Sequence record: MK962756
Length of the DNA stretch: 64,000 nucleotides
DNA from: Shigella phage JK42
Reading direction: 5' to 3' (one strand)
This document shows positions 1 to 64,000 of this stretch, in pieces. A program made the translations under genes and the position numbers. A model generated the notes under the pieces. That model saw only the letters and a program-made list of their open reading frames with translations. It had not been told where the DNA came from and did not search any database. Each line of letters opens with the position of its first letter. Position 1 is the first letter of the stretch.

Positions 1-2214
1 TTATTTGGCCGCTTCCACGGCCTTCATGAATTTAACGATTTGAGCGACCTGTTCTTTTGAAAGAGTACCACGTCGTCCCATGTAGTCTGACACAATATGA
101 TAATTGGTTTCGAATTCAATAACCATTTTATCATCATTATCGTAAGCATTATCTTTAAGCTTATCGAAAATTTTAGCACACAATTCTAACTTCTTATTCA
201 GGTCTGTATTAGTAGCACCTGCGAATCGATTCCATCCCCAACGATTATTTACTGTTGAGAGTTTTGCAAAGTCTTTACTGATTTCTTTGTTCTTAGAGCT
301 AAAATACTTACTAAGGAAGTTAAGCTCTTCATTACGAGTAATATGATTCAAATAAGGCTGTGCTCTACGACTTGGTGATACATACTCATCATAATCCACT
401 TTATCGATTAGCGTAATATAGTCATTAATTGATTTTTCGAACAAGCATTCTACTTCACCAAGTTTACGAACTTTCTTAGCAATCTGTGGACGAACTACAG
501 TGAACTCTTTAATACCTGACAAATCAGCAATACGGGTCAAGAAATTGGAGTCATAGTTCAACCAACCTTTATCTGCGTCAAGACATTCAGCATTAGAACG
601 ATTACGAACTATAGCATAACCTTGGATTTCATCAGCTTCACTCGCTGGAATAAAGAGATCTTCTGATACCCAAACATCGTTTTCATTCTTAAAGAACCGA
701 TGAGCACTCGGGGATTTAGGACGAGGCCCATTAGAACGAGTCTTGACTTCAATCCATGGCTTAACGATTTGTAAAAGCTCTGAAGTCTTGTACATGTTAA
801 TGTTGTCGCCATCAAAGATAACTTTAAGACGTTCCAGAAGTTTCATTGCATCTTCGTCTGTAGGGTCAACGAATAGTACGCTTTTACCAAAACCGCGTGG
901 AACTTTACCGGTTAATTTAACCTCGTCTTTAGACATTTCAATTGAATTAAGAGCTCGCATTAATGGAACGCGTCCCTTAACGTCGTCAATAACAATTTCA
1001 ACGTTTTTAATGTTAATGCCAATCAGACTGTTAATTGAAATAGTTGTCGATGAGCTACCACTTTCACGAATACGACGAAGACGAGGGGATTCAACGATAT
1101 CGTATACGACACCAAGATTACACCACTCAGGCCCCATTTTAAAACGTTTGTACAACTCAGAATAAGTTAGTTGTTCTTTAGAGTATTTCAGTGATTCAAT
1201 ATTAGACCCAGCCTTTTCCATGTATTTACGAGCGGTATAACCAAGAGAATCAATTTCACGGAACACATGACGCGGGTATTTACAATCAATCCATTTCTTA
1301 GAATCTTCAGCGAACAATTTAGCATCGATTTCTGCAACGCGTTTATGGATATTTGCTACTGTACGTTTATCAAATGACAATGCTTCACGAGACGGGGCTA
1401 CATCTAGTTCACCCATAGGGAATTTAATATAAGCTGTAGTGCATCGCGTCATCATCCATGTTTGTTCTTTAATAACACTTCCGATTGGATATACAATACC
1501 ACCATAAACAGCCATGATATTACCACGTTCACCCCATGGAGCTTCCTTGGCCAAATATACATCGTCAAATTCAGGAAAGTATTTAATATCTTTAACACCA
1601 CGAACTTCTGCAATATCACCTAGAGGACGCATAACATATGCAATTTCGGATGCGAACTTTTCAAAATCTTCCGGGTTAACCGGTACAACTACTTCTACAC
1701 CCGTACGGTCATCAGGGCCCATCTTATCTACAAAGGTTGGCTTAATTTGTGGACCCGTGTCATCTTGGTAGATTACGTAACCACGAACTTCACCGTTGTG
1801 ATAAGACGTAAGGTTAAACGTATCGGTATATGCTAGTGGAGCTTTAGAGCCGAGTCCGAATCCACCAATGAAATCGTTACTCGATGTTTTAGTTGAAGCA
1901 AAATATGAGTTATAGATTCCTGGCTCTTCATCATTACCTCGAATGGTGAAATCGCTCATACCAGGACCAAAGTCTCGAACTACAAAACGTGGGTCTAAAC
2001 GACCTGGAGCCTGAACAATAAACTTATCAGTGCAACCATTAAGAATTTGTCCATCAATACAGTTTGTGATTAATTCACGTACACAAGCCAATTCTTTGTT
2101 TGTATAAAGGTCATTAGACAAAATCTTATAAACTTTGCTATTGCCTTGAATAGTGAATGCTGTGCTTTTACCACCAGAACCAATAATCGTTTCTTTAGCC
2201 GTTTCAATAATCAT
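1..2214 (-). CDS. rIIA: rIIA membrane-associated protein (GHKL-type ATPase-like N-terminus)
   Basis: 737-aa complete ORF with stop at 1..3; N-terminal sequence and length match remembered T4 rIIA (725 aa); first gene of the canonical T4 map. Confidence 0.85.
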   Translation of the reverse strand: MIIETAKETIIGSGGKSTAFTIQGNSKVYKILSNDLYTNKELACVRELITNCIDGQILNGCTDKFIVQAPGRLDPRFVVRDFGPGMSDFTIRGNDEEPGIYNSYFASTKTSSNDFIGGFGLGSKAPLAYTDTFNLTSYHNGEVRGYVIYQDDTGPQIKPTFVDKMGPDDRTGVEVVVPVNPEDFEKFASEIAYVMRPLGDIAEVRGVKDIKYFPEFDDVYLAKEAPWGERGNIMAVYGGIVYPIGSVIKEQTWMMTRCTTAYIKFPMGELDVAPSREALSFDKRTVANIHKRVAEIDAKLFAEDSKKWIDCKYPRHVFREIDSLGYTARKYMEKAGSNIESLKYSKEQLTYSELYKRFKMGPEWCNLGVVYDIVESPRLRRIRESGSSSTTISINSLIGINIKNVEIVIDDVKGRVPLMRALNSIEMSKDEVKLTGKVPRGFGKSVLFVDPTDEDAMKLLERLKVIFDGDNINMYKTSELLQIVKPWIEVKTRSNGPRPKSPSAHRFFKNENDVWVSEDLFIPASEADEIQGYAIVRNRSNAECLDADKGWLNYDSNFLTRIADLSGIKEFTVVRPQIAKKVRKLGEVECLFEKSINDYITLIDKVDYDEYVSPSRRAQPYLNHITRNEELNFLSKYFSSKNKEISKDFAKLSTVNNRWGWNRFAGATNTDLNKKLELCAKIFDKLKDNAYDNDDKMVIEFETNYHIVSDYMGRRGTLSKEQVAQIVKFMKAVEAAK

Positions 2215-2226
2215 ATTTTTCTCTCA

Positions 2227-2427
2227 TCACAAGTTACGTTTAAAAATTTCTGCCACTTCGAGAAGTTCTTCTTTAGTAGCTGTATCGGTTTGTATTTTAT
2301 ATCGAATTTCTTTAAAGCGTTCTTTAAAGGACTCTGCTGACTCGATATCAAAAAATCTTTGGATAAGCCGGAATTCCCGGAGCACTGCTTTATCAAAAAG
2401 TTCCAAGTCCACGTTATATGTTCTCAT
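2227..2427 (-). CDS. small hypothetical protein at the rIIA.1 position
   Basis: 66-aa ORF directly downstream of rIIA on the same strand; assigned by position only. Confidence 0.45.
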   Translation of the reverse strand: MRTYNVDLELFDKAVLREFRLIQRFFDIESAESFKERFKEIRYKIQTDTATKEELLEVAEIFKRNL

Positions 2428-2452
2428 AATATTCTCTTCAGTAGATTCCTAG

Positions 2453-2503
2453 GGCACTATTACTAAAGACCATATAATCTATCATCTTATGTGTAATAGT
2501 GCC
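2453..2503. repeat. 11-bp perfect inverted repeat (GGCACTATTAC ... GTAATAGTGCC) with 29-nt A/T-rich loop
   Basis: Read directly: arms at 2453-2463 and 2493-2503; lies between the glycosyltransferase stop and the rIIA.1-like start. Confidence 0.4.
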
Positions 2504-2519
2504 TCAGGCTATTCAGGAT

Positions 2520-3620
2520 TTACGCTGTGAAGATTTTATCCCACATCGCAACAACTGCATCTCGGTTATACTTCTTCCATACTGCTTCAGCACGTTTAAC
2601 TCGAGCTTCGTATGTGTCAGTGAATTCTAATACAGCTTTTGTGTAAAGCGCAACTACTTCTTTCTTAGGAGTAGATGAATCAATTTCTACACGCACAGTA
2701 TCTGGGTCGTATTCAAATGTCGCATGAGGATAATCCTTAAAAACTAACTGGATTACAGGGACACCTTTAGAGATGGCTTCAATAGAACTATTCTCTACCG
2801 TACCTGTGTCAGGACAAGTATTAATAAGTGCTTTAGCTGTTTTAAGACGTTCCATGATTTCACTGTGTGGAGCATCAATAATAACAGGATATTTAGCCGG
2901 TGGCGCCCATTTGCTTGGACAGTATCCTGCACCATTTTCGCCTAGTGCTTTAATCGCTTCAAGAGCAACATCAGTACGACGCATTTTAGTGTCATAACGT
3001 TGTGCACTAATAATCAGATCCGTCGCCGGAAGAACTTCTGGCTTTTCAGTCAAACAAATAACCGGATAATCTTCGGCTTCAAACAACGGATTTGCTCGCC
3101 AATAATCATAATCAATTTTGTCAGTCAGACCTGAAGTCATATAACAATATTTACGTTCAAATTCACGGAAGGCTTTAGTAGGAGCATAACTCTTACCACC
3201 ATTCTTATGAATTTGAATAGTCTGGTCCCAAATTTGAACAATGCCACGAGATACCGGTTCAAATGGTGTTGCCATAAAATTCTTATGAACTTTAGAGAGA
3301 CCTGCGTCTTTAATTGCCTGAACGGTTAGTTTAGTCGGTTCCATAGTAACAACAAAATCGTATTCATGAATGCCGGCTAGTTCAACAATCTTACGAGCCA
3401 TAGTATAACTCATACCTAGACTGAATTTAGTCAGATGACCAACAGGATGATGATTAACCTTCCAATCACCAAATGTGTCATTATCAAAGCCGATATAATC
3501 AATATCAGCACCGATGGACACAAGATATTTCAACACATTTAAATGTACTGCTTCAAGACCACCTTGTACACGTTCTGGGTTAAATGGGACTGCGCGAGAT
3601 GGGATAAACATAACTTTCAT
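2520..3620 (-). CDS. GT-B fold glycosyltransferase (GT4-like); candidate DNA hmC sugar transferase
   Basis: 366 aa; N-terminus MKVMFIPSRAVPFNPERVQGGLEAVHLNVLKYL and C-terminal ...TGTVENSSIEAISKGVPVI resemble retaining GT-B enzymes; inserted between rIIA.1 and gene 39 where T4 has gene 60/mobA. Confidence 0.6.
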   Translation of the reverse strand: MKVMFIPSRAVPFNPERVQGGLEAVHLNVLKYLVSIGADIDYIGFDNDTFGDWKVNHHPVGHLTKFSLGMSYTMARKIVELAGIHEYDFVVTMEPTKLTVQAIKDAGLSKVHKNFMATPFEPVSRGIVQIWDQTIQIHKNGGKSYAPTKAFREFERKYCYMTSGLTDKIDYDYWRANPLFEAEDYPVICLTEKPEVLPATDLIISAQRYDTKMRRTDVALEAIKALGENGAGYCPSKWAPPAKYPVIIDAPHSEIMERLKTAKALINTCPDTGTVENSSIEAISKGVPVIQLVFKDYPHATFEYDPDTVRVEIDSSTPKKEVVALYTKAVLEFTDTYEARVKRAEAVWKKYNRDAVVAMWDKIFTA

Positions 3621-3646
3621 AATTAAGCCTTATTAAAATTAAAATG

Positions 3647-3664
3647 AAGCTCCCGAAGGAGCTT
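3647..3664 (-). terminator. hairpin AAGCTCC-CGAA-GGAGCTT followed on the minus strand by a U-rich tract
   Basis: 7-bp stem with 4-nt loop overlapping the gene 39 stop codon; minus-strand reading gives hairpin then CAUUUUAAUUUUAAU. Confidence 0.5.
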
Positions 3665-5480
3665 AGGACATCCATTCTTTACGAAGTTCTGAATCATCAC
3701 CCATCAACATTTCAAAGAGTTCTTTCCAATTTTCAGGAAGTTTAACTACGTCGTACACAGGGTTCTGAATCATTTCACGATATTCTGACTTTTCAAGGGA
3801 GCCTAATCCCTTGATGTATCTAATACTATGCTTAGGCAGTGTATCTTTAACTTCTTCATACTCAGCTACAGTATAAAACCATTTTTGAGTTTTGCCAATT
3901 TGTGCAATAATTACAGGTGTTTTAACAAAGCGAATACGTCCTTGTTCAAACAATTCAGGCCAATTACTAAAGAAAGCAAGCAAAGCCGGATAAATACTTC
4001 CAAGGCCGTCATGATCGGCATCGGTCATAATTGCAATATTACGGTAGTTCGTATTCTCTGCCTTTTCACCAAGAATAAGACCTGTGATAGCACAGATATC
4101 AAAGAGCTCTTTGTTCTTCATCATATCAGCATATGACATACCCCAGCTATTCATCACCTTACCACGTAATGGGAATCCACCGTGTAGTTCACGGTCACGA
4201 ACATCAATGAGATAACCAATTGCAGAATCACCTTCTGTTAAGAACAATGTCGTATCTGCATCTTTACCACATTGGTTAGCTTTAATATGCTTATGAACCT
4301 TAGCTTTAGTTGCCTTTTTAGCTGCTTTAGTTTCTGCAGCCTTTTCTGCCGCCAATTTACGAGCTAATGCTGCTTCAACAATAGGCATAATCAAGGCTTC
4401 GTTTTTAAGAAGTGCCTGAGCAATTTTCTTAGCATCTAATTGGATATGATTACGAATATCACCATACGTTGACGTTAAACGTTCTTTAGTCTGAGAATCA
4501 AAACGCATGTTGCTCATGTCTCTAATAAACATCAACATTGTGAGACATTCTTTAACACGAGCTTTAGTGACTTCAATACCCTTATATTTCTTTTTAATAC
4601 CGGGCAAAAGATGTTCGCAGATATCATCCATTACACATTCAACATGATGACCACCATTTTTAGTATGGATGTTATTCACATAAGTTAAATGACGGAAGCC
4701 ATCTGGTGATGTTGTGAATGCTATAGAGACTTTATCATTTTCTTGAATGATGTTATCTTCACCAAATTGTTTAGCAAATCGTTTAAAATTACCATCAACC
4801 TTTTTACCATTAAATGTGAACTTGATATCAGGATAAACGACTGCCAATGTTTGAAGTCTGTCTAAAGTAATATCTAAATAAATTTGAGATAAATTATGCT
4901 CTTCAAATGAAGAGAAATCAGGAGTGAAGATTACTTTAGTGCCTTTACATTTAGATTTCTTAGAAGACCATGATTTGTTTTCCATTCCGTTTGAACAGTT
5001 AACAGTGATTTCATTTTCGCCATCTGACGTGATGCCTGTAAACAACGTAGAGAAGATATTAGTTAAACTACTCCCGACGCCGTTCATACCACCAGTCTTG
5101 CGTTCAGAATCATCACCAAAGTTACCACCAGCCTTTGGAATAGTCCAGGCTGCTACAGGCCCAGGAATTTGTTCACCTGTTTGGTCGGTAACTAAACCTT
5201 GAGGAATACCACGTCCGTTATCTTCCACCGAAACTTGATTATTTTTAATTTGCACATCAATTTTATTTGCAAACTTAAATGATGTACGAATAGATTCATC
5301 AACCGAGTTGTCAATAATCTCATCGATTAATTTAACCAGACCAGGAACATATTCAACTTGTTGATATTTACCAAACAAAAAACGCTCATGTGCTTCTTTA
5401 GCAGAAGAACCAATATACATACCACTACGTTTCTTAATATGTTCTACATCTGACAATACCTTAATTTCATTTTTAATCAT
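3663..5480 (-). CDS. 39: DNA topoisomerase II large (ATPase, GyrB-like) subunit, fused 39/60 form
   Basis: 605 aa, GyrB-like sequence (…KKRSGMYIGSS…); the length fits the unsplit form of gp39 and no gene-60 bypass element is present. Confidence 0.9.
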   Translation of the reverse strand: MIKNEIKVLSDVEHIKKRSGMYIGSSAKEAHERFLFGKYQQVEYVPGLVKLIDEIIDNSVDESIRTSFKFANKIDVQIKNNQVSVEDNGRGIPQGLVTDQTGEQIPGPVAAWTIPKAGGNFGDDSERKTGGMNGVGSSLTNIFSTLFTGITSDGENEITVNCSNGMENKSWSSKKSKCKGTKVIFTPDFSSFEEHNLSQIYLDITLDRLQTLAVVYPDIKFTFNGKKVDGNFKRFAKQFGEDNIIQENDKVSIAFTTSPDGFRHLTYVNNIHTKNGGHHVECVMDDICEHLLPGIKKKYKGIEVTKARVKECLTMLMFIRDMSNMRFDSQTKERLTSTYGDIRNHIQLDAKKIAQALLKNEALIMPIVEAALARKLAAEKAAETKAAKKATKAKVHKHIKANQCGKDADTTLFLTEGDSAIGYLIDVRDRELHGGFPLRGKVMNSWGMSYADMMKNKELFDICAITGLILGEKAENTNYRNIAIMTDADHDGLGSIYPALLAFFSNWPELFEQGRIRFVKTPVIIAQIGKTQKWFYTVAEYEEVKDTLPKHSIRYIKGLGSLEKSEYREMIQNPVYDVVKLPENWKELFEMLMGDDSELRKEWMS

Positions 5481-5529
5481 GTTGTCTCCTCGTTATGAAG
5501 GTATTCTATCATCCGAAATCTAAAGCAAA

Positions 5530-5545
5530 AAGGGCCGAAGCCCTT
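5530..5545 (-). terminator. hairpin AAGGGC-CGAA-GCCCTT plus U tract
   Basis: 6-bp stem with 4-nt loop overlapping the stop of the 140-aa ORF; minus strand continues UUUUGCUUU. Confidence 0.5.
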
Positions 5546-5966
5546 ATTTAAATTTAATTTTCTGAAGTGCATCAATTGCAGCCAAACGCCCTTGTTCACT
5601 TTTAACTGTAATGACCACATCACCTGATACGATCACCGAACCATCAACAAATTCTATAGAGCCTTTTTTGAAATCTACGGCTGTATCTGATTCAGGAACT
5701 TCTTCAAAGAATTTAAATTCTGCACCGTAAATTAGAATATCACCTTGCATACTAATGATTGTACGTCCAGGTCCATCGGTTTCAGCGGCAATCATTGAAA
5801 CACCGTAACCAATCATCTCTTCCACAATAAAATCTTTGGACAATAAAGTAGTATGCAGATTAGTATTAAGACGTTTACCAGTCGTATTAAGAATTCTCAA
5901 GAAATTATCTTCCTGTCCTTTGATAATACGATATTTCTTACCAACTTCAAAACCTTTAAAAGACAT
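5544..5966 (-). CDS. hypothetical protein
   Basis: 140-aa ORF between terminator hairpin and coupled small ORF; no recognised motif. Confidence 0.5.
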   Translation of the reverse strand: MSFKGFEVGKKYRIIKGQEDNFLRILNTTGKRLNTNLHTTLLSKDFIVEEMIGYGVSMIAAETDGPGRTIISMQGDILIYGAEFKFFEEVPESDTAVDFKKGSIEFVDGSVIVSGDVVITVKSEQGRLAAIDALQKIKFK

Positions 5967-5968
5967 AA

Positions 5969-6148
5969 TTAACCCTTCTTAAGTAAGTCGTAAAAACCAC
6001 CGTTCACATGTTTAGGAGCAGAAACCCGACGAGTAGACAGACGATGACATTCAGGGCAAACATCGTTTTCTCGTTCAGAAATTCTTTTAATTTTTTCATA
6101 TTCATGACCACAATCTTCAGATTGACATTTATAGTCGTATAACGGCAT
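5969..6148 (-). CDS. small zinc-ribbon protein (FmdB-like CxxC...CxxC)
   Basis: Hand translation: [59 protein letters not shown]; start overlaps upstream stop (TAATG), stop abuts next ATG; below the ORF-track length cutoff. Confidence 0.5.
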   Translation of the reverse strand: MPLYDYKCQSEDCGHEYEKIKRISERENDVCPECHRLSTRRVSAPKHVNGGFYDLLKKG

Positions 6149-6579
6149 TATTGTTCCTTAAAATGTGCTTTCAACATTTGATATAAAGACCATGCCTGGT
6201 CGTTATTTTCGATAGTAATCTTCATCACAGGAAATTCAGACAATTCATCAAGTTCACCAGAATCTTGCTCTTCGGACGCTTGATATGGATTTCCAACTTC
6301 GTCAAAGAATTCTGCTTCATTCGTGGAGAGCCAGATAAAGTTTTCATCAAGGATATCACCACCTGTTGCGTATCCAACCATGCCGGTAGATGTCACAATT
6401 TTAGTAGGACGACCAAGATGGTCAACATCTAATACTTTAAATGGTTCCATGCCAAGACGTCGTGCATAAATCCCATTATCAGTGTGGTCTTTAATAAACT
6501 CTTCTTGGGCACGTTTATCTTTAAATTGGTACCATGAGTTAACGCGGAATTTATTAGCCATTAGTAAGTTTCCTTCCAA
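6148..6579 (-). CDS. hypothetical protein
   Basis: 143-aa ORF, acidic C-terminal half. Confidence 0.5.
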
Positions 6580-6833
6580 TAAGTTGTACCATTTTCAGTG
6601 ATTTCACGGAAGATACCATAGATAGGCATTTCATCACCGAGTTTTTCGTAAACGTAAACCACTTCAGTGTAGCATAAAAATTCGGTCCAGTTTTTCTGTA
6701 CAACAACTAAATCAGGATTAAACAGAACATCTTCAAACTCATCGATGTTTGAATCAGTAGTTACGTTTTTAATGATTTGACGTTTCATAATATTCTCCTC
6801 TTGTTTTGATATGTCTATAGTATCATAGACCAT
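6561..6833 (-). CDS. hypothetical protein
   Basis: 90-aa ORF in the gene chain. Confidence 0.45.
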
Positions 6834-6845
6834 AGTTGTTGTACA

Positions 6846-7370
6846 TCATTTTAGCAAAATAAAATCAACTTGTTCTGCTAATGAACGTCTGAACATTAAT
6901 TGACAACTTCCGAGTATGAAATCAGGTGCTTCATAGACCGCGATGTAGTATCCTTTAGCTTTCAAGAGTTCAACATCCACCTGGTCATCAAACCATGCAT
7001 AAACCGCGTCAACACTTTCAAATCCAAAATAGAACCCTTGAGCCCAATCTTCACTCAATTCAAATGTGTGCTCAATTCTATAGTATCTTAAGATATTTTG
7101 TTCAAGGAGTTTGTCTTCATTTACTGTAGGACGATTAGGGACATTATAGTTGTCGCCGTGATGGTAGAAGTTACCTGAGAGTATTCCATGCTTATCAAGG
7201 AACTCCCATGTTTCTTCAGAGTTGTCAGTGCCTGACCAACCGTACGGCGAGCGAGGTTCTTTATTCCAAGAGGTTTCCCAAATTCTGACGGCTTTACCGT
7301 CTTCGATAGCAATTCCGGGTAATGATTCACGTTGAGTACAAAAACTACGTTCTACGCGGTAAACTAACAT
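6846..7370 (-). CDS. hypothetical protein
   Basis: 174-aa ORF with an early-promoter-like element just upstream (7391-7426). Confidence 0.55.
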   Translation of the reverse strand: MLVYRVERSFCTQRESLPGIAIEDGKAVRIWETSWNKEPRSPYGWSGTDNSEETWEFLDKHGILSGNFYHHGDNYNVPNRPTVNEDKLLEQNILRYYRIEHTFELSEDWAQGFYFGFESVDAVYAWFDDQVDVELLKAKGYYIAVYEAPDFILGSCQLMFRRSLAEQVDFILLK

Positions 7371-7390
7371 ATTATTCTCCTCTGGTTGAT

Positions 7391-7426
7391 ATGGTTATAA
7401 TATCAAAACCAGAGGAGAAGTAAACT
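7391..7426 (-). promoter_or_regulatory. sigma70-type early promoter (GTTTAC -35; A/T -10)
   Basis: Plus strand shows ttataatatc ... gtaaac; minus strand reads GTTTAC, ~16-17 nt, TATTATAA; sits in the intergenic gap. Confidence 0.4.
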
Positions 7427-7429
7427 ACT

Positions 7430-7849
7430 TTATGCAAAAGATGCTTGGCTATATCCTTTGATTTGGAATTCAGGAACTACCATGAACTGTCCGGCGAAAA
7501 CGATGTTATAAAGCTTAACACCATCTTCAACCCATTGGTCTGAAATAAAACCAGCGACTTGATTCGTTGTCCATGGAGACCCATCAGTTGCGGCAGCAAT
7601 AGTAAATTCATGATCTTTTACAACTAAAACTGACCTGCACAGTTTCCATTTGAATGCTTTTTCTTCTGGTTCAATGAACTGACTTGAGACGTAACCAATG
7701 TTACCATTAACATCTCGAACTTTAACTTCGTTACGTCCAAAAACCGGATCACTCACAGAAAGAACTTCAACCAACTTCCCGGCAACTTTAGAGCGAGAAG
7801 CAACAGATACATATACGTAATCACCTGTAGAGAGATTTACAATATTCAT
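7430..7849 (-). CDS. hypothetical protein, tandem paralog A
   Basis: 139 aa; shares ASRSKxAGKLVEV, FKWxLC and GFISDQWVEDGxKLYNIVF with the adjacent ORF. Confidence 0.55.
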   Translation of the reverse strand: MNIVNLSTGDYVYVSVASRSKVAGKLVEVLSVSDPVFGRNEVKVRDVNGNIGYVSSQFIEPEEKAFKWKLCRSVLVVKDHEFTIAAATDGSPWTTNQVAGFISDQWVEDGVKLYNIVFAGQFMVVPEFQIKGYSQASFA

Positions 7850-7858
7850 AATAATTCC

Positions 7859-8320
7859 TTAAGCTTTACGAGGAGACACATAGCGAGTGATTTCAGATTC
7901 TTTAACAACTCGGAAGTCACCTAAGAATACGATATTGTATAACTTTTCACCATCTTCAACCCATTGGTCGCTAATGAAGCCACACATAGTATCAGTTTTG
8001 CTTGAACCGTATTCATCGATGAAGTCAAATTCTTTATCAGTCTGGAATTCAACACCTTTACACAAGGCCCATTTGAACTGTGTAGTAGGCTCAACGATAT
8101 CGCTTGAAGCAAAGTGGGCACTTACACGAGTTTCCAAGAATTTAGGACTTACATAGGCGAACTGAGTTTCAGTTTTTCCAGAACTAGGAATGATTCGAAC
8201 TTTAACTTCTTTAATACGGCCCATGCCATTAGTACGAAGTCCTACTACTTCAACCAGCTTTCCTGCAGCTTTAGAACGAGACGCTGTCGATACACGCTTA
8301 ATTTCACCAATATTAATCAT
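7859..8320 (-). CDS. hypothetical protein, tandem paralog B
   Basis: 153 aa; paralog of 7430..7849 (same conserved blocks). Confidence 0.55.
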   Translation of the reverse strand: MINIGEIKRVSTASRSKAAGKLVEVVGLRTNGMGRIKEVKVRIIPSSGKTETQFAYVSPKFLETRVSAHFASSDIVEPTTQFKWALCKGVEFQTDKEFDFIDEYGSSKTDTMCGFISDQWVEDGEKLYNIVFLGDFRVVKESEITRYVSPRKA

Positions 8321-8351
8321 ATTTTTTTCTCTCTTTGTTTAAGTTGAATTC

Positions 8352-8380
8352 ATTATACTCCATCCATCCTTGGTTGTAAA
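8352..8380 (-). promoter_or_regulatory. early promoter TTTACA-N17-TATAAT, copy 1 of a repeated 31-bp element
   Basis: Plus strand cattatactccatccatccttggttgtaaac; minus strand gives -35 TTTACA, 17-nt spacer, -10 TATAAT. Confidence 0.5.
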
Positions 8381-8386
8381 CCGGTT

Positions 8387-9064
8387 TTATCGCTGTTTTA
8401 CACTTAACGGGTCAGGATTCTCAGGGACATCTTCAAGGCCAAGCGCATAACGCTGAGCATATTTTAACATCAAAATATCTTTAGCACAATCATGAATACT
8501 ATCATGGGCAACGAATCCTTTTAGCGTACCCATCGGTAATGGACACATACTTAATCCTCGTGTCAACGAGTAAGCTTCGATTGCCGTACGAATATCACGT
8601 TGAGCCCAGAATTTAACCGGTTCTAATTTATCAGTATCAATATCTGGTTCAAGAACACCTTCATCACGATAGAGGTCACGAATCAAATCGACCAAGATCG
8701 GGAAGTCAAAGCTCATACCACGGCACCACATCTGTGATTTCCATTGGTCAACTTTATTAGCTCGACAATAATCTAAAAAGATTTTAATGCCTTCAAGCGT
8801 AGTGACATCGTCTTCAGACGGAGCCAGGTTTTTACGCGCTTCTGCTGACTGTTCTTTCCACCATTTCATAGTGGATTTAGCGAAAACTCGCTTCCCTTTC
8901 TGAGAAGCTAAATTAAATTTAATTCGCTTACCTCGTTGAACAAGTTCTTCAAATGATTCAACAACTTCAGGGTCGGAATTATATGCAATAACCGCAAGGT
9001 CAATAACAGCCGCTTTTGATGTATTGCCGAATGTTTCAAAATCTATAATAACATCAGTGCTCAT
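8387..9064 (-). CDS. dexA: exonuclease A (DEDDh 3'-5' exonuclease)
   Basis: 225 aa; N-terminal ...IIDFETFGN... exonuclease motif; size and position after dda as in T4. Confidence 0.8.
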   Translation of the reverse strand: MSTDVIIDFETFGNTSKAAVIDLAVIAYNSDPEVVESFEELVQRGKRIKFNLASQKGKRVFAKSTMKWWKEQSAEARKNLAPSEDDVTTLEGIKIFLDYCRANKVDQWKSQMWCRGMSFDFPILVDLIRDLYRDEGVLEPDIDTDKLEPVKFWAQRDIRTAIEAYSLTRGLSMCPLPMGTLKGFVAHDSIHDCAKDILMLKYAQRYALGLEDVPENPDPLSVKQR

Positions 9065-9073
9065 AATTTTCTC

Positions 9074-10387
9074 TCAAATAAAATGGACGTCAAAACGACC
9101 ACGAGTTGTGCCGACATACAATAACTGTTTAGCTAATTCTGAATCAGCATAATGGATACACGGTGTATAAACAAAGGCCGTGTCAACAGACATACCCTGG
9201 GCCTTATGGAAGGTTGATACTGGTAGTGCCTTCACCTTAGTGAACATACGTTTAGCATCCCAGAATTCGCTCCATGGAGCTTTACCGCCTTTATTCCAGA
9301 ATTTGTATGTTTCTGCGGTCTTAGCCAAAAACAAATTGAATTTATAAAGCTCTTCTTCAGAAGAAATAACCTTTATATCTTCGCGGATGTATTCTTCATC
9401 ATCCCCATATGTTTCTACTGTAAGATTCCAGTATCGTATCATATATTCGCCTGAAACACCACGTGCTTTAACGAATGTAGACGTTTCTACAGCATCTCGA
9501 ATACGAACGAATTGCCCATTATTGAAAAGCATTTCAGTCATATTTTTGCCATCTAGCTTGTACGTCTTAGTAAACGGCTCTTGTAGAACAATGACTTCGT
9601 CTTTAATAAATGGTTTTTCTGTTTCAAGAAGTTTTCGGCGAATAATTGAATTTAACTTGTCCACCGACTTATTTGTGAATGCCATCATTCGATTTTCGAA
9701 AAGGTCTTCAGGAGTTTTAACGACGTTAAAATAGTTCATCATATACGATTTAAGGTCTGTATATCCGTGAACACCGTGTCCATCAACTACTTTATCGTAA
9801 ATCCATTTGCCATTACGAATATCAGTCGCAACATCAATAATTGGTGCATTGCTACGTTTAACTTCTGTAAGGTTGCATTGCACGAAGTCTTTGTGAGTGA
9901 AGAAAGGACTTAGATATGCAGTTGATTCGCCTGGGTCTACCGGTCGAATCTGGCATCGGTCGCCGATTCCAATTACTGTGCACCATTTAGGGATACTAGC
10001 TAACATTATTTTAAACAGAGAACGGTCGCACATTGACGCTTCATCAAATAACAGTACACGACACAAGGCTAAGTCGGGAACCTTTTTCTGTTCAAACAAT
10101 ACGTTTTCTTCGTATGTAGTTGGGTTGATTTTAAGAATGCTATGAATAGTCGATGCTTCTTGACCTGCAAGTTTGCTTAGAACCTTTTTAGCAGCATGTG
10201 TAGGGGCTGCTAAAATAATACCTGATTCTCCGGCAGAAATAAGAGCTTCAACGATGAATCTAGTAAGGGTTGTTTTACCTGTACCAGCAGGCCCATTAAT
10301 AGTTACATGATGTTTCTTTTCTTTAATAGCGTTCATAACAACGTTGAAGGCGTTTTTCTGGCCTTCAGTCAAATCATCAAATGTCAT
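9074..10387 (-). CDS. dda: Dda DNA helicase (SF1B)
   Basis: 437 aa; MTFDDLTEGQKNAFNVVMNAIKEKKHHVTINGPAGTGKTT... matches remembered T4 Dda closely, including Walker A. Confidence 0.92.
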   Translation of the reverse strand: MTFDDLTEGQKNAFNVVMNAIKEKKHHVTINGPAGTGKTTLTRFIVEALISAGESGIILAAPTHAAKKVLSKLAGQEASTIHSILKINPTTYEENVLFEQKKVPDLALCRVLLFDEASMCDRSLFKIMLASIPKWCTVIGIGDRCQIRPVDPGESTAYLSPFFTHKDFVQCNLTEVKRSNAPIIDVATDIRNGKWIYDKVVDGHGVHGYTDLKSYMMNYFNVVKTPEDLFENRMMAFTNKSVDKLNSIIRRKLLETEKPFIKDEVIVLQEPFTKTYKLDGKNMTEMLFNNGQFVRIRDAVETSTFVKARGVSGEYMIRYWNLTVETYGDDEEYIREDIKVISSEEELYKFNLFLAKTAETYKFWNKGGKAPWSEFWDAKRMFTKVKALPVSTFHKAQGMSVDTAFVYTPCIHYADSELAKQLLYVGTTRGRFDVHFI

Positions 10388-10695
10388 CGTAAAGTCCCTG
10401 CAATTGGAATACTAACAATATGGCCTGTGTCCAGAATTCGTTGATACAATCTTTGCGTCTCCGCATCTAGTTTAACGTGTTTCATTTCAAGCTTATTAAA
10501 CCAGAACTTACGCGGAGTTTCGACCATTCTTAGAACTCCCATTTTTAAATCTGTTTTATACTGTGTTTTCAAAGTATCGAAAACTTTATCTGCAATATCC
10601 TTTCTAAAAAATACTGCAGGACGATGTTCATCAAGTGGAACTGGGACAGTAAATCCTTCCATATCTCGATAAACTATTGCATATACATAAACCAT
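10384..10695 (-). CDS. hypothetical protein at the dda.1 position
   Basis: 103-aa ORF overlapping the dda start by 4 nt. Confidence 0.5.
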   Translation of the reverse strand: MVYVYAIVYRDMEGFTVPVPLDEHRPAVFFRKDIADKVFDTLKTQYKTDLKMGVLRMVETPRKFWFNKLEMKHVKLDAETQRLYQRILDTGHIVSIPIAGTLR

Positions 10696-10697
10696 AA

Positions 10698-11444
10698 TTA
10701 ACCTTTAATCAGTTGGAATAATGATGCGCTAAGTGGTAAGCCACGTTTCAATTTTAATTTACCAATGAAACCAATCTTTTCAAAACGTTGCAGACCTTGG
10801 ATAACTTTATCATATGTATCGAAAAGCGATTCAGCGTCAGTTAATTTAGTTTTAGTTTTCCAGTCAGAGCCTTTAAGAAGAACGTTGAGTTTAGTAAGTT
10901 CATGGCCTTCTGCTTGATGTGAGCCATTAATGCGTGCTTTCAAAGCAACAATTCTAAGTTTAGATTCGTTAGATAAAGGTTGATTTTTCATCATGTTCGC
11001 CATATGCTTAACACGATTTTCACGTTTTGCTCGGATTTTTAAAATAGTATCATAAACCTTTTTAATTTGGGCCCATTTCTTCTCGTCGAGATTAAGTTTC
11101 TCTACTTTACAGGCAGAAGGATTAGCGATACGTCTTGCAACAGCGTCACGTTTCTCAATAAGTTCTTCTAATGTTAAATCAGAACGAGCCGTGTTATATT
11201 TTTTCTTAACCGGGATAACATTACCTTTAATGTAGCCGATATCGTTATTAAAACGTTCTAAGGATAATTTCTCACCTTCAACAGAGTTATTGAAAGATTC
11301 ACCTGAGTAAGCGCAGACCTTTTGATCAAGAATGTTTTTAAGGTAATTAAAGTCTAAGTTAAAATCCTTAGAGCGTCTCTTCGCAGAAGCTCTGGTGTGG
11401 TCAAGACGACGATTGATTTTGTTAATTTTATTATTTGATAACAT
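10698..11444 (-). CDS. srd: Srd-like protein (by position)
   Basis: 248 aa, basic and helical; position between dda.1 and modA as in T4; no motif-level confirmation. Confidence 0.45.
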   Translation of the reverse strand: MLSNNKINKINRRLDHTRASAKRRSKDFNLDFNYLKNILDQKVCAYSGESFNNSVEGEKLSLERFNNDIGYIKGNVIPVKKKYNTARSDLTLEELIEKRDAVARRIANPSACKVEKLNLDEKKWAQIKKVYDTILKIRAKRENRVKHMANMMKNQPLSNESKLRIVALKARINGSHQAEGHELTKLNVLLKGSDWKTKTKLTDAESLFDTYDKVIQGLQRFEKIGFIGKLKLKRGLPLSASLFQLIKG

Positions 11445-11597
11445 AATATTTTCCTCTGTCTTACGGACGTTAAGGTCATTTAGCTGATAAGCTTATAATA
11501 TCATGCCCTCAGGTAGTGTACACTCTTTTTTCGTAAAATGCTTTAATTTTTTATGTGTTATAATGGTTCTGAGTTCCATCCGGTTATTCCAATTCAG

Positions 11598-12206
11598 TCA
11601 GTAACTGACAATAGACAGATTCCAGATTGTATAACGTCCATCTTGAATAATAGAATCTACACGCAGTGTAGTCCCTATAGGGAGCATAAATTCACATTCG
11701 TCGGATATAAGTCTAGCATTAGACCGTCTTGTCGCTTCAGGGAAAGCTCCATTGAACTCACAAGATGGCGCAGCCAGAATCATGTTAAGCATATGTTCAC
11801 GGAAGTTGAAAGCAAATGGTGCATCTTTGATGCAGAACATATTAAATGTTCCGTAAAAATTATACGAAGCAAAGTTACGTGCTACACCGAACACTGGGCT
11901 GAAGCTCATTACTCTGTCAAATTTAATAATACTACCAATGCCTTTATCATCAAGTGTGGCCATAGTTTTCTTAGAGATTCCACGATACATTGTCTCAGGA
12001 ACAGAAGACGTCCAATTTCTACGAACGATTGAACTTAACTCCTGTTGAATACAGTCTGGCTTGTTTTCCATACACTGCCAAAGGATGCTTTGTTCATTAT
12101 CGTTGAATTGACTATCAATTTCGTACTGCAATACATCTTGATATTCGGGGTTTTGAGCACGACGAACCATTTCTTCAATTTCACACTCGTTATACGGCAT
12201 AAACAT
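11598..12206 (-). CDS. modA: ModA-like ADP-ribosyltransferase
   Basis: 202 aa; paralogous to the next ORF; T4 gene order srd-modA-modB; contains YRG ... S-rich ... E pattern. Confidence 0.6.
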   Translation of the reverse strand: MFMPYNECEIEEMVRRAQNPEYQDVLQYEIDSQFNDNEQSILWQCMENKPDCIQQELSSIVRRNWTSSVPETMYRGISKKTMATLDDKGIGSIIKFDRVMSFSPVFGVARNFASYNFYGTFNMFCIKDAPFAFNFREHMLNMILAAPSCEFNGAFPEATRRSNARLISDECEFMLPIGTTLRVDSIIQDGRYTIWNLSIVSY

Positions 12207-12263
12207 TTAGGTTTCTCCTGTGGTTGATAAAGGTATAATATCATCATCGGAAGAGTTTGTACA

Positions 12264-12845
12264 CTAAAAATTCAACATTTTCAAATGAATGATTTTGTAT
12301 AATCGAGATAAAGGGTCATATTCTAAGTCTTCAATTTCCACAATCTCAAATCGAGAGATGCCTGAGACCATGTACTCTTGTTCAGATTCAATCATATCTA
12401 GTACATCGATACGAGTTTCTTCCATAACATGCTTAGGGTTCTTTCCGGCGAGTACAATGTTAACCATATTTTGGTAGTAATCAAAAATGAATGGAGCATT
12501 CCTGAGACTAAGAATAGTGTACGTCTGATATTCCCATCTCCCGGAGAATTGACGAGCTGTACTGAAATCAGTTGTGAACGACGTTACTCGTCCAGGAGAC
12601 CAATGGCAACCAACAGAAAGAAGTGAAAGACGTTCTACTTCTTCTGGAGTTACACCCCGGTAGAGTTCTACTGGTACTGTAGAAGTCATATGCTTACGAA
12701 CAAGATGGTCTAATTCATAGTGGAAATCCGGGTCTTCCTTAGAATCGGTGCAAGCCCAGAGAATGTTTTGTTCTTGGCGGGTGAATTTACTATCAATAAG
12801 ATTTGTTAGATATTCACGTTCTTGAAGTTCAGATTGACATGTCAT
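12264..12845 (-). CDS. modB: ModB-like ADP-ribosyltransferase
   Basis: 193 aa; shares blocks with the modA-like ORF (QNILWxC, VPxxLYRG); early promoter upstream at ~12869-12906. Confidence 0.6.
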   Translation of the reverse strand: MTCQSELQEREYLTNLIDSKFTRQEQNILWACTDSKEDPDFHYELDHLVRKHMTSTVPVELYRGVTPEEVERLSLLSVGCHWSPGRVTSFTTDFSTARQFSGRWEYQTYTILSLRNAPFIFDYYQNMVNIVLAGKNPKHVMEETRIDVLDMIESEQEYMVSGISRFEIVEIEDLEYDPLSRLYKIIHLKMLNF

Positions 12846-13061
12846 GATAGACCTCCATTTAAAGATAAGCCTATCATAACACGAGAGGAGGGAATGTAAA
12901 CTACTTTTTAAGCTTTCCTACTAAAGGACCATCAGGACCAGGTTGTTCTAACATGAATAAGGATGCTTTAAAAAGCAATGTCAGCCCTTTCACCATTCGA
13001 TACCATGTCTCAAAGTCTTTTTCCTTGATTTCTAGTAAGAATTTCTCTTTCAATTTCTCTT

Positions 13062-13250
13062 TCATTTCCAAGGGCTCCATGGTGGAGGGTCATCATAATA
13101 AGAGGCGAGGTCTTTCAGGACATCTAATGGTAAACTAAAGCCATGACGCTGTATAATACTATCTAGTTCATCAACAAGTTCACTACGATGCACTTTAGGA
13201 GCCTCAACTTCAGGCTCGTCAAACATACTCATAAGGTCCATATTATTCAC
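13062..13250 (-). CDS. hypothetical acidic small protein
   Basis: 62-aa ORF ending ...PPPWSPWK. Confidence 0.4.
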   Translation of the reverse strand: MNNMDLMSMFDEPEVEAPKVHRSELVDELDSIIQRHGFSLPLDVLKDLASYYDDPPPWSPWK

Positions 13251-13707
13251 CTAAATAAAAACTAGGCTGCTCGGAGAATGTTTCTAGCGCTACACCTTTT
13301 GTCTTAAAAAATTTCCAAATAGCTCGTTGCAAATGGGTTAAATCTGCTAATGATGTAATAAAGTATTTTTTGGCAAAATACTTGTGGTCTCGCTTTTCAA
13401 ACAAGTCTAAACGCTTTTCAGGATTCGCATAAACGGCATTTTCTGTAGATTCATACCCTAAGTCCTTTATGCCTTCTTCAAGACTAAACGGAGAATTTTT
13501 AGAATGAGTAATAGCTCCAACTCGCTCTACACGAATTTTGTAACCTTTAGGAATCTGCAATTTGCAGAATTCTTCTACGATATATTGCGGATTATTTAGA
13601 CTTTTGTTAATGAGAATAGCTATTTCTAGTGGAGTCTTATCTTCTACTGGTATATGTTTAAACGACTTGGCTTCAAGCAAATACATTTTAAATAACATAG
13701 CATCCAT
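13243..13707 (-). CDS. hypothetical protein (mrh-region position)
   Basis: 154-aa ORF; positional guess only. Confidence 0.45.
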   Translation of the reverse strand: MDAMLFKMYLLEAKSFKHIPVEDKTPLEIAILINKSLNNPQYIVEEFCKLQIPKGYKIRVERVGAITHSKNSPFSLEEGIKDLGYESTENAVYANPEKRLDLFEKRDHKYFAKKYFITSLADLTHLQRAIWKFFKTKGVALETFSEQPSFYLGE

Positions 13708-13913
13708 TATAATTTCCTCGATGGTTCACCCATATAAAGTTTTACAATACGTTCGCCTTCATCTTCGACGAGCTTTTCTTCATGTTTCTGGAATTCTTTA
13801 GCCATATTCTCTTCAAGAACATCCAGCCAATCTTCTGGACCGACACCATCGTCCCAGCTTTTAAACCATTTAACTATCTTGTTCATTCGCAGCTCCCTGA
13901 GCTTGAACCACAA
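13707..13913 (-). CDS. hypothetical protein
   Basis: 68-aa ORF, start-stop coupled with neighbours. Confidence 0.4.
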   Translation of the reverse strand: MWFKLRELRMNKIVKWFKSWDDGVGPEDWLDVLEENMAKEFQKHEEKLVEDEGERIVKLYMGEPSRKL

Positions 13914-14096
13914 TCAGAATAACTTGACCCAGAATCACCAGGCCAAGACGATACGTATGAATGATTATAACTTGAAGAGCTTGAAGCATTAACCTGTTTT
14001 GTTTTTGGACGAACAACTTCTTCCATCATTCCGTCACCGATATATTCCCAACTTTTTTCGTGTGTATCAGGAATAGGCATCATACCTTCGCCTGGT

Positions 14097-14324
14097 TTAA
14101 CAGCAAACAACTTCTTCAGTATCGTAAGCATTAATTGTTCCTCGAACAAAACGAACACCACCGTCATCCCAGCGGATTTCGGCATTAAATTTGACGTCTT
14201 CACCATCCATCATGAATGAGTGTACGACTACATCATCGTAATATCCAAGACCGTATTTCAACGAAACTTCTTGAGCAATCAAAGCACCTAATGTGTTATT
14301 AGGTTTAATCCAACGATTTAACAT
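14097..14324 (-). CDS. hypothetical protein (shortened from ORF-track 14097..14432)
   Basis: Internal ATG at 14324..14322 is preceded by GAGGAG; the longer ORF would run through the soc terminator hairpin. Confidence 0.45.
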   Translation of the reverse strand: MLNRWIKPNNTLGALIAQEVSLKYGLGYYDDVVVHSFMMDGEDVKFNAEIRWDDGGVRFVRGTINAYDTEEVVCC

Positions 14325-14398
14325 ATTGTTCTCCTCTTGAGTAAGTAAGAATATCTTAACACAGTTTTTAGTGGTTGTAAACTGTAGAAACAAAAAAA

Positions 14399-14416
14399 GG
14401 AATCCCGAAGGATTCC
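14399..14416 (-). terminator. intrinsic terminator GGAATCC-CGAA-GGATTCC plus U7
   Basis: 7-bp stem, 4-nt loop, followed on the minus strand by UUUUUUU; 9 nt downstream of the soc stop. Confidence 0.65.
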
Positions 14417-14424
14417 TTGAATTA

Positions 14425-14661
14425 TTAACCACCTATTTGTGTAGGCGTAAACATTGCAGCATTCTTAGTTTTCCAGTCAGCTGCATCAGAAACTACAGTA
14501 GAATATGCCGCCTTTTCAGAAGGAAAGGTCTGATAATGAGAATCTGCAATCCGATGTTCGTTTGAATAAATTTCAAACGGTACAGAAACTTCCATACCTT
14601 TAACTTCTTTACCTTCACCAGCCGGACGTGTAAAGGTTTTGATATTAACGTAACCACCCAT
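14425..14661 (-). CDS. soc: small outer capsid protein Soc
   Basis: 78 aa; GYVNIKTF...HYQTFPSEKAAYSTV matches remembered T4 Soc. Confidence 0.8.
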   Translation of the reverse strand: MGGYVNIKTFTRPAGEGKEVKGMEVSVPFEIYSNEHRIADSHYQTFPSEKAAYSTVVSDAADWKTKNAAMFTPTQIGG

Positions 14662-14692
14662 AATTAACTCCTTTGTTGTTTAATTACAGGTG

Positions 14693-14700
14693 TATTTATA
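14693..14700 (-). promoter_or_regulatory. late promoter motif TATAAATA
   Basis: Plus-strand tatttata, i.e. TATAAATA on the minus strand, ~32 nt upstream of the soc ATG; soc is a late gene. Confidence 0.45.
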
Positions 14701-14706
14701 ACTTAA

Positions 14707-15228
14707 TCAGTAACCATTATCCTGACGTTCAAAGTTGTGTTGGTTTTTCAAGTAGTAAAGTTTAAAGATTTCTTCAGCCGAAAGACCTAGACCTTGGAAC
14801 ATATTTAGAACGAAATGCAGAATATCAATCATTTCAAATTTAATTTCAAGCTGGTCTTCAGGAGACAGTTCATCGATACGACGATTTCGATATTCAGCAT
14901 GTTGTGCCTTCCACGGCTTCCATACACTGCTGGCGGCTTTTTCACCATTGCTCATACCGCCAAGTGAAGTCAGCAGTTCACGGAATTCATCGTCAATATA
15001 ATCTTTCTGATTCCGCAGCCAATCAACAACATCACCAGCAGTGGCCAAATCATCAGGATGTTTGTTATGTTCAGGCTTGTCATTTGCCAGACGAACCTGT
15101 AAAGATTTCTGCATATCAAGCATTACCTGCAATGGGTCTTTATCTTCGTGAATCAGAGCATTAAAATAAGCTTCTTCTGCTTTATCAACACCAGAAATAA
15201 GTTGTGAACATTCGTTAAAGTGTGCCAT
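14707..15228 (-). CDS. 56: dCTPase/dCDPase (MazG-like dCTP pyrophosphatase)
   Basis: Matches remembered T4 gp56 (MAHFNEC...DPLQVMLDMQ...IDDEFRELLTSLG...YYLKN); start taken at the second ATG, the upstream in-frame ATG is part of an AAAGGA ribosome-binding context. Confidence 0.85.
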   Translation of the reverse strand: MAHFNECSQLISGVDKAEEAYFNALIHEDKDPLQVMLDMQKSLQVRLANDKPEHNKHPDDLATAGDVVDWLRNQKDYIDDEFRELLTSLGGMSNGEKAASSVWKPWKAQHAEYRNRRIDELSPEDQLEIKFEMIDILHFVLNMFQGLGLSAEEIFKLYYLKNQHNFERQDNGY

Positions 15229-15316
15229 TATTTTTCCTTTCAATTCAGTATAAGAGAGTTAATTCTACCATTAATTTTATAAAGCGTAATAAATAATAGG
15301 TAACTAAGGAGATATT

Positions 15317-15514
15317 ATGTTTAAACTTCCATCGTTAATCAACGCTATTAAAGGCAATAAAAAGAAAACTGCTATAGCTGCAATAGTTGTAGGTGGCATT
15401 ATTTCATGGAACTTCGGGATTGCACCGTTGTTAGTTGCCCATGGTGTTATGGTTCCTTCTGTTCCTTTGGATACTGTAGTTGATTTGGCCTTTGCTATTA
15501 TAGGGCTTGTTTAA
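15317..15514 (+). CDS. small hydrophobic (membrane) protein, plus strand
   Basis: 65 aa, largely hydrophobic; strong SD TAAGGAGA 6 nt upstream of ATG; convergent with gene 61, divergent from gene 56. Confidence 0.45.
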   Translation: MFKLPSLINAIKGNKKKTAIAAIVVGGIISWNFGIAPLLVAHGVMVPSVPLDTVVDLAFAIIGLV

Positions 15515-16533
15515 ATCTTCGAATAACGAGATAATCTCATTTTAGCATGCAACCCACTTGAAATATTCTGTTTCATATATTCTAAAATTTCTTGTGGTGT
15601 TGCATTTTCTTTCATTACCATATCATTCACATCCTTTGATCTCCATGGAGCTCGGTCCCAGAACATGACACGTTCGCCTGCATCAACTAATCGCTTCATG
15701 CGAGCTATAGTATCTGGATGCCTAGGTTCATTATCCATTACCCATACCCGACGTTCTTTAAATGGTACCACATCTAAATCTATCGAGCCGCCTGTAATAG
15801 CGATTGCATTGGGTATGAATAAACTATCAATAGGGCCTTCCATTACCCAGACGTCCCCTTCCTTAACACGTTCAACACCATAAATTTTTGTTGCAGACTC
15901 AAACGCTTTAATAGTGATATATTTCTGAGGAGCATCTTTACGAAGTGCACGTCCTTGGAATGACTCGGCCTTCCCATCTTTATTAAAAATAGGAATAACT
16001 AAACGTGGTTCGGGAATCTCTTTCTTATACGTACCAGGTTGAATCTTGTTGACCAATTTGGGCCATTCTAATGTGAACCATAATCTGTTCCACGATTCTT
16101 TAGGAATACACCGAGACTTAACATATTTCACAATAGGATGCTCTTCAGGCAACTTGTCCAGACGAGAACAAGACGGCAAAGAATTTATAGTCTTTTTCTC
16201 CGGTTCTGGTTTATGTTCATGAACCTTTTCAATCTTTGGTTCCATTCTAGCTTTTTCTTTACGAACTTCCATTAGATATTCGCGATAAAGCTCTTCATCA
16301 TACTCTTTTAAGTATCCGGAAATTGTATTGTGGTATTGACAGTTATAGCAATGTACATTACCAGGAGTACCACCGTAATACCATCCGCGGGCTTTCATTG
16401 CATCTGTCTGGGAGTCGCCACAAACTGGACAACGAAACGTTAATTTAAATGTGCTTGAATTATTGATTTGTCTAAAACGAGGGAGGTGAGAAAACGCACG
16501 ATAAGCAAATTCATTATCTATCCATTCAGCCAT
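15511..16533 (-). CDS. 61: DNA primase
   Basis: 340 aa; N-terminal zinc ribbon CPVCGD...CYNCQYH; matches T4 gp61 in length and position. Confidence 0.9.
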   Translation of the reverse strand: MAEWIDNEFAYRAFSHLPRFRQINNSSTFKLTFRCPVCGDSQTDAMKARGWYYGGTPGNVHCYNCQYHNTISGYLKEYDEELYREYLMEVRKEKARMEPKIEKVHEHKPEPEKKTINSLPSCSRLDKLPEEHPIVKYVKSRCIPKESWNRLWFTLEWPKLVNKIQPGTYKKEIPEPRLVIPIFNKDGKAESFQGRALRKDAPQKYITIKAFESATKIYGVERVKEGDVWVMEGPIDSLFIPNAIAITGGSIDLDVVPFKERRVWVMDNEPRHPDTIARMKRLVDAGERVMFWDRAPWRSKDVNDMVMKENATPQEILEYMKQNISSGLHAKMRLSRYSKI

Positions 16534-16572
16534 AGTATTCTCCAGAGGCCTTAAATTAATAAGGCCATCTTA

Positions 16573-17067
16573 TCACAACTTATTAATATTTACTTTAATT
16601 CGCTTTCTTTTCTTGGAAGGAATTTGTTCGGGACCTTTATTTACAATTGCACCTGTAGTAGTTCCTGATGCAATAGCTTGAGGGCTGCCACCTGAATCGC
16701 CAGCAACCATATCCTCAAATAAAGGGAGCTCTTTAAATATTTCTTTCTGTTGTTCTTCCGTAATGTTATAGCGTGAAGCTACAGCACTCCAGGCAGACAT
16801 CATTGAGGCCATTCCATTAAGACCTGGAACAGTGCTCATCATTCGCTTCATTGAACGAACTGAAGCATGAAAAGGTGTATAAGCCGCTTTCTCTTCAGGA
16901 GTAGAAGGACGTTTAAGAACACTTCCACGTTCATCGATGATTTTGGCTTCGTATGCTTTCCATTCGGTAAAAGGTTTTTGCATTAGTCGAATAAACTTAT
17001 ATGCGTAAACAGAATCTATTGCAGTGTTAATAATACCCATAGGTACCTCCTGAGTATATTTAATCAA
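16573..17067 (-). CDS. hypothetical protein (61.1 region)
   Basis: 164-aa ORF. Confidence 0.5.
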   Translation of the reverse strand: MIKYTQEVPMGIINTAIDSVYAYKFIRLMQKPFTEWKAYEAKIIDERGSVLKRPSTPEEKAAYTPFHASVRSMKRMMSTVPGLNGMASMMSAWSAVASRYNITEEQQKEIFKELPLFEDMVAGDSGGSPQAIASGTTTGAIVNKGPEQIPSKKRKRIKVNINKL

Positions 17068-17257
17068 TTACAAAGATTGCTTTGTCACCATTTATATCTG
17101 TGACTTCATATGTAGTGCCTTCATACTGTGGAATATTCCAAATTACACCATCATTAGCTTTTACGCTAATATGGCATTGGTGTTTTGAAACAACTTCATA
17201 ATCTTCAAAACTTGTAAAAACACTAATTTTAGAACCAGTGCAAATTGCAGTAGTCAT
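17060..17257 (-). CDS. hypothetical small protein
   Basis: 65-aa ORF. Confidence 0.4.
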   Translation of the reverse strand: MTTAICTGSKISVFTSFEDYEVVSKHQCHISVKANDGVIWNIPQYEGTTYEVTDINGDKAIFVID

Positions 17258-17258
17258 T

Positions 17259-17918
17259 TTAACCTCGATTCATAAATGCATTAAATATTTGGTCATCAAC
17301 AGAAATTTCTAATTCGACTTCAATTGCTTCAGCCTTTTCTTCAGGTGGTAATTCGTATCCACACACTACAATTTTTTCATCGATATCAAAATATATAGAA
17401 GCAATACGATTAATGTTATTTTCAGTTAAGTCCAAATCAACATCAACATCTTTTTGGCCTACACTTAGAGGATAACTAATACGGGTTATTTTATTATCTT
17501 TAACAAAGAGTCCACCAACATACTCTGTACTACGTTTGAAGTTTACACGTTTCCGAATTGAAAGATATGATACATCTTTACCGTGAGCTCGGCTCATAGG
17601 ACATAATGAATAGCTAGAATAAGAGATGTCAAATCCTACACCTTCAATATGAGCCAACGTGTCATGATTAAACCAATTATAATCATATGCCAAATCCATT
17701 ATATTGTAATATGTGAAAGGCACAGGATTAACATCATATGTTGTACCTTTAAAATCTGCCCAGGCAACGATTTCGTTATCTTTAACAATTACAAAAATTA
17801 CACCAATATGGTATCCGTTATTATTTTCATTCGGCGTTATATTATAACATTGTGCATTAGGAAATTTACCATATTTAAATGGCGCATTTTTGTGCATATA
17901 ATAAATCATATTATTCAC
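17259..17918 (-). CDS. hypothetical protein
   Basis: 219-aa ORF. Confidence 0.5.
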   Translation of the reverse strand: MNNMIYYMHKNAPFKYGKFPNAQCYNITPNENNNGYHIGVIFVIVKDNEIVAWADFKGTTYDVNPVPFTYYNIMDLAYDYNWFNHDTLAHIEGVGFDISYSSYSLCPMSRAHGKDVSYLSIRKRVNFKRSTEYVGGLFVKDNKITRISYPLSVGQKDVDVDLDLTENNINRIASIYFDIDEKIVVCGYELPPEEKAEAIEVELEISVDDQIFNAFMNRG

Positions 17919-18204
17919 CTGTGATTTCGGTTACGATATCTTTGTTATCGAAATTAGGGTCACAATACAAAACATAGTTGTACTGCATGATACCGCCAGA
18001 CTTAAGTTGTTCAACAACTTTATTAACCATATTAGGACGGTCTCGTTTAGTGATGTTCATGATATCAGAGAAGATTTGTTGTTCAACATCTTCTTGATTT
18101 GCAGTCATTGACCACTCACAGAGGTCTTTATCATAACCTGCCGTAACTGGAGCCGGTGCACATGATACTGCAAGTAAGATTGCTGCCAATGATAACTTTT
18201 TCAT
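17911..18204 (-). CDS. sp: Spackle periplasmic protein (superinfection exclusion / lysis inhibition)
   Basis: 97 aa with signal peptide; GYDKDLCEWSMTA...IMNI.KRDRP...LKSGG.MQYNYVLYCD matches remembered T4 Sp. Confidence 0.75.
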   Translation of the reverse strand: MKKLSLAAILLAVSCAPAPVTAGYDKDLCEWSMTANQEDVEQQIFSDIMNITKRDRPNMVNKVVEQLKSGGIMQYNYVLYCDPNFDNKDIVTEITGE

Positions 18205-18267
18205 TTTAACTCCTTAGTTGATTTGATAGGACTACTATACTATAGTCCATCTATAATGTAAACAAGT

Positions 18268-18516
18268 TTATTCTTTTTCGCGAATAATAATTACTTGTTG
18301 AGGCTGCTGAGCCGATTTCTTTTCGGCAACGATAGACCAAATTAAAGTTCCAATCCAACCAACCATCGTCCAGTTAAAGAGTAAAGATACAAAGAAGATT
18401 GCTGTTGTGCTTTTTGTGCCACGAATAAGTGCGATTACCCAAGGCAACATGTAAATGATGATTGAACCAATACCTGCGATTAAAACTGCTACTGAACTAG
18501 CTACGAATAATTCCAT
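18268..18516 (-). CDS. small membrane protein (two predicted TM helices)
   Basis: 82 aa, two long hydrophobic segments. Confidence 0.5.
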   Translation of the reverse strand: MELFVASSVAVLIAGIGSIIIYMLPWVIALIRGTKSTTAIFFVSLLFNWTMVGWIGTLIWSIVAEKKSAQQPQQVIIIREKE

Positions 18517-18577
18517 GTTAATTTCCTCTTGATTTGTTATGTTTATAGTATCTTGTTTTAACTTTGGTGTAAACCAA

Positions 18578-18946
18578 TTAATTAAATTTGTTTAAACGTT
18601 CAATACACTGGACGTAGTTATTCGCGATTTGTTTCTGGGTAGGCTCTTTACCAGTTGTTTCAACATAGCGAATGAATGCGATTTCAGTAGCCTGTAGACA
18701 ATGTTCTTTAACGCGTTGTTCTTTTGACAATGCTACGGTATCAGAGTCACGATAACGTTGAGCATGGGCATCAGCTTGAATCATTCGATTACCTACAGTA
18801 ACCGGGTCTTCCACTTCAACTTTAGGTTGGTCGTACTGTTTAACATTCGGATTGTAAATCAATTGGCCGACGTTATTAGGGATAAAGCCATGGGCACCAC
18901 ATCCGGTTAATCCAAACACCATTGCTAAAGCGATTAATTTTTTCAT
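18578..18946 (-). CDS. putative lipoprotein
   Basis: 122 aa; signal peptide with lipobox LTGC; early promoter upstream (18978-19014). Confidence 0.55.
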   Translation of the reverse strand: MKKLIALAMVFGLTGCGAHGFIPNNVGQLIYNPNVKQYDQPKVEVEDPVTVGNRMIQADAHAQRYRDSDTVALSKEQRVKEHCLQATEIAFIRYVETTGKEPTQKQIANNYVQCIERLNKFN

Positions 18947-19017
18947 TTCAATTTCCTCTGTAGTTGATAGAAAGATAGTAACACAGTATGTGGGGCTTGT
19001 AAACAGTTATTTTAAAA

Positions 19018-19206
19018 TTATCGAAAATCTGCTTCGAAAACTTTCTCGTCATTAACAAATGCTTTAACTAATGCTTTGTTCACTTCAGCAAGTTGTACCG
19101 TAACCCACTCGATTTCTTCGCGATCACCTGATAACATGATATCTTTAGTGAACATCTCACCGCTTTTAAACCAACCGATAAAAGTAACTTTAGTTAATTT
19201 GCTCAT
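19018..19206 (-). CDS. dmd: Dmd-like antitoxin (discriminator of mRNA degradation)
   Basis: ...VTFIGWFKSGEMFTKDIM...AEVNKALVKAF... resembles remembered T4 Dmd; start taken at the internal ATG overlapping the upstream stop (ATGA). Confidence 0.55.
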   Translation of the reverse strand: MSKLTKVTFIGWFKSGEMFTKDIMLSGDREEIEWVTVQLAEVNKALVKAFVNDEKVFEADFR

Positions 19207-19520
19207 ATTTCCTCGCAAAATGCCCATTCAGCGTGATAAACTGTAGCGCCTTTAGTATCATTCATTTGAACTACATCTACCGGAGAAATTACTCGATAGA
19301 GACGTGGTTCACCTCCATAAGAGCGTGCTGCTCGTCCTGCATAAATCTTTGCTAAACCGATATCTTCAGTAAAGAATACACGATCCAAGTTTTTCTTACG
19401 TCCAGTTTCAGACAGAACTCCTGTTTCTTCAGGAGGACAAAGCATGTTTTCGATGTTAGCTGAACTACTTGAACCGTGATAAAAAATCTTAAATTCTGCT
19501 TTACAATCGATGGTTTTCAT
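19203..19520 (-). CDS. hypothetical protein
   Basis: 105-aa ORF with early promoter upstream (~19543-19583). Confidence 0.45.
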   Translation of the reverse strand: MKTIDCKAEFKIFYHGSSSSANIENMLCPPEETGVLSETGRKKNLDRVFFTEDIGLAKIYAGRAARSYGGEPRLYRVISPVDVVQMNDTKGATVYHAEWAFCEEI

Positions 19521-19575
19521 TTTGTTCTCCAGTAGTTGATAGGTCTATAATAACACAACTACTGGAGAAGTAAAC

Positions 19576-19950
19576 TTAAAAACGTAATTTAGATATATCC
19601 GCGTTGATTTCGTTTTGGTTTGCGTCGTATGCAATTAAACGAACCGCTTTAGATGGGTCATTCAATGCATAGAAATGATGGAACATTGCTCGAACGATAT
19701 CACCATTTACGAGTTCTACCTGGATAGGAGAACCTTTTTCGAGTTGGAAATGTTCATAAGCTTTGATGGTTCGTAGATAATCAAGTTTTTGATTTCCAGC
19801 TCCAACTATTTGTACGATACGTTTGCCTGTGTTTTCCATACGAGATACAATAGTTTTAGGAGCAAGAATAACGTAGGTTGCCAGCGGAGAAACTACTTCA
19901 ACAGTTGTGTTTTCGGTGATTGCAGTAAAAATTGCTTGAGACATATTCAT
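19576..19950 (-). CDS. hypothetical protein
   Basis: 124-aa ORF with early promoter upstream (~19979-20010). Confidence 0.5.
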   Translation of the reverse strand: MNMSQAIFTAITENTTVEVVSPLATYVILAPKTIVSRMENTGKRIVQIVGAGNQKLDYLRTIKAYEHFQLEKGSPIQVELVNGDIVRAMFHHFYALNDPSKAVRLIAYDANQNEINADISKLRF

Positions 19951-20015
19951 AATGTTTTCCTCTTGGTTTGTGTAAGTACATCATATCATGCCTAGAGGAA
20001 GATGTAAACCCCGAA

Positions 20016-20033
20016 AGGAGACCGAAGTCTCCT
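20016..20033. terminator. hairpin AGGAGAC-CGAA-GTCTCCT; T-tract follows on the plus strand
   Basis: 7-bp stem; plus strand continues TTTTTATT (canonical for the plus orientation); minus strand continues UUCGGGGUUU (weaker); immediately 3' of gene 41. Confidence 0.4.
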
Positions 20034-20038
20034 TTTTA

Positions 20039-21481
20039 TTAAAATTTTAACTCATTGGCTAAGCTATCTAGGTCAGCACGTGTTGCTTTGGCTTTACCTA
20101 CGCGTTCCGTACGATTCACCTCTGCCTGACGCATCTGAGCACCTGCGTTTTCATTTACTGTGTTAGGTGTGTTCATGCCTTCTTGCTCAATCTCAACCCA
20201 TTTCTGATTGCCTTTACGTACACCCATCAGGAATTTATTCCACTTATTCTTATCGCCGTATCGTGATTTGATTTGTTTGATAAGTTGTTGTTCAGCTTGT
20301 GCAAGTTCTTCGGTTTCAATTACAGCCAACATGAAATCTGCCGTTGCTGGTAAACCTGCTGATTCTGCGATATCACTCATGTTCATGTCTGAAGCATCCC
20401 ATGCTGCACGTCCTACTTGAGCTGCAGTCCATAGAACTGTTTCAGATTCTACTGCTAATGCACGAAGTTCTTCTGCGATAGCTTTAACTAATGTGTAGCT
20501 ATTTTCAGTGTAAACTCTGATACGACAAGACCCACAAATACCTAAGTAATCAACCATGATTACAGATGGCACAAAGTTCTTCTTAAGTTTTAACTCATTA
20601 AGCAATGCACGGAATGTATTAGCATTAGCTCCGCCAGTAGGATACTGTTTAACTACTAAACGTCCTAATGTTGTTTTTGAACGCCATTTTTCCATCTTGG
20701 CTTTATATTCAGCATAAGATACGTTACCATCATCGATATCATCGAGTGATACGTCAAGCATGTTTGCATCTATACGCTTAGCACAAACTTCTTCAGCCAT
20801 TTCCATGGAAATATAAAGAACATTATGCCCTGTTTGAAGATAATCTGCAGCAAGTGAACAAAGGCCTAAAGATTTACCGACGTTAACACCAGCCATTAAA
20901 ACGTTTAGTGTACCGGTTTCAGCACCACCTTTAGTGATTTTATTCAAAATGTTTAATTTGAACGGGACCTTACGTGCTTTATTTAGATAAGAAAGCCAAC
21001 GTGCTTCATAGTCTTCCATCCAGTCATGCCCAACATAACTATCGAACGAAATTGAAAGTGCTTGACGCATAATATCAGGAATAGCTCCTACGTCAGGCAT
21101 TTTCTTGTTACGTTGTTCTGGAGGTAGTTCAGCATTAGACTGAATCTCAATGATTTTGGATGTAGCATTATACATCGCTTTTTGCTGGACATATTTCTCA
21201 GTTTCTTTAACCAACCATTCGTGGTCTTCAGGAGTATCAGCCAATTTTTCAATTAGGTCTGAAGTTCCTTTATATTCGGCTTCAGTTAAAGAACTGTTAT
21301 CTAAAGCCACCTTTAACGCATTGATAGATGGCATTGCATTATATTCGTTAACGTGGCTCTTTATAATTTTAAAGACATTTTTTGCCGGTCCACGCTCAAA
21401 ATACTCAGAATCCATATAAGGCCAGACCTTAGAAAAATAAGCCTGGTCGTATACTAGATGAGACAAAATAATTTCTACCAC
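20039..21481 (-). CDS. 41: replicative DNA helicase (DnaB-like)
   Basis: 480 aa; MVEIILSHLVYDQAYFSKVWPYMDSEYFE... matches remembered T4 gp41. Confidence 0.92.
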   Translation of the reverse strand: MVEIILSHLVYDQAYFSKVWPYMDSEYFERGPAKNVFKIIKSHVNEYNAMPSINALKVALDNSSLTEAEYKGTSDLIEKLADTPEDHEWLVKETEKYVQQKAMYNATSKIIEIQSNAELPPEQRNKKMPDVGAIPDIMRQALSISFDSYVGHDWMEDYEARWLSYLNKARKVPFKLNILNKITKGGAETGTLNVLMAGVNVGKSLGLCSLAADYLQTGHNVLYISMEMAEEVCAKRIDANMLDVSLDDIDDGNVSYAEYKAKMEKWRSKTTLGRLVVKQYPTGGANANTFRALLNELKLKKNFVPSVIMVDYLGICGSCRIRVYTENSYTLVKAIAEELRALAVESETVLWTAAQVGRAAWDASDMNMSDIAESAGLPATADFMLAVIETEELAQAEQQLIKQIKSRYGDKNKWNKFLMGVRKGNQKWVEIEQEGMNTPNTVNENAGAQMRQAEVNRTERVGKAKATRADLDSLANELKF

Positions 21482-21490
21482 GATAACTCC

Positions 21491-21853
21491 TTAAAAGAAT
21501 TTAAATTTTTTCTTGGTTCGTTCATTAAAAGCTTGTTGTACTTGCATTGTAACACATTTTTCAACGTGTGGTGCAAGTTCTGCTTTTCTGTCCTGGTCAA
21601 GAACTGCAAAGTCCATTACGATTTTACCATCAACCCAGTCTAGTTTTGTAATATAGACTATATGATGGGAACCGTCTTCAAGTGTAATCAGAATCTCTTG
21701 AATGACATTTTCCATTGCTGAACGGATAATTTTAAGAGATTCATTAAACACTCGTTCTTTGCGAATGTCTTCCCCTTCCGAAGAAGGGGATTCATCAACG
21801 ATTTCTAGATTTAAATCATCGAGATTATTCATCGAAATCTTCCATTTCGTCAA
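21491..21853 (-). CDS. 40: gp40-like protein (by position)
   Basis: 120 aa between 41 and uvsX as in T4; no motif confirmation. Confidence 0.45.
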   Translation of the reverse strand: MTKWKISMNNLDDLNLEIVDESPSSEGEDIRKERVFNESLKIIRSAMENVIQEILITLEDGSHHIVYITKLDWVDGKIVMDFAVLDQDRKAELAPHVEKCVTMQVQQAFNERTKKKFKFF

Positions 21854-22997
21854 GGTCGTTTTCTATATCTGCTGCAGATGGAGCATCAGAAGTTTTAACC
21901 GGAACTTTAGTTGTTGCTTTGCAATTAATAAGGTCGTTAACAGCGTCATCAACTTCTTTAATAGAAGAGATAGCACCTAGTTTATATTTAGTTTCAATTG
22001 CATCTCGGAAAGGTTTGTGTTTAAACAAAGGTCCCCAGAATTCTACACAATCAGTAGCTTTAGCACGCCATGATTTCTCTTCACGAATCATTTCACCTGT
22101 TTCTTCGTCAAGGAATTCACGAGCATACCACCCAGCTTTAGGCTTAACTACAAAACCAATTTCAGTTGCCATTTCTAACAAGCCACTGAATGGGTCGATA
22201 CCACCATCAAAATTAACTGTGATTGGGAAAGTAGATTTCTCTTTAACTGTACGAGATTTTTCTGCTTTCAGTGTGAAATCGTACCCAGTCAATTCTGTAC
22301 CTTCTTTAACCTGACGTTTAGAGATAAAGAATACAGTGTTAGCCGAGTAAAGAATACCTGTACCACCGCCCATAATCTCTTTAGGATACAATCCGCCGAT
22401 TTCCATTGCTGTATGGTTAATTGCAACACACGGAATATCTTTAATAGTCAGATAAGGAGTCACAATGCGGAACAAAGATTTAAGTGCCTTAGCACGAGAC
22501 ATATCACCTACAACTTTCTCGTTCAACGCATCTTCGGTTTCTTTCTTAGATGCAGTATTACCGATTGAATCGATAAAGATAATAACTTTATCACCGCGTT
22601 CAATCGCGTCAAGCTGATTAGTCATATCAACTTTAAGTTGTTCGACAGATTGAATCGGAGTATGAACTACACGGTCTAAATCAACACCCATTGAACGAAA
22701 ATAAGATTCTGAAGCACCGAATTCTGAGTCATAAAACAAACAGATTGCATCTTTATATTTCTTCATATATGCTGCAACCATGGTCAGCCCAAACAATGTT
22801 TTAAAGTGTTTAGAAGGAGCAGCAAAAATAGTTAAGCCTGATTGCAACCCGGCATTCAGTGCACCACCTAGTGCAATATTCAACATCGGAATACGAGTAG
22901 GGACTTCATCACGATTATTAAACAGCTTAGACTTAGTCAAGTCTGCAGTCATTTTAGAAGTAGAAGCTTTAATCAGACGAGATTTTAAATCAGACAT
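21825..22997 (-). CDS. uvsX: UvsX recombinase (RecA-like)
   Basis: 390 aa; MSDLKSRLIKASTSK... and ...GWYAREFLDEETGEMIREEKSWRAK... match remembered T4 UvsX. Confidence 0.92.
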   Translation of the reverse strand: MSDLKSRLIKASTSKMTADLTKSKLFNNRDEVPTRIPMLNIALGGALNAGLQSGLTIFAAPSKHFKTLFGLTMVAAYMKKYKDAICLFYDSEFGASESYFRSMGVDLDRVVHTPIQSVEQLKVDMTNQLDAIERGDKVIIFIDSIGNTASKKETEDALNEKVVGDMSRAKALKSLFRIVTPYLTIKDIPCVAINHTAMEIGGLYPKEIMGGGTGILYSANTVFFISKRQVKEGTELTGYDFTLKAEKSRTVKEKSTFPITVNFDGGIDPFSGLLEMATEIGFVVKPKAGWYAREFLDEETGEMIREEKSWRAKATDCVEFWGPLFKHKPFRDAIETKYKLGAISSIKEVDDAVNDLINCKATTKVPVKTSDAPSAADIENDLDEMEDFDE

Positions 22998-23095
22998 TGT
23001 ATTTTTCCATAGGCATCATTATATTTTACTCATGTTTAAAAGATAAGATGATTATATACTAAGGGTTATACAGCATTTAAAACTTTAAATGGCTC

Positions 23096-23644
23096 TTAAC
23101 GAGCCCATTTGATAATTTCTGTAATCAAATAATTACGTTCGCTTGCATTAAATCCTATAACTTTGTTAGCACCATCATGATTAAGTAATTGATACGTTTG
23201 GATTTTGTTATGAATTGCAAACTCTTCAAAATGTGAAATGACTGTATTAAAACCGAATGAAGACAAAGTAATAAGGTCGTCTTCAAAACTTTCAGTCATT
23301 TCGTTACGTGTTAAAATAATTGTGAACACATCATGGTTTTGGCAAAGACGAACATAGTCCTGTTCATAAACGTCAAGAATCGAGTCCGCATCTTGTCGAA
23401 TACGTCCATAAACCCAGTTACTAATATATCCACGGTCTAACAGATAAATCTTAGTAGGGTCTAAATAATTCAACATCGTTTCGAAACAGCCAACTTCATT
23501 TCGAGACTTAACATCGAAACGTCCATCAACTGTTCGTTTAGGGAAATCAATCTTTACATATCTTTCACTAATTTCCATTATGTCATTAATGAAAGTTGTT
23601 TTACCAGCATTATCCGGGCCATCTACTAAAATAATTTTAGCCAT
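23096..23644 (-). CDS. P-loop nucleotide/nucleoside kinase-like protein
   Basis: 182 aa; Walker A ILVDGPDNAGKTT in the thymidylate-kinase/deoxynucleoside-kinase style; occupies the T4 beta-gt locus. Confidence 0.5.
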   Translation of the reverse strand: MAKIILVDGPDNAGKTTFINDIMEISERYVKIDFPKRTVDGRFDVKSRNEVGCFETMLNYLDPTKIYLLDRGYISNWVYGRIRQDADSILDVYEQDYVRLCQNHDVFTIILTRNEMTESFEDDLITLSSFGFNTVISHFEEFAIHNKIQTYQLLNHDGANKVIGFNASERNYLITEIIKWAR

Positions 23645-23645
23645 T

Positions 23646-24545
23646 TTATTCCTCGATTACGACATCTTCATATTTAGGTATATTATACGGCGAAGAAATT
23701 AAAGCATTAAAGTAGATGAACTCACCAAGACCTGGATGGAATACTTCTTCAGGATTTTCGAAATATTGAATTTTCGGACGTCCTTTAAGAATTTGATAGT
23801 ACTCAGTTTTAGTTGGTTTAAAAATTCGAATCAGCGCTTCTTCAGGATACTTATTTCTGTCGAAGCTATTATTTGGATCGGTTATATAAAGCGGTTGACC
23901 TAATTGAATTGCGCATTCAACAACTTGTTCAAAACGATAGCATGGGTCACTAATTCGAAATGGATGAAAAATACCATCTAGATGAATAGGAGCCAAATCA
24001 CCTACAAGACGCTGCATGATGGAAGGACGTATAACTTTCTGCGTTACGATAATCTTATTACCATCTGCACCAGCGTTAACCAGCACTTCTTTTTGACGTT
24101 CATTCAACACAGTAGTTTGAAGTGAACGATTAACCGACAACATATCGGTTTTTAAGAATTCGTCAATATAAAAACGTGGTTTATTAGGGTCTGCAGTGAT
24201 ATTGAAATTGAATTCCACATCAAAAGCGCCGTCATATCCAGTGATATCTGTGATTAGAAAATCACAATCATAATAAGCAATTAATGAATCAACCACAAAT
24301 TCATTTTCAGACCAGAAATATTTACGAGTGTTATACGCGTTATCTTTATACCATAATGGAACAAACTTAAATTCTGGAAAAAGACGTTCGCATTCTTTAA
24401 TATCAGATGCATTACGTGGATATGTAATCACATCACCCGGATTAGCACGGTGCAAATGAAGTTGGAAGTTGCCATCCTTAAGGATAGCATACTGTCCAGT
24501 TTCATAAGACCGCATACTCAAGATAGGTACGCGGAAAATAGCCAT
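23646..24545 (-). CDS. hypothetical protein (beta-gt positional replacement)
   Basis: 299-aa ORF between the kinase-like gene and gene 42; no recognisable motif. Confidence 0.5.
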   Translation of the reverse strand: MAIFRVPILSMRSYETGQYAILKDGNFQLHLHRANPGDVITYPRNASDIKECERLFPEFKFVPLWYKDNAYNTRKYFWSENEFVVDSLIAYYDCDFLITDITGYDGAFDVEFNFNITADPNKPRFYIDEFLKTDMLSVNRSLQTTVLNERQKEVLVNAGADGNKIIVTQKVIRPSIMQRLVGDLAPIHLDGIFHPFRISDPCYRFEQVVECAIQLGQPLYITDPNNSFDRNKYPEEALIRIFKPTKTEYYQILKGRPKIQYFENPEEVFHPGLGEFIYFNALISSPYNIPKYEDVVIEE

Positions 24546-25261
24546 TAGTCAAGGAATCCTTTAACATAATCAAAATCACGTTCAAACACATGGGCACTTA
24601 CCATGGTATGAGTATAATCACCAACTTCTACACCACATTCATTAGCGATATAATGAAGTAATTTTCCTTGGAGATAAAAATCCAACTGCATAACAACAGC
24701 ACAGTTCTGAGAACGCATATGACAGTGGGTATAAAGCTTACCATCACGAATATAATAAGTCACTGAGTCAGTACATGGATATTCAAGCGTTTCGTCCGAA
24801 TCAAGCAAAGCCTGATCAGAACTTTCTAGAATTTGGAACACAACTCTTCGAGAGTTAGGCTTCTCTTTAAGTTCTTTTAGAAGAGCTGGTAATTGAGCCG
24901 CAATGCGAGGACCATAGAAAGTGTTGAAGTTCGCCGGCAAAACATCTGATTTTGGTTTAGAAATAAATTTAGCGACATTAGGATATGCCTTAAACGCTTC
25001 TTCTGCGTTGGTACCACCAGAAATCATAAACTTCCAGAAGTCTTCGGCATATTCATAAGAGATGCGGTTAATACGTGGGTCGGTCATTTTGAATGATGAT
25101 GGAGTGTCAACAACTACTGTCATAGACCCAATTTCATTACAACGTCCAATACGAGAATCAGTTACGAATTCCGGGTTTTCTAAAATTTCACGATTGACTG
25201 CTTTAAATGCGGTTTGAAAATCTGCGGCTTTGATATATTTCATTGTGTTATGTTTTCCCAT
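24545..25261 (-). CDS. 42: dCMP hydroxymethylase (thymidylate-synthase fold)
   Basis: 238 aa; SRRVVFQIL...YPCTDS...YIRDGKLY...HMRSQN aligns by eye with the T4 gp42 / thymidylate synthase active-site region. Confidence 0.7.
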   Translation of the reverse strand: MGKHNTMKYIKAADFQTAFKAVNREILENPEFVTDSRIGRCNEIGSMTVVVDTPSSFKMTDPRINRISYEYAEDFWKFMISGGTNAEEAFKAYPNVAKFISKPKSDVLPANFNTFYGPRIAAQLPALLKELKEKPNSRRVVFQILESSDQALLDSDETLEYPCTDSVTYYIRDGKLYTHCHMRSQNCAVVMQLDFYLQGKLLHYIANECGVEVGDYTHTMVSAHVFERDFDYVKGFLD

Positions 25262-25302
25262 GTTTACCTCAATACAATTATTATATACTCAATTCGTAAA
25301 GC

Positions 25303-25542
25303 TTATTTGAATTTCTTGGCAATGTTGATATAACGTAAAGCTTCAGCATCGATACTTCCAAGAACACTATGAAGAAATGCATCAGCGTAGTATTCCAATT
25401 GAACAGGTTCTTTAATCACTTTAGCCGCTTTAGTTTCAAACAGGCCCATCAGGGCCTTTTTAAGAATTTGTTCATTAGTGTTCAGTTTCATAGTCAAAAT
25501 CTCTTCATTAAGTTGGTGGTTAAAAGTTTTTCTAGAAATCAT
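25303..25542 (-). CDS. hypothetical small protein
   Basis: 79-aa ORF. Confidence 0.4.
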   Translation of the reverse strand: MISRKTFNHQLNEEILTMKLNTNEQILKKALMGLFETKAAKVIKEPVQLEYYADAFLHSVLGSIDAEALRYINIAKKFK

Positions 25543-26714
25543 TCCGGGTACCTCAAAGCGTCATCAGAGTTAGTTATATCAATAATAGATATAGAGTTTT
25601 CTGCTAACCCGTTTTTAGATAATTGACGTTTATAATATCTTTCACAATATGTACACGTCGTCCCGCAGATTTCATTAGCACAATCGAAATCTGGATGTCT
25701 GAACCACCTTTTTTCTAAAAAGCCATCTAACAAAGAGGTTTCAATATTTACTGTATGTGAAAACTCAGTTTCGTTTTCAAGAGTGAAAATAGTCTCTAAA
25801 GGCTTCCACAGTTCTAACAAATTACCTTCAAACTTTTCAGAAGCGTATGCTTCAAGAACTTTCAAAATGTAGTCTGTGCTACCTGTACGTCCTGAAACTT
25901 TGAATTGAGTGATACCAATATCATTATAAAGTTTCAAATCTTGAGGACGAACAAAACGAGTTCTCAGCCAGTTAAATGGGTCTGTATCACGAGCTTTAAT
26001 GCAGTGTTGCATTGGATATCCATTTAAGGATTTAGCATCATCAGCGGTAACATCAGTACTATGGAAAATATAGCAAGAGTCACGATAGCTACAATGTGTT
26101 GTATACCCTTTACCAGCATTAGAACAGAACTCATTTACAAGAACTTCAAATATTATATTGTTCTTATTGCAAAACTCTGCTGCACGCTTCAGGAAAGAAA
26201 CTGAACGGTTCTTATGAATTCCACAGCAGACCTTTTTGATATTATATTGGTCATGCAAGTATTTGATTTGAGTTACAGCATCGACATGTAGAATTGTTGA
26301 AACTTCAATCTCAATGTCTTTATTGACTTCACGAACAATTTCCATAACAACAGGGTTAGCGATAGTAATACGCCATACGCCTATTGACCAAAGATACTGA
26401 ACATAATCCTGAATAGCTTTCTTCTTCCACTCAACTAGTTCTCTTTTTGAACCAGGATTTATCGTGTTGAGTGTATAGTTAAAGCAAATACCTAATTCGT
26501 TACAACGTTTAACGTAATCTTCTAACATCTTTTTGTCAACGTCAGGAAGCCTAAAATCAGGTCTGGCTGCTACAAAAGCCATTTCTCTTGTAGAGCCGTA
26601 TACTTCGTTTATCAAGCTATTAGGATAAGTTTTATTGAGCTCTACGATTTTATCAAGAAGAGCTAAATCAAAATTCGTTCCGATTTTAAAAGTATTCATT
26701 TTTTTGCATCTCAC
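25539..26714 (-). CDS. Cys-rich protein with C-terminal CX4CX3CX2C cluster (possible Fe-S enzyme)
   Basis: 391 aa; ...FCSNAGKGYTTHCSYRDSCYIFH... and ...DFDCANEICGTTCTYCERYY... ; the CGTTCTYC segment fits the CX3CX2C pattern with an aromatic residue before the last Cys. Confidence 0.45.
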   Translation of the reverse strand: MRCKKMNTFKIGTNFDLALLDKIVELNKTYPNSLINEVYGSTREMAFVAARPDFRLPDVDKKMLEDYVKRCNELGICFNYTLNTINPGSKRELVEWKKKAIQDYVQYLWSIGVWRITIANPVVMEIVREVNKDIEIEVSTILHVDAVTQIKYLHDQYNIKKVCCGIHKNRSVSFLKRAAEFCNKNNIIFEVLVNEFCSNAGKGYTTHCSYRDSCYIFHSTDVTADDAKSLNGYPMQHCIKARDTDPFNWLRTRFVRPQDLKLYNDIGITQFKVSGRTGSTDYILKVLEAYASEKFEGNLLELWKPLETIFTLENETEFSHTVNIETSLLDGFLEKRWFRHPDFDCANEICGTTCTYCERYYKRQLSKNGLAENSISIIDITNSDDALRYPE

Positions 26715-26755
26715 GTTAATTGATGCGATGGTTTTTGCAGGTCTTACTTAAATTA

Positions 26756-27157
26756 TTATAGATTTGGTTTATATGATTTAAATGTTTCGAATTCGCCTTT
26801 ATTCATAAGAGCTTTGAATTCATCAGGACGCATAGCTTTGTCGTCGATAATCCAATCATATACTGGTTTATGTGTTAGCAAATTATGGTACTTCAAACCA
26901 ATGTTTTCCAAGTTCTGAATCAGACTTGGGAGAATGTCAATTGCTATACGACCAGGACCTACTGACTTCATACCACGAGCAGTGTAAAGCGTTATGGTAT
27001 GCCCTGCATCATACAGGGCATTAATGGCAGACACCATTTCGACGTCTGGTTTGAAGTTCACGTAATCACGATTGTTATTCCATTCCGTGATGCAATCATC
27101 GACATCAAAACAAAGATTAAGCATGTTTTCTACACGGTGCATTAGATTCGTTCCCAT
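26756..27157 (-). CDS. HAD-superfamily phosphatase-like protein
   Basis: 133 aa; motif I-like FDVDDCIT, later T, K and IIDDK acidic motif. Confidence 0.5.
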   Translation of the reverse strand: MGTNLMHRVENMLNLCFDVDDCITEWNNNRDYVNFKPDVEMVSAINALYDAGHTITLYTARGMKSVGPGRIAIDILPSLIQNLENIGLKYHNLLTHKPVYDWIIDDKAMRPDEFKALMNKGEFETFKSYKPNL

Positions 27158-28827
27158 TGATGAGTGATATCGCCACCGATTGGACGATAGGAAACACCAG
27201 TTTCTTTATCAGTTAGTACCCATTTACCAGGATTTTTTGTAATCAGAGTAGCCGTTACAGGTTCTGCTACGTCATAACTAATAGAGCCGTCCTGAAGTAC
27301 ACGGCCCATGTTACGTAATTGCTTAGTCAGAAGTTCCATACCTTTATAATATGCGGCTACCGCTTTAAGTGGATTATTCTTGAAATAACCACCTAATGCA
27401 ATCCAGATAATTGCCACTGCCAAATGATGATACTCGTTAAACGAACTCATCTTTCCATATTTGTAAACTAATGGATTGATGTTAATAGTCACATTACAAG
27501 TTGTTTCATCAATAGTAAACTGCCCCCAGGTCGGATTAGCATTGAATTCATCATAACCTGAAACAGCATAAAGCACTTTAGCTTCATCATACAATTTTGG
27601 CCCGTAAATCTTGGTTTCGCCAAAATATCCACGAGGGTCGATAAACTTGACTTCGCCGTTATCAGTAATCATAGTATTACTGAAGTTCGGGTCACCATGA
27701 ATAACAGAGTACTGTCCCTGAGAACGGTTATGATAACGAATAAGGTGTTCTAAAGCTTGTTTCAGCATTGGCTTCAGACGTCCAATCTTAGTGTAGTTCA
27801 CATGTGTGATTTTACCAAATGAATCAATCAATGGTTGAATGCTTTCACAACGATCAATAACTTTCGTATAGAATTCTTTAGTGAAATCACGACGAACAGT
27901 TTCAGGACTTACAAAATAAGTGTCTGTGCTGAATTTCAGTGCATCTAAAATTGCATCAATAATTTGTGGACGAGCAAGACTTGATTTTGATTTAATATAT
28001 TCAAATGCCGGCTTACCTTTAATGCGTTCCATTTCAAAGTTATTTTCATTAACAGAAACTAACTGAGGAACTGAATCTGATTTCACTTTCAAATACCACG
28101 AAATCTCATCTTTCTGAAGAGCTCGACCATGTTCGGTTAATGCGAATTTAGTTACAGTTTCTTCGCCAATTTCAACTGCATTAAAACTACGATTAAGTTC
28201 ACGAACTTCATGAGCCTTTTCAAGTTTAGGCATATCACCTAAATCAATTATATTCATAAGCTCTGATTTATTGAATGCGCTGCCGTAAAGGAATTCTACG
28301 AAATCACGTCCTTTGCAGTATTCATGAATTTCCTCATCGGTAGAACCCATATAGAATTCCCAGTCTTTGAACTGATAAATTCCTACAACATTACCACCTG
28401 TTGAACCTACGTTAGTGATATTTTCACCGTCGAAATTATATCGACATTCGTCACCCTTAACATAGATTGCGTTAACATTCCAAGACCATGAACCAAAATC
28501 AGGAATAATATCACACCAGTTAACAATTACATTATGGCCGTCTAAATCTTTGTGTAATTTAGCAAGAGCATAAGCAGAACCATACGCTTCATCAACTGTA
28601 CGAATAGTCACATTGAACCCTTCTTGCTCACAATAAGCTCGAACAGTTTCAGCAAATTTTGAATGAACTACTACAATAATTTCATCTGCGCCAAGGTCAG
28701 AATAAATTGTATACAAATTGCTCAGAATAGTGTCTTGTTTATAATTAACAAGCACCTTAGGAATATGATGCGTTATTGGATACAAACGAGTTGCCAGTCC
28801 AGCACCAAGAATAACAGCTTTTTTCAT
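27142..28827 (-). CDS. bifunctional sugar-1-phosphate nucleotidyltransferase (N-term) / APH-fold anomeric sugar kinase (C-term)
   Basis: 561 aa; N-term MKKAVILGAGLATRLYPITHHIPKVLV resembles RmlA/MurU-type NTases; C-term ...VIHGDPNFSNTMITDNGEVKFIDPRGYFG is the HGDxxxxN...D kinase motif of APH/choline-kinase/AmgK-type kinases. Confidence 0.7.
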   Translation of the reverse strand: MKKAVILGAGLATRLYPITHHIPKVLVNYKQDTILSNLYTIYSDLGADEIIVVVHSKFAETVRAYCEQEGFNVTIRTVDEAYGSAYALAKLHKDLDGHNVIVNWCDIIPDFGSWSWNVNAIYVKGDECRYNFDGENITNVGSTGGNVVGIYQFKDWEFYMGSTDEEIHEYCKGRDFVEFLYGSAFNKSELMNIIDLGDMPKLEKAHEVRELNRSFNAVEIGEETVTKFALTEHGRALQKDEISWYLKVKSDSVPQLVSVNENNFEMERIKGKPAFEYIKSKSSLARPQIIDAILDALKFSTDTYFVSPETVRRDFTKEFYTKVIDRCESIQPLIDSFGKITHVNYTKIGRLKPMLKQALEHLIRYHNRSQGQYSVIHGDPNFSNTMITDNGEVKFIDPRGYFGETKIYGPKLYDEAKVLYAVSGYDEFNANPTWGQFTIDETTCNVTININPLVYKYGKMSSFNEYHHLAVAIIWIALGGYFKNNPLKAVAAYYKGMELLTKQLRNMGRVLQDGSISYDVAEPVTATLITKNPGKWVLTDKETGVSYRPIGGDITHQWERI

Positions 28828-28868
28828 GTTGAAGTCCTCATTGGTAAGTAGGAGTATTGTACACTATT

Positions 28869-29012
28869 CTAGTTAAAGCATTCATACTTTGCTTGTAGTC
28901 CAATCATAATCCATCCAATTACAAGTGTTGGAATCATTACCGGAGCCGTTAAGCTCCAGTAGATAGTCATGACAAGCATCAATAGTAAAAGTCCTATTGT
29001 TATTGCTTTCAT
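28869..29012 (-). CDS. small predicted membrane protein
   Basis: Hand translation: MKAITIGLLLLMLVMTIYWSLTAPVMIPTLVIGWIMIGLQAKYECFN (47 aa); start overlaps the SIS gene stop (ATGA); below the ORF-track cutoff. Confidence 0.3.
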   Translation of the reverse strand: MKAITIGLLLLMLVMTIYWSLTAPVMIPTLVIGWIMIGLQAKYECFN

Positions 29013-29644
29013 TGTTCGCCTCGTAACATGGCACCTAGTGCACCGCCTGGATGGAACTTAAGGAAATCATTAGAGGTAAATCCACGTTCAGACGAAAGGT
29101 TGATAGCAAACGTATCGATAAGTGCTAACAACAATGTAGTGGACATCGTCGGAGCTAAAGAGTTCTCGTCAACTTCTACCGCGATACCGGTGCAGAACGT
29201 ATAATCAAAAAGAGCTTCGTATTCTTGTGGAATGTCAGGGTTACAATGTAACAGAATCTGTTTAACCTGAGGACGAATCATACGAAGATGTTTAGCAACA
29301 CCTATCATTTCTTCAGTTTTACCAGAACGACTAATATGAATCAACACGTCATTAGGCGCAATAAATCCTGCGTCACCATGAGAATAATGCCCGGTGTTCA
29401 AATACATGCTAGGAATACCTAGTGAAGCAAAAGTCTCGGAAGCTTTAGTTGCGATATTAGCATTCTTACCAACACCTGTAATAATTACCCGGCTTTCATA
29501 ATTACTAAGTCCAGGGCGTCGAAGAGTTTCTAGAATAGCATTATAACGAGCAGGGTTTTGACTAATTACTTTAGCCATAGTGGCAAGAGATGAAGCTTGT
29601 TTTACGATTGCGTCAATAGCGATAGTAATAGGAGTAGTTTTCAT
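29009..29644 (-). CDS. SIS-domain sugar-phosphate isomerase, KdsD/GutQ-like (arabinose-5-phosphate isomerase) without CBS domains
   Basis: 211 aa; VIITGVGKNANIATKASETFASLGIPSMYLNTGHYSHGDAGFIAPNDVLIHISRSGKTEE aligns with the remembered KdsD SIS core (GMGKSGHIGKK...HGDLGMV...ISNSGES). Confidence 0.7.
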   Translation of the reverse strand: MKTTPITIAIDAIVKQASSLATMAKVISQNPARYNAILETLRRPGLSNYESRVIITGVGKNANIATKASETFASLGIPSMYLNTGHYSHGDAGFIAPNDVLIHISRSGKTEEMIGVAKHLRMIRPQVKQILLHCNPDIPQEYEALFDYTFCTGIAVEVDENSLAPTMSTTLLLALIDTFAINLSSERGFTSNDFLKFHPGGALGAMLRGEQ

Positions 29645-29684
29645 ATTTCTCTCATTTAATTAGTTGGCCGTCCTTGGCATTATA

Positions 29685-30114
29685 TCAAAAATCAAACATA
29701 TCGAACAGAGATGCTTTCTTCTCGTAATCGAGTTTAGCTGCTGATGTGAATCCTTCAAGTGGTTTAATAAATGTCTTCTCAAGGAGAACAGTGTAGTCCA
29801 TCCAATGAAGTACATCGTCTTTAATTAAATCTGTGATTTCAGTACCAGAAGGCCATGCGATACATTTATCACCGAATGGGTTTCCTTCACGTAAAGGCAG
29901 AACATATACTTTTTCACCTTCTACAACTTGTGGTGCATCAATATTACCTTTGATAGCTCGGTTATATGTCAGAATTCCACGTATATGGAACGGGCATTTA
30001 GGACCCGGGAATCCACCTACGTCGTATTTAGCAATGTTATTCGCAGAAGATACCGACGCGATGCTAATATAATTCAATTGACGGAATTCTTTTTCAAACT
30101 CTTTAAAATATTCT
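29685..30114 (-). pseudogene. detached 3' segment of gene 43 encoding the polymerase C-terminal region and clamp-binding tail
   Basis: In the polymerase frame this segment encodes ...EGFTSAAKLDYEKKASLFDMFDF, the expected gp43 C-terminus; separated from the main ORF by the duplication. Confidence 0.6.
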
Positions 30115-30502
30115 ACTTCATTGGATGGCTGATGTGAATCCTTCAAGTGGTTTAATAAATGTCTTCTCAAGGAGAACAGTGTAGTCCATCCAATGAAGTA
30201 CATCGTCTTTAATTAAATCTGTGATTTCAGTACCAGAAGGCCATGCGATACATTTATCACCGAATGGGTTTCCTTCACGTAAAGGCAGAACATATACTTT
30301 TTCACCTTCTACAACTTGTGGTGCATCAATATTACCTTTGATAGCTCGGTTATATGTCAGAATTCCACGAATATGGAACGGGCATTTAGGACCCGGGAAT
30401 CCACCTACGTCGTATTTAGCAATGTTATTCGCAGAAGATACCGACGCGATGCTAATATAATTCAATTGACGGAATTCTTTTTCAAACTCTTTAAAATATT
30501 CT
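29740..30502. repeat. 375-bp direct repeat, two copies (29740-30114 and 30128-30502), joined by a 13-bp spacer
   Basis: Read directly: copies identical except one mismatch (t/a near 29986/30374); the spacer acttcattggatg is the reverse complement of catccaatgaagt found inside the repeat; period 388 bp is not a multiple of 3. Confidence 0.9.
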
Positions 30503-32784
30503 TGTAATGATTCTTCACCTTCTTGAAGCATACGACGAATACATTCTTTAAGAGCTTTCTGTACTGCTTTAGGGGTCGAAGATTTCTGAGTCTCTAGACC
30601 CATGATTTTGAGTTTAGGCTCAGCGTATCTGGTTCCTTCCATATCCCACACGTTTAATGCATAACGTTTCTTACCAGTCCAGAATCCACCAATACCTTTA
30701 GAACCGAGCGGAGGACCAGCGATAGCTTCTCGGTCCATGAACATTAAGTGTTGTTTATTGTTCATGTATTCACACATTTCACGGAAACCTTTATCAATAG
30801 CTGGTTCCATACGTTCACGAGCGAACTTATCTAAGAAGTCTACCCAATGGTTGGTATCACGGAATTTAGATTCACCAACCTTATCAATAATTTTATCTGC
30901 AGATACGTAAATGGAGTCTGTATCACCATATAGAACGAAAGCTTCACCTTCTGTACCACAAACTTCATTCAGATATTCATTAACTTTACGTTCAATCCAC
31001 TGTAAAGCCATTTGTCCGAATGTTGTGATTGCAGTAGCATTACGCAAATCATAATAACGGAACCAAACGTTGCCAAGTGCACCATAAAGTGAGTTGATAA
31101 GCAATTTACGGTTAATTTGTGCGGTCATACCTGCAACTTCAGTACGTTGAGCTCTAAACAACATTTCATTAAGAGATTTAGCAGACAACTTTTTAATCTT
31201 TTCTTTAATCTCATCACTGAAGTCGAAACGATAATCAACATCTAATGGTTCGTCAACAGAAAGATTAGGATTATGCAATGCCTCTTTAATTATTTCGCCG
31301 TTACGTTGAGCCGCAAGCATGTAACCTTTATGTTCTTTACGTTGATTAAAGACCTTAGTGATTTCAGTTGGAACTACACCATCACGGTCTTTATAATACA
31401 TCATGCCGTTAGGAGAGCAACTGTACACATCTGAAGGACGTTCAGCGATTGCGTTAATATAATCATGCAGTGGAGCTACTTTAAACGTTCCTGCTATTGT
31501 TTCCGGGCTAATATTCACTTGGCGAATAATACTTGGATACAGAGATGTAAGGTCGAAACTCATTACATATTTGTATCGATTTGGAATAGGTTCCTTAACA
31601 AAAGCGCCAGGATAAGGTTGAACCGGGTGAGAACGACCTTGTGGAATCACCTTGTTTTGTTCTTTAAGGCTATTAAAAATAATAGCATCCCAAGTTTTAA
31701 TTGGACTGAACACAGATTGAATCTGAATTTTAGCATAATAACCCATGTCCAAGCTCAAGTTGATGAACTGACGCTTAGAATCAATTTGCAATACACGATA
31801 CACGTCGATAATGTTATAAGAAATATATCGTTGGTGATTGCTTTCACGAAGCTTAGAAATAGGGCCGTCATATTTCAGTTTACCAACGTTCAATTCAAAT
31901 TCTGAAATGTAATCCAGAGAATACGACGGTTGATTGGTAAAAGAGAATTTTTTGTAAAGGTCAATGTAATCAAGAACAGAGATACCGAACAATGTAATGA
32001 TTTCACGAGAACCATACATGTTTTCGATAACTTTAACACGAGTTTTACGATGTGGCGATAAACGTTTCGCAGTAGATTCGCCAAAAATATTCTTGATTCG
32101 GTTATACACATATGGAATATCAAATGACTCAACGTTCCATCCAGTCAAAATGACAGGAGTTTTCTGTTGCCAGAAGTTGAGATATTCCATCAACAATTCT
32201 TTTTCGTTATCGAACGGCATATAAATGATTTTATCGATAATTTCAGATGGAACTTCATCACCGCCTTGTTCTTGAAGCTTAGCAGCGATTTCAATAGACC
32301 ATTCTTCTACATTACCATATGGAGAATTCAATAGATCAAATACGTAGAACCTGTCGTCAATTGAGTCATAATGGGTGATAGCATCAATCGGATGTTTTGC
32401 TTGTGACGGCTCAGGGAACCCATCCGGAGATGTTACTTCGATGTCGAAGTTAGCCACACGAATTTTTGTATGGTCGTATTTGATTTCATAGTTATAAGTG
32501 TCAGACAAATACGCCAATTTGAAATCGTCCATGCCAAGTGCTTCAAGTCCGATATCTTCCATGCGTTTAATCCATTGGGAGGCATCACGCATATTAGCGA
32601 ACAGCTTACGAGTACACGGCTTACCGTAGATATCGAAATATTTCGTAGCCTGACTTTCTGGACAATGAGCAAACAGTGATGGTTTATATTCTACTTCACG
32701 AGTACGTTCACGGCCATTAGAATCGATGTAACGTTCAAAAATTGAATCACCAATCTGTTCAACCGTTAAGTAAAATTCTTTCAT
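30118..32784 (-). CDS. 43: DNA polymerase (family B), C-terminally truncated by the duplication frameshift
   Basis: 888 aa; MKEFYLTVEQIGDSIFERYIDSNGRERTREVEYKP... matches remembered T4/RB69 gp43; the ORF ends ...EGFTSAIQ instead of the clamp-binding tail. Confidence 0.9.
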   Translation of the reverse strand: MKEFYLTVEQIGDSIFERYIDSNGRERTREVEYKPSLFAHCPESQATKYFDIYGKPCTRKLFANMRDASQWIKRMEDIGLEALGMDDFKLAYLSDTYNYEIKYDHTKIRVANFDIEVTSPDGFPEPSQAKHPIDAITHYDSIDDRFYVFDLLNSPYGNVEEWSIEIAAKLQEQGGDEVPSEIIDKIIYMPFDNEKELLMEYLNFWQQKTPVILTGWNVESFDIPYVYNRIKNIFGESTAKRLSPHRKTRVKVIENMYGSREIITLFGISVLDYIDLYKKFSFTNQPSYSLDYISEFELNVGKLKYDGPISKLRESNHQRYISYNIIDVYRVLQIDSKRQFINLSLDMGYYAKIQIQSVFSPIKTWDAIIFNSLKEQNKVIPQGRSHPVQPYPGAFVKEPIPNRYKYVMSFDLTSLYPSIIRQVNISPETIAGTFKVAPLHDYINAIAERPSDVYSCSPNGMMYYKDRDGVVPTEITKVFNQRKEHKGYMLAAQRNGEIIKEALHNPNLSVDEPLDVDYRFDFSDEIKEKIKKLSAKSLNEMLFRAQRTEVAGMTAQINRKLLINSLYGALGNVWFRYYDLRNATAITTFGQMALQWIERKVNEYLNEVCGTEGEAFVLYGDTDSIYVSADKIIDKVGESKFRDTNHWVDFLDKFARERMEPAIDKGFREMCEYMNNKQHLMFMDREAIAGPPLGSKGIGGFWTGKKRYALNVWDMEGTRYAEPKLKIMGLETQKSSTPKAVQKALKECIRRMLQEGEESLQEYFKEFEKEFRQLNYISIASVSSANNIAKYDVGGFPGPKCPFHIRGILTYNRAIKGNIDAPQVVEGEKVYVLPLREGNPFGDKCIAWPSGTEITDLIKDDVLHWMDYTVLLEKTFIKPLEGFTSAIQ

Positions 32785-32865
32785 TTAATTTCCTTTAGAC
32801 GAGTTATTGTCTTTTGTTTGTTGATGAACTTATTATACTCCAAATGGGACCGAAGTCCCATTGCT

Positions 32866-33243
32866 TTAATTACCAATTGTATATTTTGCTTTCAAAGTCC
32901 AGTCATCTTTCTGTTTAAAAGATATAACACGGAAGTTATTAGTCAGGCCAAACAGATCTTCACGAGCAGAGTCTTCAATAACAATCAAGCCCCAGTCTTC
33001 AAGCAACTGAGCAATCGAATCACGTCGTTGGTAGTCTTCACCATCAATATCAACCTGACGTCCGTCCATACGCAACATTTCTTTAAAGTGGACGATGTAG
33101 TATTTACCTTGCTTTTGGAGGATATGACAGGACTGATAAAGAACTTTATCCTTGTTATTAGCGATGCCCATACGGGTCAAAGTCTCTTTGACTTTCAGAA
33201 AATCTTCAGGGTTCTTCAATTTAATTTCAATCATTTTTACCAT
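32866..33243 (-). CDS. regA: RegA translational repressor
   Basis: 125 aa; ...[35 protein letters not shown]...[11 protein letters not shown]... matches remembered T4 RegA. Confidence 0.9.
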
Positions 33244-33800
33244 TCCAATGCTAATTTTTTAAATTGTTTTTGTTCTTTCACATTTTTTGTAACTTCTTTG
33301 AGAAACTCATCAGTGACCATGGCCTTCAGTTCTTTAAGGACTATTGGCAACTTGTTATTTTTTTCAAGGAGCCGCTTATACTCGGTAGCATCATTCATGT
33401 TGATTGTGTAATGTTTCATCAACAGTTTGATAACTAGTAACTCTGAAGTGTCTTCAACTAGTTTAGCCCATTTAGAGAATCGACGACCACGCGGAATTGC
33501 AGCCATCATATAGTTGAAGTGCGCTTCATCACTTAATTCAGAACCGACTAAGTTCATCATGTAAACAGCTGGCATACATTCCGGGAACTGGGATAATGAG
33601 TTCTCAACCATAAATTTTGAGTAGTCGACCTGAGCAATTGACATAGATTTCTTTTCATTAATAGCATTAATGATTTTAAAGAATTCATTCTCAGGTTTTT
33701 CTTTAAACATATCAGCACATTTTTGAATCGCATCAGCGTCATTAGACTTCCATGCAATTTGGTGCTCGTTAAGCTGGACGTCATCATCGAATAAGTTCAT
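33237..33800 (-). CDS. 62: clamp loader small subunit
   Basis: 187 aa, same length as T4 gp62; position between regA and 44. Confidence 0.8.
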
Positions 33801-33801
33801 A

Positions 33802-34764
33802 TTATTTCCAAGTTAGTTCGCAGGTCAGTTGAAGAAGCATATACATAACATGTAATTCAATATTACTTGCTAATCCATGAAACTTATTATTTTCGCCTGC
33901 AATTTCATAAAGCGAAATAATACTTTTACCTGGTGCAACTTTGTCATAACACTCAGAAACTAATTTATCGATGAACCATGAATAATCTGCGGCATATTTT
34001 GGAGCTAATGCACGAAGCTGTTTGATATCTTTGTTCTTCATTGCTTCGATAACATCAGAGACTGTGCCACGGTCATTAGTTACGATAGACAAAATACCCG
34101 CATCAAGAACACCTTTAGATGAGTACTGGTCTAATTGGCCAATTGTACGACGAAAGTCCGGGAAGTTCTTTTTAACCAGAGCTGCAACAACTTTCATATC
34201 AGCGATTTCGATATTTTCGTTCTTACAGATTTCAACCATGCGATGAATCATTTTCTTCATCATTGAGATTTTATCTTCTTCGGTTGGACGTCCGAATTCG
34301 ATAACTCGACAACGACTACGTAACGGTTCGATAATTCCATCGATGTTGTTGGCAGTAATAATAATAGAACAGTTACTAGAGAATTCTTCCATGAATGTAC
34401 GAAGGTGACGTTGTGATTCGGCGAGGCCACTACGGTCAAATTCATCAATAACAATAACTTTAGGCTTGCCTTCCATTGAGACTGAACGAGCGAATGCAGT
34501 TAACGGACCACGCACAAAATCAATCTTACAATCAGAACCGTTGACGAACATCATTTCGGCATTGATATCATTACATAATGCTTTTGCTACGGTTGTTTTA
34601 CCTGTACCAGGAGATGGAGAGTGTAAAATAATATGAGGAAGTTTTCCTTTAGATACTAAAGACTTGAATGTTTCATGGTCATACGCAGGCAGAATACATT
34701 CGTCAATGGAAGAAGGACGATATTTCTGTTCTAGAATGTGTTCTTTGGAATTGATAGTAATCAT
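33802..34764 (-). CDS. 44: clamp loader AAA+ ATPase subunit
   Basis: 320 aa; Walker [11 protein letters not shown]; Walker B VIVIDEFD; position. Confidence 0.9.
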
Positions 34765-34839
34765 GTAATTTTCCTCATTATCATTAAACTGGAGGATTTC
34801 TCCTCCATAATCGTATCACAATAAACGTAAAGCTTTGAC

Positions 34840-35526
34840 TTAGAAGTCGTGAGTAGAATCGGCTTCCATCGCAATAACATAACTTACTTGAGAGCTTTCA
34901 AACTTAGCTGCAACTTTATCACCAGCTCCCCACAACATTACTTTATAGTTACCTGGCTGGATTTTCATATTAGCCATATTGATTACGAAGTTAAAGTTAT
35001 TAGAACCGTCATAATCAGTAAGAGTCAAAGAATACTTAGGACGAGTTAGTCCGGAATCTTCAACTTTATTATAGCCATTGATAACAATTTTACCATCTTT
35101 ATTTGTAATAGCAATTGTATCAATCTGAAGTCCACGTGAAACTCGAAGCAATTGTTGAAGGTCTTCAGCTTTAATTTCAGTAATCACAGAAGCCACTGGG
35201 AATTGAATTGGCTTATTAGGAAAAACAATGGTGCTCTTGTCAGCGGCAGGCCAATAAACTGTGGAACGTGTATCTGCAATTTTAATATTGCCATCAGTAT
35301 GCATTGAAATTTCGGCATCATCAGACACTAGACTCAAAATGCTTAAGAAGCTATTCAAATCATAAAGTGCTACGTCAAAATCAATTTCATCAGAGATATT
35401 TGCTTCCGCATAAGTGGTGCCATTAACTGCACGAGTCATAATAAATTTACCTTGACTCAGCAGAATGCCAGAGTTAATAGAGGCAAAGTTTTTCAGAATA
35501 GCGATAGTATCTTTAGACAGTTTCAT
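34840..35526 (-). CDS. 45: sliding clamp
   Basis: MKLSKDTIAILKNFASINSGILL... matches remembered T4 gp45; start taken at the second ATG. Confidence 0.88.
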   Translation of the reverse strand: MKLSKDTIAILKNFASINSGILLSQGKFIMTRAVNGTTYAEANISDEIDFDVALYDLNSFLSILSLVSDDAEISMHTDGNIKIADTRSTVYWPAADKSTIVFPNKPIQFPVASVITEIKAEDLQQLLRVSRGLQIDTIAITNKDGKIVINGYNKVEDSGLTRPKYSLTLTDYDGSNNFNFVINMANMKIQPGNYKVMLWGAGDKVAAKFESSQVSYVIAMEADSTHDF

Positions 35527-35568
35527 TTTATTTCCTTTCAAGACAATTCAAAGTTTATAACAAATTTA

Positions 35569-35985
35569 TTATGCAGCAACCATCTGCTTTTTAATAGCTT
35601 CAGGCAGTGATTCAATATATTCTGGAATTTTAGAAGCAACAATTTCGCCAGCTGCAATTAGTTGTTCGTCGGCATCAACACAGTAAAAATCTTCAAGGCG
35701 TTCAGAACCGTCTTTATCAAGAACGATTTTAGCACCTGCTTCGATAGAATCTTTATAGTGCTTACGCATCAAATGAATCCACATATCCGACACATCGTTA
35801 TCAATAAAACCATAAATCATAAAACGAGTTTCTTGTGGCAAAGATTGGAGTTTTTTAGCACTTGCGTCATCACAATGCAGGACCCATGCTTTACGAACAC
35901 GATTATGGTTATGCGGGTTAGCGTCAGTACGGATAGAAGTAACTTTCAGATCAGCAGCGGTAAAACCTTTAGCAGTAGTAAACAT
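35569..35985 (-). CDS. rpbA: RpbA-like RNA polymerase-binding protein (by position)
   Basis: 138-aa ORF between 45 and 46. Confidence 0.45.
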   Translation of the reverse strand: MFTTAKGFTAADLKVTSIRTDANPHNHNRVRKAWVLHCDDASAKKLQSLPQETRFMIYGFIDNDVSDMWIHLMRKHYKDSIEAGAKIVLDKDGSERLEDFYCVDADEQLIAAGEIVASKIPEYIESLPEAIKKQMVAA

Positions 35986-35997
35986 ATTATTTCTCTC

Positions 35998-36198
35998 TTA
36001 TTCGTAGAAGTCGGTAACTGTCCATGCGGAATTGCGATTAGACATTATTTTATTATACTCATCTTTAAAAGCAGATTTGAGCATTTGTTCAGTGACAATA
36101 TGTTCTTCACCTGAAAACGTATTGGTCAAAACATATTTTTTAATTTCAGGGACAACGAGAAGATGTTGTCCAGTTGAATACTCCATGTTGTTCTCCAT
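35998..36198 (-). CDS. hypothetical small protein
   Basis: 66-aa ORF. Confidence 0.4.
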   Translation of the reverse strand: MENNMEYSTGQHLLVVPEIKKYVLTNTFSGEEHIVTEQMLKSAFKDEYNKIMSNRNSAWTVTDFYE

Positions 36199-36240
36199 TT
36201 AATTTGATGTGGTCATTATAACCACATCGTGTTAAAGCGT

Positions 36241-37929
36241 TTATGAAACAGTCATTACAGTAAATCGTCCAACTTTGCTCATTTGCAAATGTTGTCCATA
36301 ACGTTGAGGGTCATGGTCCCTATGAGAAATAATGAACACGTTAGTATTTTGTAAACTTCCAAGAATGGTATCTATAGCCTTAACAGCTTCAGAATCAACT
36401 GCCCCATCAAAAACCTCATCAAGAATCAGAGTGTTGATTTTAACACCAGAGACCTTTTCAGCAATATCTCGCCATGTAAACAACAACGCGATATCAATGC
36501 GTGCTTTTTCACCTTGACTAAATGAAGCATAACTAAAATCTTCACGACCACGTGATTTTATAGATTCATTGAATTCTTCATCAATAGAAAACACGTAATC
36601 GGCTTCCATAATTTTAAGATAATGGTTAATCTGCTTGTTGAACAGAGGCACATATTTTTTAATGATAGCACCTTTAATACCAGAATCTTTTAACATATCT
36701 GTGATAATACCACGATGGTATTTTTCAAGAACGATATCCGATTTTGTTTTAATGATTTTATCAAGTTCTTTTTGAAGCAAAGCTATCTCATCGGCATGGT
36801 CGATAAATTCTGCTGAGGCTTGCTCTATTGCAGCTTTAACTTTCTTAGCTTTATCAATAGTGGCAATCATTGCTTGTTTCTTGGTACGAATATCAGATGC
36901 AAGGTCCTGCTTAGTCTTAACATTAGCTCTATATTCATCAACTAGGACACTCAGGTTATCTCTGTGACATGTAAGTTGCTCGAATGAGTGATTACATTCG
37001 TGAAGCTTATCGGTAATCTTAGAGACAATAGGGTCACCCTGGTGCAACTGTGATGCGCAAGTAGGACATGTACCGCCATCGTGATACATCTTAATAACTT
37101 TGTTGTATGAGTCGATTTTAGATTTAATCAAGAATGCTTCTTGTCCTATCTTGTTGAATGCCTCAGTAGGGTCTTCATCAAGAACGATATTAAGTAGTCG
37201 CTCATTAGCTTCTTCGATTTCTGCTTTTAATGAACGAGCTTCTTTGGCTAGGTCGTCATACATATTCTGTAGACGCGCTACATTATCACCAGATAATTTC
37301 TTTTGACGTTCGATATTCTCGTTATAAATCTTAATTTGTTGGATAACACCATCTTTCTTAGCATCGAGAACTTGTCCCTGGGAATTAAGTTCTCGAACTT
37401 GAGACTTATTGATTTTATCCATTTCAGCGAGTGTGCCGACTTCTAAAAGGTCTTCGACAAGTTTTCTACGAGCAGGGGTGCTAAGAGCCATGAAAGGGGT
37501 ATACCCTGCCGTCCCAAGCACAACGATCTGTTTAAAAGACGCGTATGACATTCCGATGCTACGTTCAAATTCTTCTTGGAAGTCACGACTGCTGGCAGAT
37601 TCATCGAGACGAACACCGTCAACGGAGATTTCGAAAATATTGGGCTTTTGGCCGCGTCTAATGAAGTATTTTTTATCATCGAATTCCATCCAAAGCTCAA
37701 CTAAGAGCTCTTTCTTGTTCGTGCTATTAATGATTTGTCCTTTCTTAACATCACGAAATGGTTTACCGAAAAGTCCGAAAGTAATGGCTTCTAACATCGT
37801 AGATTTACCACCGCCATTTTTACCAGTGATTAATGTCTTTTGGACTTTATCTAATTGGATATCAATAGGATTCCCACCTACCGACATGATGTTTTGATAA
37901 CGAACACGATTTAATTTAAATGATTTCAT
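36241..37929 (-). CDS. 46: recombination endonuclease subunit (Rad50/SbcC-like ATPase)
   Basis: 562 aa; Walker A GKNGGGKST, coiled-coil middle, CPTC zinc hook, C-terminal ABC signature region. Confidence 0.88.
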   Translation of the reverse strand: MKSFKLNRVRYQNIMSVGGNPIDIQLDKVQKTLITGKNGGGKSTMLEAITFGLFGKPFRDVKKGQIINSTNKKELLVELWMEFDDKKYFIRRGQKPNIFEISVDGVRLDESASSRDFQEEFERSIGMSYASFKQIVVLGTAGYTPFMALSTPARRKLVEDLLEVGTLAEMDKINKSQVRELNSQGQVLDAKKDGVIQQIKIYNENIERQKKLSGDNVARLQNMYDDLAKEARSLKAEIEEANERLLNIVLDEDPTEAFNKIGQEAFLIKSKIDSYNKVIKMYHDGGTCPTCASQLHQGDPIVSKITDKLHECNHSFEQLTCHRDNLSVLVDEYRANVKTKQDLASDIRTKKQAMIATIDKAKKVKAAIEQASAEFIDHADEIALLQKELDKIIKTKSDIVLEKYHRGIITDMLKDSGIKGAIIKKYVPLFNKQINHYLKIMEADYVFSIDEEFNESIKSRGREDFSYASFSQGEKARIDIALLFTWRDIAEKVSGVKINTLILDEVFDGAVDSEAVKAIDTILGSLQNTNVFIISHRDHDPQRYGQHLQMSKVGRFTVMTVS

Positions 37930-38180
37930 ATGTATTCTCTTCGAATGAAGTCCTCTACATATTTTAACATGTCATCTCTATCAGCAAAATATTCATCTAG
38001 TTCCGCATACATAACAACACCTGGTGCATACTCGCAAGTAACATACATTGTTCCAAAGAAACGAGGAGTTGATTCCTCGTAATTCTCAGTCCATTCAACG
38101 ATACCAATATAACCGTCACCAATACTAAATTCATGACGATGGATTTCATAATCAGTCTTCGCCATTATACGCATCCTCAA
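37926..38180 (-). CDS. hypothetical small protein
   Basis: 84-aa ORF. Confidence 0.4.
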   Translation of the reverse strand: MRMRIMAKTDYEIHRHEFSIGDGYIGIVEWTENYEESTPRFFGTMYVTCEYAPGVVMYAELDEYFADRDDMLKYVEDFIRREYI

Positions 38181-38409
38181 TACACGCTTCAGCCATTTTA
38201 AGAATAGAGCCGGGAGTATCGTTGTCCATTATATTAAAGCTAAATTCAATAGCCCAGTCGGTGCAGACATGAACTGCTTTAACTTCATTGCCTTCAACGC
38301 GTAATGGCTCAATCCAATACTTGATAGTGTTCTCGAATCCATCATCGTCTTTAACGTCCATTTCAACTTCAAGTCCAAGCCCAGCATTATTAAATTCATC
38401 TAAAGTCAT
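38152..38409 (-). CDS. hypothetical small acidic protein
   Basis: 85-aa ORF. Confidence 0.4.
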   Translation of the reverse strand: MTLDEFNNAGLGLEVEMDVKDDDGFENTIKYWIEPLRVEGNEVKAVHVCTDWAIEFSFNIMDNDTPGSILKMAEACIEDAYNGED

Positions 38410-39425
38410 TGTGTTGCCTCAATATAAAGTTCGTTGGAATATTTGACCAGCGCTTCTCTGTCTTCGTCTGAGATATCTGGAATCGCGTCAATATATTCTT
38501 TAATGATATCTTGAAGTGATTTAATCTCGATTTCCTGGTCATCATCAGATTCAACACTGTTATCAACTTTAGAAACCATACGAAGAGAGTGAACTACTTT
38601 TTCAAGTTCAGATTCAAACTTAGTCAACTCTGAATCAATTTCTGATACTATAACACGTACGGCTAGATTAGTATAATCAGAATAATTAATTTTGCCTTTA
38701 AACGGATAAGTGATTCGTCGATGCCATGTTGTTTCATTAGGAATAAATTCCATACGTTCAACATCAGTGTCAAATACCCAGAATCCGCGTGGGTCGTTCT
38801 CATCGCCTGCAGTAAGGGTCCATGGTGTCCCAATATATTTGACGTTAGCAGCTTCAGAGATTGTGTGGAAGTGGCCGGACCAGACTTGTTTATAGGTCTT
38901 TAAGAAATCAGGTTCAAGCCCATGAGACTTCATTCCTTTATAGAAATAAAAGCCATTCAGTTCCCAGTGCCCAACACAATACGCTGCGGAAGAAGTCTTG
39001 ATGTGCTCTAAGATTTCACCTGTATTTTCTTCACACATCCATGGAACGATATCAATCAGACATCCGTCAAAATCTACAGTAGTTGGATGTTCATAAATAG
39101 TAAAGTTTTCAAATTGAGTTAACAATTCAGAAACAGTGTTAGGTGTTATTGTATTCTTAAACGCCATGTCATGGTTTCCTATCGTGACATGAACGTGAAT
39201 GCCTGCTTTAGAAATCATATCAACGATTTCACGATTGAATTCCATTGTACGATGTGTTATTGCTTTACGGACGTCAAACCAATCACCGTACTGAATCCAA
39301 GTTTTAATCCCGTGTTTCTTAGAGTATTCAATTGCTTGACGAATACCATCACGTTGAATATCTTGAACCCATGGGTCGTCTTGTTTGACTCCGATATGGA
39401 AGTCGCCTAAGTGCAAAATTTTCAT
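38406..39425 (-). CDS. 47: recombination endonuclease subunit (Mre11/SbcD-like)
   Basis: 339 aa; MKILHLGDFHIGVK... phosphoesterase motifs GDWFD, GNHD; matches remembered T4 gp47. Confidence 0.9.
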   Translation of the reverse strand: MKILHLGDFHIGVKQDDPWVQDIQRDGIRQAIEYSKKHGIKTWIQYGDWFDVRKAITHRTMEFNREIVDMISKAGIHVHVTIGNHDMAFKNTITPNTVSELLTQFENFTIYEHPTTVDFDGCLIDIVPWMCEENTGEILEHIKTSSAAYCVGHWELNGFYFYKGMKSHGLEPDFLKTYKQVWSGHFHTISEAANVKYIGTPWTLTAGDENDPRGFWVFDTDVERMEFIPNETTWHRRITYPFKGKINYSDYTNLAVRVIVSEIDSELTKFESELEKVVHSLRMVSKVDNSVESDDDQEIEIKSLQDIIKEYIDAIPDISDEDREALVKYSNELYIEATQ

Positions 39426-39477
39426 ATTATTTCCTCATTAGTTAATTCATTTTATCATCCATTTATAAAGCAAAAAA

Positions 39478-39495
39478 GGAACTCCGAAGAGTTCC
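39478..39495 (-). terminator. intrinsic terminator GGAACTC-CGAA-GAGTTCC plus U6
   Basis: 7-bp stem; minus strand continues UUUUUUGCU. Confidence 0.55.
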
Positions 39496-39668
39496 TATCC
39501 ACATAGTACACCGTACAGAGGCTCATTTGAACTTTTAAATCGAATGGGCTTGTATGTAATAGTTCCTTCGGCTTTAGCTTTATCATAAGACTCTTTAAAA
39601 CGTCTCATTCTTTCTGCTTTGCCTTTACGGATTTTATCGAAATTTTCAGAAGTCGGGATGTTCGTCAT
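39495..39668 (-). CDS. small hypothetical protein
   Basis: Hand translation: MTNIPTSENFDKIRKGKAERMRRFKESYDKAKAEGTITYKPIRFKSSNEPLYGVLCG (57 aa); stop abuts the terminator. Confidence 0.3.
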   Translation of the reverse strand: MTNIPTSENFDKIRKGKAERMRRFKESYDKAKAEGTITYKPIRFKSSNEPLYGVLCG

Positions 39669-39707
39669 GCATAAGCACCTCTCAGAAAATACCTAAATCG
39701 ATTTCTC

Positions 39708-39914
39708 TCATCGTTTCCACCATTTCTTAACTTGAAATGAATCGACCCATACGAGTTGTTTTGGGTCTGCCTTTACAATAGGCGGACAAATTTCTGTAAT
39801 AGAACCGTCGTGATATTCCTTTTCAGAAATTTTAACGCAAAGAGGACCACTCAATTTAAGGGTGAACCCTGCGTTCAGCTTCAGACGTTTAAACTTTGTT
39901 TGAACTAGCGCCAT
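39708..39914 (-). CDS. hypothetical small protein
   Basis: ORF-track 39708..39929 shortened to an internal ATG to avoid overlap. Confidence 0.35.
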   Translation of the reverse strand: MALVQTKFKRLKLNAGFTLKLSGPLCVKISEKEYHDGSITEICPPIVKADPKQLVWVDSFQVKKWWKR

Positions 39915-40212
39915 TAATGATGTCCTCAATAGCCTGACGAGTAGTAATCCACTGGATTTTAATTAACTTGTCATTATATGGTTGTCGTAGAATATCCCGA
40001 GATTTCTTAATAGCATATTCATAAGCTTCGAAGTTGTTTTGAATTGCTGCTTCTTGAGCATGAGCATAAAGACGGTTTAGTTCAAAACGATTCTTTTTAA
40101 GAATCTTTTCAGATTTTTTACGTGCTTCAGCTTCATTTTTCTTTTGGATTTCTTGTAGCATTTTAGCTACTGCATCTTCTGCTTCTTTATTTTCAATAAT
40201 CTCGGTAGTCAT
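39889..40212 (-). CDS. hypothetical protein
   Basis: 107-aa ORF, Lys/Glu-rich. Confidence 0.45.
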   Translation of the reverse strand: MTTEIIENKEAEDAVAKMLQEIQKKNEAEARKKSEKILKKNRFELNRLYAHAQEAAIQNNFEAYEYAIKKSRDILRQPYNDKLIKIQWITTRQAIEDIINGASSNKV

Positions 40213-40213
40213 A

Positions 40214-40423
40214 TTATCTCATTAAATTAAAATAAAAACGTCCGTCCTCTTCAATACAGAACTCGTACTCAACCGGGGTCCCATTTATCGAAAATGACAC
40301 GTCATGTGGGTTCAAAGGGTCGATGTCAAAATTAATTTTAAATTCTCGACCCAACAGTTTTACCAAATAAGGGATTGCTTCGTCAAAAGGTTCTTCTAAG
40401 TAGTTAGAGATGTCAATTGTCAT
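40214..40423 (-). CDS. hypothetical small protein
   Basis: ORF-track 40214..40507 shortened to an internal ATG near the gene 55 stop. Confidence 0.35.
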
Positions 40424-40970
40424 CCTCATATAAAAAATCCAAACTAGGCGAATCGCTAACAACTTCCTTCTTTTCAGCCCCAGGAGCTTTATAAGCGGAT
40501 TCTTCATAATGCGTCATTTTATCGTAGATGTCTTGAATAAACGTTTCATCTACCAACGCTACCATATCATCGTCATGACTGTCGTAGACATTATGAACGA
40601 AGTAACTATATTTCTTTGCAACTTCCTTACGTTCTTTTTTGATACGTTGGACAAAAGCATTAAAACAAGCTCGAGTTATGTATGCATGTGGGTTATTGTA
40701 CTTAGTTTCGTCGAAATTATGAAGTCCCTTAATAGAGGCTTCAATCCCATCTGCAATCATCTCCTGCTTCCAAGACTGGGTATATCCTGAAAAGTTGAAA
40801 CGTTTGGACAGGCCTTCGGCGATAAGCATAATTGCTAAACCGATGGTATCATTCTGACGAATAATTTTGTTTGGGTCTTTATTATTTAAGAGCTCCTTTT
40901 TCCACTCGATTATAGCGGCGAGAAGCTCTTTATTATTCACATAGTTATTTTTAGGTTTTTGTTCAGTCAT
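40413..40970 (-). CDS. 55: late-transcription sigma factor
   Basis: ...[74 protein letters not shown]... matches remembered T4 gp55 nearly residue for residue; start set at the Met aligning with the T4 start. Confidence 0.88.
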
Positions 40971-41042
40971 AAGTACCTCTTGGCTCAATTCATAGGTCTA
41001 TTATATCATAATATTTAGAGACCTATCTTAAAGCACGAGATA

Positions 41043-41312
41043 CTATCGGAGCAAACAATAAGCCTGAAACACTTTTTCCATTAAACGTTTGAACTCATGG
41101 ATATCGATATAAAGCTCAGTAAGACCGGCATTATAAAGAAAATCTAAAAAGTTCTCATGTGTTTCGTTATAGTCGCCTTCGTTTAATTGAGATACATGAG
41201 TTTCCCAAAAACCAACACCTTTAACGAATGGAAAATACGTGACTTTCATGTATTCGTCAACATAAAATTCGCCCAGCTTTTCTTCAGTTATACTGATTCG
41301 AGTTAATTTCAT
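41043..41312 (-). CDS. hypothetical small protein
   Basis: 89-aa ORF. Confidence 0.4.
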   Translation of the reverse strand: MKLTRISITEEKLGEFYVDEYMKVTYFPFVKGVGFWETHVSQLNEGDYNETHENFLDFLYNAGLTELYIDIHEFKRLMEKVFQAYCLLR

Positions 41313-41536
41313 TCTAGTTCCTTTGCTGCTTCAAGAGCAGCATCCAGCGAATCAAATTGGTCAACGAAATCAATATTCAACGCATCGTCAACCGTAGCAT
41401 ATAACCACCATTGTTTGAATTCGTATTCTAGAATAAATCCAGGACCTTCAATCTGAGGAAGACCTAGACTATTTGTACCAACTTCGTAACCAGCTAGACG
41501 CAGGTCATTAATCAAAGTTTCTGTTAATACGCTCAT
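41309..41536 (-). CDS. hypothetical small acidic protein
   Basis: 75-aa ORF. Confidence 0.4.
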   Translation of the reverse strand: MSVLTETLINDLRLAGYEVGTNSLGLPQIEGPGFILEYEFKQWWLYATVDDALNIDFVDQFDSLDAALEAAKELE

Positions 41537-41913
41537 TTTACCGCCTTAACAATTTTAAGGTCAACGAATTTTTTCTTACGTTGATTTTTCATACGACGGA
41601 TAGTCTTTTCAGAGATTTCATGTTTCTGATAAGCTTTAGATTCAACACCAAATGCAGCAACGTCAAATTCAGAAAGAATATATTGTACTAGAATTTCACG
41701 AATAGAATTACGTCCAATTTTCTGGTTGTGTTTTTGCATGATTTCATAAAGACGGAATTCCCATGCGTCAAGAACTTGAGGAGTAACAATATTGCCAGAT
41801 TCCAGAAGAGCAACAACTTTATCGAAAGCGAAAGAATTAACTACGTTTTTGATTTTAGTAGACATATTATTTTCCTCGGTTATTTTATTATCCAACGAGA
41901 GAATTATACTCAT
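41533..41913 (-). CDS. hypothetical protein
   Basis: 126-aa ORF, basic C-terminus. Confidence 0.45.
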   Translation of the reverse strand: MSIILSLDNKITEENNMSTKIKNVVNSFAFDKVVALLESGNIVTPQVLDAWEFRLYEIMQKHNQKIGRNSIREILVQYILSEFDVAAFGVESKAYQKHEISEKTIRRMKNQRKKKFVDLKIVKAVK

Positions 41914-41931
41914 CTCTCAAGAGTTTGTATA

Positions 41932-42171
41932 CTATTTTTTAAGCATGAAAAGTAAGTAATTTGTATCACGTGGAGTAATATCAACACCCATATCAAAGAT
42001 GCCTTTATAGATTGGGTATTTGTTTTCGGTTGTATCGAAGCTGAAACTATTTCCATCACATCTAACAGTAATAGCATCTGTTAAAATGTCATACTCAATC
42101 CTAACAATTGAATCCCCAATTTTAACGTCGAGGTGTTTTTTGAATTTGATAAAATCTAATTCTTGGGCCAT
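41932..42171 (-). CDS. hypothetical small protein
   Basis: 79-aa ORF. Confidence 0.4.
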   Translation of the reverse strand: MAQELDFIKFKKHLDVKIGDSIVRIEYDILTDAITVRCDGNSFSFDTTENKYPIYKGIFDMGVDITPRDTNYLLFMLKK

Positions 42172-42234
42172 GATATTTTCCTCATTTTAAGACGATAGGA
42201 AGTCATGTTATTATCTTCCTATCGTTGTACATTA

Positions 42235-42447
42235 TTAACCGAACTTTTTAGCGCCTTTCCAGCCTTCGTACATAACTGCGCAAGTCAATAGCACGGCATG
42301 TTGGCATTCTTTGTATTTGTAAATCCAGAACCAGCGTAAAAAGTCTTCATCCTCAACACCGTTGAGTTTCATATTGGCAAAGAATTCGGCACGTTCTTCA
42401 CGAAGCTTTTGCGATAACATAGATTCAGGATTCATTTTGTGTTCCAC
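42235..42447 (-). CDS. hypothetical small protein
   Basis: 70-aa ORF. Confidence 0.4.
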   Translation of the reverse strand: MEHKMNPESMLSQKLREERAEFFANMKLNGVEDEDFLRWFWIYKYKECQHAVLLTCAVMYEGWKGAKKFG

Positions 42448-42566
42448 GCCCCATTTTCATCGATGAACTTAATCCAGTCATTTACAGACCATTTAGTTGT
42501 ATCACCCTTTGGATTAACATTTAAAGTATATAATCCCTGCTTAAAAAGCATTCGTTTGATATTCAT
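42432..42566 (-). CDS. hypothetical small protein
   Basis: ORF-track 42432..42659 shortened to the internal ATG at 42566, which has GAGGA upstream. Confidence 0.3.
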   Translation of the reverse strand: MNIKRMLFKQGLYTLNVNPKGDTTKWSVNDWIKFIDENGAWNTK

Positions 42567-42573
42567 AATTTCC

Positions 42574-42867
42574 TCAACTGTAACGATAACATTCGTTAGC
42601 TTTACGTTTGGCTTCAGTATGAGAAGTATTATAATCATACTCTTCTTTACTGTAAACATCTTTTTTCAACTTACGAACTTCTTTGCGGAGTTGTCGATTC
42701 ATTTCGTTCTTGACTTCAGAATCAACGCCTTTCATACGTTTCCATTTATCTGAGCGGAAGATGTTTTCAACCATGTCTTTGTGGCTAACACCGTCAGGAG
42801 CTTTACGCTTACCAAAATAGTCGTAATCGCGAACTTTCAAATCTTTACGACGATATGTTTTACCCAT
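42574..42867 (-). CDS. hypothetical basic protein
   Basis: 97-aa ORF, Lys/Arg-rich. Confidence 0.4.
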   Translation of the reverse strand: MGKTYRRKDLKVRDYDYFGKRKAPDGVSHKDMVENIFRSDKWKRMKGVDSEVKNEMNRQLRKEVRKLKKDVYSKEEYDYNTSHTEAKRKANECYRYS

Positions 42868-42874
42868 AAGTACC

Positions 42875-43123
42875 TCAGAGGTTGATTGATACGATGCGTT
42901 TGATAAAATTCACTTCACTTACTGAAAGGTCTTTAAGACCGATTGATTCTAAACGCTGAGTAAGCGTCAACATCGGGATATAATCCCAATGAGTTTTATT
43001 TGCTTGATAAGTACGAACGCCATTAGCAATTTCAACATGCAAATCGGAAATGGTAATGAATACCGGATGCTCGTCGTTAACTTTAAGGGTTAGAACAACC
43101 TTCTTTGAATCTAAACTAATCAT
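42875..43123 (-). CDS. hypothetical small protein
   Basis: 82-aa ORF. Confidence 0.4.
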   Translation of the reverse strand: MISLDSKKVVLTLKVNDEHPVFITISDLHVEIANGVRTYQANKTHWDYIPMLTLTQRLESIGLKDLSVSEVNFIKRIVSINL

Positions 43124-43302
43124 GGCTTAATTTCCTTCGCAATTGAACAGAAGATACCACGGTCACAAAGCATTTCACCAATTTCTGGATATTTGATTGA
43201 ACGGTACCAAACATCCAGGCTTGAAACTCTGGTTATCTGTACGGCATTACCATTGACAGAATAGTACTGGTCAACCTTAATTTCTTTATCTTCAATTGTC
43301 AT
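43120..43302 (-). CDS. hypothetical small protein
   Basis: 60-aa ORF. Confidence 0.4.
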   Translation of the reverse strand: MTIEDKEIKVDQYYSVNGNAVQITRVSSLDVWYRSIKYPEIGEMLCDRGIFCSIAKEIKP

Positions 43303-43453
43303 TTTATTTTCCTCTATAGTAGATGGTTTATAATCTTAACACATTTATTGAGGATGTAAACTGTTTTATGAAAATATTTTTTGATTTGAGAGGGGCACAA
43401 GGAGGTAGTGAAGTGAAGATTCCAATGGATTATATTAGAAATGAGATAAAGAA

Positions 43454-43472
43454 GACCAGGCGGCACCTGGTC
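43454..43472 (-). terminator. hairpin GACCAGG-CGGCA-CCTGGTC
   Basis: 7-bp stem overlapping the stop of the nrdH-like gene; a moderately U-rich tract follows on the minus strand. Confidence 0.4.
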
Positions 43473-43797
43473 AATCTTCTATGATATCAGAGTCATATCC
43501 TAATGAAATCAAGGACTTTTTAAACTCTGCAATATTCTTTTGTTTCTTATCATTTAAAAATATGACAGGATAACGAATATTAAGTGAAGTGAATCCTGCA
43601 CGTTTAGCAAGAGATACGATTAAAGGACGGTCATATTCAATCTTACCATTATTAGTGAGGACTTTATAAAATGTATAAGGAGCATTGAGCTCCTTTAAAA
43701 GTTTTGTAACAGTATAACATCCTGGACAACGTCCAACTTCTTCAGGGATGCCATAAATTTCAATCTTGTTCTTTAAGTTCGAGTTTTGTTCCACGAG
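43471..43797 (-). CDS. nrdH: glutaredoxin-like protein (CPGC redox motif)
   Basis: Contains IEIYGIPEEVGRCPGCYTV...; position upstream of nrdG/nrdD as for T4 nrdH; probable GTG start at ~43797 with AAGGA upstream. Confidence 0.5.
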   Translation of the reverse strand, partial: LVEQNSNLKNKIEIYGIPEEVGRCPGCYTVTKLLKELNAPYTFYKVLTNNGKIEYDRPLIVSLAKRAGFTSLNIRYPVIFLNDKKQKNIAEFKKSLISLGYDSDIIED

Positions 43798-44077
43798 AAA
43801 TAATTCCTTGGTAAGCCCAATAAGGAGGATTAACAGAATCCTCACCAGAGTTTTCTTCAGGAAAATAAACCTGGATAACGAAGCCGGATTCATCAAAGGT
43901 AAAATAAACCGTAGGCAGTTCACCTAACAAATCGGCACGAGCGTTGATTTCTTCGAGGTCTTGTTCACGTCCAGCCCAGAAGCTTGGGTTCAGACTACAT
44001 TCATAGAAATAATAGTCATTACCGAACATATCAAAACCATTCCAACTCTCTACTACATACCGCTCAAAACTAATCAT
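43760..44077 (-). CDS. hypothetical protein
   Basis: 105-aa ORF. Confidence 0.45.
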   Translation of the reverse strand: MISFERYVVESWNGFDMFGNDYYFYECSLNPSFWAGREQDLEEINARADLLGELPTVYFTFDESGFVIQVYFPEENSGEDSVNPPYWAYQGIISRGTKLELKEQD

Positions 44078-44079
44078 AA

Positions 44080-44295
44080 TTAAGCCTTTTTATCAAGAAC
44101 AGAATTCAGTTTATTAGTAATTTTGTCCAAACGTTCATTGAATTCGCTGGAGGATAAACCCTTTTCTGGAGAAATTAAACTAATCACGAAAAATACACCA
44201 GTAAAAGGAATAAGAAAAATAGCTCCAACTGCCATAAACAAAAAGAACGTTACAGTTGTAAGAAAATCAGCTAAACCTTTACGAAATTTGTACAT
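44080..44295 (-). CDS. small membrane protein
   Basis: 71 aa with a long hydrophobic segment. Confidence 0.45.
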   Translation of the reverse strand: MYKFRKGLADFLTTVTFFLFMAVGAIFLIPFTGVFFVISLISPEKGLSSSEFNERLDKITNKLNSVLDKKA

Positions 44296-44405
44296 ATTTA
44301 CCCTTAATTAACTAAGCATTGATAATCATTAAACTATATTGCGAATAAAATTCTGGACCAAAACGAAAAATCATATCATTTATAGTATCCATAATGTAAT
44401 TCAAT

Positions 44406-44876
44406 TTAATCATGTTTCCACACCCCATCGGTATTTGACCAAAGTCGCTGATTATCTGATCCTCGCCACAGCTTTTTAGTCGGAAGATTTTTCTCATACT
44501 TCCCATCAATAATAACATCAACATATTTAAGCATTTCTAGTTGTTTAATATCTTCAAACTTATATCCTGTCCACAACCAAATGCTTTTATTGGGATAAAG
44601 ATTTTTTACTGTTTGAGCAATGCAATGAATAACATCTCGGTTATCAGGATAGAGAGGGTCACCTCCGGTTATAGTTAATCCTTCTATATAATCATTATTC
44701 AAACATTCAATTAACTGTTCTAGTGTTTCACCAGTGAATGGAACACCATTTCTAGCATTCCATGTTGATTTATTATAACACCCTTCGCATTTATGCAAAC
44801 AACCCGTAACGAAAAGAACGACCCTGCATCCAGGGCCATTCACAAAATCGCAAGGATAAAATCTATCATAATTCAT
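44406..44876 (-). CDS. nrdG: anaerobic ribonucleotide reductase activating protein (radical SAM)
   Basis: 156 aa; Cys cluster CLHKCEGCYN and overall NrdG-like sequence. Confidence 0.88.
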   Translation of the reverse strand: MNYDRFYPCDFVNGPGCRVVLFVTGCLHKCEGCYNKSTWNARNGVPFTGETLEQLIECLNNDYIEGLTITGGDPLYPDNRDVIHCIAQTVKNLYPNKSIWLWTGYKFEDIKQLEMLKYVDVIIDGKYEKNLPTKKLWRGSDNQRLWSNTDGVWKHD

Positions 44877-46690
44877 TGGTGTTTAACCCTATGCATGATT
44901 TCTTTATTTTTACCGAGATTAAATCCGCGTTCGTTCGGATTTCCCAAATAACCACATGTTCTTCTTATTGTGTTCATCTTTTTAGGATCAGTTTCTCCAC
45001 AAATAGAACAAACAAATCCGTTTTCAGTAGGAGTCATTTCATGGGTACTTCCACATGTAAAACATTTATCCACTGGCATATTAACACCAAAATAATCTAA
45101 ATGTTGTGCAGCATAATCCCAGACGGCCTCAAGTCCCTTTAAATTGTTTTTCATATCTGGAAGTTCAACATAAGAAATGTGACCACCTGTCGCTATGAAA
45201 TGATATGGCGCTTCACGAGAAATCTTTTCAAACGGAGTAATATTTTCTTCTACTGAAACATGGAAACTATTAGTGTACCAACCTTTATCAGTAACATCCT
45301 TTACACTTCCATATTTTTCTGTATCAAGTTTACAGAAGCGGTAACAAAGGTTTTCAGCAGGAGTAGAATACAAACTAAAAGCAAATCCAGTTCTTTCGGA
45401 CCACTGTTTAAGATGAGCATTCATTTTAGTTAAAATTTCTTGCCCAATATCACGACCGACAAGAATATTCAATTCGTGAATACCAATGTATCCTAAAGAC
45501 ACTGAACTTCTACCGTTTTTAAATAACTCAATTATGTCGTCATCAGGTTTAAGACGAACCCCGAATGCACCTTCTTGGTAAAGAATAGGAGCAACAGTCG
45601 CTTTAACTCCTTTTAAGGAACTAATTCTACACATCAAAGCTTCAAAACACAGATCCATTCGTTCATTGAACAATTCGATAAATTTCTGTTCATTGAACTG
45701 TGTTCCAATATAAGAATCTAGCGCAATACGAGGAAGATTTAATGTTACAACACCGAGATTATTACGTCCATCAAGAATTTCATTACCAGTCGAATCTTTC
45801 CATACGCTCAAGAAACTACGGCAACCCATCGGAGAAACAGGAACTGAAGAACCGGTAATAGCTTTATTATTCTTAACCGAAATAATGTCAGGATACATTC
45901 TTTTGCTTGCACATTCTAACGCAAGTTGTTTAATATCATAGTTTGGATCATCTTTATAAAGATTAACACCTTCTTCAACAAACATAACAAGTTTAGGAAA
46001 AATAGGAGTTATTCCATCACGACCAAGACCTTTAATGCGGTTTTTAAGAATTGCCTTCTGAATCATTCGTTCAGTCCAGTCAGTTCCCGTACCAAATGTA
46101 ATTGTTACAAAAGGCGTTTGTCCGTTTGAACTAAAGAGAGTATTTACTTCGTATTCATAAGCTTGGAATGCGTCATAGACATCTTTTTCTGTTTTAGATT
46201 GAGCATAATTCAACGCATCAGCGATTTGCCATTTTTCTGCATCTTCAACATGTTTAGCGTATGTGCGTTTAACATAAGGAGAAAGAACTTTATCTACATT
46301 CGCAAATGTAGTTCCGCCATACTGGTGTGAAGCAACTTGTGCGGTAATTTGTGCCATAATTGCAGTAGCAACACCAATCGATTTAGGCGTTTCAATTTGA
46401 GCATTGCCTAATTTAAATCCGTTCTCAAGCATTCCCTTTAAATCTACTAAACAGCAATTAGTAAAAGGCAATGATATACTGTAATCTAAATCGTGAAAAT
46501 GAATTAACCCGGCATTATGAGCATTTACAATATGGCTCGGAAGAATACTACAAGCGATATGTTTAGAAACAATACCGGCCATTAAATCTCTTTTTGTTGG
46601 AAAGACACGAGAATCTTTGTTGGCATTTTCGGTATTTAATTCTTTATCTTTATTTGAAATAAAATTTAAAACATCTTTCTCTAAAGACAT
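44873..46690 (-). CDS. nrdD: anaerobic ribonucleoside-triphosphate reductase
   Basis: 605 aa; C-terminal zinc ribbon CFTCGSTHEMTPTENGFVCSICG and glycyl-radical region RTCGYLG; uninterrupted (no intron). Confidence 0.9.
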   Translation of the reverse strand: MSLEKDVLNFISNKDKELNTENANKDSRVFPTKRDLMAGIVSKHIACSILPSHIVNAHNAGLIHFHDLDYSISLPFTNCCLVDLKGMLENGFKLGNAQIETPKSIGVATAIMAQITAQVASHQYGGTTFANVDKVLSPYVKRTYAKHVEDAEKWQIADALNYAQSKTEKDVYDAFQAYEYEVNTLFSSNGQTPFVTITFGTGTDWTERMIQKAILKNRIKGLGRDGITPIFPKLVMFVEEGVNLYKDDPNYDIKQLALECASKRMYPDIISVKNNKAITGSSVPVSPMGCRSFLSVWKDSTGNEILDGRNNLGVVTLNLPRIALDSYIGTQFNEQKFIELFNERMDLCFEALMCRISSLKGVKATVAPILYQEGAFGVRLKPDDDIIELFKNGRSSVSLGYIGIHELNILVGRDIGQEILTKMNAHLKQWSERTGFAFSLYSTPAENLCYRFCKLDTEKYGSVKDVTDKGWYTNSFHVSVEENITPFEKISREAPYHFIATGGHISYVELPDMKNNLKGLEAVWDYAAQHLDYFGVNMPVDKCFTCGSTHEMTPTENGFVCSICGETDPKKMNTIRRTCGYLGNPNERGFNLGKNKEIMHRVKHQ

Positions 46691-47502
46691 AATTCTAATT
46701 TATCCTTTTGAAATTCTTCGTCTAAATATGGGTTCCAACCCATTTTAAACCTTTTGATGAAATTATCAATTCTAAATTTCGGTAAGTTTAAATCCGCAAA
46801 AATAGATGATTTACTTTTAAAATCTGGACCTAAATAATCATATAAAATTTCTGCGTATTTTAACCATAATATATAAGTACCAGATTTAATTGCTCTCGGA
46901 GTTTTCCAAGGTTTTACGCCGTACATCGGATTTCCACTTCCTTTATGCCTGATAGAAGATGAAATTCCAATTTTAATTTTAGCTTCCTTTGTGTGCGAAA
47001 ATCCATGATGTGGATTTTCTTTCCAGTATTTTTTAGAAGCTTCTGATATTTTCTTTCTGGCTAAATTAGTATGATGCTTTCCATAAAATCCATGATTTTT
47101 ACCTTTATTACGATTTCTTTTAATCATGGTTATTGATTGCTTTTCTCTAGTTTCTTTAGAAGGAGAAACACCGTACGTTGTAAATTGACCATTAGCATAT
47201 GCTAAATTAAAATACTCTTTATTCCATATATCTTTTTCTATATTCTTTTGAAATTCAGCTTCAATGCTAGTTATTTGTTCATCTCCGACTAATTGAAAAT
47301 ATAATATTTCAACTTTCGGTGTTTCTTTCAACAGAGCTTTTTGAAATTCGGAAGATGACGAAGACGAATAATAAAATTTACCATTTTTATCAATAATATT
47401 CGTTCCGTCAAAAGTGCAATTGGTTTTACTTCCAATATAATAATATGGCGGGGTTTTAGCATTAATTCTACTAATAAATGATAGTTTATATACTACATTC
47501 AT
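46681..47502 (-). mobile_element. free-standing GIY-YIG homing endonuclease (Seg-like)
   Basis: 273 aa; N-terminal VYKL...YYIGSKT GIY-YIG-type motif, basic C-terminal region; wedged between 49 and nrdD, overlapping both. Confidence 0.55.
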
Positions 47503-47972
47503 TTTAAACTCTTTCTAAGCTGCTTTTTGAATGAAGCTATTAATTGTGTTTTAGTATCAGATTCATTATATTCAAATCCTCTTTGAAGCATCTCAGCCAT
47601 CATTTCCTCTTTACCTAGTCTTGAGAACTCTTTAGTTTTGTCTGGAACAAAATTAGGATGGATATTATTATCAGAATAATCTTGTTTCAAATAAGCAAGA
47701 AGAGATTCAAGCCATTCGAGGTAGTCGACATCACGACCTTTAAGACCAGAACGGTTGAACTTATGCTTCATTTGGCCTTCTGCTGCGTTGCACAGATTAC
47801 AGAGTAACCCACGAACTCTACCTGCTTTTGGCCCGTTTAATTCGTGGTCGTGGTCAAGATGGTTACCTTGAACATCAGGGTCTAATTCACGGTGGCAAAT
47901 AGGACACTTACCATTCTGTGCATCATAAAATTTTTGTTTTTCTTCTTTATATTTTGCGCCTGATAATAACAT
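47499..47972 (-). CDS. 49: endonuclease VII (Holliday junction resolvase)
   Basis: 157 aa; MLLSGAKYKEEKQKFYDAQNGKCPIC...HLDHDHELNGPKAGRVRGLLCNLCNAAEG... matches remembered T4 gp49. Confidence 0.92.
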   Translation of the reverse strand: MLLSGAKYKEEKQKFYDAQNGKCPICHRELDPDVQGNHLDHDHELNGPKAGRVRGLLCNLCNAAEGQMKHKFNRSGLKGRDVDYLEWLESLLAYLKQDYSDNNIHPNFVPDKTKEFSRLGKEEMMAEMLQRGFEYNESDTKTQLIASFKKQLRKSLK

Positions 47973-48007
47973 GATAAACCCTTACCTTAAATAGATAAGG
48001 GTATTTA

Positions 48008-48433
48008 TTAACTTAAACGTCTTTCTAAATATTCAATGTATTCTGCGGCTGCTTGCATCAGGTTACCTTCATAGCCGTCGTTATTTTCTTGTCCGGCTAA
48101 TTTAGCTAATGCATAAGAAATTCGTTCACCTTCGAATTCACCAAGTTTACTACCTAGCACATCCGAAATATCAGCCGAATCAATTTCTTCAAGTTCATCT
48201 ATTGAATGTGATTCCCAGAAGCACCAAAGAGAAGTATCACGGTCATAGATGCAAAGTTTCTCACCAGTGTTCAACATCACTTCAATAATGCCATGGTCGC
48301 CATAACCATCTTCGGTCGTAGTACCAATTACCTTGATGATTGTATCTTTCTTTAATTCAGGAAACTTATCTTGGAGTTCTTCGTCATCTTTAACAATCTT
48401 GAACCACTTACCACGTGTGTCAGAAATATTCAT
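48008..48433 (-). CDS. hypothetical acidic protein
   Basis: 141-aa ORF. Confidence 0.5.
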   Translation of the reverse strand: MNISDTRGKWFKIVKDDEELQDKFPELKKDTIIKVIGTTTEDGYGDHGIIEVMLNTGEKLCIYDRDTSLWCFWESHSIDELEEIDSADISDVLGSKLGEFEGERISYALAKLAGQENNDGYEGNLMQAAAEYIEYLERRLS

Positions 48434-48434
48434 A

Positions 48435-48632
48435 TCAATATCCTCTATAAAAGTTGCGATGCGTGCGTTTCGCTTTGCGAAGCTGACGTTTAGTTGGTCG
48501 AACCGTAAATGGTCGTCCGGAGAAAAAATTTGGTTCAGTTTTAATCAACACATACCAATCGTGTTCGCCACTTTTTAATAAACGGTATAACAATTTAACT
48601 TGCATAATAATCTCTTCCCATTTCCAAATCAA
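48435..48632 (-). CDS. hypothetical small basic protein
   Basis: 65-aa ORF. Confidence 0.35.
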   Translation of the reverse strand: MIWKWEEIIMQVKLLYRLLKSGEHDWYVLIKTEPNFFSGRPFTVRPTKRQLRKAKRTHRNFYRGY

Positions 48633-48733
48633 TCATATCGTTTACTGTAGGTTCATCATAACACGTTTCTTCGTCGTTGTAAACTGTTTCGACGTCTGGC
48701 TCGACTGTCTCCCATCGAGCCGAATACCATGGC

Positions 48734-49090
48734 TTAACCCCGGAGTTTATTGAGCTCTTCATAATCAATCCAGGATTCTAGCCCTGACGGCAGGTCACAT
48801 TCAATGTTCCACAGAAGCTCTTCAATGGCTTGCAGGCGATTATATTCTTCAACGGTAATGGTAACCATTGGTGCAACCGGTTCTGCCTTTTTAACCATCA
48901 TGTCGTTCATCAGGACGTAAAGGTCATCACGAACGACAGTGTCGTTCCATCCCCATGATTTGGCTTCGTAAGCTAATGATGAAGGGAGCACATTTAAAAC
49001 TTCAATAATAGTTGGAGCATCAGGACCAAGTTCATTGGCACAAACTTCGTATACATCTTGGAAATCTTTAAGATTTAATGAATATGTCAT
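48734..49090 (-). CDS. hypothetical protein
   Basis: 118-aa ORF. Confidence 0.45.
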   Translation of the reverse strand: MTYSLNLKDFQDVYEVCANELGPDAPTIIEVLNVLPSSLAYEAKSWGWNDTVVRDDLYVLMNDMMVKKAEPVAPMVTITVEEYNRLQAIEELLWNIECDLPSGLESWIDYEELNKLRG

Positions 49091-49108
49091 TTAAAATTTT
49101 CTCGCAGG

Positions 49109-49405
49109 TTATTGTTCTACCCATGAACAAGAGACTTCAAAATCAGGACCACCGTATTCCCAGTGATATTCACCAACAGGAATCCAGTCACCGTGCTCGT
49201 TTTCTTCATAGTCCTCAGGCTCAAGGCCAACGAATCGCCATTGGACACCGATGATTCGATTACCCATCATTACTCGAAATTCGCCCCATGGATTATCTAT
49301 AGCATACTGAATATCGTTCTTGGCACGAGAGCACATTTCTTGATATAATAAAGCTTCTAATTCACCCTGGTCATAAGGGCCAGGGAAAGTTAAATCAATA
49401 CTCAT
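49109..49405 (-). CDS. hypothetical protein
   Basis: 98-aa ORF. Confidence 0.45.
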   Translation of the reverse strand: MSIDLTFPGPYDQGELEALLYQEMCSRAKNDIQYAIDNPWGEFRVMMGNRIIGVQWRFVGLEPEDYEENEHGDWIPVGEYHWEYGGPDFEVSCSWVEQ

Positions 49406-49665
49406 TTAAAATATTCTCGTAGTTGGTCAAATCCACCAATGTGACTTCCGTCAGGAGCAAACACCTGAGGCATAGTCAATCCAACTTGTGATTCACGTCC
49501 AAGCTTAACCAGAAGCTCAGTAATTTTCTCATCATCGAACACACCTTTTTCCGGCATAACATTAATGAATTCGAATGGTTGTTTCTTAACAGTCAGCAAT
49601 CGTTTCGCATTATCACAATAAATGCATTTATGAATAGTAGAGTCATACCCGTACACTTTAAACAT
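49402..49665 (-). CDS. nrdC: thioredoxin/glutaredoxin
   Basis: MFKVYGYDSTIHKCIYCDNAKRLLTVKKQPFEFINVMPEKGVFDDEKI... matches remembered T4 NrdC; start at the second ATG. Confidence 0.85.
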   Translation of the reverse strand: MFKVYGYDSTIHKCIYCDNAKRLLTVKKQPFEFINVMPEKGVFDDEKITELLVKLGRESQVGLTMPQVFAPDGSHIGGFDQLREYFK

Positions 49666-50071
49666 TATTTTTCCTTTCATCGATTAAATATGCAATGCCA
49701 AATACAATACATGTAATAAAACCTGTGATACAGATAGAAACCAACAATACTGTACCAAAGAACCAAATCAAGTTATCTTTGGTAGTTTGTTTGATATCCA
49801 TCTCACGAATTTCTATAGCTATCGTATCACCTTTATTCAGAAGAGTATAAAACGACGGTGATACACGCCTGTCAAAAACTCGTCCTTGCTCATCTTTATA
49901 GACTGCAATAAATTCTAATTTAGAATATTTTCCTGTAGATTGACCTGAGATTAATTCCACTACCTCCACAGGAATTACTTTAGTTTCCATGTAAGTATTC
50001 TGGCTGTTCCAAATGAATGGAATAATAGCAAAAACTAAAGCTGTGATAAAACAACGAAGGCTATATCTCAT
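49658..50071 (-). CDS. membrane protein (two TM segments)
   Basis: 137 aa; N- and C-terminal hydrophobic helices. Confidence 0.45.
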   Translation of the reverse strand: MRYSLRCFITALVFAIIPFIWNSQNTYMETKVIPVEVVELISGQSTGKYSKLEFIAVYKDEQGRVFDRRVSPSFYTLLNKGDTIAIEIREMDIKQTTKDNLIWFFGTVLLVSICITGFITCIVFGIAYLIDERKNNV

Positions 50072-50376
50072 TATAATGTTCTCTCAAATTTGTGGAAGCA
50101 TTTACGGCATTTCAATTTCAAGTTATCACTGGTCCAGTTAACCAGTTGGACTTGGATAGTTCCACATTCCGGGCATGGATGTTTTGCTGCCGATTTGGCA
50201 GCATTTTCACGTCGTTCAACCATTTTCATTATTTCGTTCCATGCTGGAGGAACAAACTCTTCTTCACCGTGGATTTTATCTCGCTGAACAAATTCAATCT
50301 TTGAACTATCATCAATAAACTTAACCAAGCCATGATTAGTGCTCATATCAATATCCTCTAAAAGACGTAGTTTCAT
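50071..50376 (-). CDS. zinc-ribbon protein
   Basis: 101 aa; C-terminal CPECG...CRKC. Confidence 0.45.
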   Translation of the reverse strand: MKLRLLEDIDMSTNHGLVKFIDDSSKIEFVQRDKIHGEEEFVPPAWNEIMKMVERRENAAKSAAKHPCPECGTIQVQLVNWTSDNLKLKCRKCFHKFERTL

Positions 50377-51326
50377 TATAACACCTCAATGGCATTTCGT
50401 AAACCATCCGCTTTCGCATTCAGAGCTTTTAACGATTTAGTTTGTTCTGCAATCTGGGCTTCGACTTCTTTCAGACGAGATTTGAGATATTCGCGTTCTT
50501 CTCTTAAGTTATCAACTTTTTCTGCTTTAGGCTCTTTAATAGGCTTAGGCTTATACTCGTTAGGGTTCTTCAACTTAATTTGAATGCGAGAACTGTATAA
50601 CATTGAACCATTATCTTCGGTTTCATCATACATTTCTACCACGTCCATGATTCTTAACATCATGCGAAGTTTATAAGACAGCGAACGAATGGTTTTATTG
50701 TGCTTCTTAATTTCTTCAGCTTTCATGGTGCCGAGATTACGTGAGTAATAATAAGGAACCTGAATATCAATTGATAATGATGCGGTACCATTACCGGTTG
50801 GTTTGAACACTGCAGTAACCCAATCTTTAGCATGAACTGTATTTGTACGATCATCGCCGCCTGTGAATAATTTACGAGAATGTTTAAAAAGCATATTCAC
50901 TTGGTTATTGAATTCACAAGCAAATTTATCAGCAAATTTAGTTTCAGGAATGGTAGTTAACCAATCAGCCAAATGAGTCTTTTTAACATCATTAACAATA
51001 GTGAATTCAACCAAATCGGTTTTAGATGTCACAGATTTAATAAAGCTCGGCTTCATAAAGTTTTTAATGTTATCGCGAGCTACAGTAGAAGATAATAAAC
51101 GAGAACGTTTGAACCATTGAAGCAGTGTCCCTAATGAATGAGAATATGCATTTTGAGTATCTTTACAGATATGATTTTCTTGGCCTATGTATGTACCAAA
51201 ATCTCGAAGAATACCACTTACTACATCTCGGTGTGGAACATCAAATCCTAGTACACCAGAAGCACGTTGGGCATGAACGTTAGCGATAAGGCCTGCAAAG
51301 TATTCAATGTAATGTGAACGTGTCAT
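50376..51326 (-). CDS. hypothetical protein with C-terminal coiled coil
   Basis: 316 aa; C-terminus ...REEREYLKSRLKEVEAQIAEQTKSLKALNAKADGLRNAIEVL; driven by repeated promoter copy 2. Confidence 0.5.
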   Translation of the reverse strand: MTRSHYIEYFAGLIANVHAQRASGVLGFDVPHRDVVSGILRDFGTYIGQENHICKDTQNAYSHSLGTLLQWFKRSRLLSSTVARDNIKNFMKPSFIKSVTSKTDLVEFTIVNDVKKTHLADWLTTIPETKFADKFACEFNNQVNMLFKHSRKLFTGGDDRTNTVHAKDWVTAVFKPTGNGTASLSIDIQVPYYYSRNLGTMKAEEIKKHNKTIRSLSYKLRMMLRIMDVVEMYDETEDNGSMLYSSRIQIKLKNPNEYKPKPIKEPKAEKVDNLREEREYLKSRLKEVEAQIAEQTKSLKALNAKADGLRNAIEVL

Positions 51327-51355
51327 AATATTTTCCTCTCGTTAAGATAAATTCA

Positions 51356-51384
51356 TTATACTCCAACCATCCTTGGTTGTAAAC
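51356..51384 (-). promoter_or_regulatory. early promoter TTTACA-N17-TATAAT, copy 2 of the repeated element
   Basis: Plus strand attatactccaaccatccttggttgtaaa; spacer contains the inverted repeat CAACCA-TCCT-TGGTTG. Confidence 0.5.
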
Positions 51385-51388
51385 TGAT

Positions 51389-52348
51389 TTATGATTTTAA
51401 CGCATTCATTGCGTTAAAAAGTTTAGAATACTGCAACTGGAGATTCGTTACAACACTTTGAGCATCACGAAGCTTAGCTTGTGCTTTGTCAAGTTCAACA
51501 GACAGTTGGTCCATAGTGGCCTTGATTTGATTGTAATGGTAATCTTCGACCGGAAGAAGGTCATTAGAAACATTTAGTTTTACTGCAGACAGTTTGCACA
51601 CATTTGGCAAACCTTTAAACATTGATTTACCCGAAGTAGAATAAGCACTTAGGACTTCGGCCTGTTCAATTGGGGTCCCAGTAAGCGATGCTTCAAACAA
51701 TGCATTTTCCTTTTTAAGATTTTGATAGTATTCAGAGTCTTTGTGCCACCACGGCGCAGGAACCTTTTTACCAATAGATACACGAGCCTGGATAGCGATA
51801 TTGCCCTTATTCTTGATAGGGTCGATAATATTAAGCTCACGAGAATAAATTGCTTTAATCTGGTGAATATTATCACCTAAAACTTCCAACGCTTGGTGGA
51901 ATACACGAGCAACGTTATCATTCTTAGGTTTATACGTGAGAGTGAACTCGTTCTCACTGATAACCATGATTTCCAACTTATCGTAAGTATATTTCAAATG
52001 TTTCATGTTAATTGCTTGAGGACGAATACGAGAAGCAATGGCCATCAGATTGTTAAGGTTATTCCGGAACTGCTTAGCGAAATATTGTCCTTCACCGCCA
52101 ATACAAAAATTACGAAGTTTCTGTTTGGCCAATAAACGGCTGAACTCGCCATTTTTAATGAACTCTTTAACGGGTGTGTTAGTAACGCATTCAAATTGAG
52201 TAAACTTACGAGAAGTAATCCCATAATATGAACAGATTTCCTCAATCTCTTCAGGAGTCTTTACAGGCATACGGATAGGATTAGGTCCTGGAGTATATGC
52301 GTTCGAGGTAAATTCTTTGATAAGTTCTCTACGTGTAATAAAAGCCAT
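51389..52348 (-). CDS. hypothetical protein with C-terminal coiled coil
   Basis: 319 aa; C-terminus ...LSVELDKAQAKLRDAQSVVTNLQLQYSKLFNAMNALKS; driven by repeated promoter copy 3. Confidence 0.5.
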   Translation of the reverse strand: MAFITRRELIKEFTSNAYTPGPNPIRMPVKTPEEIEEICSYYGITSRKFTQFECVTNTPVKEFIKNGEFSRLLAKQKLRNFCIGGEGQYFAKQFRNNLNNLMAIASRIRPQAINMKHLKYTYDKLEIMVISENEFTLTYKPKNDNVARVFHQALEVLGDNIHQIKAIYSRELNIIDPIKNKGNIAIQARVSIGKKVPAPWWHKDSEYYQNLKKENALFEASLTGTPIEQAEVLSAYSTSGKSMFKGLPNVCKLSAVKLNVSNDLLPVEDYHYNQIKATMDQLSVELDKAQAKLRDAQSVVTNLQLQYSKLFNAMNALKS

Positions 52349-52374
52349 TTTATATTCCTCATGTTGAAAAATTT

Positions 52375-52403
52375 ATTATACTCCAACCATCCTTGGTTGT
52401 ACA
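52375..52403 (-). promoter_or_regulatory. early promoter TGTACA-N17-TATAAT, copy 3 of the repeated element
   Basis: Plus strand attatactccaaccatccttggttgtaca; identical spacer palindrome. Confidence 0.45.
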
Positions 52404-53399
52404 TCATTCCTTAAGAAGTTTTACTACCTGAATAAGATTAGCTCGTTCTGTTTTATTTTTACCATTTAAGCCTGCTAATCGTGAGATTTCATCGTCAGTC
52501 TGTTGAATAGTTACATTAAGTTCGTTAATCAAAGCTTCAAAGTATTTGATTTGCTCAGCATGTTTTGATTCAAATTTCTGAACCGGAATAACGTCTTGGT
52601 TCAGTTCATCAATAAGGTCTTTAAGAGCATCTTCTTGGTTGATATCATATTCAACTTCTTTTATTTCTTCAACGAGCTCGTCTTTATATCTAACGTCTTT
52701 TAGTCCTGGAGCTGGTCCTGAAATCTCTTCTTTAAGAGTACAAACATACCCAATACGGTATCCAACGCCGTCTCGCTTGATATCAACTTCGTCGATAAAT
52801 CCACAATGTTTAAGTCCAGAGCCGATTATGTCAAAATATCCTTGACGTCGTCCTTCAAACGTTACACGAACTACTAAGACGGTTTTGCCACCGACCTTTT
52901 GAAGCTCACATTTATAAAAGTTTGTTGAACCTGAATAACATGGATGAGTTTTAAAGTTCATCTGACGATCTAGGCCCATTTGTAAACGTGCTGTTACGGC
53001 CATAAAACGTGTTTGGTTCTCGTTAAGATGAGCAACAATCCATTTCAAAGGCATTTTACCCTGTTCACGGCCGAACAAATCAGTACGTCCTAGATTACGC
53101 AGGATGTTGTTAGAGTTAATCATCGACAGAACGTTAAGTTTATTCAGCGCGCTGAAGATTCCATCAGCCATTGATTTTCCATAACCTTTACACGCTTTAA
53201 TAAGTGCTCGCGGCAGATTAGTATAGATTTCAGACGGCATATGAAAATCAAATTTACTAGTCAGTAATTGATGAACTTGGATAGCAATTTGCTCATAATT
53301 AAGTGCTCTGCGATCGTTATGGTCTTTAAACCATACTTTAATCTGTGAAGCACATAAACCGTTAATTTCATGTTTTACCGCATCAGATGTAATGCTCAT
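52404..53399 (-). CDS. hypothetical protein with C-terminal coiled coil
   Basis: 331 aa; C-terminal heptad-like region. Confidence 0.5.
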   Translation of the reverse strand: MSITSDAVKHEINGLCASQIKVWFKDHNDRRALNYEQIAIQVHQLLTSKFDFHMPSEIYTNLPRALIKACKGYGKSMADGIFSALNKLNVLSMINSNNILRNLGRTDLFGREQGKMPLKWIVAHLNENQTRFMAVTARLQMGLDRQMNFKTHPCYSGSTNFYKCELQKVGGKTVLVVRVTFEGRRQGYFDIIGSGLKHCGFIDEVDIKRDGVGYRIGYVCTLKEEISGPAPGLKDVRYKDELVEEIKEVEYDINQEDALKDLIDELNQDVIPVQKFESKHAEQIKYFEALINELNVTIQQTDDEISRLAGLNGKNKTERANLIQVVKLLKE

Positions 53400-53461
53400 A
53401 ACTATTTCCTCAGATTGAATTGGAACTCAAAACCATTATAACCCGTCCTTGGGTAAAGCGT

Positions 53462-53989
53462 TTATGCGTGAACCGTCTTTAAACGTTCTTCAAATTTCCG
53501 AAGAGTACTAATACGTTCTGCTTTCTGTTTTGTATAGTTTGCAATACGTTCTGAAGTGAGAGCGTATCGTTCGTTTACTGTTTCTTTCATGAAGTCAGGG
53601 ATTTCACGAGAAGCTTTAATTTCATCAAACTTATCGAGTACTGCCTGGTCTTCAGCAATTAAATTTTCGTACATCTCGATATCTTTCTTGATGAAGTCGA
53701 TATCTTCCTGGGTTACTTTGGATAAACGAGATGCTTTATCCTTTTTGTACTGCTCGTTAGTTTCACGAGACCAGAATAATGTACGTTTTTTGTTAGTGTT
53801 TTTGTAGACTTCCACAATTCCAACTGAATCGATGATAACAATCCAATTCCAGCGAGATTTGAAAATCTGACCTCCGTCCACGGTAATCTCGTTACCATAA
53901 GCAATGTCATTAAAGAACTTACTTTGTGCTTCAGATTTAAATTTACCGTCGTTATAATTTACCAGGTTGAAAATATCTTTAGCGTTCAT
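53462..53989 (-). CDS. hypothetical protein
   Basis: 175-aa ORF; early promoter upstream at ~54011-54045. Confidence 0.5.
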   Translation of the reverse strand: MNAKDIFNLVNYNDGKFKSEAQSKFFNDIAYGNEITVDGGQIFKSRWNWIVIIDSVGIVEVYKNTNKKRTLFWSRETNEQYKKDKASRLSKVTQEDIDFIKKDIEMYENLIAEDQAVLDKFDEIKASREIPDFMKETVNERYALTSERIANYTKQKAERISTLRKFEERLKTVHA

Positions 53990-54047
53990 GTTTTACCTCC
54001 AGTAGTTGATAGGTCTATAATAACATAACCATAGACCTTGTAAACAA

Positions 54048-54335
54048 CTAAAAGAAACTTTTTTCGGTATTTTTTCCACTGAACCAAACAGACTTCGGGA
54101 TTTTTTGTAATTTTTCAGATTTAAGTTTCTCTTCCTGTTCTTTCTTATATACACCCTTGTCGTACTGGAGCATCTCTATGGCATTCTTTTGCAAACGATC
54201 TAAGGTAATTAAGGCTTTAGTTTTTCCTTTCAAGGAAGAATCCTGGCGAACCTCCTCGCTATATTGCATTGTAGAACTAACCATACGATGAGCATAGAGT
54301 TCGACTGCGGCTTTAATTTTTTGCATAAAATCCAT
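54048..54335 (-). CDS. hypothetical small protein
   Basis: 95-aa ORF. Confidence 0.4.
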   Translation of the reverse strand: MDFMQKIKAAVELYAHRMVSSTMQYSEEVRQDSSLKGKTKALITLDRLQKNAIEMLQYDKGVYKKEQEEKLKSEKLQKIPKSVWFSGKNTEKSFF

Positions 54336-54472
54336 AACATATCCTCTTTGATTTGTACATCATTATTTTAAATATTTCTATGCCCTCAGTAGGTTCCTGG
54401 TGTCCTTCTTTGAGGTAAGCCATATGATTATTCATCTTTATGGCTTTTGTTACCTCAGAACTTCCTATAAGC

Positions 54473-55474
54473 TTATTTCAGTAAAGTTACTTCAGAGATT
54501 TCCTCCCAACCATCTTTATCAGTTGAAATAAAATCTGCTACATAAAGAGCCGTACGTAATGATACATTGCGAAGACGAGATACGTTAGCCTTCATCCAGG
54601 ACAATGCTTTATACGTTTCTGCATCCGTCAGACCACGTTTCTGCATCATGTCAGTAGATAATATTACATCTTCAACTCGAACCATAATCTCTTCATTAGA
54701 GTGTACTCCAAGGTCGAGATACACTGAACGAGATACTAAAGCTTGAAGATGTGGAGCAAGTTTCGAACCCCGTTCTAACTCTTTATCGATATCAACGTTT
54801 GTAATGAAAACGATAGTACCTTCAAACTCAAATTCTTTATCAATACCCTTATCCTCGAGATAAGATGACGCAGTGCTCCAACAAACTTTGCGTTTATCTC
54901 CGGTATCTAATGCTGCTTTAAGAAGGTTCAGGATGTCCATATCTGAGAATACGTCAACGTCATCGATTAAGAGAACGCTGTCTGCATCACGGTTGAGCCA
55001 AAGTTGTTCGTAAAGGCCAATACCAGAGATTTTACCATTAATGCTTTTGTATTTGATGAAACCATTATCATTAGCATTATTAAGTGCTTTATCCAGAGAA
55101 TACGTCTTACCAATACCAGCTGCACCTGAAATAATGAGTGAACGAATTTTGCCATCGATAATACCATTCGTCATCATGTTCATTACTTTAAAGCGTTTGT
55201 TGATACGGGTTTTCATATCTTCAGTGCTTTCAACAACTGCAACTGGTGATGTCTCAACTCCTTCCGTTACGATGTCTGATTTGAAGACCCATACTCCACG
55301 TTCAGAACCATCAATAATAACGAAAATTTTACCATCACCTAAGTGGGAACATTCAGGATTAAGCTTTGCCGGGAACCATGTCTTTGTGGCAACATAAGAA
55401 CCAGAGATTTCGTTATTACGATAGATACCTTTTTTGATTTGAACGTTGAACATTTTATTCTCCAATTTACTCAT
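54473..55474 (-). CDS. P-loop ATPase (AAA-like)
   Basis: 333 aa; Walker A GAAGIGKT, Walker B-like VLLIDDVD. Confidence 0.55.
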   Translation of the reverse strand: MSKLENKMFNVQIKKGIYRNNEISGSYVATKTWFPAKLNPECSHLGDGKIFVIIDGSERGVWVFKSDIVTEGVETSPVAVVESTEDMKTRINKRFKVMNMMTNGIIDGKIRSLIISGAAGIGKTYSLDKALNNANDNGFIKYKSINGKISGIGLYEQLWLNRDADSVLLIDDVDVFSDMDILNLLKAALDTGDKRKVCWSTASSYLEDKGIDKEFEFEGTIVFITNVDIDKELERGSKLAPHLQALVSRSVYLDLGVHSNEEIMVRVEDVILSTDMMQKRGLTDAETYKALSWMKANVSRLRNVSLRTALYVADFISTDKDGWEEISEVTLLK

Positions 55475-55552
55475 TTCGTTTCGATAGGTCTATAATAACA
55501 TATCCTAAAAGCATGTACACTACTTTTTTTAAAAATATTTTAACCCCCTAAA

Positions 55553-55568
55553 GGGACCCGAAGGTCCC
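55553..55568 (-). terminator. hairpin GGGACC-CGAA-GGTCCC
   Basis: 6-bp GC-rich stem 6 nt past the stop of 55574..55840; weak U tract. Confidence 0.4.
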
Positions 55569-55573
55569 CGCAT

Positions 55574-55840
55574 TTACTTATCGCACTTAGCAACATAATT
55601 AGGCATATCACAGAATACGGAGCGAGTAACTATTCGTCCCTTTGACCATGCTTCAGTTGCTTGTCCGGCCGTGCTATTAATATAGCTTGATTTGATATTC
55701 TCAATACCCTGAGAATGTGATGCATTTACCGAACCGTTGGAAGGCCCAGAAGACTGGTTACCACCAGCTCCTGTACCTGTGGTAGCACCAACAGAGAATG
55801 CCATCATTACTGCGAATAAACCAATTACTAATTTTTTCAT
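55574..55840 (-). CDS. secreted small protein (signal peptide)
   Basis: 88 aa; N-terminal MKKLVIGLFAVMMAFSVGA; TATAAATA late motif ~33 nt upstream. Confidence 0.5.
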   Translation of the reverse strand: MKKLVIGLFAVMMAFSVGATTGTGAGGNQSSGPSNGSVNASHSQGIENIKSSYINSTAGQATEAWSKGRIVTRSVFCDMPNYVAKCDK

Positions 55841-55871
55841 ATTTACCTCAAGTTAAGAGTTATTTATCTAC

Positions 55872-56861
55872 TTATTTATAGTAAGAATTATGATTTTCGA
55901 GATAGACTTGCTCAAGGAAATCATCCCAGAAACTCATATCTACTTTTTGTTGCATACCGTTCTTAGCGGCTTGTTCTGACGCATGTTCAACTTGGTCAAC
56001 GATATCTTCTAGGAATTCTTGTACAGTTTTAAACGTATGTTTACCAAGCTTAACATCGAGAATAAATGGAGCATCCTGAAGTGGGTAAACCAGGTCGCCG
56101 GTTTTGTAAATTTCCAATAATTGAAGTCCACCACGACATGCATGACTCAATGCTTTCCAGTCAATACCTTCGTTGGCTTCTGCCTTACGAGCACGTTCGC
56201 CATAGTTCTCTTCCAGTTTAACCAGGATGGCATTGAACTCTTTATTGGTTAACGTATCTTGGAATTTACGGTCTAACAGATTATAGAATGTTTGCTTACC
56301 TGTTTTCTCGTTTTCGGTTTCAACCCACGAAGCAAATTCACCTACGGGCAGAACATTCTTCATATGTGATAAACGAATTACTGCACCATTATCAAAGTAT
56401 TGTCCCCATTCATTAGAACGTTTAAGGGCTTGACGAAGAACAGCCAGTCGAGAACCCTTAACACCGTATTTAGAAGCTTGCTTACGGACATACCCTAAAT
56501 AAGATTTCATGTTAGTGGTATAGAAACGAGACCTGTTATCTTGAATATACTTCCATACATCAGGCAAATCAGATTTAACTACTAGACTTTGTGGAGTGTG
56601 AAGCATATCTAATGCGACGGTTTCACCATCCGCAGCTAGTTTAAAGAAATATTTGAGACTATACAACTCATGGTCCACGTCGTCTTTTGTGTTCTTAGAA
56701 GATGTGTTATTCGTGTTCTTGCTCATGTGTTCTTTAACGTTACCGGTCAAGATATCACGAGCATGAGGGACATAAATTTCTTTAAAATCGACATCAGATT
56801 CAGGAGTAGACGTTCCATAAAGGTGGCTACCAAAGTAGCCTTTCATAATTGTTTTCATCAT
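55872..56861 (-). CDS. polymerase-beta-type nucleotidyltransferase-fold protein
   Basis: 329 aa; N-terminal ...GYFGSHLYGTSTPESDVDF... fits the GS-x9-13-DxD minimal NTase motif; helical C-terminal domain. Confidence 0.5.
   Translation of the reverse strand: MMKTIMKGYFGSHLYGTSTPESDVDFKEIYVPHARDILTGNVKEHMSKNTNNTSSKNTKDDVDHELYSLKYFFKLAADGETVALDMLHTPQSLVVKSDLPDVWKYIQDNRSRFYTTNMKSYLGYVRKQASKYGVKGSRLAVLRQALKRSNEWGQYFDNGAVIRLSHMKNVLPVGEFASWVETENEKTGKQTFYNLLDRKFQDTLTNKEFNAILVKLEENYGERARKAEANEGIDWKALSHACRGGLQLLEIYKTGDLVYPLQDAPFILDVKLGKHTFKTVQEFLEDIVDQVEHASEQAAKNGMQQKVDMSFWDDFLEQVYLENHNSYYK
55873..55880 (-). promoter_or_regulatory. late promoter motif TATAAATA
   Basis: Plus-strand tatttata upstream of the secreted-protein gene. 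Confidence 0.4.
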
Positions 56862-57331
56862 TTAGCCTTATATTCAAGAGTAGGACAGACTTTTTCTTTA
56901 CGAGCTTTAAGGTATTCACCTATTAATGATTTCTTACGTTCAATAGGCTCAAGTCCATTTTTAATTCGTTCTTGGTTTTGCGCAATGAGCTCAATTTCTT
57001 TATAATATTTTCTGTCGTTATATTTGTCTAACAGCCAAGACGGACCAATTACTAACCCTGTAGCAATAAAAGCCATGACTGCTACAATTAAAATGCCTAC
57101 ACCAATTGAGGCCGGAACTAATGTCCATAGACTGCTAAAAACAAAGAATTTAGTTAAAATTTCCTGGCCAATAATTGTGACTGCTGCTAAAATCGCAAAT
57201 CCAATAATTGAAACAGCCAATACCGGGATTAACGTTTTCCAAAAATAAGCACACAACGTTTTCGGGCGATTCCATGTACTATTGAACGCGGCATAAATTT
57301 TAAAGTGCCAAGAGTTTTCATTGATAATCAT
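56858..57331 (-). CDS. membrane protein (multiple TM segments)
   Basis: 157 aa with several long hydrophobic stretches. Confidence 0.5.
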   Translation of the reverse strand: MIINENSWHFKIYAAFNSTWNRPKTLCAYFWKTLIPVLAVSIIGFAILAAVTIIGQEILTKFFVFSSLWTLVPASIGVGILIVAVMAFIATGLVIGPSWLLDKYNDRKYYKEIELIAQNQERIKNGLEPIERKKSLIGEYLKARKEKVCPTLEYKAK

Positions 57332-57340
57332 AATAATTCC

Positions 57341-57871
57341 TTATTTCAAAGTTGGGATAATAGAATCGAGATAAGCTTTAAGAGCAACTGCTTCATCTTT
57401 GTCTAATGTAATGATATGCTGACGAAGGTCATCAATTTGGCGAATAACTACGACATCACCGTCTTCATAAGAAGGATTAACGCCTAGGACTGTTGTATAG
57501 TCAGGGCGGTCCTGATTTGTAATAAAAGCATTACGGCATTTAGCCCATTGAAGTTTGGCCTTTTTGGCAGTTTCAGATTCTATGAATTCTTTCACCTTAG
57601 TGACGAATGTTTTCCAATTATTGATAGAAAGGCATTCATCTTCTGTTTCGATATTAACCCCACTATAAAGACCGTGATAAAAACGAACTTGAAGGTCTTC
57701 ATCAATGTTAATTACAGATGCATGGCCGGGCGGATTGAGTTTCAAAATCTTGTCCAGTTCCATAGGAAGAATAGTAACAGCATCATCTTCTTGTGTCAGA
57801 ACGTAAGCATAACCACGTTTTTCGATACATAAATCGCCAAACAACTCGGTTGTTTCAATTACAGTTTTCAT
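57341..57871 (-). CDS. hypothetical protein
   Basis: ORF-track 57341..57883 trimmed to the first ATG (the track start is TTG). Confidence 0.5.
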   Translation of the reverse strand: MKTVIETTELFGDLCIEKRGYAYVLTQEDDAVTILPMELDKILKLNPPGHASVINIDEDLQVRFYHGLYSGVNIETEDECLSINNWKTFVTKVKEFIESETAKKAKLQWAKCRNAFITNQDRPDYTTVLGVNPSYEDGDVVVIRQIDDLRQHIITLDKDEAVALKAYLDSIIPTLK

Positions 57872-57872
57872 A

Positions 57873-58052
57873 TTATTCACCAATTAAAGTTTCAACAAAA
57901 TTCACCAAAGCATTCTGGCAAGCGTCAACCTGATTTTCATAAAAATCTCCGTTATCATTTACCGCATGATAAGCTACATCATTCAAATCTGAATCAGCTT
58001 CACGTAAGTCACGGATAAGGTCCATCAATTTATTAGCTTGTTCACGGGTCAT
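57873..58052 (-). CDS. small hypothetical acidic protein
   Basis: Hand translation: MTREQANKLMDLIRDLREADSDLNDVAYHAVNDNGDFYENQVDACQNALVNFVETLIGE (59 aa); coupled to the upstream small ORF by ATGA. Confidence 0.3.
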   Translation of the reverse strand: MTREQANKLMDLIRDLREADSDLNDVAYHAVNDNGDFYENQVDACQNALVNFVETLIGE

Positions 58053-58159
58053 TTTACCATACTCGTTTCAATAAGATTCACTATGCCGTTTACCATGTTA
58101 TAAGTAAACATCGGATAATTGTATTGTACTACAACATAAGCGATAAGCAAAAGTTTCAT
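58049..58159 (-). CDS. small hydrophobic peptide
   Basis: Hand translation: MKLLLIAYVVVQYNYPMFTYNMVNGIVNLIETSMVK (36 aa); GGAGA 5 nt upstream; early promoter at ~58171-58210. Confidence 0.3.
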   Translation of the reverse strand: MKLLLIAYVVVQYNYPMFTYNMVNGIVNLIETSMVK

Positions 58160-58216
58160 TTTGTTCTCCGTTTGTTTTGATAGGACTACTATAACATAGT
58201 CCTACCAAGATGTAAA

Positions 58217-58450
58217 CTACCGATTGTGTTTTAAATGTTGATAAAGTTCTTCAACTTGTTTAGGGTCCAAAACAATTAAGTCATTTTCTTGACGAAGATA
58301 AATCCATCCCTTATCCCCAGGGCCATTTTTACAAAACATCACCACCATATCATCATCTTCAGCGCTTTCAGGTAAAAGTTCAAGTACACCGTCTTCAGAT
58401 TTTCCAGTATAATCGTAAAGCATAATATCCTCACATAATCTCGTTAACAT
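58217..58450 (-). CDS. hypothetical small protein
   Basis: 77-aa ORF. Confidence 0.4.
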   Translation of the reverse strand: MLTRLCEDIMLYDYTGKSEDGVLELLPESAEDDDMVVMFCKNGPGDKGWIYLRQENDLIVLDPKQVEELYQHLKHNR

Positions 58451-58679
58451 ACATTTGCAATTCGGTGTGGGCTTCGGCCATCTTTTTCATAGCTCTGTTA
58501 ATGTCGATGTCTCCATCTTCGCAACCATGAGCATTTTCCCAATCAGATACCGCATTAGCGTACTCTTCAATCAAAAACATTAACTTAGAAATTTTTTCTT
58601 TACGTGACATAACGTTCTCCTCTAGTAAGTAAGGTTTACTATAACACAACCTGAGGAGAAGTAAACTGATAGATGCCAA
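58431..58679 (-). CDS. hypothetical small protein
   Basis: 82-aa ORF; early promoter at ~58631-58669. Confidence 0.4.
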   Translation of the reverse strand: MASISLLLLRLCYSKPYLLEENVMSRKEKISKLMFLIEEYANAVSDWENAHGCEDGDIDINRAMKKMAEAHTELQMYVNEIM

Positions 58680-58680
58680 A

Positions 58681-58704
58681 AAGCCCCGACCTTTCGGAAG
58701 GGGC
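58681..58704 (-). terminator. intrinsic terminator AGCCCC-(12-nt loop)-GGGGCT plus U5
   Basis: 6-bp GC stem; minus strand continues UUUUUGG; immediately after the stop of 58704..59015. Confidence 0.55.
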
Positions 58705-59015
58705 TAGTAAATTAGATAGATGTAGGCTCTAATTTTATTTTCATGAACTCGGCAAATTGTCTGGCAGTTTTTAATGCCTTGTTCATGACATTCAAATGCA
58801 TCATCACAGGGACTATTTTTGTAATGCTTTGCCATATACTTATAGAATTTTTCAGAATTCTCGACATTTTGAATTTCAAACAAAGTATATACGTTTTTAA
58901 TCCCTGATTCCATAAAGTTATCAAAATATGGGTCAATATGCGCAGTACCAACGATAGGAGTTGTTGCTGCAAAAAACCCCAGCATCGCTATGACAGCTAT
59001 CGCTCTTAAGGCCAT
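58704..59015 (-). CDS. secreted Cys-containing small protein
   Basis: 103 aa; signal peptide MALRAIAVIAMLGFFAATTPIVGTA; four Cys in the mature part. Confidence 0.5.
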   Translation of the reverse strand: MALRAIAVIAMLGFFAATTPIVGTAHIDPYFDNFMESGIKNVYTLFEIQNVENSEKFYKYMAKHYKNSPCDDAFECHEQGIKNCQTICRVHENKIRAYIYLIY

Positions 59016-59027
59016 ATAGGCCTCCTG

Positions 59028-59240
59028 TTAATTTTGGCCAGTATTTATTTTTCGCCTTTGGACGGCCTTAACATCTGCGAGGTATTTTTCCAGCTTGCGC
59101 TTGCGTGTATAATCAGCTTTAGAACCAGTTTGACGGATATCCTCGTTTAAATGAGAAATAGAATGTCCTAATTCTCTTCGGATTTCATCTAATTGGGTTA
59201 CAGTAAGATTACGAAGTTGTCTTTCGTTTAATTGCTGCAT
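59028..59240 (-). CDS. hypothetical small basic protein
   Basis: 70-aa ORF; TATAAATA late motif at 59265-59272. Confidence 0.45.
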
Positions 59241-59264
59241 ATATACCTCTTGGTTAGATATTAG

Positions 59265-59272
59265 TATTTATA
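59265..59272 (-). promoter_or_regulatory. late promoter motif TATAAATA
   Basis: Plus-strand tatttata ~25 nt upstream of the 59240 start; overlaps the tk stop. Confidence 0.4.
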
Positions 59273-59849
59273 ACAACCCTGTCAAATCATTCCAATGCTT
59301 CCGGCATAATGACACATATCTATCGGTATCACCAATTTCAATTTGACTGCCATCTGTAATTGGAAGTCCGTCTTCCGTGACTCTAGCTACCATTGTGGCC
59401 TTTTTACCACAATGACAGACACCTTTAAGTTCAACAAGCTTATCGGCAATAGCCATTAATGCTTGAGAACCTTCAAATAGATTACCTTTAAAATCTGTTC
59501 GTAGTCCATATGCCATTACCGGCACATTGTACACGTCAACAATACGACTAAGTTGATACACCTTTTCAGTAGTTAAGAACTGAGCTTCGTCAACAAATAC
59601 ACAATGAATATCCTTTTGTGCTGCAGCCCATTTATAAAATTCAAAGATATCCATGTCTTTTGTAATTATATTGGCATCCTGACGAATACCAATACGAGAG
59701 ACTATTTCACCTTTTGAATCGCGAGTATCAATAGCCGGTTTAAGAACTAATACACCCATGCCACGTTCTTTATAGTTATGTGCAGCAGTAAGTAATGAAG
59801 CAGACTTACCAGCGTTCATAGCGGCATAGGTAAAAATTAAACTAGCCAT
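59268..59849 (-). CDS. tk: thymidine kinase
   Basis: 193 aa; Walker A AAMNAGKS, zinc ribbon CHCGKKA...CRKHW; typical type II TK. Confidence 0.9.
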   Translation of the reverse strand: MASLIFTYAAMNAGKSASLLTAAHNYKERGMGVLVLKPAIDTRDSKGEIVSRIGIRQDANIITKDMDIFEFYKWAAAQKDIHCVFVDEAQFLTTEKVYQLSRIVDVYNVPVMAYGLRTDFKGNLFEGSQALMAIADKLVELKGVCHCGKKATMVARVTEDGLPITDGSQIEIGDTDRYVSLCRKHWNDLTGLL

Positions 59850-59858
59850 AAGAGTCCC

Positions 59859-60041
59859 TTATAGTGAATTCACATAGTCAATGAGTTCTTGTTCTTTCCT
59901 GTCAAATGATTCCAACAATGCTTGATATTCTTCGTCCGTCAAAGGAGCATATTCATCGTACGCATTGGTGGCTGCTTGCTCATCCAATAGGTCATGGATA
60001 AGTTCGAACAGTTTAGTTTTCTCTTCTTTAGTCAATTTCAT
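59859..60041 (-). CDS. hypothetical small acidic protein
   Basis: 60-aa ORF. Confidence 0.4.
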   Translation of the reverse strand: MKLTKEEKTKLFELIHDLLDEQAATNAYDEYAPLTDEEYQALLESFDRKEQELIDYVNSL

Positions 60042-60265
60042 TTAGGTTCACCTTCTTTAACGAAATCTGGGTAAGGGTAAAATCCTGAGTAAAACCCTTC
60101 ACCTTTATGATTGCTACAACCTTTGTTCGAACAGTAACACCAATAATCAAAATCACAAGCCATTTCGTCATTGCATAAAGCAAAAACTACAGGCCATTCG
60201 CATTTTTCGCATTTAGCACCTGTAAGAATTTTTGTTTGACTCATAGCCATGTCACCTTTAAGCAA
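60038..60265 (-). CDS. small Cys-rich (zinc-binding?) protein
   Basis: 75 aa; CEKCEW...C...C...CYC...C cluster. Confidence 0.4.
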   Translation of the reverse strand: MLKGDMAMSQTKILTGAKCEKCEWPVVFALCNDEMACDFDYWCYCSNKGCSNHKGEGFYSGFYPYPDFVKEGEPK

Positions 60266-60468
60266 TATTCTTCTACATGTTGTTTACGGCCTTTCTTATC
60301 AATAAAGGTATATTCAACGAATGTTCCGATGTAGTCTTTATCTACATCATGTGGACTATTAATTGGACATTTAGTACGACAAATGCGTTCCCATTGACGA
60401 ATAATTACTGCCTTATTCTTTGGATCGTATGGATGTGGATAATGTATATTCATAATAACGGTTCCCAA
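60241..60468 (-). CDS. hypothetical small protein
   Basis: 75-aa ORF. Confidence 0.4.
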   Translation of the reverse strand: MGTVIMNIHYPHPYDPKNKAVIIRQWERICRTKCPINSPHDVDKDYIGTFVEYTFIDKKGRKQHVEEYCLKVTWL

Positions 60469-60947
60469 TCAACAATCACAATTTCTAGTTTAGTAGAATA
60501 CGTATCTAAAATCTCTTCGATGACATCCCAGTTTCCACCACCAATACCTGCACCAATTCTTGGCATATAAATTACAGGCTTTATTATCTTATTCTTTCCG
60601 AATTCATTTAATTCTATTATACAATTCATTAAAGCAGAGTACTCAAAATTAGGTCCCGGCTCAAACTGTGTATAAAGATTAAAGCAATAAGCTTTATGGG
60701 TCTTAAAATATTTTTCATAAACCGAATAAGTCCCGAGTTTAGACTTGTCTCCGAATTCGGTTTGAAGTTTATCGGCTTCTAAAATTTTTGGATAAGCCTT
60801 TGCTAATTGGCCTGCTACACCGGCGCCCATTGTATGAAAACAATTACACCCATGAGCAATATTATTACCTTTAGAAAACAGGGCGACAATATCGCCCTTG
60901 ATATAGTTTTTAATCACTTGCTGCAAGTCCTCTATTATAAGAGTCAA
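60450..60947 (-). CDS. macro-domain protein (ADP-ribose binding/processing)
   Basis: 165 aa; NIAHGCNCFHTMGAGVAGQL fits the macrodomain N-x6-GGGVA-type motif; later IGAGIGGG glycine-rich loop. Confidence 0.65.
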   Translation of the reverse strand: MTLIIEDLQQVIKNYIKGDIVALFSKGNNIAHGCNCFHTMGAGVAGQLAKAYPKILEADKLQTEFGDKSKLGTYSVYEKYFKTHKAYCFNLYTQFEPGPNFEYSALMNCIIELNEFGKNKIIKPVIYMPRIGAGIGGGNWDVIEEILDTYSTKLEIVIVDWEPLL

Positions 60948-61257
60948 CTAGACGGTCCACCATAGAATTGCATGCTGCCTTATCTTTAGGTTCCGCCACC
61001 GAGCATTCTAATATTTGCCATTTTTTATAGTATCTTTTAATTAAGGTAGACGCCTTGAACCTACTAGACGCCCCGTCTTTTTCTCCGTCTTTATACGCAT
61101 ATAACAATTTTTGTGAAAAATCTACTTTACACTCTTGACTTTTACCACAGTAATCAGACGCCGTTCTGTTTGTATACTCCGTTACATCAGTATATGTAGT
61201 ATTAGCAAGAGCGTTAAATGAAACCAAGCCAACTATTAAAGCCAACATTTTGGTCAT
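60910..61257 (-). CDS. secreted Cys-containing protein
   Basis: 115 aa; signal peptide MTKMLALIVGLVSFNALA. Confidence 0.45.
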   Translation of the reverse strand: MTKMLALIVGLVSFNALANTTYTDVTEYTNRTASDYCGKSQECKVDFSQKLLYAYKDGEKDGASSRFKASTLIKRYYKKWQILECSVAEPKDKAACNSMVDRLVDSYNRGLAASD

Positions 61258-61796
61258 TCTTTTATTTCCAGTAGTTTATTTGATTTAAGGTAATTAGCCT
61301 TTTCTAGGACTTCAGAAGCATATTTACTTCCGGCACTTGTCTTCCATCCCGCATTATATGAGGATATAGCTTTTCTTATATCCCCGTTATGTATATTTAA
61401 CCAATAAGAAAATTCGATATAAGCCCATCTGGCTGAATTAGACCGCTTAGATAGCATTTTCTTAATTTGGGCATCAGTCATATTATAACCAAGCTGGTTA
61501 ATTCTTGCCCTCATTGTCGGTAGATAATTTTGGAACATTCCATACGCATGGTGACCTTTCTTATCTTTAAGATTAATACCGGCAGATGATTCCTGCCATA
61601 GTATTGCGGCCATTATGTATCCAAGTCCTTTCTTATGCATATTTTCATGCGTTTTAAATTTTCCATCCTTAGAAAACTGTTCCCCAAACTGATAAGCATA
61701 ATTCAAGTTATCGAGTTGGACATTACTAAAAGTATGCTCGGAGCTATGTGCTGATAATGAAAGAGCAAATAGACCAGCGAGTAGTGCTTTTCTCAT
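61254..61796 (-). CDS. secreted lytic-transglycosylase-like protein
   Basis: 180 aa; signal peptide; ...IMAAILWQESS...AYGMFQ resembles the SLT-domain catalytic ES and GLMQ-type motifs. Confidence 0.5.
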   Translation of the reverse strand: MRKALLAGLFALSLSAHSSEHTFSNVQLDNLNYAYQFGEQFSKDGKFKTHENMHKKGLGYIMAAILWQESSAGINLKDKKGHHAYGMFQNYLPTMRARINQLGYNMTDAQIKKMLSKRSNSARWAYIEFSYWLNIHNGDIRKAISSYNAGWKTSAGSKYASEVLEKANYLKSNKLLEIKE

Positions 61797-61804
61797 GTTT
61801 ACCT

Positions 61805-62263
61805 CTAGATTTTAATCACTGCTTTAGAAGCTTTTCCTGGTAGTCGTTTGTTGTTAATAATAGCCATTCTGCATTGAAGAGTCTTCATTTTGAATGCCGG
61901 ATTTTCGCGACAAACTGTAAGTCCTAACCAAAGATTTCCATCAGTTATTTCTAAACGACCCGGGCGATATTCGACACCTTCGACAAAATCTTCATCAACA
62001 TCTGGACGTGCCGGCATTGATAAAAATTCTGCAACTTCTTTAACATGATTTTTTACTTTATGAAATAATTCAAAAACGTAATTCTCATCTATTTCTCTCT
62101 GGATGGCACGATCTAAGAGATGTTGAGAATACTTGATATGAAAGCCTGGTAGTCCAAGAGACTTTGCAGCATCTTTTATACCGGCATTTATTTTGCGGAA
62201 CTCCGTTTCAAAGATTCGACGGAGTTTATTACGGCGGATAAAAACGTCTGAATTGATAGTCAT
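61805..62263 (-). CDS. regB: RegB site-specific endoribonuclease
   Basis: 152 aa; MTINSDVFIRRNKLRR...HIKYSQHLLDRAIQREIDENYVFELFHK...RLEITDGNLWLG...QCRMAIIN..RLPGKASKAVIK matches remembered T4 RegB. Confidence 0.9.
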   Translation of the reverse strand: MTINSDVFIRRNKLRRIFETEFRKINAGIKDAAKSLGLPGFHIKYSQHLLDRAIQREIDENYVFELFHKVKNHVKEVAEFLSMPARPDVDEDFVEGVEYRPGRLEITDGNLWLGLTVCRENPAFKMKTLQCRMAIINNKRLPGKASKAVIKI

Positions 62264-62324
62264 TTTGATTTCTCCTCTAGTTGACAGGTCTATAGTAACA
62301 CAACTAGAGGAGAAGTAAACTACT

Positions 62325-62540
62325 TTATTGATAAAATGGAGTTAAAGCCCAAGATTCTTTAGATACCATATTGGCGAAATGCCTCATCTCTTCGATTTGG
62401 CGTCGACGCTGGTCAGCATAGTCTTCTTCGCCTTCTTCCTTACAATCTTCAAGGTCTTCTTCAAGATACTTTAAGTATTCACTACAAATTTTGTTGACCT
62501 TTTCTTGAAAGTCCAATAACCCAGTAATAGTAGAAGCCAT
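62325..62540 (-). CDS. hypothetical small acidic protein
   Basis: 71-aa ORF. Confidence 0.4.
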   Translation of the reverse strand: MASTITGLLDFQEKVNKICSEYLKYLEEDLEDCKEEGEEDYADQRRRQIEEMRHFANMVSKESWALTPFYQ

Positions 62541-62806
62541 TAGTATTTTTCCTCAGGTCGAAATACTGCACGACACGCCCACATGCTGGCTTCTTTTAGA
62601 TGTTGCTTAGCATACTTAAGAGCCTGCACTGCATCCATATCTTCTTTGGTTTGTTGCTCTGTTTCATTTTCTTTCAAGATATATGCTTCTTCAATCAGAG
62701 CATCAAACAACAATCCAAGACGGACTTCTGCATCTTTAATAGCGTTCACTTTACCGATTTTATCATCGGTATGCGGCTTGTAGCCTTTGATGTCTTCAAT
62801 CGACAT
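62540..62806 (-). CDS. hypothetical protein
   Basis: ORF-track 62540..62974 shortened to the internal ATG at 62806, which has GAGGA upstream. Confidence 0.4.
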   Translation of the reverse strand: MSIEDIKGYKPHTDDKIGKVNAIKDAEVRLGLLFDALIEEAYILKENETEQQTKEDMDAVQALKYAKQHLKEASMWACRAVFRPEEKY

Positions 62807-63020
62807 AAGGAATTTCCTCATCGGTGGCAAGGTCATATTCGACCAATTGGATAGGCTCATTAATACCATATCCACGTACAGTGATATCAGTTGTCGGATA
62901 GTTTCCAGTAATATCACCCATTCTAAATGATTCAATGAATGATTGCTCGCCTGAGCAACTAAACCAGGCGGCAAAACATTTTAAAACATCTTCAGACCCT
63001 TCTATAATCAATTTAGCCAT
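62796..63020 (-). CDS. hypothetical small acidic protein
   Basis: 74-aa ORF. Confidence 0.4.
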   Translation of the reverse strand: MAKLIIEGSEDVLKCFAAWFSCSGEQSFIESFRMGDITGNYPTTDITVRGYGINEPIQLVEYDLATDEEIPYVD

Positions 63021-63382
63021 TATAGACTCTCAGTAAAGGTACGAGCGATAACGTCGCGCTGCTGTTCTGGAGTCAGAGAGTTAAAGCGAACTGCATAACC
63101 GGATACACGGATGGTCAGCTGCGGATATTTTTCTGGATGCTTAACTGCATCTTCTAGAGTTTCACGACGCAGAACGTTAACGTTCAGATGTTGACCACCT
63201 TCAATTTTAACTTTAGGGTGATGTTCAATTTCAATTTCACGGGCATGCAAACCGTAGAAAATTTCCGGGTCTACAATAGCGTCTTCTTTAAAAGTCTTAG
63301 AGACAATAATCCGGGCTTGAGTACCGTCTTCAAAATAAATAGTGCCTTTGTGTGTGCCTTCAAGAATTTGATATGCTTTCAT
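63020..63382 (-). CDS. autonomous glycyl-radical cofactor (GrcA/YfiD-like)
   Basis: 120 aa; C-terminal ...[16 protein letters not shown]... is the glycyl-radical signature (RVSGY). Confidence 0.7.
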
Positions 63383-63388
63383 ATAACC

Positions 63389-63687
63389 TCAATTAGAAAA
63401 TAAATTTATCCAAGTTTTTTCTTTAATCAAAAATGGGTCGGAATTAAACGCCATTAAACTTTGAGTGATTAATCCCTTAAATGGCCCATCAATAAATTCC
63501 ATTTTGAAATGTGGAATACTAGTCATCAGTCGTGCATTAGGAGCAGTACAAAGAACCTGCTGACCTGCGAACGGACCTTTAGTCAAACGATATCGTTTAG
63601 GTTTAAAATGGTAAATCTCATAATTTTCTACAAGAGCCCTTTTATTGCATACCGGGCTATTATAACAATATTCAAAAACTTCAATAG
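63389..63687 (-). CDS. hypothetical protein
   Basis: ORF-track 63389..63760 shortened to the ATG overlapping the upstream stop (ATGATGA). Confidence 0.4.
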
Positions 63688-64000
63688 TGGTCATCATTGC
63701 ATTCCAATCACAAAAAATTGAGGACGAGCAATACCGCCGTTGCAATATTTGCTTTTGCAACAGTGTTGGACTGTTTTAATATGTACATTGTAAATCTTAT
63801 CCATATCAGGAGCTTTAATAGGCTCGTCAATTATATACAGAATACGAGAAAGCGTTAATCCACGGAATTTAGAACCTTCATTGCCAATAAAACTACGAAC
63901 AGAATCAGTAAATAAACGGAATCGAATATCGTCGCTAGAATAACGAGAAAATTCTTTTTCAATGTTGCCAGCAGAAATTTTAGCATAAGCTGAAGTATTA
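63682..64000 (-). CDS. hypothetical protein, 5'-truncated by the window edge
   Basis: Open minus-strand frame from the window end to a TGA at 63682-63684; C-terminus ...HCCKSKYCNGGIARPQFFVIGMQ. Confidence 0.4.

What the first reader, a model, noticed from the sequence alone, without database searches (positions are those of the whole stretch)
15317..15514. Plus-strand small membrane-protein gene in an otherwise minus-strand region
A 65-aa hydrophobic ORF with a strong Shine-Dalgarno (TAAGGAGA) is transcribed divergently from gene 56 and converges on gene 61, with overlapping stop codons. In such a compact region an opposite-strand gene needs its own promoter in the 73-bp divergent spacer and may cause transcriptional interference with gene 61.
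Basis: seen in the sequence. Interest (0 to 1): 0.35.

Follow-up and report, generated by a model that had tools for sequence, protein, structure and literature searches.

The report
Conserved late-promoter small membrane-protein gene
The 65-codon plus-strand ORF is a real gene found across T4-type phages (annotated in RB69, missing from the T4 reference annotation); it most likely makes a tiny inner-membrane protein late in infection, and its function is unknown.

Summary
Window 15317-15514 (+) is a 65-aa ORF with SD TAAGGAGA. It diverges from gene 56 (dCTPase), converges on gene 61 (primase) with overlapping stop codons, and is the only credible plus-strand gene in the 64 kb.

The window is an RB69-like T-even phage (99% identical to Shigella phage JK45). 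The ORF is RB69ORF029w / RB32ORF030w / PHROG 2024, named "hypothetical protein" by nearly every source.

- **Distribution:** orthologues sit in the same place and orientation in at least nine T4-type genera. They are unannotated in the T4 reference (NC_000866 17738-17938) and in IME08, F48 and PEi20.
- **Coding:** window versus T4 gives saturated dS, dN/dS about 0.2 and codon-position differences of 30/12/40.
- **Protein:** one transmembrane helix, predicted N-in/C-out, with invariant mid-membrane Trp-Asn and Pro.
- **Promoter:** an ATAAATA core (T4 late promoter TATAAATA; here AATAAATA at 15288-15295) lies 12-33 nt before the start codon in 10 of 11 lineages. It abuts the MotA-type middle promoter of gene 56.

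No Pfam, NCBIfam, PADLOC, PDB or fold match gives a function. My best reading is a dispensable, late-expressed bitopic inner-membrane accessory protein acting through helix-helix association. Interference with gene 61 is possible but is not the conserved feature. This is an ordinary, already catalogued gene of modest interest.

The parts
15317..15514 (+). CDS of the 65-aa small membrane protein (orthologue of RB69ORF029w / RB32ORF030w; PHROG 2024)
   Evidence: ORF and translation. PHROG 2024 match, E 2.6e-27, full length. Protein 100% identical to the annotated JK45 protein. Window vs T4: dN/dS about 0.2, codon-position differences 30/12/40. Orthologues in many genera.
15305..15312 (+). Shine-Dalgarno sequence TAAGGAGA
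   Evidence: Read directly. A GGAGG/AGGAG element is kept before the start codon in all 11 lineages examined.
15288..15295 (+). Late-promoter-like element AATAAATA (T4 consensus TATAAATA, positions -13 to -6). Predicted transcript start near 15301, giving a leader of about 16 nt.
   Evidence: One of only 7 WATAAATA sites in 64 kb, against 17.6 expected. The ATAAATA core is kept 12-33 nt upstream of the start in 10 of 11 lineages, against 0.005 expected per 35-nt window. A at -13 occurs in 9 of 50 listed T4 late promoters (PMC2988020). The transcript start is inferred, not measured.
15262..15289 (-). Neighbouring middle (MotA-type) promoter for gene 56. MotA box TTACGCTTTA at 15289-15280, 12-nt spacer, -10 TAGAAT at 15267-15262. 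It sits back-to-back with the late element.
   Evidence: Sequence reading. It corresponds to RB69 predicted middle promoter Pm:16038, score 21.6 (PMC1524935 supplement). T4, RB51 and P8 carry TGCTT(A/TA/CA)...TATAAT upstream of gene 56. The T4 record places oriA in this transcript.
15511..15514 (.). 4-nt overlap of the convergent CDS ends (TTAA: the ORF stop TAA and the gene 61 stop TAA on the opposite strand)
   Evidence: The same arrangement occurs in T4, RB51, IME08, F48, Proteus ABTNLPp2 and PEi20. It is absent in CJ20, JD18 and P8.
14707..15231 (-). Gene 56 (dCTPase), the divergent neighbour
   Evidence: PHROG 173, E 1.3e-45. Annotation in JK45 and RB69.
15511..16533 (-). Gene 61 (DNA primase), the convergent neighbour
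   Evidence: PHROG 47, E 1.5e-101. Annotation in JK45 and RB69.

Best explanation
This is a genuine protein-coding gene: the orthologue of RB69ORF029w, and of an unannotated gene in T4.

**Expression (inferred).** Transcription starts at its own gp55-type late promoter (AATAAATA, 15288-15295) in the 85-bp spacer. That promoter lies back-to-back with the MotA-dependent middle promoter that drives gene 56 in the other direction. A short leader of about 16 nt carrying a strong SD gives efficient translation late in infection.

**Product (predicted).** The product is a 65-aa bitopic inner-membrane protein.
- A basic N-terminal amphipathic helix sits in the cytoplasm.
- One transmembrane helix spans about residues 18-41.
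- A short acidic, hydrophobic C-terminal helix lies on the periplasmic side.

**Mechanism (inference).** The invariant Trp31-Asn32 in the middle of the membrane helix, together with Pro37, mark a helix-helix contact. Through it the protein either self-associates or docks onto the membrane helix of a partner. I think it most likely tunes a late envelope event, such as lysis timing, lysis inhibition or membrane integrity.

**Status.** It is accessory rather than essential. Because no terminator follows it in this phage, its transcript probably also runs antisense into gene 61. I regard that as a side effect of the compact layout.
For: **Coding.**
- The frame is conserved from Mosigvirus-type phages to T4, Gaprivervirus, Dhakavirus, Jiaodavirus, Marfavirus, Gelderlandvirus, Kanagawavirus and Moonvirus, always on the strand opposite to gene 61 at its 3' end.
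- Window vs T4: 55% amino-acid identity, dS saturated, dN/dS about 0.2, differences by codon position 30/12/40.
- A strong SD is present in all lineages.

**Late promoter.**
- The ATAAATA core is found in 10 of 11 lineages, 12-33 nt upstream of the ATG. It is the perfect TATAAATA in IME08 and F48.
- Its background frequency is 0.00015 per nt.
- WATAAATA is depleted in the window (7 sites vs 17.6 expected), and another of the few sites sits just upstream of the late gene soc.
- The A(-13) variant is documented as common (PMC2988020; PMC1524935).
- No sigma-70-like site lies on the plus strand.

**Membrane protein.**
- TMHMM gives 21-41 for the RB69 orthologue.
- AlphaFold gives pLDDT 79-80 with helices at 3-11/13, 15-41 and 51-62.
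- K+R counts are 4-6 in the N-flank and 0-1 in the C-flank in six lineages.
- W31, N32 and P37 are invariant in 28 diverse sequences. G43, P47 and G63 are nearly invariant, and position 52 is acidic in all but one sequence.

**Accessory status.**
- There is no such ORF between 61 and 56 in Karamvirus, Krischvirus, Slopekvirus, Biquartavirus or Serratia phage 92A1.
- The copy in phage a48 is frameshifted.

**Established knowledge.** A polar Asn in the middle of a membrane helix drives helix association. I state this from my own knowledge; I did not check it in a paper here.
Against: - There is no experimental evidence of transcription, translation or membrane location for any family member. Five literature searches for it found nothing; two others failed on term format and one was a promoter-consensus search.
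- The published HMM scan of RB69 late promoters does not list a site here (31 sites).
- The -13 base is T in only two lineages, and the Gelderlandvirus copy lacks the core.
- Function is by elimination. There is no Pfam, NCBIfam, PADLOC or PDB sequence hit and no PDB fold hit.
- The only label suggesting a function among family members ('Holin', on one UniRef entry) is unsupported. The few other non-hypothetical names ('putative membrane protein', 'DNA packaging ATPase', 'dCTP pyrophosphatase') add nothing.
- T4-type phages already have a complete lysis set: T, RI, RIII, E and spanins (established knowledge).
Confidence: 0.45

Rival explanations
1. The protein is itself a pore former: a second small holin, pinholin or viroporin, or a type-I-toxin-like peptide. 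It would oligomerise through its membrane Asn and depolarise the inner membrane late in infection. Early and middle read-through from gene 61 would act as a natural antisense brake before late times.
For: Small size, a single membrane helix with an invariant polar Asn, and inferred late expression. The minus-strand operon 61 to 56 has no terminator across the ORF, so antisense RNA is expected. One UniRef entry is labelled 'Holin'.
Against: The C-terminus is hydrophobic and acidic, not the charged hydrophilic tail typical of holins. No endolysin gene is linked to it. No holin family is matched. The 'Holin' label is an unsupported automatic name, and nearly all other members are 'hypothetical'. 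No dedicated antisense promoter stands above chance: there are 4 sigma-70-like sites in the region against 7 expected.
Confidence: 0.15
2. It is a late-acting protective factor at the envelope. It could exclude superinfecting phage, protect against lysis from without, or counter a membrane-associated host abortive-infection system. It would work by binding a host or phage membrane protein.
For: It is an accessory gene with patchy distribution among T4-type genera. It diverges faster than its neighbours: 55% vs 73-74% identity for gp56 and gp61, window vs T4. Conserved residues cluster in the outer half of the membrane helix and the periplasmic segment. The exclusion genes sp and imm lie nearby in this phage type.
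Against: Known exclusion genes (imm, sp) are early genes, whereas this one has only a late-type promoter. It shows no similarity to any PADLOC, Pfam or NCBIfam model.
Confidence: 0.15
3. It is a membrane-bound morphogenesis helper, for example assisting membrane-associated prohead initiation or another assembly step.
For: Late expression is typical of morphogenesis genes, and it is conserved across the core T-even genera. Established knowledge: T4 prohead assembly starts at the inner membrane.
Against: It is absent from several related genera that share the same assembly pathway. Phage a48 has a frameshifted copy. It has no similarity to any structural or chaperone family.
Confidence: 0.1
4. 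The selected function is the RNA. A late antisense transcript would silence or interfere with gene 61 (primase) expression, and the ORF would be incidental.
For: Convergent layout with overlapping stops in 7 of 10 lineages, and no terminator after the ORF in the window, T4 or RB69.
Against: Purifying selection acts at the protein level, with invariant residues. CJ20 has a strong hairpin plus U-run directly after the ORF (z = -6.05). JD18 has a GC hairpin there. P8 has a homing-endonuclease gene between the ORF and gene 61. No conserved RNA structure is found downstream.
Confidence: 0.1
5. It is a chance ORF in an intergenic gap that merely houses promoters.
For: It is short and has no known domain. 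It is not annotated in T4, IME08, F48 or PEi20.
Against: The frame, the SD and the residue pattern are conserved down to about 15-30% identity. Second codon positions are strongly conserved (12 differences vs 30 and 40).
Confidence: 0.03

Closest known systems
RB69ORF029w / RB32ORF030w (RB51ORF032) / JK45 KMC32_gp027; PHROG 2024
   Same: Orthologues. The JK45 protein is 100% identical. The PHROG profile is matched over its full length (E 2.6e-27). Position and orientation between 56 and 61 are the same.
   Different: Nothing substantive. The family has no assigned function.
T4 lysis regulators in the inner membrane (holin T, antiholin RI)
   Same: They are small phage inner-membrane proteins with one membrane segment, made late and acting through protein-protein contacts in or at the membrane. 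This is an analogy from established knowledge.
   Different: There is no sequence or fold similarity. The protein has only about 20 periplasmic residues, whereas T and RI act through sizeable periplasmic domains. It lacks a charged C-terminal tail. It is not linked to lysis genes.
Type I toxins and viroporins (small single-pass oligomerising membrane peptides)
   Same: Similar size, a single hydrophobic helix with a functionally conserved polar or aromatic pair, and a gene lying antisense to other transcription.
   Different: No dedicated antisense RNA gene is evident. Toxicity and channel activity are untested. At 65 aa with a structured C-terminal helix, it is longer than most type I toxins.
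soc: a late gene embedded in the early, minus-strand region
   Same: A late-type TATAAATA element (14693-14700, -) sits directly upstream of a small gene inside the early region, 0.6 kb away. This shows that late promoters are used locally.
   Different: soc is on the same strand as its neighbours and encodes a soluble capsid decoration protein.

Membership tests
PHROG 2024 / RB69ORF029w family | Full-length sequence match to the family profile | tested here: met
   E 2.6e-27, residues 1-65 on profile positions 1-65 of 65. tblastn finds 692 phage records. The profile search finds 120 clusters, all 41-73 aa.
PHROG 2024 / RB69ORF029w family | Position at the 3' end of gene 61, on the opposite strand, on the gene 56 side | tested here: met
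PHROG 2024 / RB69ORF029w family | Single transmembrane helix with the W-N...P...G...P core | tested here: met
   W31, N32 and P37 invariant; G43 and P47 nearly invariant. TM 21-41.
T4-type late genes (gp55/gp33/gp45-dependent) | TATAAATA element about 6 nt upstream of the transcript start, close to the gene | tested here: inconclusive
   AATAAATA at 15288-15295, 21 nt before the ATG. The core is conserved in 10 of 11 lineages and perfect in two. The A(-13) variant is documented. However, the site is not in the published RB69 HMM list.
T4-type late genes (gp55/gp33/gp45-dependent) | RNA 5' end at the predicted site, appearing late and dependent on gp55 | not testable with these tools
   No transcriptome data are held, and the literature searches found none for this locus.
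Holins | Small protein with at least one transmembrane domain | tested here: met
Holins | Highly charged, hydrophilic C-terminal domain | tested here: not met
   The C-terminal 24 residues have no K or R and end in AFAIIGLV. The charge cluster is N-terminal.
Holins | Genetic linkage to an endolysin or lysis cassette, or a match to a holin family | tested here: not met
   The neighbours are replication and nucleotide-metabolism genes. There is no Pfam hit even at E up to 10.
Holins | Lethal, timed hole formation | not testable with these tools
   Needs expression and lysis assays.
Type I toxin-antitoxin loci | Small hydrophobic membrane peptide | tested here: met
Type I toxin-antitoxin loci | Dedicated antisense RNA gene with its own promoter | tested here: inconclusive
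   There is only one 9/12 sigma-70-like match on the minus strand, at 15342-15314, and the region has fewer such matches than shuffled controls (4 vs 7.0). Antisense RNA would come from read-through of the 61-56 operon (inference).
Superinfection-exclusion proteins Imm / Sp | Sequence relationship and early expression | tested here: not met
   There is no paralogue in the window. PHROG gives only family 2024. No early-type promoter lies on the plus strand.

The most novel reading that the evidence does not exclude
A gene overlooked in the T4 reference annotation, conserved across at least nine T4-type genera, encodes a late viroporin-like or lysis-modulating inner-membrane protein. Its invariant mid-membrane Trp-Asn would form an oligomeric channel or clamp the holin's membrane helix. 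That would make it a previously unrecognised component of T-even lysis or lysis-inhibition control. It would be wired to a middle-to-late switch in which its promoter overlaps the oriA-type middle promoter of gene 56.
Probability: 0.15. Interest if true: 0.6.

Novelty: already known. Interest (0 to 1): 0.27.

Why it matters
T4 is one of the best-studied viruses, yet its reference annotation leaves a 309-bp "empty" gap between dam and 61. That gap holds this conserved gene. A late-made, 65-aa membrane protein with invariant mid-membrane residues is a cheap, testable candidate for an unassigned role in lysis timing, membrane integrity or exclusion.

The locus also shows a compact arrangement in which a late promoter and a MotA-type middle promoter sit back-to-back and fire in opposite directions. 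The middle promoter is the one that makes the oriA primer transcript in T4.

For annotation, the practical lesson is that this ORF should be called in T4, IME08, F48, PEi20 and similar genomes. For this window itself the finding is ordinary: the gene is already annotated as a hypothetical protein in essentially identical genomes.

Tried and rejected
1. **Function by homology.**
   - Pfam (E up to 10), NCBIfam, PADLOC and PDB sequence profiles gave nothing meaningful.
   - Foldseek against PDB gave no hits.
   - Foldseek against BFVD gave only family members and two weak 63-aa phage proteins.
2. **Wider relatives.** An exhaustive HMMER profile search of 1.84 billion representatives found only 6 proteins, all in the family. 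A word-indexed profile search found 120 clusters, all T4-type phage proteins of 41-73 aa.
3. **Paralogues in the window.** None were found.
4. **A conserved terminator or RNA structure downstream of the ORF inside the 3' end of gene 61.**
   - The window and T4 each fold into a local stem (z = -2.0 and -3.1).
   - Seven lineages share no consensus pairs.
   - Neither my scan nor the published TransTerm list has a terminator there.
   - I rejected this as a conserved element.
5. **A sigma-70 or early promoter for the ORF.** None lies on the plus strand.
6. **Published evidence for expression or function.** Five searches looked for it and found nothing. Two more failed on term format, one search for transcription-start data returned nothing, and the Miller 2003 T4 genome review is not held.
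7. **The 'Holin' label** on one UniRef entry was rejected as unsupported.
8. **The other long plus-strand ORF** (32818-33411) was rejected as antisense to regA/62.

Full report
**1. The observation**

Window 15317-15514 (+) is an ATG-initiated 65-codon ORF. It reads MFKLPSLINAIKGNKKKTAIAAIVVGGIISWNFGIAPLLVAHGVMVPSVPLDTVVDLAFAIIGLV.

- TAAGGAGA lies at 15305-15312.
- The ORF stop (TAA, 15512-15514) and the minus-strand stop of the next gene (15511-15513) overlap.
- The neighbours are gene 56 dCTPase (14707-15231, -; PHROG 173, E 1.3e-45) and gene 61 primase (15511-16533, -; PHROG 47, E 1.5e-101).
- With the conserved gp56 start (MAHFNEC, as annotated in JK45 and RB69), the divergent spacer is 85 bp, not 73 bp.
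- In a greedy non-overlapping ORF set, 99 of 102 ORFs are on the minus strand. The other two plus-strand ORFs have no SD. I checked one (32818-33411), and it is antisense to regA/62.

The lone plus-strand gene is therefore real as described.

**2. Identity of the window and of the ORF**

The 56-61 stretch is 99.2% identical to Shigella phage JK45 and 97-98% identical to many RB69-like coliphages.

- The ORF is annotated there as a hypothetical protein (JK45 KMC32_gp027, 100% identical). In RB69 it is RB69ORF029w.
- It matches PHROG 2024 (unknown function) over its full length, E 2.6e-27.
- RB32ORF030w, as annotated in RB51 (locus tag RB51ORF032), is the same gene in a T4-type genome.
- Nearly all names attached to cluster members in public sources are "hypothetical protein". 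The exact T4 protein exists only in an assembly-derived source, not as an NCBI protein.

**3. T4 has it too, unannotated**

In NC_000866 the 309-bp gap between dam (ends 17625) and gene 61 (17935-18963) contains a 66-codon ORF at 17738-17938 (+). It has SD AAAGGAGG and the same TTAA stop overlap with gene 61. It is 55% identical to the window protein.

The 2006 comparison of T4-like genomes treated RB69's numbered ORFs as lacking T4 orthologues. It lists RB69ORF029w only as a predicted membrane protein, with the transmembrane helix at 21-41 (PMC1524935).

**4. Distribution**

A small ORF sits at the 3' end of gene 61 on the opposite strand, towards gene 56, in all of the following:

| Genus | Example phage | Length | Annotated? 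|
|---|---|---|---|
| Tequatrovirus | T4, RB51 | 66 aa | not in T4; yes in RB51 |
| Mosigvirus | RB69 | 65 aa | yes |
| Gaprivervirus | CJ20 | 65 aa (homologous ATG; CDS annotated from 30 nt upstream) | yes |
| unclassified Yersinia phage | vB_YenM_P8 | 65 aa | yes |
| Dhakavirus | IME08 | 66 aa | no |
| Jiaodavirus | JD18 (JD18_010) | 63 aa | yes |
| Marfavirus | F48 | 66 aa | no |
| Gelderlandvirus | Proteus phage ABTNLPp2, Salmonella phage S16 type | 69 aa | yes |
| Kanagawavirus | PEi20 | 61 aa | no |
| Moonvirus | Citrobacter phage Merlin | not checked (tblastn hit only) | yes |

Other inserted genes (dam, mobE, a MazG-like gene) always lie on the gene 56 side. Only in phage P8 does a homing-endonuclease gene separate the ORF from gene 61.

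Where 61 and 56 abut, there is no such ORF: Krischvirus, Slopekvirus, Biquartavirus, Serratia phage 92A1 and the Karamvirus examined.

An exhaustive profile search of 1.84 billion representative proteins found only family members. A second profile search found 120 clusters, all T4-type phage proteins of 41-73 aa.

**5. It is coding**

- Window vs T4: dS is saturated (pS 0.71), dN is 0.43 and dN/dS is about 0.2. Differences by codon position are 30/12/40.
- Closely related pairs give the same picture: T4 vs RB51 is 2/0/6 and P8 vs CJ20 is 3/0/4.
- The protein evolves faster than gp56 and gp61 (55% vs 73-74% identity), but the frame, the SD and a residue pattern persist down to about 15-30% identity.
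- In 28 diverse members, W31, N32 and P37 are invariant. G43, P47 and G63 are nearly invariant, and position 52 is acidic in all but one.

**6. The protein**

AlphaFold models from 13-row and 28-row alignments have pLDDT 79-80. They show helices at 3-11/13, 15-41 and 51-62.

In six lineages the N-flank carries 4-6 Lys+Arg and the C-flank 0-1. That predicts N-in/C-out topology.

The best 19-residue hydrophobic window is 22-40, which puts the invariant Trp-Asn pair in the centre of the bilayer. From established knowledge of membrane-helix association, a buried Asn is a strong driver of helix-helix binding. This is an inference, not a test.

**7. Its promoter**

AATAAATA at 15288-15295 lies 21 nt before the ATG.

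- T4 late promoters are an 8-bp TATAAATA at -13 to -6. A replaces T at -13 in 9 of the 50 listed T4 sites (PMC2988020). The -13 T is poorly conserved in related phages (PMC1524935).
- WATAAATA is depleted in this window: 7 sites against 17.6 ± 3.5 expected.
- One of those few sites is directly upstream of the late gene soc (14693-14700, -), where the RB69 study also predicts a late promoter.
- The ATAAATA core is present 12-33 nt upstream of the start codon in 10 of 11 lineages, within otherwise diverged spacers. It is the perfect TATAAATA in IME08 and F48.
- Its background frequency is 0.00015 per nt, so about 0.005 occurrences are expected per 35-nt window.
- No sigma-70-like site lies on the plus strand.

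Against this, the RB69 HMM list of 31 late promoters has no entry here. The Gelderlandvirus copy lacks the core. Nothing has been measured.

The predicted transcript start is near 15301, giving a leader of about 16 nt (inferred).

**8. The spacer is a two-way switch**

On the minus strand, TTACGCTTTA (15289-15280), a 12-nt spacer and TAGAAT (15267-15262) form a MotA-type middle promoter for gene 56. It coincides with RB69's predicted Pm:16038, one of the higher-scoring sites in that list of 32 (score 21.6).

T4, RB51 and P8 have TGCTT(A/TA/CA)...TATAAT upstream of gene 56. The T4 record places oriA in that transcript.

The late element abuts or overlaps the MotA box, in the opposite orientation, in every lineage I read.

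**9. What happens downstream**

No intrinsic terminator follows the ORF in the window, T4 or RB69.

- Local stems in the 3' end of gene 61 (z = -2.0 and -3.1) are not conserved: seven lineages share no consensus pairs.
- In CJ20, where the ORF does not abut gene 61, it is followed by a 19-bp hairpin plus a U-run (z = -6.05).
- In JD18 it is followed by a GC hairpin with a UUCG loop.

Antisense transcription into gene 61 is therefore likely in this phage. It is not the conserved property of the locus.

**10. Function**

No database gives a function. The gene is probably dispensable: it is absent from several related genera, and the copy in phage a48 is frameshifted in an A-run.

My best reading (confidence 0.45) is a late, bitopic inner-membrane accessory protein. 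It would act through helix-helix association, most likely on a late envelope event such as lysis timing or membrane integrity.

The rivals are:
- a pore former or type-I-toxin-like peptide (0.15);
- a late exclusion or counter-defence factor (0.15);
- a membrane-bound assembly helper (0.10);
- an RNA-only antisense regulator of gene 61 (0.10);
- a chance ORF (0.03).

It fails two defining features of holins: it has no charged C-terminal tail and no linkage to lysis genes. I therefore do not file it as a holin, despite one automatic label.

**11. Verdict**

The gene is already catalogued as a hypothetical protein (RB69ORF029w, PHROG 2024), so it is not new.

What this analysis adds:
- the unannotated T4 orthologue, and other unannotated copies;
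- the breadth of the family;
- the conserved late-promoter core set back-to-back with the gene 56 middle promoter;
- the invariant mid-membrane Trp-Asn.

Interest is modest (0.27).

Noticed in passing
L002 3739-3939 (= NC_000866 17738-17938, + strand): The T4 reference genome has an unannotated 66-codon orthologue in the 309-bp dam-61 gap. It has SD AAAGGAGG, an upstream GATAAATA, and the same stop overlap with gene 61.
   Followed up: yes
L008 1580-1780 (-), L011 1132-1332 (-), L013 about 1955-2140 (-): Orthologues are also unannotated in Dhakavirus IME08, Marfavirus F48 and Kanagawavirus PEi20. IME08 and F48 carry a perfect TATAAATA upstream.
   Followed up: yes
window 15262-15289 (-): A MotA-type middle promoter for gene 56 (TTACGCTTTA, 12 nt, TAGAAT) lies back-to-back with the late element. 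It matches RB69 Pm:16038 and corresponds to the T4 promoter whose transcript primes oriA.
   Followed up: partly
whole window; sites at 14693, 15288, 48002, 55873, 59042, 59265, 63334: The late-promoter word WATAAATA is strongly depleted in this early region: 7 sites against 17.6 expected, and all 100 shuffles had at least 7. This suggests selection against stray late promoters. The site at 14693-14700 (-) sits just upstream of soc.
   Followed up: partly
L005 2699-2816 (+); L009 about 2229-2245: In CJ20 a very stable hairpin plus U-run (z = -6.05) lies between the convergent ORF and gene 61, probably a bidirectional terminator. JD18 has a GC hairpin with a UUCG loop in the 17-nt gap.
   Followed up: partly
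L006 2400-2608: Phage a48 has a frameshift in an A-run of the orthologue, so only the C-terminal 41 codons are annotated. This is either a real pseudogene or a homopolymer sequencing error. A few truncated or chimeric copies also occur in metagenome assemblies (P0033, P0036-P0038).
   Followed up: partly
window 32818-33411 (+): A 197-codon plus-strand ORF has no SD and lies entirely antisense to regA (32866-33243) and the adjacent gene 62-like ORF. It is spurious.
   Followed up: yes
window 15243 vs 15231 (-): The mechanical ORF for gp56 starts at a TTG (178 aa). The conserved and annotated start is the ATG at 15231 (MAHFNEC). This changes the spacer length from 73 to 85 bp.
   Followed up: yes
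window 15545-15610 and L002 3975-4030 (+): Local long-range stems occur in the 3' end of gene 61 in the window (z = -2.0) and in T4 (z = -3.1). An alignment of seven lineages gives no consensus pairs, so they are probably chance.
   Followed up: yes
public records (no window coordinates): Names attached to family members or neighbours are misleading. Examples: 'Holin' (UniRef, OE5505), 'dCTP pyrophosphatase' (UniRef, IME341), 'DNA packaging ATPase' (SAKp28, and a 33-codon ORF in phage P8), and several 'molybdenum ABC transporter' labels on small early ORFs of phage P8.
   Followed up: no
L005 3861-4274 (+): CJ20 (Gaprivervirus) has a second opposite-strand gene (CJ20_018, 137 aa) just beyond the 5' end of gene 61. 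I did not examine it.
   Followed up: no

What the first reader, a model, noticed from the sequence alone, without database searches (positions are those of the whole stretch)
17911..19206. Envelope and antitoxin cluster between primase and helicase: sp, membrane protein, lipoprotein, dmd
Spackle (periplasmic superinfection-exclusion protein), an 82-aa two-helix membrane protein, a 122-aa lipoprotein with an LTGC lipobox and a Dmd-like antitoxin lie in a row, most with their own early promoters. The lipoprotein is not something I recall from T4 and could be an additional superinfection-exclusion or receptor-masking factor. Two more unknown ORFs sit between dmd and gene 41.
Basis: partly seen in the sequence, partly recalled or inferred. 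Interest (0 to 1): 0.4.

Follow-up and report, generated by a model that had tools for sequence, protein, structure and literature searches.

The report
RB69-type sp–imm–imm.1–dmd early gene cluster
This is the ordinary, already annotated early-gene cluster of an RB69-like T4-type phage (spackle, the Imm immunity protein, its little-studied lipoprotein neighbour Imm.1, and the Dmd antitoxin); the only open question is what the lipoprotein does, and it turns out to travel with the imm gene throughout T4-like phages.

Summary
On the minus strand, 17911-19206 encodes Spackle, an 82-aa membrane protein, a 122-aa lipoprotein (LTGC lipobox) and Dmd. Each except dmd has its own T4-early-type promoter. 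The window is a Mosigvirus (99.8% to phage JK45), and all four genes are annotated in RB69.

- The membrane protein is Imm, the superinfection immunity protein (PF14373).
- The lipoprotein is Imm.1 (DUF5481). T4 has it too, at 32% identity with an LAGC lipobox, directly upstream of imm.

New here: a lipobox protein lies next to imm in 20 of 20 T4-like contigs surveyed. The imm.1-imm pair occurs in at least three genomic contexts, and Imm.1 diverges about twice as fast as its neighbours. No function has been published.

The best inference is that Imm.1 is a periplasmic, usually outer-membrane-anchored accessory of the superinfection-exclusion layer (Sp blocks gp5 lysozyme; Imm blocks the tape-measure protein). 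This rests on gene adjacency only. Imm works without Imm.1 in published assays.

Of the two ORFs between dmd and gene 41, the 105-aa one is translationally coupled to dmd and folds like Arr/KptA ADP-ribosyltransferases.

Verdict: known locus, modest interest.

The parts
17911..18204 (-). sp (spackle, T4 gene 61.3 homologue): secreted inhibitor of the tail-spike gp5 lysozyme
   Evidence: PF25676 at 1.1e-42. Matches PDB 6x6o T4 Spackle at 1.4e-39 over residues 1-97, with Cys29 and Cys81 kept. 66% identical to T4 Sp. Mechanism taken from PMC7677548.
18234..18263 (-). early-promoter-like site upstream of sp (GTTTACA-17-TATAGT)
18268..18516 (-). imm (superinfection immunity inner-membrane protein)
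   Evidence: PF14373 at 1.8e-15. phrog_1039 'immunity to superinfection' at 1.2e-30. 64% identical to T4 Imm. Two hydrophobic segments. R32 and W49 are invariant in the alignment and correspond to T4 R33 and W50, whose mutation impairs exclusion.
18545..18574 (-). early-promoter-like site upstream of imm (GTTTACA-17-TACTAT)
18578..18946 (-). imm.1 (DUF5481): predicted lipoprotein with signal MKKLIALAMVFGLTG|C16 and Gly at +2. The mature part has a poorly ordered N-terminal half and a C-terminal helical hairpin carrying Cys83 and Cys114.
   Evidence: PF17578 at 3.7e-9. phrog_1754 at 5e-29. 99% identical to RB69 Imm.1 NP_861727 and 32-33% to T4 Imm.1. AF2 gives pLDDT about 90 only for residues 75-120. 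Lipobox detector result.
18975..19004 (-). early-promoter-like site upstream of imm.1 (GTTTACA-17-TACTAT)
   Evidence: Conserved in RB69.
19018..19206 (-). dmd (T4 61.5 homologue), antitoxin against RnlA/LsoA. It has no promoter of its own, and its start overlaps the stop of the upstream ORF (ATGA).
   Evidence: PF17587 at 7e-21. Matches PDB 5i8j RB69 Dmd at 2.2e-36 with 60 of 62 residues identical, and 5hy3_B T4 Dmd at 1.1e-17. Overlap read from the sequence.
19203..19520 (-). 105-aa ORF (RB69ORF040c family, phrog_2110): predicted mini ADP-ribosyltransferase fold, first gene of the two-gene unit that includes dmd
   Evidence: AF2 pLDDT 87.9. Foldseek top hits are Arr 2hw2/9iaf (prob 1.00, TMq 0.62) and KptA/Tpt1. 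Found in 609 phage records, with no Tequatrovirus among the listed rows. Invariant H15, G16, Y60, E103.
19547..19575 (-). early-promoter-like site upstream of the 105-aa ORF/dmd unit
19576..19950 (-). 124-aa ORF of unknown function (RB69ORF041c family, phrog_10668)
   Evidence: No Pfam or NCBIfam match.
19980..20009 (-). early-promoter-like site upstream of the 124-aa ORF
17259..17918 (-). flanking gene adfA (T4 61.2 homologue, anti-DarT factor A), RB69-type R164 allele
   Evidence: PF23813 at 2e-119. 99% identical to RB69 gp61.2, with R164 kept. Allele meaning from PMC11825919.

Best explanation
Shown: the region is the Mosigvirus (RB69-type) early-gene block sp - imm - imm.1 - dmd, lying between primase gene 61 and helicase gene 41. 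Sp is the secreted inhibitor of the gp5 tail lysozyme. The 82-aa protein is Imm, the inner-membrane protein that stops DNA translocation of superinfecting phage. Dmd is the RnlA/LsoA antitoxin. The lipoprotein is Imm.1, the conserved neighbour of imm.

Inferred: Imm.1 is exported by Sec. It is lipid-modified at Cys16 and, having no Asp at +2, is sorted by Lol to the inner leaflet of the outer membrane. It reaches into the periplasm through a flexible tether of about 50 residues that ends in a disulfide-stapled helical hairpin. There it most likely acts as an accessory, fast-evolving (specificity-determining) layer of the same envelope-defence function as Imm and Sp, by binding a periplasm-exposed part of an incoming tail tip or a host periplasmic factor. 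In Mosigviruses the imm.1-imm pair has been moved next to sp, giving one three-gene envelope island.

Confidence is split. Gene identities are about 0.97. Export and lipidation of Imm.1 is about 0.85. A role in superinfection exclusion or envelope protection together with Imm is about 0.35-0.4. The overall figure of 0.5 averages these.
For: Identity of the genes:
- The region is 99.8% identical to JK45, and RB69, mogra and AV115 annotate the same genes.

Imm.1 equals T4 imm.1:
- tblastn finds 656 phage records, including RB69 imm.1 (99%) and T4, T2 and RB51 imm.1 (32-33%).
- T4 Imm.1 reads MKIAILVIALGLAGC....

Pairing with imm:
- Every DUF5481 representative with known context lies 7-61 nt upstream of a PF14373 gene: the window, T4, P0002, P0005, P0008 and P0009.
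- These sit in three different surroundings: 43|42, frd.3-side, and dmd|sp.
- An exhaustive HMM search of 1.84 billion representatives finds only 6 family members, so the family is confined to this niche.
- Gelderland-, Moon-, Jiaoda- and Muldoonvirus and Serratia 4S carry 146-152-aa lipobox proteins directly upstream of imm. Gaprivervirus and fDHCT2-type phages carry one just downstream.
- With signal peptides removed, profile-profile comparison of the two groups gives 69-88% probability, E of 3e-6 to 4e-5, over 110-118 columns with both C-terminal Cys aligned.
- In a survey of 80 IMG/VR loci with an Imm homologue, 20 of 21 contigs of 100 kb or more have a same-strand lipobox ORF within 800 bp. 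The one exception is a high-GC contig that is not T4-like. Among smaller contigs the figure is 8 of 59.
- Hit density is 32 per 140 kb near imm against 6 per 320 kb elsewhere.

Periplasmic location:
- The lipobox or a type I signal peptide is kept in all members, none has Asp at +2, and mature parts carry 2 or 4 Cys.
- AF2 places Cys83 and Cys114 on the two confident helices.

Fast evolution: T4 against the window gives gp43 61%, Imm 64%, Sp 66% and Imm.1 32%.

Mechanistic frame: Sp binds the gp5 lysozyme (PMC7677548). T4 Imm binds the tape-measure protein gp29 (bioRxiv 10.64898/2026.03.06.709160).

Early expression: each gene has its own GTTTAC-type promoter.
Against: - There is no experimental or interaction evidence for any Imm.1 function. 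Literature searches found none.
- Imm alone, expressed from a plasmid, excludes T4 in the 2026 preprint's plaque assays. By my recollection of Lu & Henning 1989 (paper not held), disrupting imm abolishes immunity. So Imm.1 appears neither necessary nor sufficient for the classical phenotype.
- Two metagenomic lineages (P0002, P0005) replaced the lipobox with a signal-peptidase-I site, so membrane anchoring is dispensable.
- In the window, imm.1 and imm have separate promoters rather than tight coupling.
- The link between DUF5481 and the larger lipoproteins of other genera is weak. hhalign fails when the window sequence defines the match columns, and pairwise E-values are marginal.
- The AF2 model is poor outside the hairpin (pLDDT 63.6), and Foldseek finds nothing.
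Confidence: 0.5

Rival explanations
1. Imm.1 is a receptor- or adsorption-masking lipoprotein of the T5 Llp / phi80 Cor kind. It would sit in the outer membrane and inactivate the phage's own receptor, so that progeny and superinfecting phage are not lost on infected cells.
For: It is a predicted outer-membrane lipoprotein made early. It diverges rapidly between phage groups, as expected for a protein that tracks receptor or receptor-binding specificity. Lipoprotein exclusion factors of this kind exist (PMC9586334, listed).
Against: No sequence or fold similarity to Llp or Cor: Pfam returns only DUF5481, and Foldseek against PDB returns nothing. The gene tracks imm, which acts after adsorption at the inner membrane, rather than tail-fibre or receptor-binding genes. 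Two lineages are soluble periplasmic proteins without a lipid anchor, which fits poorly with masking an outer-membrane protein.
Confidence: 0.12
2. Imm.1 protects the infected envelope in another way. It could inhibit a periplasmic enzyme (a lysozyme or transglycosylase, as the MliC/PliC lipoproteins do, or endonuclease I), or it could modulate lysis from without or lysis inhibition. It would not block DNA entry itself.
For: It is periplasmic, disulfide-containing, small and helical, like Sp. In Mosigviruses it sits beside sp. Both imm and sp mutants have partial lysis-inhibition defects (PMC6832632), so the neighbourhood is linked to envelope damage control.
Against: No fold match to known lysozyme inhibitors. 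No conserved catalytic or inhibitory motif could be recognised. The conserved partner across genera is imm, not sp.
Confidence: 0.2
3. The adjacency to imm is historical only. Imm.1 would be an unrelated small early 'moron' that hitch-hikes with imm in a hyperplastic region and has an independent or dispensable role.
For: The family is tiny and poorly conserved. Imm functions without it. The 61-41 and 43-42 intervals are known indel hot spots, for example the loss of 61.4 here. The window's imm.1 has its own promoter.
Against: Adjacency survives relocation to at least three contexts, and it survives an inversion of gene order (downstream in Gaprivervirus and the fDHCT2 type), across genera whose Imm proteins are only 38-53% identical.
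Confidence: 0.15
4. Imm.1 is the outer-membrane spanin subunit (o-spanin) of a lysis cassette.
For: It is a small outer-membrane lipoprotein with periplasmic cysteines.
Against: It has an early-type promoter, not a late one. Its neighbour is Imm, a small polytopic protein without the long periplasmic coiled coil of an i-spanin. From background knowledge, T4's spanins are PseT.3/PseT.2, encoded elsewhere. The mature part is not proline-rich.
Confidence: 0.02

Closest known systems
T4 / RB69 Imm.1 (Pfam DUF5481, PF17578; RB69 NP_861727.1, 'conserved hypothetical predicted membrane protein')
   Same: The window protein is 99% identical to RB69 Imm.1 and 32-33% to T4 Imm.1. It has the same length class, the same lipobox position, the same two C-terminal cysteines and the same place directly upstream of imm.
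   Different: Nothing of substance relative to RB69. Relative to T4, the pair lies between dmd and sp instead of between genes 43 and 42. The gap to imm is 61 nt with a promoter instead of 7 nt. The N-terminal VVxxSxVGK segment and one Cys pair are missing.
T4 Imm (PF14373), superinfection immunity protein that binds the tape-measure protein gp29
   Same: The 82-aa protein is 64% identical to T4 Imm. It has the same two hydrophobic segments and keeps the residues equivalent to R33 and W50, which are needed for exclusion.
   Different: Genomic position only.
T4 Spackle (PF25676; PDB 6x6o, 7cn6)
   Same: 66% identical, full-length match, and both disulfide cysteines are present.
   Different: None relevant.
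T5 Llp and phi80/N15 Cor (phage lipoproteins that block FhuA)
   Same: These are phage-encoded, early-made outer-membrane lipoproteins implicated in excluding further infection. This is what Imm.1 might work like.
   Different: No detectable sequence or fold relationship. Imm.1 is linked to an inner-membrane DNA-entry blocker rather than to receptor usage. Some Imm.1 relatives are not lipidated.
Arr (rifampin ADP-ribosyltransferase, PDB 2hw2) and KptA/Tpt1, for the 105-aa ORF upstream of dmd
   Same: The predicted fold matches (Foldseek prob 0.98-1.00, TMq 0.62 to Arr), and there is an N-terminal H-G motif.
   Different: Only 105 aa. No Pfam, NCBIfam or PDB sequence match. Substrate unknown. 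Translationally coupled to an antitoxin gene.

Membership tests
T4 Spackle (PF25676) | Profile match above the curated cut-off over the full length | tested here: met
   145 bits against 27, residues 1-96 of 96. PDB 6x6o at 1.4e-39.
T4 Spackle (PF25676) | Export signal and the Cys29-Cys81 disulfide pair | tested here: met
   N-terminal hydrophobic segment at residues 4-24. Both cysteines align with T4 Sp. The disulfide is described in PMC7677548.
T4 Spackle (PF25676) | Binds and inhibits the gp5 lysozyme domain | not testable with these tools
   Needs biochemistry.
Imm superinfection immunity protein (PF14373) | Profile match above the curated cut-off | tested here: met
   56.9 bits against 27.9. 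phrog_1039 at 1.2e-30.
Imm superinfection immunity protein (PF14373) | Small polytopic inner-membrane protein with the functionally required Arg and Trp (T4 R33, W50) | tested here: met
   Hydrophobic segments at 1-34 and 40-59. R32 and W49 are invariant in 9 Imm sequences.
Imm superinfection immunity protein (PF14373) | Blocks genome translocation / binds the tape-measure protein | not testable with these tools
   Needs infection assays or co-purification.
Imm.1 / DUF5481 (PF17578) | Profile match above the curated cut-off | tested here: met
   37.3 bits against 27. 99% identical to RB69 Imm.1.
Imm.1 / DUF5481 (PF17578) | Gene lies immediately upstream of imm on the same strand | tested here: met
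   A 61-nt gap in the window. The same arrangement holds in T4, L005-L007, L109 and L110.
Bacterial lipoprotein (signal peptidase II substrate) | Positively charged n-region, hydrophobic h-region, lipobox [LVI][ASTVI][GAS]C with Cys at about residues 15-25 | tested here: met
   MKK-LIALAMVFG-LTG-C16. A lipobox is conserved in 11 of 13 relatives examined.
Bacterial lipoprotein (signal peptidase II substrate) | Actual diacylglyceryl modification, LspA cleavage and Lol sorting (no Asp at +2) | not testable with these tools
   Gly at +2 predicts outer-membrane sorting by the E. coli +2 rule (background knowledge). SignalP and LipoP were not available. Labelling and globomycin tests are needed.
Dmd antitoxin (PF17587) | Profile match and near-identity to a solved Dmd | tested here: met
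   74.7 bits against 27. PDB 5i8j RB69 Dmd at 2.2e-36, and 5hy3_B T4 Dmd at 1.1e-17.
Dmd antitoxin (PF17587) | Neutralises RnlA/LsoA | not testable with these tools
   Needs toxin co-expression.
Llp/Cor receptor-blocking lipoproteins | Sequence or fold relationship to Llp or Cor | tested here: not met
   The only Pfam hit is DUF5481. No Foldseek PDB match with E of 0.001 or better. No PDB sequence hit with the family profile.
o-spanin | Late-expressed lipoprotein gene embedded in or next to an i-spanin gene | tested here: not met
   Early-type promoter. The neighbours are imm and dmd.
ADP-ribosyltransferase fold, Arr/KptA branch (105-aa ORF) | Fold similarity to solved members | tested here: met
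   AF2 pLDDT 87.9. Foldseek hits 9iaf/2hw2 with prob 1.00 and TMq 0.61-0.62, and KptA/Tpt1 with prob 0.98-0.99. E-values are only 7e-3 to 3e-2.
ADP-ribosyltransferase fold, Arr/KptA branch (105-aa ORF) | Sequence-profile membership and a verified catalytic triad | tested here: inconclusive
   No Pfam, NCBIfam or PDB sequence hit even at E of 10. H15, Y60 and E103 are invariant, but their positions in the active site were not checked.

The most novel reading that the evidence does not exclude
Imm.1 is a third, so far unrecognised component of T-even superinfection exclusion. It would be a periplasmic, usually outer-membrane-tethered partner of Imm that captures a periplasm-exposed part of the incoming injection machinery, such as the tape-measure protein, the gp27-gp5 hub or the tube tip. 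Its rapid divergence would set which related phages are excluded. Together with Sp and Imm it would form a layered outer-membrane, periplasm and inner-membrane barrier, and in Mosigviruses all three genes sit in one island.
Probability: 0.3. Interest if true: 0.55.

Novelty: already known. Interest (0 to 1): 0.3.

Why it matters
As a locus it does not matter much. It is the annotated RB69-type arrangement of well-known T-even early genes.

The useful residue is a cheap, testable lead. Imm's mechanism (binding the tape-measure protein) has only just been proposed, and Sp's is solved. The lipoprotein encoded next to imm in essentially every T4-like phage has never been examined.

If Imm.1 contributes to exclusion or sets its specificity, it could help explain mutual exclusion between T-even groups (for example, RB69 excluding T4). 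It would also matter for designing phage cocktails.

The Arr-like mini-ADP-ribosyltransferase coupled to dmd is a second small lead, for counter-defence biology.

Tried and rejected
- **Word-indexed protein search with Imm.1** found only 3 proteins; with a 3-sequence profile it found 6. The exhaustive HMM search also gave only 6 representatives. The family is simply small, and no bacterial homologue offers a functional hint.
- **PDB sequence search with the family profile** found nothing at E of 10.
- **AF2 model of Imm.1** is confident only for the C-terminal hairpin. Foldseek against PDB gave only meaningless helical hits with E of 3 or more.
- **First hhalign runs.** With signal peptides included, the run aligned essentially only the signal plus a short motif, which is not evidence of homology. 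With the window sequence defining match columns it failed. Homology to the larger lipoproteins rests on the mature-only runs and is moderate.
- **NCBIfam** gave nothing for any of the five proteins. PADLOC was not run.
- **Literature.** 'DUF5481' had no hits. 'imm.1' had two incidental mentions. Lu & Henning 1989 is not held, so statements about it rest on memory.
- **Second imm copy.** I checked whether the window holds one at the T4 position, between genes 43 and 42. It does not.
- **Spanin reading** was rejected on promoter class and neighbours.
Full report
**What is there.** The window is a Mosigvirus (RB69-like T-even phage). Positions 17700-20100 are 99.8% identical to Shigella phage JK45 and 99% or more to many E. 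coli phages. All genes in the region are on the minus strand. Reading in the direction of transcription, from helicase gene 41 (20039-21481) towards primase gene 61 (15511-16533):
- a 124-aa ORF (19576-19950)
- a 105-aa ORF (19203-19520)
- dmd (19018-19206)
- the 122-aa lipoprotein (18578-18946)
- the 82-aa membrane protein (18268-18516)
- sp (17911-18204)
- adfA / 61.2 (17259-17918)

**Promoters.** The T4 early-promoter signature GTTTAC-N16-19-TANNNT occurs 21 times in the window against 3.75 expected (0 of 100 shuffles reach 21). Of these, 19 are on the minus strand. Five are packed into 18234-20009, one each 20-40 nt upstream of sp, the membrane protein, the lipoprotein, the 105-aa ORF and the 124-aa ORF. 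dmd has none. Its ATG overlaps the stop codon of the 105-aa ORF (ATGA), so the two genes form one translationally coupled unit.

**Identities.**
- *Sp:* PF25676 at 145 bits. It matches PDB 6x6o (T4 Spackle) at 1.4e-39 over the full length, and both disulfide cysteines are kept.
- *Dmd:* PF17587. It differs at 2 of 62 residues from the solved RB69 Dmd, 5i8j.
- *The 82-aa protein* is not an anonymous membrane protein. It is Imm, the superinfection immunity protein (PF14373; phrog_1039 'immunity to superinfection'; 64% identical to T4 Imm). It has two hydrophobic segments. It keeps the Arg and Trp (R32, W49) equivalent to T4 R33 and W50, whose mutation weakens exclusion in a 2026 preprint. That preprint shows that T4 Imm binds the tape-measure protein gp29.
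- *The lipoprotein* is Imm.1 (Pfam DUF5481). It is 99% identical to the RB69 gene annotated 'Imm.1 conserved hypothetical predicted membrane protein', and 32-33% identical to T4, T2 and RB51 imm.1.

T4 does have this gene. In T4 the order is 43 - imm.1 - imm - 42, and T4 Imm.1 begins MKIAILVIALGLAGC, a canonical lipobox. The window has a single imm, and none at the T4 position. So, relative to T4, the imm.1-imm pair sits in Mosigviruses between dmd and sp. The RB69 reference additionally has gene 61.4 between dmd and imm.1. The window lacks it through a 206-bp deletion.

**What Imm.1 looks like.**
- The precursor has an MKK n-region, a hydrophobic core, LTG|C16, and Gly at +2.
- A purpose-written lipobox detector finds only two ORFs in the whole 64-kb window, Imm.1 and Sp.
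- AlphaFold2 with the shallow family alignment is confident only for a C-terminal helical hairpin (helices 75-98 and 104-120, pLDDT about 90). The hairpin carries the two invariant cysteines, C83 and C114.
- Residues 17-70 are predicted poorly. They contain two conserved motifs, YNPNVKxY and AQxYRxSD.
- Foldseek against the PDB and a profile search of PDB sequences find nothing.

**Distribution and gene pairing (the main new result).**
- DUF5481 is a tiny family: 6 clusters in the word-indexed search and 6 representatives in an exhaustive HMM scan of 1.84 billion proteins.
- Every member with known context lies immediately upstream of a PF14373 gene. Three different surroundings occur: 43|42 in T4-like contigs, a frd.3-side context in L007, and dmd|sp here.
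- Two metagenomic members (P0002, P0005) have replaced the lipobox by an AHA| type I cleavage site. Export is therefore conserved, but the lipid anchor is not obligatory.
- Other Straboviridae whose Imm is only 38-53% identical also carry a 146-167-aa lipobox protein (LAGC, LTGC or LSGC; never Asp at +2) next to imm. It is upstream in Gelderland-, Moon-, Jiaoda- and Muldoonvirus and Serratia phage 4S. It is downstream in Gaprivervirus RZ and fDHCT2.
- These proteins share the layout of Imm.1: a G-[DE]-V-V-x-A-x-x-V-G-K segment after the lipid Cys, a G-x-L-[IV]-Y motif, a charged helical stretch and two C-terminal cysteines.
- With signal peptides removed, profile-profile comparison gives 69-88% probability, E of 3e-6 to 4e-5, over 110-118 columns. 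An earlier run with unsuitable match columns failed, so the homology is probable, not proven.
- In 80 IMG/VR loci retrieved with an Imm profile, 20 of 21 contigs of 100 kb or more have a same-strand lipobox ORF within 800 bp of imm. The one exception is a high-GC contig that is not T4-like. The figure for shorter, mostly non-T4-like contigs is 8 of 59.
- Lipobox ORFs are about 12-fold denser near imm than in the flanks.
- Imm.1 also evolves faster than its neighbours. T4 against the window gives gp43 61%, Imm 64%, Sp 66% and Imm.1 32%.

**How it most likely works.**
- *Shown:* the gene identities, the export signal, the conserved adjacency to imm and the early-type promoters.
- *Established elsewhere:* Sp inhibits the gp5 tail lysozyme in the periplasm (PMC7677548). 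Imm sits in the inner membrane and binds the tape-measure protein, blocking genome translocation (preprint).
- *Inferred:* Imm.1 is lipidated at Cys16 and sent to the outer membrane, because it lacks Asp at +2 (the E. coli sorting rule, from background knowledge). It projects a flexible tether with a disulfide-stapled hairpin into the periplasm. It acts as an accessory layer of the same defence, which is rapidly diversifying and may therefore determine specificity.
- I put about 0.35-0.4 on this functional statement.
- *Against it:* Imm alone suffices for exclusion in plasmid assays. By my recollection of Lu & Henning 1989 (paper not available), disrupting imm abolishes immunity. So Imm.1 is at most a modulator of the classical phenotype, or it acts on other phages.
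- *Rivals:* receptor masking of the Llp/Cor kind (0.12), another envelope-protection or lysis-timing role (0.2), mere hitch-hiking (0.15), and o-spanin (0.02). Each is set out with its refuting experiment in the rival section.

**The two ORFs between dmd and 41.**
- The 124-aa ORF (phrog_10668) stays unknown.
- The 105-aa ORF (phrog_2110, RB69ORF040c) is strongly conserved, at 60-100% identity in 609 phage records from Escherichia, Klebsiella, Acinetobacter, Aeromonas and Vibrio phages. No Tequatrovirus appears among the listed rows.
- It has no sequence-profile match.
- Its AF2 model is confident (pLDDT 87.9). Its best PDB fold matches are rifampin ADP-ribosyltransferase Arr (prob 1.00, TMq 0.62) and the RNA 2'-phosphotransferase KptA/Tpt1.
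- H15-G16, Y60 and E103 are invariant.
- A few GenBank records already call it 'putative ADP-ribosyl transferase'.
- Its translational coupling to the Dmd antitoxin is noteworthy but unexplained.

**Comparison and verdict.** The locus is already known. Each gene is annotated in RB69 and its relatives, and three of the four have characterised T4 counterparts. It is nevertheless true that Imm.1 has no published function. One comparative paper merely lists it among T4-versus-RB69 group differences and assumes a superinfection role 'to be proven' (PMC5885020). The near-universal imm-lipoprotein pairing documented here gives a concrete, cheap experiment. Interest is modest, at 0.3.

Noticed in passing
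window 29740-30502 (gene 43, minus strand): A direct duplication of about 375 nt (29740-30114 and 30128-30502; spacing 388 nt, one mismatch, 13-nt junction) lies inside the DNA polymerase gene. It splits gp43 into an 888-aa ORF (30118-32784) and a 172-aa ORF (29685-30203) that repeats the C-terminal 150 or so residues. None of the more than 150 close relatives has it: a 1501-nt query maps onto 1113 nt in two pieces, and JK45 has a single 2712-nt CDS. It could be a recent duplication, an assembly artefact or an engineered change. This was not resolved.
   Followed up: partly
window 19203-19520 (minus strand): This 105-aa ORF is translationally coupled to dmd (ATGA overlap). Its confident AF2 model matches Arr and KptA/Tpt1 ADP-ribosyltransferase folds. 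It is highly conserved across Straboviridae but absent from T4-type phages in the listed hits. No sequence-profile hit and no known substrate.
   Followed up: partly
window 17911-18204 (Sp, residues 11-23); loci L097-L108: All Spackle homologues down to 46% identity keep a lipobox-like [LVA][ASV]-S-C at residues 12-15, inside what is treated as a cleavable signal peptide. A signal-peptidase-I-type AxA|G/N-YD site follows. T4 has the canonical LASC, and the window has AVSC. The invariant Cys15 raises the question whether Sp is, at least transiently, a lipoprotein. The structural papers worked with residues 23-97.
   Followed up: partly
window 18947-19017; L004 2728-2940: RB69 and many relatives carry gene 61.4 (70 aa) between dmd and imm.1. 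The window, like JK45, lacks it through a 206-bp deletion that also changes the last codon of dmd (EADFR* against EADFRG*).
   Followed up: yes
window 17259-17918 (adfA / 61.2): The anti-DarT factor A gene carries Arg at position 164. This is the RB69-type allele, reported not to neutralise DarT1, whereas His at 164 does.
   Followed up: yes
L060 (76-aa ORF 22 nt upstream of imm), L084 (159-aa ORF 7 nt downstream), L092 (89-aa ORF 150 nt upstream): A few phage contigs that are not T4-like also have a lipobox ORF right next to their Imm-domain gene. These ORFs appear unrelated in sequence to Imm.1. The pairing may have arisen more than once.
   Followed up: no
P0003 (198 aa, ENA): This database protein joins a DNA polymerase I fragment (PF00476) to the last 28 residues of Imm.1 at 100% identity. 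It is most likely a chimeric metagenome assembly, not a real fusion.
   Followed up: no
window 24545-25261 (238-aa ORF): The window ORF most similar to T4 gp42 (dCMP hydroxymethylase) is only 25% identical to it, whereas gp43, Imm and Sp are 61-66% identical. This fits a different thymidylate-synthase-family enzyme in this phage group.
   Followed up: no

What the first reader, a model, noticed from the sequence alone, without database searches (positions are those of the whole stretch)
23096..24545. Kinase-like and unknown 299-aa genes occupy the T4 beta-gt locus
Between uvsX and gene 42, where T4 has beta-glucosyltransferase, there is a 182-aa P-loop protein with a thymidylate-kinase-style Walker A (LVDGPDNAGKTT) and a 299-aa protein with no recognisable motif. 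Given the locus and the neighbouring sugar module, these are candidates for extra steps, for example a second transferase for multi-sugar chains or a nucleotide kinase supplying the pathway.
Basis: inference. Interest (0 to 1): 0.5.

Follow-up and report, generated by a model that had tools for sequence, protein, structure and literature searches.

The report
Known phage cytosine-arabinosylation transferase and kinase
The two genes are real and belong to an already published RB69-type phage pathway that replaces cytosine with sugar-coated 5-hydroxycytosine: the 299-aa protein is most likely the transferase that attaches the first arabinose, and the 182-aa protein is a thymidylate-kinase-like nucleotide kinase whose exact substrate is still unknown.

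Summary
Both ORFs exist exactly as described: 23096-23644(-), 182 aa, and 23646-24545(-), 299 aa. The window is a Mosigvirus, 99.7% identical to phage APCEc01. The ORFs are orthologs of RB69 ORF045c (98.4%) and ORF046c+047c (99.3%).

A 2026 NAR paper (PMC13326640) already lists these as 'nucleotide kinase' and 'arabinosyltransferase 1', from predicted folds only. My models agree:

The neighbouring 'gene 42' is not a hydroxymethylase. It carries the 5-hydroxy-dCMP synthase signature, so the modified base is arabinosyl-5-hydroxyC, not a glycosylated hmC.

Synthase, transferase and kinase form a translationally coupled trio. Transferase and kinase co-occur in 50 of 53 informative loci and in about 345 of 50,697 phage genomes.

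The 299-aa gene also occurs in mono-arabinosylated phages. The second transferase lies at 2520-3620, and its copy number (0, 1 or 2) tracks the extra sugars. So the 299-aa protein is the first transferase, not an extra one.

Still open: the kinase's substrate, and whether the first sugar is added to the nucleotide or to DNA.

The parts
23096..23644 (-). 182-aa thymidylate-kinase-fold P-loop kinase (RB69 ORF045c ortholog). Predicted kinase for the modified dCMP.
23646..24545 (-). 299-aa minimal GT-B-fold glycosyltransferase (RB69 ORF046c+047c, DLP3 gp79 and Thanatos TH1_063 ortholog). Predicted first, base-proximal arabinosyltransferase.
24545..25261 (-). 5-hydroxy-dCMP synthase (thymidylate-synthase homolog, RB69 gp48 ortholog). 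First gene of the trio; its stop overlaps the transferase start (TAATG).
   Evidence: Pfam PF00303. Near-identical to PDB 9iqc/9ir2/9iqu, E 8e-161. The motifs EYPC and RSQNCAVVMQLD give L143E, C146, D169N and N177D, the diagnostic signature in PMC13326640.
25270..25302 (-). Promoter-like element (GCTTTAC...TATATAAT) and GAGG ribosome-binding site upstream of the synthase. Likely start of the three-gene unit.
   Evidence: Sequence. The AGTATATAAT core recurs upstream of uvsX (repeat D1). Reading it as a T4-type middle promoter is inference from the T4 consensus, not tested.
23040..23095 (-). Intergenic region after the kinase with a second promoter-like element (TGCTGTA...TATATAAT) for uvsX. 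Downstream boundary of the unit.
25539..26714 (-). U32-family protein (RB69 gp50 ortholog) inside the cluster. Role unknown.
   Evidence: Pfam PF01136, E 7.5e-11. phrog_5757.
26756..27157 (-). HAD-like phosphatase (AfhF / RB69 gp51 ortholog), converting Araf-1,5-P2 to Araf-1-P.
   Evidence: phrog_1238. The function is as reported for HY126 AfhF in PMC13326640, section 27.
27142..28827 (-). Bifunctional sugar-1-kinase and UDP-arabinose pyrophosphorylase (AfhE / RB69 ORF53_52c ortholog).
   Evidence: Pfam NTP_transferase in the N-terminal part and kinase-like matches in the C-terminal part. PMC6024577 and PMC13326640.
29009..29644 (-). SIS-domain arabinose-5-phosphate isomerase (RB69 gp55 ortholog).
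   Evidence: Pfam SIS. Annotated as arabinose 5-phosphate isomerase in NRG-P0074.
2520..3620 (-). 366-aa GT-B glycosyltransferase (RB69 ORF003c / HY126 GT ortholog). The chain-extending second arabinosyltransferase.
   Evidence: E 2e-248 to PDB 9iqz/9ir0, 'phage HY126 glycosyltransferase'. 99.2% identical to RB69 ORF003c. Present only in Mosigvirus (1 copy) and Acinetobacter phages (2 copies).

Best explanation
The two ORFs are genes 2 and 3 of a three-gene unit: 5-hydroxy-dCMP synthase, then a GT-B glycosyltransferase, then a TMK-like kinase. The three are translationally coupled. This trio is the conserved core of the phage pathway that replaces cytosine with O-glycosylated 5-hydroxycytosine.

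Proposed pathway:
1. The synthase makes 5-hydroxy-dCMP. This is shown by others for near-identical proteins.
2. The 182-aa kinase uses ATP to convert the modified dCMP to the diphosphate, feeding dNTP synthesis alongside the general T4-type dNMP kinase. This is inferred from fold, motifs and linkage.
3. The 299-aa enzyme transfers the first arabinofuranose from UDP-Araf to the 5-hydroxyl. The neighbouring SIS, AfhE and AfhF genes make the UDP-Araf. In the conventional model this happens on DNA after replication. It is inferred from fold, orthology and phyletic pattern.
4. The 366-aa transferase at 2520-3620 adds the second arabinose.

My confidence differs by claim: about 0.8 that the 299-aa protein is the first transferase, about 0.6 that the kinase acts on a modified dCMP, and about 0.45 that the first sugar is added on DNA rather than on the nucleotide.
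For: - Orthology to RB69 ORF045c and ORF046c+047c, DLP3 gp79 and Thanatos TH1_063. PMC13326640 assigns these 'nucleotide kinase' and 'arabinosyltransferase 1'.
- GT-B fold for the 299-aa protein. TMK fold and motifs for the kinase.
- The neighbouring gene carries the 5hodCMP-synthase signature and is near-identical to solved HY126 structures.
- Stop/start overlaps join the three genes: TAATG, and TAA-A-ATG preceded by a GAGG.
- 50 of the 53 informative loci with a transferase hit also have a kinase hit (56 loci in all; three end at the transferase). The synthase-transferase-kinase order is adjacent in most of the 51 IMG/VR loci among them, including cassettes with no arabinose genes nearby.
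- The genes occur in 348 and 343 of 50,697 phage genomes, with near-identical genus spectra.
- The second transferase occurs in only 211 records, with 0, 1 or 2 copies. These match mono- (LC53, Thanatos), di- (RB69, Bas46, NP) and tri-arabinosylated (DLP3) DNA (PMC13326640; PMC13390438).
- The sugar-activation pathway is complete without this kinase (PMC13326640, section 27).
Against: - No enzyme activity has been shown for either protein in any text I could read. DLP3 gp79 was inactive on 5hoC-DNA with UDP-Araf or UDP-Arap (PMC13326640, section 26, data not shown).
- RB69's T4-type dNMP kinase (gp159) already phosphorylates 5hodCMP (same paper). A plain 5hodCMP kinase would therefore be redundant, yet the gene is retained almost universally.
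- The Thanatos ortholog was reported to make UDP-xylose from UTP and xylose-1-phosphate (PMC12838424).
- Some relatives of the kinase are fused to an MBD4-type DNA glycosylase domain, which hints at a DNA-level role.
- Two key papers could not be read: He et al., Nat Chem Biol 2026, and Mahler et al., Cell Host Microbe 2025.
Confidence: 0.55

Rival explanations
1. The first sugar is added before replication. The 299-aa enzyme arabinosylates the free nucleotide 5hodCMP. The TMK-like kinase exists to phosphorylate the bulky Araf-5hodCMP, which the general dNMP kinase cannot handle. The phage polymerase then incorporates the sugar-bearing dCTP directly, and only later sugars are added on DNA.
For: - The gene order synthase, transferase, kinase equals this reaction order, and the genes are translationally coupled.
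- The kinase is retained with the transferase although gp159 already phosphorylates 5hodCMP (PMC13326640).
- The kinase-transferase pair persists even where no TS homolog is nearby (L050).
- DLP3 gp79 was inactive on 5hoC-DNA, and the authors state that they cannot tell the nucleotide stage from the DNA stage (PMC13326640, section 26).
- The best structural matches are enzymes with small phosphorylated acceptors, such as sucrose-phosphate synthase.
- From my own knowledge: naked 5-hydroxycytosine in DNA is mutagenic and is a substrate of host endonuclease III. Avoiding it would be advantageous.
Against: - Every known phage DNA glycosylation is post-replicative.
- Expressing the synthase with gp159 in E. 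coli puts 5hodC into DNA, so 5hodCTP is made and used (PMC13326640).
- The fold matches do not discriminate, because the DNA-acting second transferase hits the same structures.
- L048, L049 and L051 show a transferase relative without a kinase nearby.
- No direct data exist.
Confidence: 0.25
2. The kinase does not act on free nucleotides. It acts at DNA level, either as a nucleobase kinase like the 5-hmdU DNA kinases of thymidine hypermodification, or as a DNA-directed partner of the transferase.
For: - P-loop kinases that phosphorylate a base hydroxyl within DNA exist in phage hypermodification clusters (PMC8989533).
- Relatives of this kinase (E 1e-19 to 1e-10) are fused to an MBD4-type HhH-GPD DNA glycosylase domain that keeps its catalytic Asp. 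They sit between a D169N-type synthase and a transferase relative.
Against: - hhalign against the 5-HMUDK M6 gp54 aligns little beyond the P-loop (82%). Against a true TMK it gives 97.2% across the nucleotide-binding motifs.
- The P-loop Asp, the FPxR-like motif and the DR motif, which bind a mononucleotide in TMKs, are invariant.
- The final product is an ether with no phosphate. Displacing a phosphate at a ring sp2 carbon is chemically unattractive (inference).
Confidence: 0.1
3. The 299-aa protein is not a transferase but a UDP-pentose pyrophosphorylase, as reported for its Thanatos ortholog TH1_063.
For: PMC12838424 detected UDP-xylose by LC-MS after incubating TH1_063 with UTP and xylose-1-phosphate.
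Against: - The fold is GT-B, not a nucleotidyltransferase fold.
- The cluster already has a dedicated pyrophosphorylase, AfhE (PMC13326640).
- The only control mentioned in the passages I read was a no-enzyme reaction, so a co-purified host enzyme is not excluded.
- The acceptors tested there lacked the 5-hydroxyl, so the lack of transfer is uninformative.
- The gene also occurs in cassettes without pentose genes.
Confidence: 0.05
4. One reading: the 299-aa protein is an additional transferase for di- or tri-sugar chains on hmdC, and the kinase is a general dNMP or thymidylate kinase.
For: The position beside the sugar module. The TMK-like Walker A motif.
Against: - The gene is present in mono-arabinosylated phages, and a different gene tracks chain length.
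- The base is 5-hydroxy-C, not hmC.
- The kinase scores far below the dTMP-kinase cut-offs: 15.7 bits against 83.
- The kinase is confined to phages with this modification.
Confidence: 0.05

Closest known systems
RB69 gp46:47 / DLP3 gp79 / Thanatos TH1_063 ('arabinosyltransferase 1', PMC13326640)
   Different: The ORF is intact here. In the RB69 reference it is split by a sequencing error. The function is still only predicted for the whole family.
RB69 gp45 / DLP3 gp78 / RL38J1 gp214 ('nucleotide kinase', PMC13326640)
   Same: Ortholog of RB69 ORF045c, 98.4% identical. TMK-like fold.
   Different: No substrate has been assigned in the literature I could read. My analysis adds the motif comparison, the linkage statistics and the fusion relatives.
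T4 beta-glucosyltransferase
   Same: Same genomic slot between uvsX and the TS homolog. Same broad GT-B fold class. Both O-glycosylate a C5-oxygen substituent of cytosine.
   Different: No sequence-profile similarity (hhalign probability 0.1%). The acceptor is 5-OH rather than 5-CH2OH. The donor is UDP-arabinofuranose rather than UDP-glucose. The protein is 299 aa and acidic (pI 5.1), against 351 aa and basic (pI 9.05).
Thymidylate kinase (PF02223 / TIGR00041)
   Different: Scores below the family cut-offs. It is shorter, at 182 aa. The segment aligned to the TMK base-binding region is about 17 residues shorter and is poorly modelled. It always occurs in a cytosine-modification cluster.
5-hmdU DNA kinase (5-HMUDK, e.g. 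phage M6 gp54)
   Same: A small phage P-loop kinase encoded next to a TS homolog in a base-hypermodification cluster.
   Different: Only the P-loop region aligns. No aGPT-Pplase partner is present in the window. The TMK nucleotide-binding motifs are present here and absent in gp54.
T4 gp1 dNMP kinase
   Same: The likely role: phosphorylating a modified dCMP.
   Different: A different family. RB69 has its own gp1 ortholog (gp159), which already accepts 5hodCMP (PMC13326640).

Membership tests
GT-B fold glycosyltransferases (GT4-like) | Two Rossmann-like domains with an inter-domain cleft | tested here: met
GT-B fold glycosyltransferases (GT4-like) | Sequence match to a curated glycosyltransferase family model | tested here: not met
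   No Pfam or NCBIfam hit. No PDB sequence hit at E <= 10.
GT-B fold glycosyltransferases (GT4-like) | Donor-binding basic and acidic residues in the C-terminal domain | tested here: inconclusive
   R197, K246, H270-P271-G272 and a conserved Glu at 275 lie after C-domain strands. No residue-level superposition was possible.
GT-B fold glycosyltransferases (GT4-like) | NDP-sugar-dependent glycosyl transfer | not testable with these tools
   Needs an enzyme assay.
Phage 5-hydroxycytosine 'arabinosyltransferase 1' (RB69 gp46:47 type) | Orthology to RB69 gp46:47 and DLP3 gp79 | tested here: met
   99.3% and 45.9% identity at full length.
Phage 5-hydroxycytosine 'arabinosyltransferase 1' (RB69 gp46:47 type) | Adjacent to a D169N-type 5hodCMP synthase | tested here: met
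Phage 5-hydroxycytosine 'arabinosyltransferase 1' (RB69 gp46:47 type) | Present in phages with a single sugar and no second transferase | tested here: met
   LC53 and Thanatos carry it. No Serratia or Shewanella phage has the 366-aa transferase. LC53 is mono-arabinosylated.
dTMP kinase (TIGR00041 / PF02223) | Score above the curated family cut-off | tested here: not met
   TIGR00041 gives 15.7 bits against a cut-off of 83.25. PF02223 is matched at E <= 1 by 12 of 19 family members, with best E 2e-4; the window protein itself has no PF02223 match.
dTMP kinase (TIGR00041 / PF02223) | TMK fold with P-loop, FPxR and DR(Y/H) motifs | tested here: met
dTMP kinase (TIGR00041 / PF02223) | Specificity for dTMP | not testable with these tools
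   The genomic context argues for a cytosine derivative. This is inference only.
5-hmdU DNA kinase (5-HMUDK) | Homology to M6 gp54 beyond the P-loop | tested here: not met
   hhalign 82%, with meaningful alignment at the P-loop only.
5-hmdU DNA kinase (5-HMUDK) | Co-occurrence with an aGPT-Pplase / amino-acid:DNA transferase | tested here: not met
   None in the cluster. The HhH domain fused to relatives is MBD4-like.
T4 beta-glucosyltransferase | Sequence homology to T4 beta-gt | tested here: not met
   hhalign probability 0.1%.
5-hydroxy-dCMP synthase (the neighbouring gene) | Catalytic Cys plus L143E, D169N and N177D (E. coli ThyA numbering) | tested here: met
   EYPC and RSQNCAVVMQLD. E 8e-161 to PDB 9iqc.

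The most novel reading that the evidence does not exclude
The first arabinose is attached to the free nucleotide (5hodCMP) by the 299-aa enzyme. The TMK-like kinase is a dedicated kinase for that glycosylated nucleotide. The phage replicase therefore polymerises a sugar-bearing dCTP. This would be a pre-replicative DNA glycosylation route, unlike every known phage DNA glycosyltransferase system.
Probability: 0.22. Interest if true: 0.8.

Novelty: already known. Interest (0 to 1): 0.3.

Why it matters
The genes themselves are already catalogued, so the window adds only another Mosigvirus copy.

What remains worth knowing is mechanistic. These phages keep a second, TMK-like kinase glued to the first transferase, although their general dNMP kinase already handles 5-hydroxy-dCMP. 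It is also unknown whether the first sugar goes onto the nucleotide or onto DNA.

The answer would decide whether glycosylated dNTPs are natural polymerase substrates. That matters for phage counter-defence biology, for engineering phages with modified DNA, and for enzymatic synthesis of glycosylated DNA.

Tried and rejected
- **Sequence-family searches of the 299-aa protein** (Pfam, NCBIfam, PDB phmmer) gave nothing. Only the fold comparison was informative.
- **Profile comparison of the 299-aa family** with T4 alpha-gt, T4 beta-gt and the window's 366-aa transferase found no similarity. 'Diverged beta-gt' is rejected.
- **Is the kinase a 5-HMUDK-type DNA base kinase?** I compared it with M6 gp54. 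Only the P-loop aligned, so membership is rejected, although a DNA-level role is not excluded.
- **Does the HhH domain fused to kinase relatives resemble M6 gp51 (aGPT-Pplase)?** No. It is MBD4-like.
- **Net charge as a clue to DNA binding.** The 299-aa protein has pI 5.1, but T4 alpha-gt is also acidic (pI 6.1). Uninformative.
- **Sugar-kinase role for the 182-aa protein.** Rejected, because the UDP-Araf pathway is complete without it and it occurs in cassettes without arabinose genes (PMC13326640).
- **Rfam, repeat and terminator scans** of the region showed no RNA element or terminator of note.
- **Two key papers were not available**: He et al. 2026 and Mahler et al. 2025. One literature search for Afh gene names returned only noise.

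Full report
**Observation.** The window holds ORFs at 23096-23644(-), 182 aa, beginning MAKIILVDGPDNAGKTT, and 23646-24545(-), 299 aa. They lie between uvsX (21825-22997) and a thymidylate-synthase homolog (24545-25261). In T4 the same interval holds segA and beta-gt. The DNA is 99.7% identical to Escherichia phage APCEc01 and about 99% identical to many other Mosigvirus (RB69-like) genomes. Both ORFs are conserved genes: PHROG matches have E 4e-45 and 3e-156, and the 299-aa protein has 138 homologs.

They report that the individual transferases were inactive on 5hoC-DNA. [quoted passage not shown] They also showed that RB69's T4-type dNMP kinase, gp159, converts 5hodCMP to 5hodCDP. Two further papers could not be read here: He et al. 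2026 on HY126 and its Afh genes, and Mahler et al. 2025 on Aat.

**Identity of the window genes.**
- tblastn gives 98.4% identity of the 182-aa protein to RB69 ORF045c.
- The 299-aa protein is 99.3% identical to RB69 ORF047c+046c. It matches in two pieces, consistent with the known frameshift error in the reference.
- The 299-aa protein is also 45.9% identical to DLP3 gp79 and 47.5% identical to Thanatos TH1_063.
- The neighbouring synthase reads ...EYPC... and ...RSQNCAVVMQLD... This gives L143E, C146, D169N and N177D in E. coli ThyA numbering, the published signature of 5hodCMP synthases.
- The synthase is near-identical to PDB 9iqc/9ir2/9iqu.
- The 366-aa ORF at 2520-3620 is about 98% identical to PDB 9iqz/9ir0, 'phage HY126 glycosyltransferase', and 99.2% identical to RB69 ORF003c.

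Profile comparison with T4 alpha-gt, T4 beta-gt and the window's own 366-aa transferase finds nothing. The shared locus with beta-gt is therefore positional only.

**The kinase.**
- hhalign of the family profile against a bona fide TMK gives 97.2% probability and E 3e-11. The alignment covers 98 columns spanning the P-loop, the FPxR-like motif and the DRxxxSNxVY motif.
- Invariant residues include G9, D11, K15, T16, F34-P35-K36, D70-R71 and R113, consistent with an active NMP kinase.
- It is not a member of the curated dTMP-kinase families. TIGR00041 gives 15.7 bits against a cut-off of 83, and PF02223 is sub-threshold.
- The segment aligned to the TMK base-binding region is about 17 residues shorter and poorly modelled.
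- An exhaustive profile search of 1.84 billion representatives finds only 45 clusters at E <= 1e-10. It is a small, phage-restricted clade.

**Anatomy and linkage.** The synthase stop overlaps the transferase start (TAATG). The transferase stop is one base before the kinase ATG, which is preceded by GAGG. A promoter-like AGTATATAAT element with an upstream GCTTTA or TGCTGTA box occurs before the synthase and again before uvsX. This frames a three-gene unit; reading the elements as T4-type middle promoters is inference.

Among the 56 loci in hand with a transferase-family hit (51 of them IMG/VR loci fetched with the transferase profile), 50 also have a kinase-family hit. Three of the six exceptions end at the transferase. 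The trio also occurs in non-T4 myoviruses as flavodoxin/FMN-reductase, synthase, transferase, kinase, with no arabinose genes within 6 kb (L029). Among 50,697 phage genomes the transferase occurs in 348 and the kinase in 343, with almost identical genus spectra.

**First or second transferase?** The 366-aa transferase occurs in only 211 records. It has one copy in Escherichia and Shigella Mosigvirus and two places per record in Acinetobacter phages. It has no copy in Serratia, Klebsiella, Yersinia, Proteus or Shewanella phages.
- LC53 (Serratia/Prodigiosinella) is mono-arabinosylated and Bas46 is di-arabinosylated.
- RB69 and NP are mono- and di-arabinosylated (PMC13326640; PMC13390438).
- DLP3 is tri-arabinosylated and Thanatos is mono-arabinosylated.

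The copy number of the 366-aa type (0, 1, 2) thus tracks the extra sugars, while the 299-aa type is universal. This supports the 299-aa protein as the first, base-proximal transferase.

**What the kinase does.** The sugar pathway is complete without it: SIS isomerase, then the AfhE kinase domain, the AfhF phosphatase and the AfhE pyrophosphorylase domain. The kinase also occurs where arabinose genes are absent. A sugar-kinase role is therefore unlikely.

The TMK-type nucleotide-binding motifs favour a mononucleotide substrate. The simplest reading is a 5hodCMP kinase. That is redundant with gp159, yet the gene is almost never lost and stays coupled to the transferase, even in a locus without a TS homolog (L050: dUTPase-like, GT, kinase-like, transferase-like, U32).

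This keeps alive a more novel reading. The transferase may act on 5hodCMP, and the kinase may phosphorylate the glycosylated nucleotide, in the same order as the genes. I put this at roughly 0.2-0.25.

A third reading is a DNA-level kinase like 5-HMUDK (PMC8989533). It is weakened because M6 gp54 aligns only at the P-loop. It is not excluded, because relatives of the kinase are fused to an MBD4-type DNA glycosylase domain.

**Conflicting claim.** PMC12838424 reported that Thanatos TH1_063, an ortholog of the 299-aa protein, forms UDP-xylose from UTP and xylose-1-phosphate. That is a nucleotidyltransferase reaction, which does not fit a GT-B fold. The cluster has its own pyrophosphorylase, and the only control mentioned in the passages I read was a no-enzyme reaction. 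I consider it unlikely to be the native function.

**Verdict.** The finding is real but already described in near-identical phages. It is wrong on the base chemistry and on which sugar step. Novelty: already known. The only part of real interest is the unresolved substrate of the kinase and the stage of the first glycosylation.

Noticed in passing
window 25539-26714 (-); also L049:6954-8051 and L050:5783-6865: A U32-family protein (RB69 gp50 ortholog) sits inside the cluster. From my own knowledge, the U32 family includes RlhA and TrhP, which are needed for 5-hydroxylation of C and U in rRNA and tRNA. In two metagenomic phage loci a distant transferase relative is directly followed by a U32 gene, with no thymidylate-synthase homolog nearby. 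L050 reads dUTPase-like, GT, kinase-like, transferase-like, U32, PolIII-alpha, RecA. This could be an alternative or additional pyrimidine hydroxylation route. The NAR 2026 paper labels gp50 only as 'sugar or heterocycle reductase'.
   Followed up: partly
L055:8001-9074, L056:127-1092, L059:1446-2390 (proteins P0179, P0185, P0180): Relatives of the kinase (E 1e-19 to 1e-10) carry a C-terminal MBD4-type HhH-GPD DNA glycosylase domain. Its catalytic Asp is aligned (E 1e-9 to MBD4 structures). In L055 and L059 these fusions sit directly after a D169N-type 5hodCMP synthase. In L056 and L059 they are followed by a distant relative of the 299-aa transferase that shares the FSMRSY N-terminal motif. 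In L055 an FMN reductase, a SIS isomerase and an AfhE-like gene follow instead. One further relative (P0246) is fused to a UDG-superfamily domain. The reason for the fusion is unexplained.
   Followed up: partly
L029:4240-7576: A compact cassette of flavodoxin/FMN reductase, a 166-aa ORF, the synthase, the transferase and the kinase lies in a non-T4 myovirus contig beside tail-sheath genes. No sugar-activation genes lie within 6 kb. This suggests that the trio is a portable, sugar-independent core, possibly using a host UDP-sugar.
   Followed up: partly
window 2520-3620 (-): The 366-aa second arabinosyltransferase (RB69 ORF003c ortholog) lies in the same window, between rIIA and the topoisomerase gene. 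It is about 98% identical to the solved HY126 glycosyltransferase (PDB 9iqz/9ir0).
   Followed up: yes
window 23040-23095 and 25270-25302 (-): A repeated AGTATATAAT core, preceded by a TGCTGTA or GCTTTA box, resembles T4 middle (MotA-dependent) promoters. It occurs upstream of uvsX and of the synthase.
   Followed up: partly
L001:12199-12960 (phage NRG-P0074) versus window 27142-27157: In the close relative NRG-P0074 a homing endonuclease gene is inserted between the HAD phosphatase and the AfhE-like gene. In the window these two genes overlap directly and no endonuclease is present.
   Followed up: no
window 25303-25542 (-): A 79-aa ORF (phrog_8601, unknown function, RB69 gp49 position) lies between the U32 gene and the synthase. 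It is conserved in Mosigvirus and in some relatives, but absent from many other clusters.
   Followed up: no
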